Assembly (NCBI RefSeq): GCF_002571385.2
Contig: NW_019218205.1
Coordinates: 132,570-196,569 of the forward strand
Direction of reading: 5' to 3'
Length of the DNA stretch: 64,000 nt
DNA from: Stylophora pistillata
Taxonomy: Eukaryota
Within the stretch, counting starts at the first letter, position 1; each line of letters begins with the position of its first letter. Shown piece by piece: positions 1-64,000 of the stretch. Under the pieces are notes generated by a model that was not told the DNA's origin, did no database searches, and saw only the letters and a program-made list of their open reading frames with translations. Made by a program: the position numbers and the translations under genes.

Positions 1-51087: not shown

Positions 51088-54000
51088 TTATGCACTTCGC
51101 TTGGCTATAGATTGTTTGATGCTTCTAATCACCACGTAAGGATCGACATTGACGTTTACAGTCTGGAAAGGAAAAGAACAGAATGTTAAGGAAGCCTGCA
51201 AAATGGAGAGAGAAAGACAAATTAAGCTAAAAAAAAAAAAAACCCATCAACTTACCCCGAATAACATGAGGGAATCGATATCCGCTCGTCTCCTTCGAAA
51301 TTATAAACAAAAAGTTAGTCAACCATCCCCAATCTCCCACCGGCAGTTATGGGCCTTTCGGCCTTCAAGACTTTAAGATGTACTGTGCACAAGGGACCAC
51401 TTCCGCTAATTTTTGAAGGAGATCGTTAGGAAATGAAAAAATGGAACGTAATGGATCAGAGAAGAGTGACTGGGATGCTCAGCATGGTTCAAAATGGCGC
51501 TGTCCGTTGTCTGGAGAATTTTACGCACATTTTTTGAGGGCAATTTTTTGGAAGCTTGGGCTCTAAAATATTTCTATATTCTCTAAAATGGCATTAAAAA
51601 ATATTACTGGTCTCTTGGTCTCTTGGTCTCTTGGTCTCTGAAGCATATACGTCCCTTAAAACTCCAACTTGTTGCTAAATTAGGATGTTATCATTGACAA
51701 AGGAACAAGCTAAAAGATAACAACGGATATCAACTGTTGCACTTACGCTTCCGCTGGTCCACGGTACACGAGTCTTATGATTGTGGGTAAATCACTTTCG
51801 TCAGTAAAAGGCCCCTGAAAAGAAGTGGAAAAAAAAACAATGAAAAAAAAAAAGAATATAGGAGATGTGTCTTTTTTTCATCATCCGTGGGTCCTTCTTT
51901 CTTTTGTCTGTCTCCTTTTCCGTCCGTGCGTTTTCCATCTCTCGTTCTCTGTCTGTCCATCTGAATAAATGCGGGGCGGGGGGGGAAGTTTCTAAAGAAA
52001 CTGGTGCTGGGTCGGTGGGGTAACAAGGTAAGTTTGGCTTTATCAACTGAGTCGTTGACGTAAATTAGCCACCATACAGAGTTTCAAAGCTGACGTTTCG
52101 AGCGTTTTCGCTCTGACGAACGGCTAACGCTCGAAACGTCAACTTTGAAACTCTTGACGGTGGCTAATTTACATTATCAATTCAGTTGATAAAGCCAAAA
52201 TATCCTTTCATCTGATTATCTGTCGCTCTCTCTCTGTGTCTCTCCACCTGGCTGTCTGTTTCTCCCTATGACTGTCTGTCTGTCTGTCTGTCATTCGGTC
52301 AGTCTGTCTATCTGTCCGTGAGTTTGTCTATCTCTGTCTGTCTGACCGTCCGTTCGGCCACGAGTTCTAACTTTGTTGTGTGTTTCTGACTCTTACCAAT
52401 TTTGGGAATACCATTCCTGCACTCATGGCGTACAATTCCATGTCATCCCTTAGAGCTGCAAATAAGAAAAACAAAAAATTAAAAAATAACATTCCTTTGT
52501 CCTTCGTTCTCGTCATTACAAGATTATGAGACATTCCTGCGCTAAAGAAAACACTAACTTACCGGCAATAGAGTAGTAGAGAAGTTGGAAGAGATCTTTA
52601 CAAGGCGTCTTGCTGAACAAGTAAATTTCGTAGGACGCGGCAGGAGTCTGAGAAAGAAAAAAAAATGGCAAATCTGTGAATGTAAGGTTGACTATAAAGG
52701 ACATAATGAATATCCGATCGGGGTTCTTCCTCGAGACTTGCAAAAGCGTCCCCTAAATGACGGTGTCCATTCCATTATAGAGTGTGTTTTTCCTGTTAGG
52801 ACCTGACTATGTGTCCCTAAATCAAGGTGTCACAAAAGAGAGTTCCATTGTAACTTTAATAGTGCCAACACCATCGCGACATTCTTTAGCTTCTTTAAGA
52901 AATTTCTCAGTCACGGCTTTCATGTAAGTGCTCCGTTTATATTTTCTGAGCAGTTCTGTTCCTCTCTTTCCGATGGACGGAAAGAATGCAGCATTAAGGT
53001 ACCGCGTATTTGTGGAAGAGCTGAGCTTCGAAGGAAACAACAATGAAAGGGTTACCTCTAAAATAATACGGAGGACTGGAGATTTGGCCAGGTTCCCAAG
53101 CTTAATATCAGCTTAACAGAAGAGAGGAATGGCTGGGTGCGCTAAAAAGGACCCTAACAAAAAAGTGTCTGGGCGACTAAGGTAACGAAGTGTCCCTGCT
53201 AAGTAATGCTTCAACAGACAAGCAAGGTTAAAGACAACAAAGAAAAAACTTACCACGTATGCTAGAACACTGGCGTTGCCGTGCTGCACTGAAAGACCCA
53301 ACGCGCTGTGGATCTGCAAGACCACGGGATAAAAAAANNNCNTNAAAANNNAGTATCGTTTATTTAAAAATTTTTCCAGAAACATTTAGTGCTCTAGTAG
53401 ACGTGATAACGTAAATAACACTAAGCCTACTGGACTCTCTTTTGCGTTCTTTAATAAAACACTACATTGTCTTTACATTGCGTCTCTCCACCCAGCAGGA
53501 GTGTTAATGAAGCACTACAGATAGAAAGGATTGTGGACAGAGGGGGAAGGGGAGGGGGAGAAAAAGAGGGAAAAGGGGAGGGGTGAGAAAAAGAGGAGGA
53601 AGAGGAGGGGCAGAAAAAAAGGGGGAAGGGGACGAGAAAGGGGAGGGGGAAGGAAAGGGAGAGAAAAAGAGGGAAAAGGGGAGGAGGGAGAAAAAGAGGA
53701 GGAAGGGGAGGGGGAGAAAAAGAGGGGGAAGGGGAGGAGAAAGGGGAGGGGGAAGGGGAGGGGGAAGGAGAGGGGGTGGTCCGGGTAACATATCAAATTC
53801 CCACGTAGACAATCAGATTATGCCATGAAAAGCTTCGAACAGGAGGAGTTTCCCTTCGCGCATTCTTCATTGTCAAAGGCGAGGCTACCCTGTTAACCCT
53901 TTGCCCCTAGAGAGTGACCACCATTCAATTCTCTTAACAATATCACCCCTAAATCAAACAACAGAGTCGCAAAGATAAAGGCATACAGTAATCGCTAATG

Positions 54001-57000
54001 AAGAAGCTCTCGATTGTAACACATATTCTTCTTGATACTCTCTCTGGAAATGTAGAGAGAACAATATGAAGAAAAAAAATGCAGCTGTTAGGGTGTAAAG
54101 GGTTAAAGGAATGTTCGAATATAACATCTCAAAATTATTCACCGAAGTGGAGGTGAATAGTGGTGGATATTTACCTAGCCCCGACGCACCTAGTTAATTA
54201 TCCATCACTTTCACTGACACTGAGATTGATAAATTTCAAGTTTATATCACACAGTTACCCCCGAAATTAGTTTATTTTTTCAATATACCGAAACATGGTC
54301 AGATATCAAACTCTAGACGCGCGATTCTGTCTCGTCGGCTGCTCGGAGGTGAAAATTACTTGCTATCCACCTCCGAACTAACCAATCACCGCATGCAGAC
54401 AGCACCATCAACTAGTATGGTATATACCGAAAATAAATTATCAATATTCCCAACAAAGATTCCTACTTACTCTATTCAAAGCTGAGAAATAGTTTTCTCC
54501 ATTATGATCCGCAGCGTATTTCATGGCGGCCATGTGGAAATGGGCCCACCTGGCTAAAGAACATTCACAAATGATCCAATGAGCAATTCTCCCTTCTGGT
54601 TCCTAGTCATTTGCTTGTTAAGTGGTACAGAGAATTTAAAACAGCAGATGACATTTCCACCTGATTAATGTGTATTCTCATTACCTATGAGAGGGGGGGA
54701 GGAGAGGGGGGTAGGAGGGGAGGAGGAAGTAAGTGGTCATAATCCTTACCGTAGTAATGGTCACGTGCCAAAGTCACATGGAGGTGAGGATGGACTTGAC
54801 TGGCGCTTGCTCTCGGCAAAATATCCCAGTAAATGTGAGGGATTGTGTATTCCTCGTCGTTTTGGTGGGCTCGGAGAAACCTGAAAGAAATTCAACGCAT
54901 ACAAGTTTTCTGAATTCTGTAATCCTGAATGATGTTAGGGGGGAAAACTATCTGTTGCACCGAAGACAACAGCTGCGGGGTTCCGGCTACAGGATCTTCC
55001 TGAGAAAGTGTAGCAATCAACTCTATCTTTGCGGACGATCTCGAGACCGCAAGATAGTTTTCATGATAGAGTGAGTCCTTAATAATGGCAGTTTATCTAG
55101 TCGAGTTCTACGTAAAACTGCGGTTTCCTTGGGGGAAACTTTTGTAGTAATCGCAGGAAGCTGGAATTGGAGTTCTTCATCGTCTTGATATTATCTCTCT
55201 TCTCTTGCTCCAGGGGGCGGGAAGACGAGAGACCCTGGGAACGAGGTTGGATGGAGTTGATAAATGCACTTCCGAGGAAAATCTTGAGTCCGGAACATCG
55301 CAGCTGGTGTTGTTGTTCTTGTTGTTTTAGTTGTTTTTTTTTTTCTTTTTTAGGCGTTATTTTTTTTACCACTGTTTAAGTAGTGCTCATTACTGCAAAC
55401 ATCGCTTTCATCCTCAGTATTGTCACCATCAATATTATCGACAAGAATGACAGCTATCATCGGGTGTACTTTCCATTCCACTCCTATACCAAGTCTATTA
55501 TAAAGTGTGACAACTTTTTTATCTCAAAGTGCGATGAGAGTTATTGCAAAATGAGACAGGTGTTACAAAGTGCGACAGTTTGAATACAGAGTGTGACTGG
55601 TGTTACAAAGTGAGACGATTATAACAGAGTGCGACAGAACAGAGCTAACTTGCAGGCTAGCTAAACGTAACATCTAAGGTTGGATAGAAAAAAGAAAACA
55701 CTCCAAATAGCACTAGTTCGTGGTAAGGGTTTAGGTCCAAAATTATAACGCCACTCATGAAACTGGTGCCAATATTCACCCTAGGAAAGATTGATATCTC
55801 TTTTCTCCTTACCGTATCACTGTTGAATCAAACTTTAAGGTTATGAGAATATTGGAAACGATCACCCAGCAGAGAAACTCTAAATCGTTGAATAAATTAT
55901 CCTCGTCAGCACTTTAGACAATGTATGGAGAACAGTTTGGAAAATACAAAACTGGTTTTAAGCTGAAAAGGGTTTTAGGATTCCGAAACAATATTCGCAT
56001 TGGAGAACGAAAAAAAAAAACTGTCGAAATGAAAATGGAATTAATATGCTCACCACTTCTGCGCAGTTTCCATACTATCAAGAAGCTGTAAGAGAAAAAA
56101 AAATCAATCATCAGCGGAGATATAAATAACACTTCTGATTTATTGAGATGTAGGAAAATCAGCATTTCGAGAGTACTCCTGAGTAATGTTTTTCTTTAAA
56201 AAATAGCGAGTCGAAAAACAGAATGAATTTTGTAAGTCATATTATTTCCAGGCGGAAATAACATGTTTATTATTTTTTACCAATATTGAGGAAAAAAAAA
56301 AACAGTATTCCACAGTCTTTCTGAAGAAATTGAGCTTCGTATTTGTATTGCAGATTAAAAGCTGGTCTGGATAATACCACTGAAATTTAGAAGAAAACAA
56401 TTCAATATGCTATGGGAAATCGAAATCTTTATTCCTAACAATTTCTTTTAAGCGCGATTACTCAGATGCTATACGGATTAATTGTCCGAAATACTTGCCA
56501 AAAGTTTTACTTCTGTTTCAATTTTTAATAAACAAACACTGCAGTATATCTTATTTGAACAGTTTGACATCAACCTTTACTGTCTCAAATAATTTCGTCG
56601 AAGATTAATTTCTGAACATTTAATATCGTGTTCTCAAAGTCATCTTCTGACAGTAAAATAATAAAAAGTTCTCTCCGCAAGTATAAACAAACAAAACTTA
56701 TTGCATTTTGATTCTAATCGGACACACCAAAAAATTATGGTTTTGACGGAAACGAATCTTGTGATCAAACGGCCGTAGTCTACGTAAGGACGAAATACAA
56801 AGAAACCAACAGTCGGACATTTTATCGAAGCAACACAAGTTGCTAGGTGTGATCATTGTTGAAATTCATTCGAAAAAAAGCGAGAGTATCTGTGCGACTT
56901 TTGAAACATGAACAAAGACGTTCTCTCCCATTAGGTGTGCAACATTTACACAATTGTGCGACACAAACGCTTTATTTCAAACAATTTTCACCTCATAATT

Positions 57001-60000
57001 AATCCCCACATCAATTTTGTAGAACGCCCACTGAACCCCACTTATTATTATTTTTTAAAACAGTAATAGGCCCGGGAAAAAAATTCCTGTTTTGCTAATT
57101 TAGGGAAAAAAAAGTTTATCTGTGCATCAAAGTCAAAATCTAAAGATATTACTCTAACGCGTTAGACGTTTGCGAGAATGGTTTCAAAGTTAATTTTGAA
57201 AACCACAAAAATTGAGGACAAAACTTTAAGCAATTCGGTCGATAGAAAAAAATTAAATTAAAAAAAGTCTTTCTATTACTTTTACAAAATAAAACTCTCT
57301 CTTATGGTTATCTTCGGTTTATCAATTCCCAACGCATAACTGAATGCGAATTAGTCGGATCACTTGAAATGGAAATTTTTTAACAGCTCAACATAATGAA
57401 ATTTTCTTCCGGTCAATCATACTGCACGAGGAGGGAAACACTTTGTGAACAGAGTACCAATTAAACTCGGCGGGAACGAACCGGGGTTAAAGCTGTTAAT
57501 CTGCGCTACCACGAAACTGAGATCGAAATGAAATACAAAGACTTCAAAAGTGACACAAGCCCAAAAACTAGTTATTTTGTCCATAGTTGGGTTGAACATT
57601 TGAAAATCACTTTTAAAACAGCACAAGTCAAACAGAAGAACCTTGCTTTGTGTGTAATGTAAACATATAACAGGTGCACCCCTTTAAAACCACAGAATTT
57701 TTCGAGTTAACACCGACGAAAACAATCCAAAAAAAAAAGAAAAGAAAAGAAAAGAAAAGAAAAGAAAAGAAAAAAAAAACCCTCAACGTGAGCAAACTAT
57801 CGAGAGCGAGAGGTATCGAAGACAGAAAATTGACGGGTCATCAAATGTTTTCGCAAGATTGACAAGTACACCGTGACCAGAGTTGAAATGTGAAACAAAA
57901 AAACGATGGAACGCTTCAGAGGTTGATTAAAGTATCTAGGAAACGGTTTGTCAAATTTATATTTCATCGCACTGGGATACAGTTTCTAAGAGCATTTAAT
58001 TCACTTTCTTTTTCTCAAAAAGGCACACATCTTAAGGCTAAAATACGCATTGTTCAATTATAATCCAGCGCTAAGGTCGACGGATTTGATCTAAAGGAAC
58101 ATTGGTTACCTTTGTTAGTAACATGTTTTGACGACTACTGCATGCAGAGGGGGAAAGACGCGTCATGAACAAGACTACACGTCGAACCGCCAGATGAATC
58201 AAAAATCAAATGACTGAAACGAAATCGTCTAGACCTGTAAAGACTGACTGAAGAAACAAAGTGTGGCCTAAAGCAAAAGTCCTAAGACGAAGGTGACCAG
58301 AAATACCAAGACGAGGTTGAAGACGATCTAATAAACACGAACAAAATCATGAATTCAACGTTTAATATCACTGATGTTGATCAACCAAACCTGGGTGCAG
58401 TTTTCTTAGTGTCTGGTTCGTTTTTAGCAGTGATATGTCCGTTAACGGTCCTCGCAAACGTATTACTTTTAATAGCAATTTACAAAGATCCGTTCAAGAC
58501 GTTCCGCACGCCGACCGCGTGCTTTCTCGTGGGTCTCGCCATCACGGATGTGGCAACAGGTCTTGTTCCAGAGCCTATGGTAACAAGCTGTTACTTCATG
58601 CACCACCATCAACATTCCGGGGTGGAACGCTGTGAAAAGATATTTAACATTGCTGGTATCATTGCTGCTATTACCACTAATTCGTCGTTTTTGATAGTTA
58701 TGGCGTTCACTTTCGCGCAGTATGTAGCCATTGCGTTTCCGCTCAAGTACAAGCCTTTCATCAGCGTTCGAAAGACGTTACTTTGCGTGGCATGTATCTG
58801 GGTTTATTCCACCCTCTTTGAGATGTCTCAAACCGTTGGAGTCCCTAAAGAGTTGGTTGAAAAAATCGACTTATACATCCACTCAACATTGTCACTGTTA
58901 TTTACCATCTTAACTTACGCTTTACTTCAAAGAGCATTCCGCAAACAAATGACGGCAAGATCCGCTACCCTACACACCACAAACTCAGTAAGCATGTCCA
59001 CAACACTAGAACTTCACCCTCGAAAACAGAGACGAAAATCAAAACCAATGATCGAGAGGAACTTTGTGCGACTAAATATCCTTCTCATTGTGGTACTATT
59101 GCTATGCTCGCAGCCAACCGCAATATTGTGGTATATATATTTGTACGCTGATGAGGACACGAAAAACAGCCAAACCCTTTTTGTGGTTCGCGTTATCGCG
59201 GACAATACTCTTTATTTGAAGTTTTTCCTGGACCCGTTTTTGTTCGCTTGGCGACTGCCGAAATATCGAAAAGCTTTGAGAGCCGCGTTGAGCAGAAGGA
59301 AGTGAAGAAATGAAAAGCACTCAACACACGGGAAATTTGCATCAAAATCCTTTGCTTGCAAATCTGTTTTAAATCTTATTCACATTAAAGCTCAAACGTG
59401 TTTAAAAGCTATTCTCTTAAAGATAGTCATTTTTTTTTTCTGTATAGAAGCTGCTTAAACCGTGGATTGTCGAATTTAAATTTAACACATTGAAAATGCA
59501 AGTTGGTGACCACTCGAATCCTCTAGAAAATTCAGATTTTCAGATCTGTTTCTGATTGGCATTCAGTTAAACCCGGTTTTACTTAACTGTCTTAACTTTT
59601 ACTCAAATCCGGGTTCGACATTAACTTTTCAACTTACTAGCCAAGTGGCTAGTGACATCTTAGATGCTATGACTATTTCAGTTTATTTACTAGCCAAACT
59701 AGCCAGCGGAAATCGAAAACCACAAGCCAAAACTGAATTTCTACTAGTCTGTGGCTAGTGGGCTACAGTTAGTGTCGAGCCCTGTAAATGTCTTGCTGGT
59801 GTTAATGGGACAAGTTTCTTTCGACCACAAGTTATTTCAATCAGCCGAGAAATATAATTTTGACTTGGCACAGACCTGTCCTGACTGGAGGAATATGCTA
59901 CAACCCATTAGTACAAAACACCTGTTAATGAATTTCGCCGATACGAGTGATTCCCATTAAAATCGTTCGGGAGAATCTTATTTAATTCTATTTTCTTCTC

Positions 60001-63000
60001 TTTTCTTTTTCATCAAACTTCTCTTTTAGGAGTATGTAATTATATATCTGTGCCTTACTGAATAAAAAAATTCATTCATCAGAATTTAAGTGATTAGACG
60101 CCGTGTCATTTGCGTCTCGCGAGAATTTCTTAAAGGAATTCAGAGTAACTGGGGTTTTTTTTAGCGGCCAAGTTATATAGACAATTATGATATTAGTCAG
60201 TCAAGCTTTGATAGCGTCGATGATTTTTAGAAAGACACAGGTCTCTTAGCTCTCAAGCGGCAAAAAAAAAAAAAAACACGCATGATCTAATAAGAATTTT
60301 TCCCTTCTTGGCTGCCAGCTAAGTCCTTGTAATTTAGCCGGGAGAATAAGTAATAATAGAANNNNNNNNNNNNNNNNNNNNNNNNNNNNNNNNNNNNNNN
60401 NNNNNNNNNNNNNNNNNNNNNNNNNNNNNNNNNNNNNNNNNNNNNNNNNNNNNNNNNNNNNNNNNNNNNNNNNNNNNNNNNNNNNNNNNNNNNNNNNNNN
60501 NNNNNNNNNNNNNNNNNNNNNNNNNNNNNNNNNNNNNNNNNNNNNNNNNNNNNNNNNNNNNNNNNNNNNNNNNNNNNNNNNNNNNNNNNNNNNNNNNNNN
60601 NNNNNNNNNNNNNNNNNNNNNNNNNNNNNNNNNNNNNNNNNNNNNNNNNNNNNNNNNNNNNNNNNNNNNNNNNNNNNNNNNNNNNNNNNNNNNNNNNNNA
60701 TCTCACGTTAAGAATTCCATTCCTTTTTCTCAGTTTCTAAGACTTCGTCGTTTATGTAGTGATGACTCTGATTTCCACCACAAATCAGAGTCAATGTGCC
60801 AGTTTTTCGATAAACGTGGTTACCCTGTTTCTGTCGTTCAAGCGGGTTACCACCGCGCCCAACTTATTGATCGACATTCAGCACTACAAACGTCGCATAA
60901 GGAAGATTCCGACCGCATTCCATTCACTCTCACGTTTCACCCTCACAACCACTCAGTTAAATCCATCATTCTTAAAAACTTTAAATTACTTCAAAACGAT
61001 CCAGAGACAAGCACTATCTTTTCGCAGCCTCCGCTCATTTCATTCAAACGCGACAAAAACATAGGCAATTTTTTGGTCAGAAGTTCTTTTCAGACTAATG
61101 ACCAACCAGGCACTTTTAAATGCGCTCGTGCACGATGCAAAACGTGTCCTTTCATTCACAACACTGAGAAAATATCGGGACCCAAACGATCCATTAAGAT
61201 CACCGATCACTTCACGTGCACCTCCGCCAATGTAATCTATTGCATAACTTGCACTTATTGCAAAAAGATTTACATCGGCGAAACAGGCAGAAGACTAGGT
61301 GACCGATTCCGAGAACACCTTCGCGACGTGGAGAGGAATGACAAGGACACATCGAAACCAGTCGCTAGACATTTTAATTTACCTAACCATTCTAAGCAAC
61401 ACATGGCAATCTGCGGTCTTTCCTTACACTTAGGTAGCACGGAAAGCCGGAAAACTCTTGAACAAAAGCTCATCTTTCAAACCGGCAGTCTAAATCCCAC
61501 AGGTATCAACGAACGCTTTTCATTCCACTAATTTATTCGTGTTTTTCTCGTTGCCATGTTCCCACCAATCACGTAGCTCCTTTTTCTGCCTTTAAAAGCA
61601 CACACAACCCACAATTCCTCTATTCGCTCCGACGAAGGGCTAACGCTCGAAACGTCAGCTTTTATAATCGTAACGGTGGCCAATTTACCATTTCAACTTT
61701 GCTGATATATTCAAATCACCTATAGATAAATGTTTCTTTACTATTCACGTATTTTCTGGGTAGTAAGCTGATAATGTAAGGAGAAGATACAAATTATCAA
61801 ATCAAATCTAGGGGAAAAGGCGTAAAAAGACGTTTTGTGGTACAGGATCGCAAAAGATCGTTCATTGGAAATGCAGCCGGAGTTGTAAAAGGCAATCTAA
61901 AACACGAAAAAATAAAAGGGAAAAGGAAAGTTTCATTTCTTCCAACTTACTTCTTCTTCATTTACTTTAAGTGGATCATGCCGTCTCCAAATGATAAGAC
62001 TGTGAAACTTCTCTACTTTAAATGTGTTGGACACTGTAAAAGGCGAAGAAAGTACATAATTTAAAGAGCCGAGCCGACTTCAGAGCAGAAAGTAAATGGG
62101 ATTGCTTTGGTTCCAGTTCGCTCCGCTCTGTGATTGGTATCAACTTTCCGCGCCATCCTTTGCACCAATCAGATGCAAAACAAGACATGTAGGTCACGGC
62201 ATTTAAAAACGTAAAAACCTTTCTTGACAAAGCTCAAAACAAAATTGGTAAATGAACAGTTTACCTACAATTACACTGCAATTAATCTTAGTGTTCGAAA
62301 TGTCTTTAATTTTCCAGCACCCCACTACACTCTCAATTTCTTATTCATGAGAGCGCTTGCTTCTTGAGTTTTCCTGTAAAATTTTGCGCGGCAAAATGGC
62401 TCGCGGGCGGCCAAAATTGATCCACTTGCGCATGCTCGACGTTTGAACACTGTGTTTCATTATCACCTTTCCTGTGCCCAAAAGGCAAGAAACACACGCG
62501 CAAATTGACTGTTGTCATGCGCGGCTACAACTCACGTGTTCCTCCACGCCAGTCGATCGTTTACCCAAAATAAATAAACCTCTTAAATCTATGGTGGTCT
62601 ATAACCATACTTAACCGCTATATGATAACCACAAGTAGAATTTCTGGGTGTAATGTAAATATATAGTATTAATTTTTAAACATTTAAAAGAGAAAAGTAA
62701 TCGTTTGTCTCGCGATGTGGTCCCTTGGGATGTGAATCGCGACGTTTCGACTGCATACTGCTAGTCTTCTTATTTTGAATGAGACAGCAAGAGAGCTGTG
62801 AAGCAGCGGACCACAGAGGGAACCTGATCCAAAAGATGCACCGACCACGGCCGTGAAACTCCATCCAATCACAGCGGAGCACAACAACATACGGGTGACG
62901 CGTACTTAGTCGAACTCATCTCCTGAAGACTAGCAGTATGAAGTCGAAACATCGTTTTATCTTCCATGTTGAATAACCACAACCTATTTTACGATATAAT

Positions 63001-64000
63001 TTTAAGAAACTTATCATTTTGTTTCCCTTTATAATAAATATATCATTCATGTACCTGAGAGTGAATATTTGGACTCAACACTTTCAAAAGGATCCTTTGC
63101 AGTGTTACTGGAAAAAAAAATTCACAGAAAGAAACTTTAAGCCATATAATTGGATCCGGAGTTACTACTCACATGATAACATCTTTTTAAATCTCTAACG
63201 TGATGAAATATCTTCTTTTTACCTGGGGATGATAACAAAGCAAAGAAATGATCCCCACTAGGTGGACTGCAATTCTAGAAATTGCAGAGAAGAAGCCTGA
63301 AAACATTTAGGGTTTGACAAATTTTGAAAACCCTGCCTCCCAGATATTAGCAGTGTCCACCTGGAGGCACAGGATTAAATCGCCTCAATTGCTAACATTT
63401 CAGTCTATCTGTGAGGACCATTTCTTAGCTTGAATCTTATCTCTGAGACCAGGGGAATAATAGGTAAAAATAAAAATCTACTCCCGAATAATCTGAAATG
63501 AGACGAACAACCTATAATACAAAGTTTTTTTCACTATTATCAGAAAATTTTTCATAATGATTGTAATTAAAGACCACAAAGCTAGTGAATAAATCTGCAA
63601 AAATATTCTCTCCAAAAAACATGTAATTTTGTTTAATTTCTAAAAGTTACAAAAGTGCTCACATTTTATAATTGCAGAAGTCACATTCTTTAGCACTGGA
63701 CTGAATCAACTCTGCAAGACTGAAAAGATACTAAAAAGTAATGAATTGCCTTTATCAGCTCAATATCTTTCATATCAGGAGGGTAACATTTCATTTATCA
63801 AAAGAAATTTCTGGGCTGCACTGGCAAACATGTAAAACACTTTACCTTGAACATCAAGAATAATGAAGAAGTAAGTAAAGGAAAATAAGTCACCATGTCG
63901 ACACCCTTAAATTTACTTACAATTTCTTGGTTTCCTCGGTAGCTCCTCCTCCTGCACCTGGCCGTTTCGCACGAAGAGGATTAAACACAGTGGATTCTTG
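51088..64000 (-). CDS. Multi-exon GalT-fold / HIT-superfamily nucleotide hydrolase or transferase-like protein (5' part outside window; 300 aa recovered)
   Basis: Exons (minus): >64000-63921, 63719-63663, 63107-63055, 62033-61951, 56085-56054, 54880-54750, 54553-54471, 53313-53254, 52647-52563, 52455-52397, 51814-51747, 51292-51256, 51162-51088. All 12 introns are GT-AG and phase-consistent; 903 nt = 300 aa + TAA. Motifs FNPLRAKRP, CDFC, SNTFK, WDILPRASASQVHPHLH. Confidence 0.9.
51962..52205. mobile_element. Inverted pair of Penelope ends, intronic; plus-strand hammerhead with canonical CTGACGA core at 52110-52143
   Basis: TTTGGCTTTATCAACTGA..GTAAATTAGCCACC..GACGTTTCGAGCGTT mirrored by AACGCTCGAAACGTC..GGTGGCTAATTTAC..TCAGTTGATAAAGCCAAA. 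Confidence 0.8.
53540..53778. repeat. Almost pure G/A low-complexity tract (polypyrimidine on the transcribed strand)
   Basis: About 240 bp of G and A runs with an internal ~80-bp periodicity. Confidence 0.9.
53893..54106 (+). mobile_element. TTAA (piggyBac-like) MITE, best-preserved copy
   Basis: TTAA-CCCTTT...AAAGGG-TTAA with exact TTAA duplication. A further copy lies at about 55770-55976. Confidence 0.8.
54121..54428 (+). repeat. Decayed hairpin-type element
   Basis: GTGAATAGTGGTGGATA..TATCCATCACTTTCAC fold-back, second hairpin TCGGAGGTG..CACCTCCGA, and CCAATCA at 54382. Confidence 0.5.
55496..55641. repeat. Array of TTACAAAGTGCGACA-like motifs (probable subterminal repeats of a non-autonomous DNA transposon)
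   Basis: About 7 imperfect copies at ~20-bp spacing, ending in ACA. Confidence 0.55.
57728..57779. repeat. (AAAAG)n microsatellite
   Basis: Read directly from sequence. Confidence 0.9.
58349..59305 (+). CDS. Atypical class A GPCR, 318 aa, nested antisense in an intron of the GalT/HIT-like gene
   Basis: 7TM; GLAITD (TM2); AQY in place of DRY; CSQP (TM6); DPFLFAWR in place of NPxxY; basic helix 8. ORF is intact. Confidence 0.9.
   Translation: MNSTFNITDVDQPNLGAVFLVSGSFLAVICPLTVLANVLLLIAIYKDPFKTFRTPTACFLVGLAITDVATGLVPEPMVTSCYFMHHHQHSGVERCEKIFNIAGIIAAITTNSSFLIVMAFTFAQYVAIAFPLKYKPFISVRKTLLCVACIWVYSTLFEMSQTVGVPKELVEKIDLYIHSTLSLLFTILTYALLQRAFRKQMTARSATLHTTNSVSMSTTLELHPRKQRRKSKPMIERNFVRLNILLIVVLLLCSQPTAILWYIYLYADEDTKNSQTLFVVRVIADNTLYLKFFLDPFLFAWRLPKYRKALRAALSRRK
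59609..59784. mobile_element. hAT-like MITE
   Basis: Inverted ends CCGGGTTCGACATTAACT / AGTTAGTGTCGAGCCCTG; internal ACTAGCCA/TGGCTAGT repeats; no clear TSD. Confidence 0.6.
60700..61715 (+). mobile_element. Penelope-like retroelement: RT C-terminal region, Cys-rich linker, GIY-YIG endonuclease, 3' region with hammerhead (61626-61659)
   Basis: Frame open from the gap edge (SHVKNSIPFSQFLRLRRLCS) to the stop at 61531; CARARCKTC, NVIYCITC..C, IYIGETGRRLGDRFREH, PVARHF, GIN. Confidence 0.93.
62738..62955. mobile_element. Inverted pair of ends from a second Penelope-like family, each with a damaged hammerhead motif
   Basis: Minus: AGAA-GACT-AGCAGTATGC-AGTC-GAAACGTCG (62770-62740). Plus: CTGAAGACTAGCAGTATGAAGTCGAAACATCG (62923-62954). 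Confidence 0.6.

What the first reader, a model, noticed from the sequence alone, without database searches (positions are those of the whole stretch)
51088..64000. Hidden 13-exon gene: GalT scaffold with a hydrolase-type HxHxH active site
Seen: 13 short exons (32-131 nt) splice in phase to QESTVFNPLRAKRPGAGGGATEETKKFLAELIQSSAKECDFCNYKINTAKDPFESVESKYSLSVSNTFKVEKFHSLIIWRRHDPLKVNEEELLDSMETAQKWFLRAHQNDEEYTIPHIYWDILPRASASQVHPHLHVTLARDHYYARWAHFHMAAMKYAADHNGENYFSALNRIHSALGLSVQHGNASVLAYVTPAASYEIYLFSKTPCKDLFQLLYYSIAALRDDMELYAMSAGMVFPKLGPFTDESDLPTIIRLVYRGPAEARRADIDSLMLFGTVNVNVDPYVVIRSIKQSIAKRSA*. Established: RAKRP, a CxxC zinc site and (G/S)AS..HPH mark the GalT branch of the HIT superfamily, whose transferases and phosphorylases use HxHxQ, whereas Hint/Fhit/aprataxin hydrolases use HxHxH. 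Inference: this protein is too divergent to be Leloir-pathway GALT. It may be an uncharacterised animal enzyme that hydrolyses a nucleotide-sugar, APS or a dinucleoside polyphosphate on a GalT fold.
Basis: partly seen in the sequence, partly recalled or inferred. Interest (0 to 1): 0.8.

Follow-up and report, generated by a model that had tools for sequence, protein, structure and literature searches.

The report
Membrane-anchored GalT-fold HIT enzyme gene
A real, expressed 17-exon coral gene encodes a membrane-anchored enzyme with the galactose-1-phosphate uridylyltransferase fold; it belongs to an unstudied family found from single-celled relatives of animals to corals and sea urchins, and its third histidine varies between lineages, so it is not evidence for hydrolase chemistry.

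Summary
RNA-seq reads and an intron-free public cDNA contig confirm every junction. The gene runs past the window end: four more 5' exons give 17 coding exons and 470 aa. The assembly gap at 60362-60699 lies inside intron 4 and hides no exon.

The GalT scaffold is supported. An AlphaFold2 model (pLDDT 91) matches Arabidopsis ADP-glucose phosphorylase (Z 23.4) and E. coli and human GALT (Z 22). Single-domain Hint/Fhit proteins reach only about Z 10. No Pfam, NCBIfam or PDB sequence match exists. A canonical GALT with HPHCQ lies on another contig, so this is not the Leloir enzyme.

The hydrolase inference is not supported. In 40 homologues the third motif position is H in 27 and Q in 13, with at least two to four switches on the tree. 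Everything else in the active site stays fixed.

New here: nearly all full-length members carry an N-terminal signal anchor, a conserved cysteine pair and an extra domain. This places the catalytic domain in the secretory lumen or outside the cell, which to my knowledge is not reported for this branch. The substrate is unknown.

The parts
63921..64000 (-). Holds RAKRP at 63973-63959.
63663..63719 (-). Exon with the CxxC zinc-site cysteines (63685-63674); both are invariant in 40 homologues.
63055..63107 (-). Coding exon (53 nt)
61951..62033 (-). Coding exon (83 nt). Holds the SNTF segment that hhalign places on GalT's TNDF, and the likely third zinc ligand His240.
60362..60699 (.). Assembly gap, inside intron 4 (61950-56086). 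No exon is missing across it.
56054..56085 (-). 32-nt micro-exon
54750..54880 (-). 131-nt catalytic exon. HIT motif HPHLH at 54792-54778: His290 zinc ligand, His292 nucleophile, His294 the variable third position (P0075 numbering).
54471..54553 (-). Coding exon (83 nt)
   Evidence: (loose end at 53313)
53254..53313 (-). Coding exon (60 nt)
52563..52647 (-). Coding exon (85 nt)
52397..52455 (-). Coding exon (59 nt)
51747..51814 (-). Coding exon (68 nt)
51256..51292 (-). 37-nt exon. Encodes the conserved loop (residues 423-434) that touches the partner subunit's HIT motif in the dimer model.
51088..51162 (-). Last coding exon with the stop at 51090-51088. The stop is polymorphic in RNA reads and in P0075.
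50960..51087 (-). 3' UTR, at least to the small N run at 50939-50959

Best explanation
This is an expressed 17-exon minus-strand gene for a 470-aa type II membrane protein. It has a short basic cytosolic tail and one N-terminal signal-anchor helix. Next comes a family-specific domain of about 100 residues with a conserved cysteine pair. The last part is a class-I GalT-type double-HIT catalytic domain (about residues 148-458) facing the secretory lumen or the cell exterior. It belongs to an uncharacterised family with no Pfam model, found in unicellular holozoans, sponges, cnidarians, echinoderms, hemichordates and several protostome phyla. Inferred mechanism: the enzyme is a GalT-like homodimer. 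A structural zinc is held by Cys197, Cys200, His240 and His290. His292 attacks the alpha-phosphate of a nucleoside-diphosphate substrate (an NDP-sugar or a similar NDP-X) and forms a covalent NMP-histidine intermediate. The NMP then passes to an acceptor bound across the dimer interface. The third motif residue (His294 here, Gln in many orthologues) hydrogen-bonds that phosphoryl group. H and Q appear interchangeable for this role. By analogy with the two nearest structures, the acceptor is most likely phosphate or a sugar phosphate; water is possible. Shown: gene structure, expression, fold, conservation pattern and H/Q variability. Inferred: topology, zinc site, covalent mechanism, dimer and acceptor.
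For: Gene and expression. Fold: AlphaFold2 pLDDT 91.3 and pTM 0.85. Foldseek top hits are At5g18200 ADP-glucose phosphorylase and GALT, E 2e-9 to 4e-7. VIA gives Z 23.4 (2h39, rmsd 3.1, 272 aligned) and Z 22.1 (1hxq, 5in3), against 14.4 for DUF4931 and 10.8 or less for single HIT domains. hhalign of the family profile against E. coli GalT gives probability 82%, E 1e-5, and pairs RAKRP, CxxC, SNTF/TNDF and HPH-x-H/Q. Invariant in 40 homologues: C197, D198, C200, D279, S287, H290, H292. H/Q: 27 H and 13 Q, 4 changes on the tree and at least 2 forced by well-supported branches; taxa. Anchor: a hydrophobic 19-mer with mean Kyte-Doolittle above 2 near the N-terminus in 33 of 40 sequences, mostly with more K/R before than after it. 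The window gene's first exon shows the same. Cys73 is 100% and Cys101 87% conserved. Dimer: score 0.79, best of 3 controls 0.01. The mark was reached by 21 of 30 proteins solved as pairs of one chain and 0 of 23 solved as single chains. On eukaryotes it was reached by 17 of 29 (animals 7 of 16) but by only 1 of 7 with no older solved relative, so the pass may be from memory. Runs agree in at least 96% of contacts and partner pLDDT is at least 85. His294 touches residues 429-430 of the other copy.
Against: There is no biochemical or localisation data for any member (one search found no paper). Topology rests on hydropathy and the positive-inside rule alone. The C-terminal half has no detectable sequence similarity to GalT, so acceptor-site residues cannot be mapped. 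I could not inspect model coordinates. Scleractinian orthologues replace the otherwise conserved acidic residue at 431 with M or Q, so coral enzymes may differ in acceptor. The dimer pass may reflect memory of solved GalT dimers. A change of chemistry linked to H294 is not excluded.
Confidence: 0.7

Rival explanations
1. One reading: the third-position histidine converts a GalT scaffold into a hydrolase that cleaves an NDP-sugar, APS or a dinucleoside polyphosphate with water as acceptor.
For: The HPHLH motif is real and is uniform across 18 cnidarian sequences. GalT-branch enzymes normally carry HxHxQ (bioRxiv 10.64898/2026.09.13.751320). Cnidarian H-type sequences also differ from Q-type ones just after the motif and in the 428-431 loop.
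Against: H and Q alternate among clear orthologues with an otherwise fixed active site, including within echinoderms. The M. tuberculosis Ap4A phosphorylase has HxHxH and is still a phosphorylase (PMC7705103). The whole acceptor-side half of the GalT fold and the predicted dimer interface are retained.
Confidence: 0.2
2. It is a catalytically dead or purely nucleotide-binding protein, for example a luminal sensor or lectin-like receptor that kept the fold.
For: No activity is known for any member. The family is very divergent from GalT (11-15% identity).
Against: The nucleophile His292, the zinc ligands, Ser287 and the RxKRP phosphate-binding motif are invariant or nearly so from Capsaspora to corals. 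That pattern fits selection on catalysis.
Confidence: 0.07
3. It is the coral's Leloir-pathway galactose-1-phosphate uridylyltransferase.
For: The fold matches. Some automatic names (UniRef, ESM Atlas) call relatives galactose-1-phosphate uridylyltransferase.
Against: There is no PF01087 or PF02744 hit even at E 10. A canonical GALT with HPHCQ sits on contig C202. The protein has a membrane anchor and a luminal orientation.
Confidence: 0.02

Closest known systems
Arabidopsis ADP-glucose phosphorylase At5g18200 (PDB 2H39, 1Z84, 1ZWJ)
   Same: It is the best structural match over the whole catalytic domain (Z 23.4, rmsd 3.1, 272 residues). Both have a double-HIT fold, and At5g18200 is a homodimer with active sites between subunits.
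   Different: Sequence identity is 13-15%. At5g18200 has no membrane anchor and no N-terminal extra domain. Its motif ends in Q (my own knowledge). The acceptor of the coral protein is unknown.
Class I galactose-1-phosphate uridylyltransferase (E. coli 1HXQ/1GUP, human 5IN3/6GQD; Pfam PF01087 + PF02744)
   Same: Fold match at Z 22. RAKRP, CxxC, S-x-x-HPH and the nucleophile histidine align.
   Different: It is not a Pfam member. The third motif residue is H rather than Q. The C-terminal half is unrecognisable by sequence. GALT is cytosolic and soluble, whereas this protein is anchored. The coral has its own canonical GALT.
DUF4931 / DUF4921 bacterial GalT-like proteins (PDB 4QVU)
   Same: They belong to the same branch. 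They give language-model leads and a fold match at Z 14.4.
   Different: The structural match is clearly weaker. There is no HMM hit. They are prokaryotic and soluble.
Hint / Fhit / aprataxin HIT hydrolases
   Same: They share the HxHxH motif. The N-terminal HIT half superposes at Z 9-11. There is one weak profile hit to a Hint (E 0.25).
   Different: They are single-HIT-domain proteins that dimerise differently. They cover only residues about 190-305 of this protein. They are not the nearest relatives.
M. tuberculosis Ap4A phosphorylase Rv2613c (PDB 3ANO)
   Same: It is a HIT enzyme with a full HxHxH motif that uses phosphate, not water (PMC7705103). It shows that the third H does not dictate hydrolysis.
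   Different: It is of the single-HIT Fhit-like type (Z 9.8 on the N-half only), bacterial and soluble.

Membership tests
HIT superfamily, GalT branch (class I GalT-type double-HIT fold) | Two tandem HIT-like half-domains in one chain | tested here: met
   VIA Z 20.6-23.4 to At5g18200, E. coli and human GALT over model residues 148-458. An unbiased scan of 48,161 chains gives the same top three.
HIT superfamily, GalT branch (class I GalT-type double-HIT fold) | Modified motif HxHxQ | tested here: not met
   The window gene has HPHLH. However, 13 of 40 family members, including the unicellular holozoans, have HxHxQ.
HIT superfamily, GalT branch (class I GalT-type double-HIT fold) | Zinc site made of CxxC plus two histidines, and the nucleophile histidine | tested here: met
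   C197, C200, H290 and H292 are invariant and H240 is at least 90% conserved. hhalign pairs them with E. coli C52, C55, H164 and H166. Metal binding itself was not tested.
HIT superfamily, GalT branch (class I GalT-type double-HIT fold) | Homodimer with active sites at the subunit interface | tested here: inconclusive
   The dimer model scores 0.79 against a best control of 0.01. The mark was reached by 21 of 30 proteins solved as pairs of one chain and 0 of 23 solved as single chains. On eukaryotes only 1 of 7 with no older solved relative reached it, so the pass may be from memory of GalT dimers.
Leloir GALT (Pfam PF01087/PF02744, EC 2.7.7.12) | Matches the curated Pfam models | tested here: not met
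   P0075 and five relatives give no such hit at E up to 10. A PF01087 scan of the genome hits only contig C202.
Leloir GALT (Pfam PF01087/PF02744, EC 2.7.7.12) | UDP-hexose:hexose-1-phosphate exchange activity | not testable with these tools
   Needs an enzyme assay.
Hint/Fhit/aprataxin hydrolases | Single HIT domain with HxHxH | tested here: not met
   The motif is present, but the architecture is double-HIT. These proteins match only the N-half, at Z about 10.
Type II (signal-anchor) membrane proteins of the secretory pathway | A single N-terminal hydrophobic helix after a basic tail, with no other transmembrane segment | tested here: met
   The first exon has a basic tail followed by a hydrophobic stretch of about 19 residues. 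This is the only segment with mean hydropathy above 1.6 in P0075, and 33 of 40 homologues have one. Orientation and localisation were not tested experimentally.

The most novel reading that the evidence does not exclude
This family is the first GalT-branch HIT enzyme that works inside the secretory pathway or on the cell surface. It would be a membrane-anchored luminal or ecto nucleotidyl-transferase, phosphorylase or hydrolase acting on nucleotide sugars, APS/PAPS or extracellular dinucleotides. It would be ancient in Holozoa and absent from the usual model organisms. The recurrent Q-to-H switch would tune the choice of acceptor between phosphate and water.
Probability: 0.25. Interest if true: 0.75.

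Novelty: new variant of a known kind. Interest (0 to 1): 0.5.

Why it matters
To my knowledge, all characterised GalT-branch enzymes (GALT, ADP-glucose phosphorylase, Ap4A phosphorylases, GDP-hexose phosphorylases) are soluble cytosolic or nuclear proteins. A conserved, signal-anchored member with its own extra domain implies nucleotidyl-transfer chemistry in the Golgi/ER lumen or outside the cell. No enzyme of this branch is known to act there. The family has no Pfam model, no solved structure and no paper. It spans unicellular holozoans to deuterostomes, yet no vertebrate, insect or nematode member appeared among the named hits. That would explain why it has been overlooked. The natural H/Q alternation offers a ready experiment on what the third HIT residue does in the GalT branch.

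Tried and rejected

The following searches found nothing:
- Pfam on single exons.
- phmmer of the catalytic exon and of P0008 against PDB sequences.
- NCBIfam.
- The family profile against PDB sequences, which gave only a non-significant Hint hit at E 0.25.
- hhalign of the family against the C-terminal half of E. coli GalT, probability 0.1%.
- Rfam on 50500-64000.
- Earlier notes of this scan.
- A paper search for six orthologue locus names.

Only 50960-53337 could be laid, so the seven upstream in-window junctions rest on the Logan cDNA contigs rather than on raw reads.

A second word search with the family profile scored only 8000 candidates and added just a sponge orthologue. Absence from vertebrates, insects and nematodes is therefore not shown.

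Exons were searched by reference. P0075, an independent database protein about 98% identical across the tiled exons, served as proxy for family scans, folding and the dimer test.

Leloir GALT was considered and rejected. A pseudogene or chance ORF chain was also rejected.
Full report
1. Anatomy. The window is G000:C421:132570-196569 of a 398-Mb assembly. RNA runs that hold the stretch are labelled as coral. Open-frame listing and splice-site scanning give 13 exons with the coordinates listed under parts. Every intron starts with GT and ends with AG, and the phases join without a stop. The exon lengths in order are 80 (cut by the window edge), 57, 53, 83, 32, 131, 83, 60, 85, 59, 68, 37 and 75 nt.

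2. The gap. The N run at 60362-60699 lies in the 5.9-kb intron 4 (61950-56086). Two independent lines show that no coding sequence is lost there. The exon translations tile P0075 without a break: exon 4 covers residues 223-249, the 32-nt exon covers 250-259, and the catalytic exon covers 261-303. The intron-free contig L010 passes from 61951 straight to 56085 between its positions 877 and 878. The scattered Ns at 53338-53351 are intronic, 25-38 nt upstream of the acceptor of the 60-nt exon.

3. Expression and splicing. Reads were laid on 50960-53337. These were raw reads of two stranded RNA runs plus contigs of a poly-A RNA run, from three studies in all. They give exact joints at 51162/51256, 51292/51747, 51814/52397, 52455/52563 and 52647/53254. 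All five have CT..AC ends on the plus strand, which is GT..AG on the minus strand. A loose end at 53313 spells the last codons of the preceding exon. First mates lie almost only on the plus strand, as expected for a minus-strand RNA in the usual stranded libraries. Three Logan contigs of 1510-1680 nt (L010-L012, consecutive run accessions, probably one study) carry the whole open frame without introns. L010 aligns to 17 genomic blocks at 96-100% identity, with breaks at the predicted exon ends.

4. The full gene. DNA fetched beyond the window holds four more coding exons. The full coding sequence is 1413 nt, or 470 aa. The first exon encodes a short basic tail followed by a strongly hydrophobic stretch of about 19 residues.

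5. Relatives. The spliced model has no reference, so I searched exon by exon and left out the joined search. Single exons hit nothing in Pfam or PDB. The 43-aa catalytic exon, searched against 1.84 billion representatives, found 71 proteins, many of 415-500 aa. A word search seeded with one of them found named orthologues, all annotated as 'uncharacterized' or 'hypothetical' proteins. They come from Exaiptasia, Actinia, Oculina, Montipora, Acropora, Desmophyllum, Rhopilema, sea urchins, Saccoglossus, Ptychodera and a crab. Cluster look-ups add Capsaspora, Creolimax, Chromosphaera, Salpingoeca, a rotifer, Dendronephthya, Dreissena, Priapulus, Capitella, Asterias and shrimps. A sponge was added. 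P0075 (461 aa) is about 98% identical across the tiled exons and served as the referenced stand-in for the window's protein. None of these proteins matches any Pfam or NCBIfam model, even at E 10. No paper mentions the six locus names I tried.

6. Fold. AlphaFold2 on a 40-sequence alignment gave mean pLDDT 91.3 and pTM 0.85. Foldseek and VIA-align both rank Arabidopsis ADP-glucose phosphorylase first: Z 23.4, rmsd 3.1 A, 272 residues aligned. E. coli and human GALT follow at Z 21.5-22.1, then a DUF4931 protein at 14.4. Single-domain Hint/Fhit proteins reach Z 9-11 on residues about 190-305 only, and yeast Apa2 reaches 9.2. A scan that does not depend on Foldseek gives the same order. Profile-profile comparison with E. 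coli GalT (probability 82%, E 1e-5) pairs RAKRP with RAKRP and CxxC with C52/C55. It also pairs SNTF with TNDF, and S-x-x-HPH-x-H with S-x-x-HPH-x-Q. The roles of those E. coli residues (zinc ligands C52, C55, H115 and H164; nucleophile H166; Q168 on the phosphoryl oxygen) are from my own knowledge of the GalT literature. The C-terminal half is similar in structure only. Residues 46-147 match nothing, but they were not searched as a separate domain.

7. The H-versus-Q question. The rule that GalT-branch enzymes carry HxHxQ while Hint, Fhit and aprataxin carry HxHxH is stated in bioRxiv 10.64898/2026.09.13.751320. In this family the third position is H in 27 and Q in 13 of 40 sequences. On a maximum-likelihood tree built without that column, the character changes 4 times, and at least twice if only well-supported branches are trusted. 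All 18 cnidarian sequences have H. The four unicellular holozoans, the sea urchin and both hemichordates have Q, while the starfish has H. The surrounding residues are the same in both classes. The tree is unrooted, so I cannot prove the direction of change. Q in every unicellular holozoan and in canonical GalT enzymes makes Q the likelier older state. Independently, the M. tuberculosis Ap4A phosphorylase has the full HxHxH motif and is still a phosphorylase (PMC7705103). The motif alone therefore does not predict hydrolysis.

8. Not the Leloir enzyme. A six-frame scan of the genome with PF01087 hits three exons on contig C202 above the curated cut-off and nothing on C421. The C202 gene reads HPHCQ. 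A third, divergent relative lies on C313. It has about 30% identity, a 217-aa single open frame and the motif HGHSH.

9. Topology and quaternary structure (inferred). Of 40 family members, 33 have one N-terminal 19-residue window with mean Kyte-Doolittle hydropathy above 2, mostly with more Lys/Arg before than after it. The exceptions look like truncated models. P0075 has no other such segment. Cys73 and Cys101 in the extra domain are 100% and 87% conserved, which would fit a disulfide in an oxidising compartment. A two-copy model of residues 147-461 scored 0.79, with a best control of 0.01 among 3 controls. The mark was reached by 21 of 30 proteins solved as pairs of one chain and by 0 of 23 solved as single chains. 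On eukaryotes it was reached by 17 of 29 (animals 7 of 16), but by only 1 of the 7 with no older solved relative, so the pass may be from memory. The runs agree in at least 96% of contacts and the partner pLDDT is at least 85. In that model His294 of one copy touches residues 429-430 of the other. These lie in the conserved loop encoded by the 37-nt exon, which echoes the shared active sites of GalT and At5g18200 described.

10. Verdict. The GalT-fold assignment is correct, and so is the view that this is not Leloir GALT. The hydrolase inference from the third histidine is not supported, although it is not excluded. The more interesting feature lies outside the window: a conserved signal anchor and an extra domain place a GalT-type nucleotidyl-transfer domain in the secretory lumen or outside the cell, in a holozoan-wide family that nobody has studied. 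The substrate and acceptor remain unknown.

Noticed in passing
window 58349-59305 (+), inside intron 4 of the HIT gene: An intronless rhodopsin-type GPCR open frame (339-aa stop-to-stop frame from 58286; Pfam 7tm_1, E 1e-16) is nested on the opposite strand.
   Followed up: partly
window 60701-61528 (+), directly after the assembly gap: An open frame with a GIY-YIG nuclease domain (Pfam E 9.6e-5) and cysteine-rich motifs. It looks like the endonuclease end of a Penelope-like retroelement cut by the gap, which may be why the assembly broke there.
   Followed up: partly
window about 52040-52210, intron 10: A palindromic interspersed repeat of about 170 nt, with more than 2300 candidate copies in the genome and matches on both strands at the same places. 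RNA depth in the thousands here comes from the repeat family, not from this gene. Another repeat copy lies near 61577-61702, seen by eye only.
   Followed up: partly
G000:C313:296562-297215 (-), locus L008: A divergent paralogue of the HIT gene. Its 217-aa C-terminal part lies in a single open frame, it has about 30% identity, and its motif is HGHSH. An upstream frame resembles the family's N-terminal domain.
   Followed up: partly
G000:C202:475129-478186 (+), loci L013-L015: The coral's canonical galactose-1-phosphate uridylyltransferase gene. It matches PF01087 over the cut-off in three exons and has the motif HPHCQ.
   Followed up: yes
window 51088-51090: The stop codon is polymorphic. 51089 T>G appears in 4 of 7 reads of one RNA run, and P0075 reads Gln there and ends three residues later.
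   Followed up: partly
window 53454-53825, intron 7: A purine-rich low-complexity stretch gives long G/E/K/R-rich open frames on the plus strand and P/S/L-rich ones on the minus strand. It has no Pfam hit and lies beyond the laid stretch, so its RNA cover was not tested. I treat it as simple sequence.
   Followed up: no
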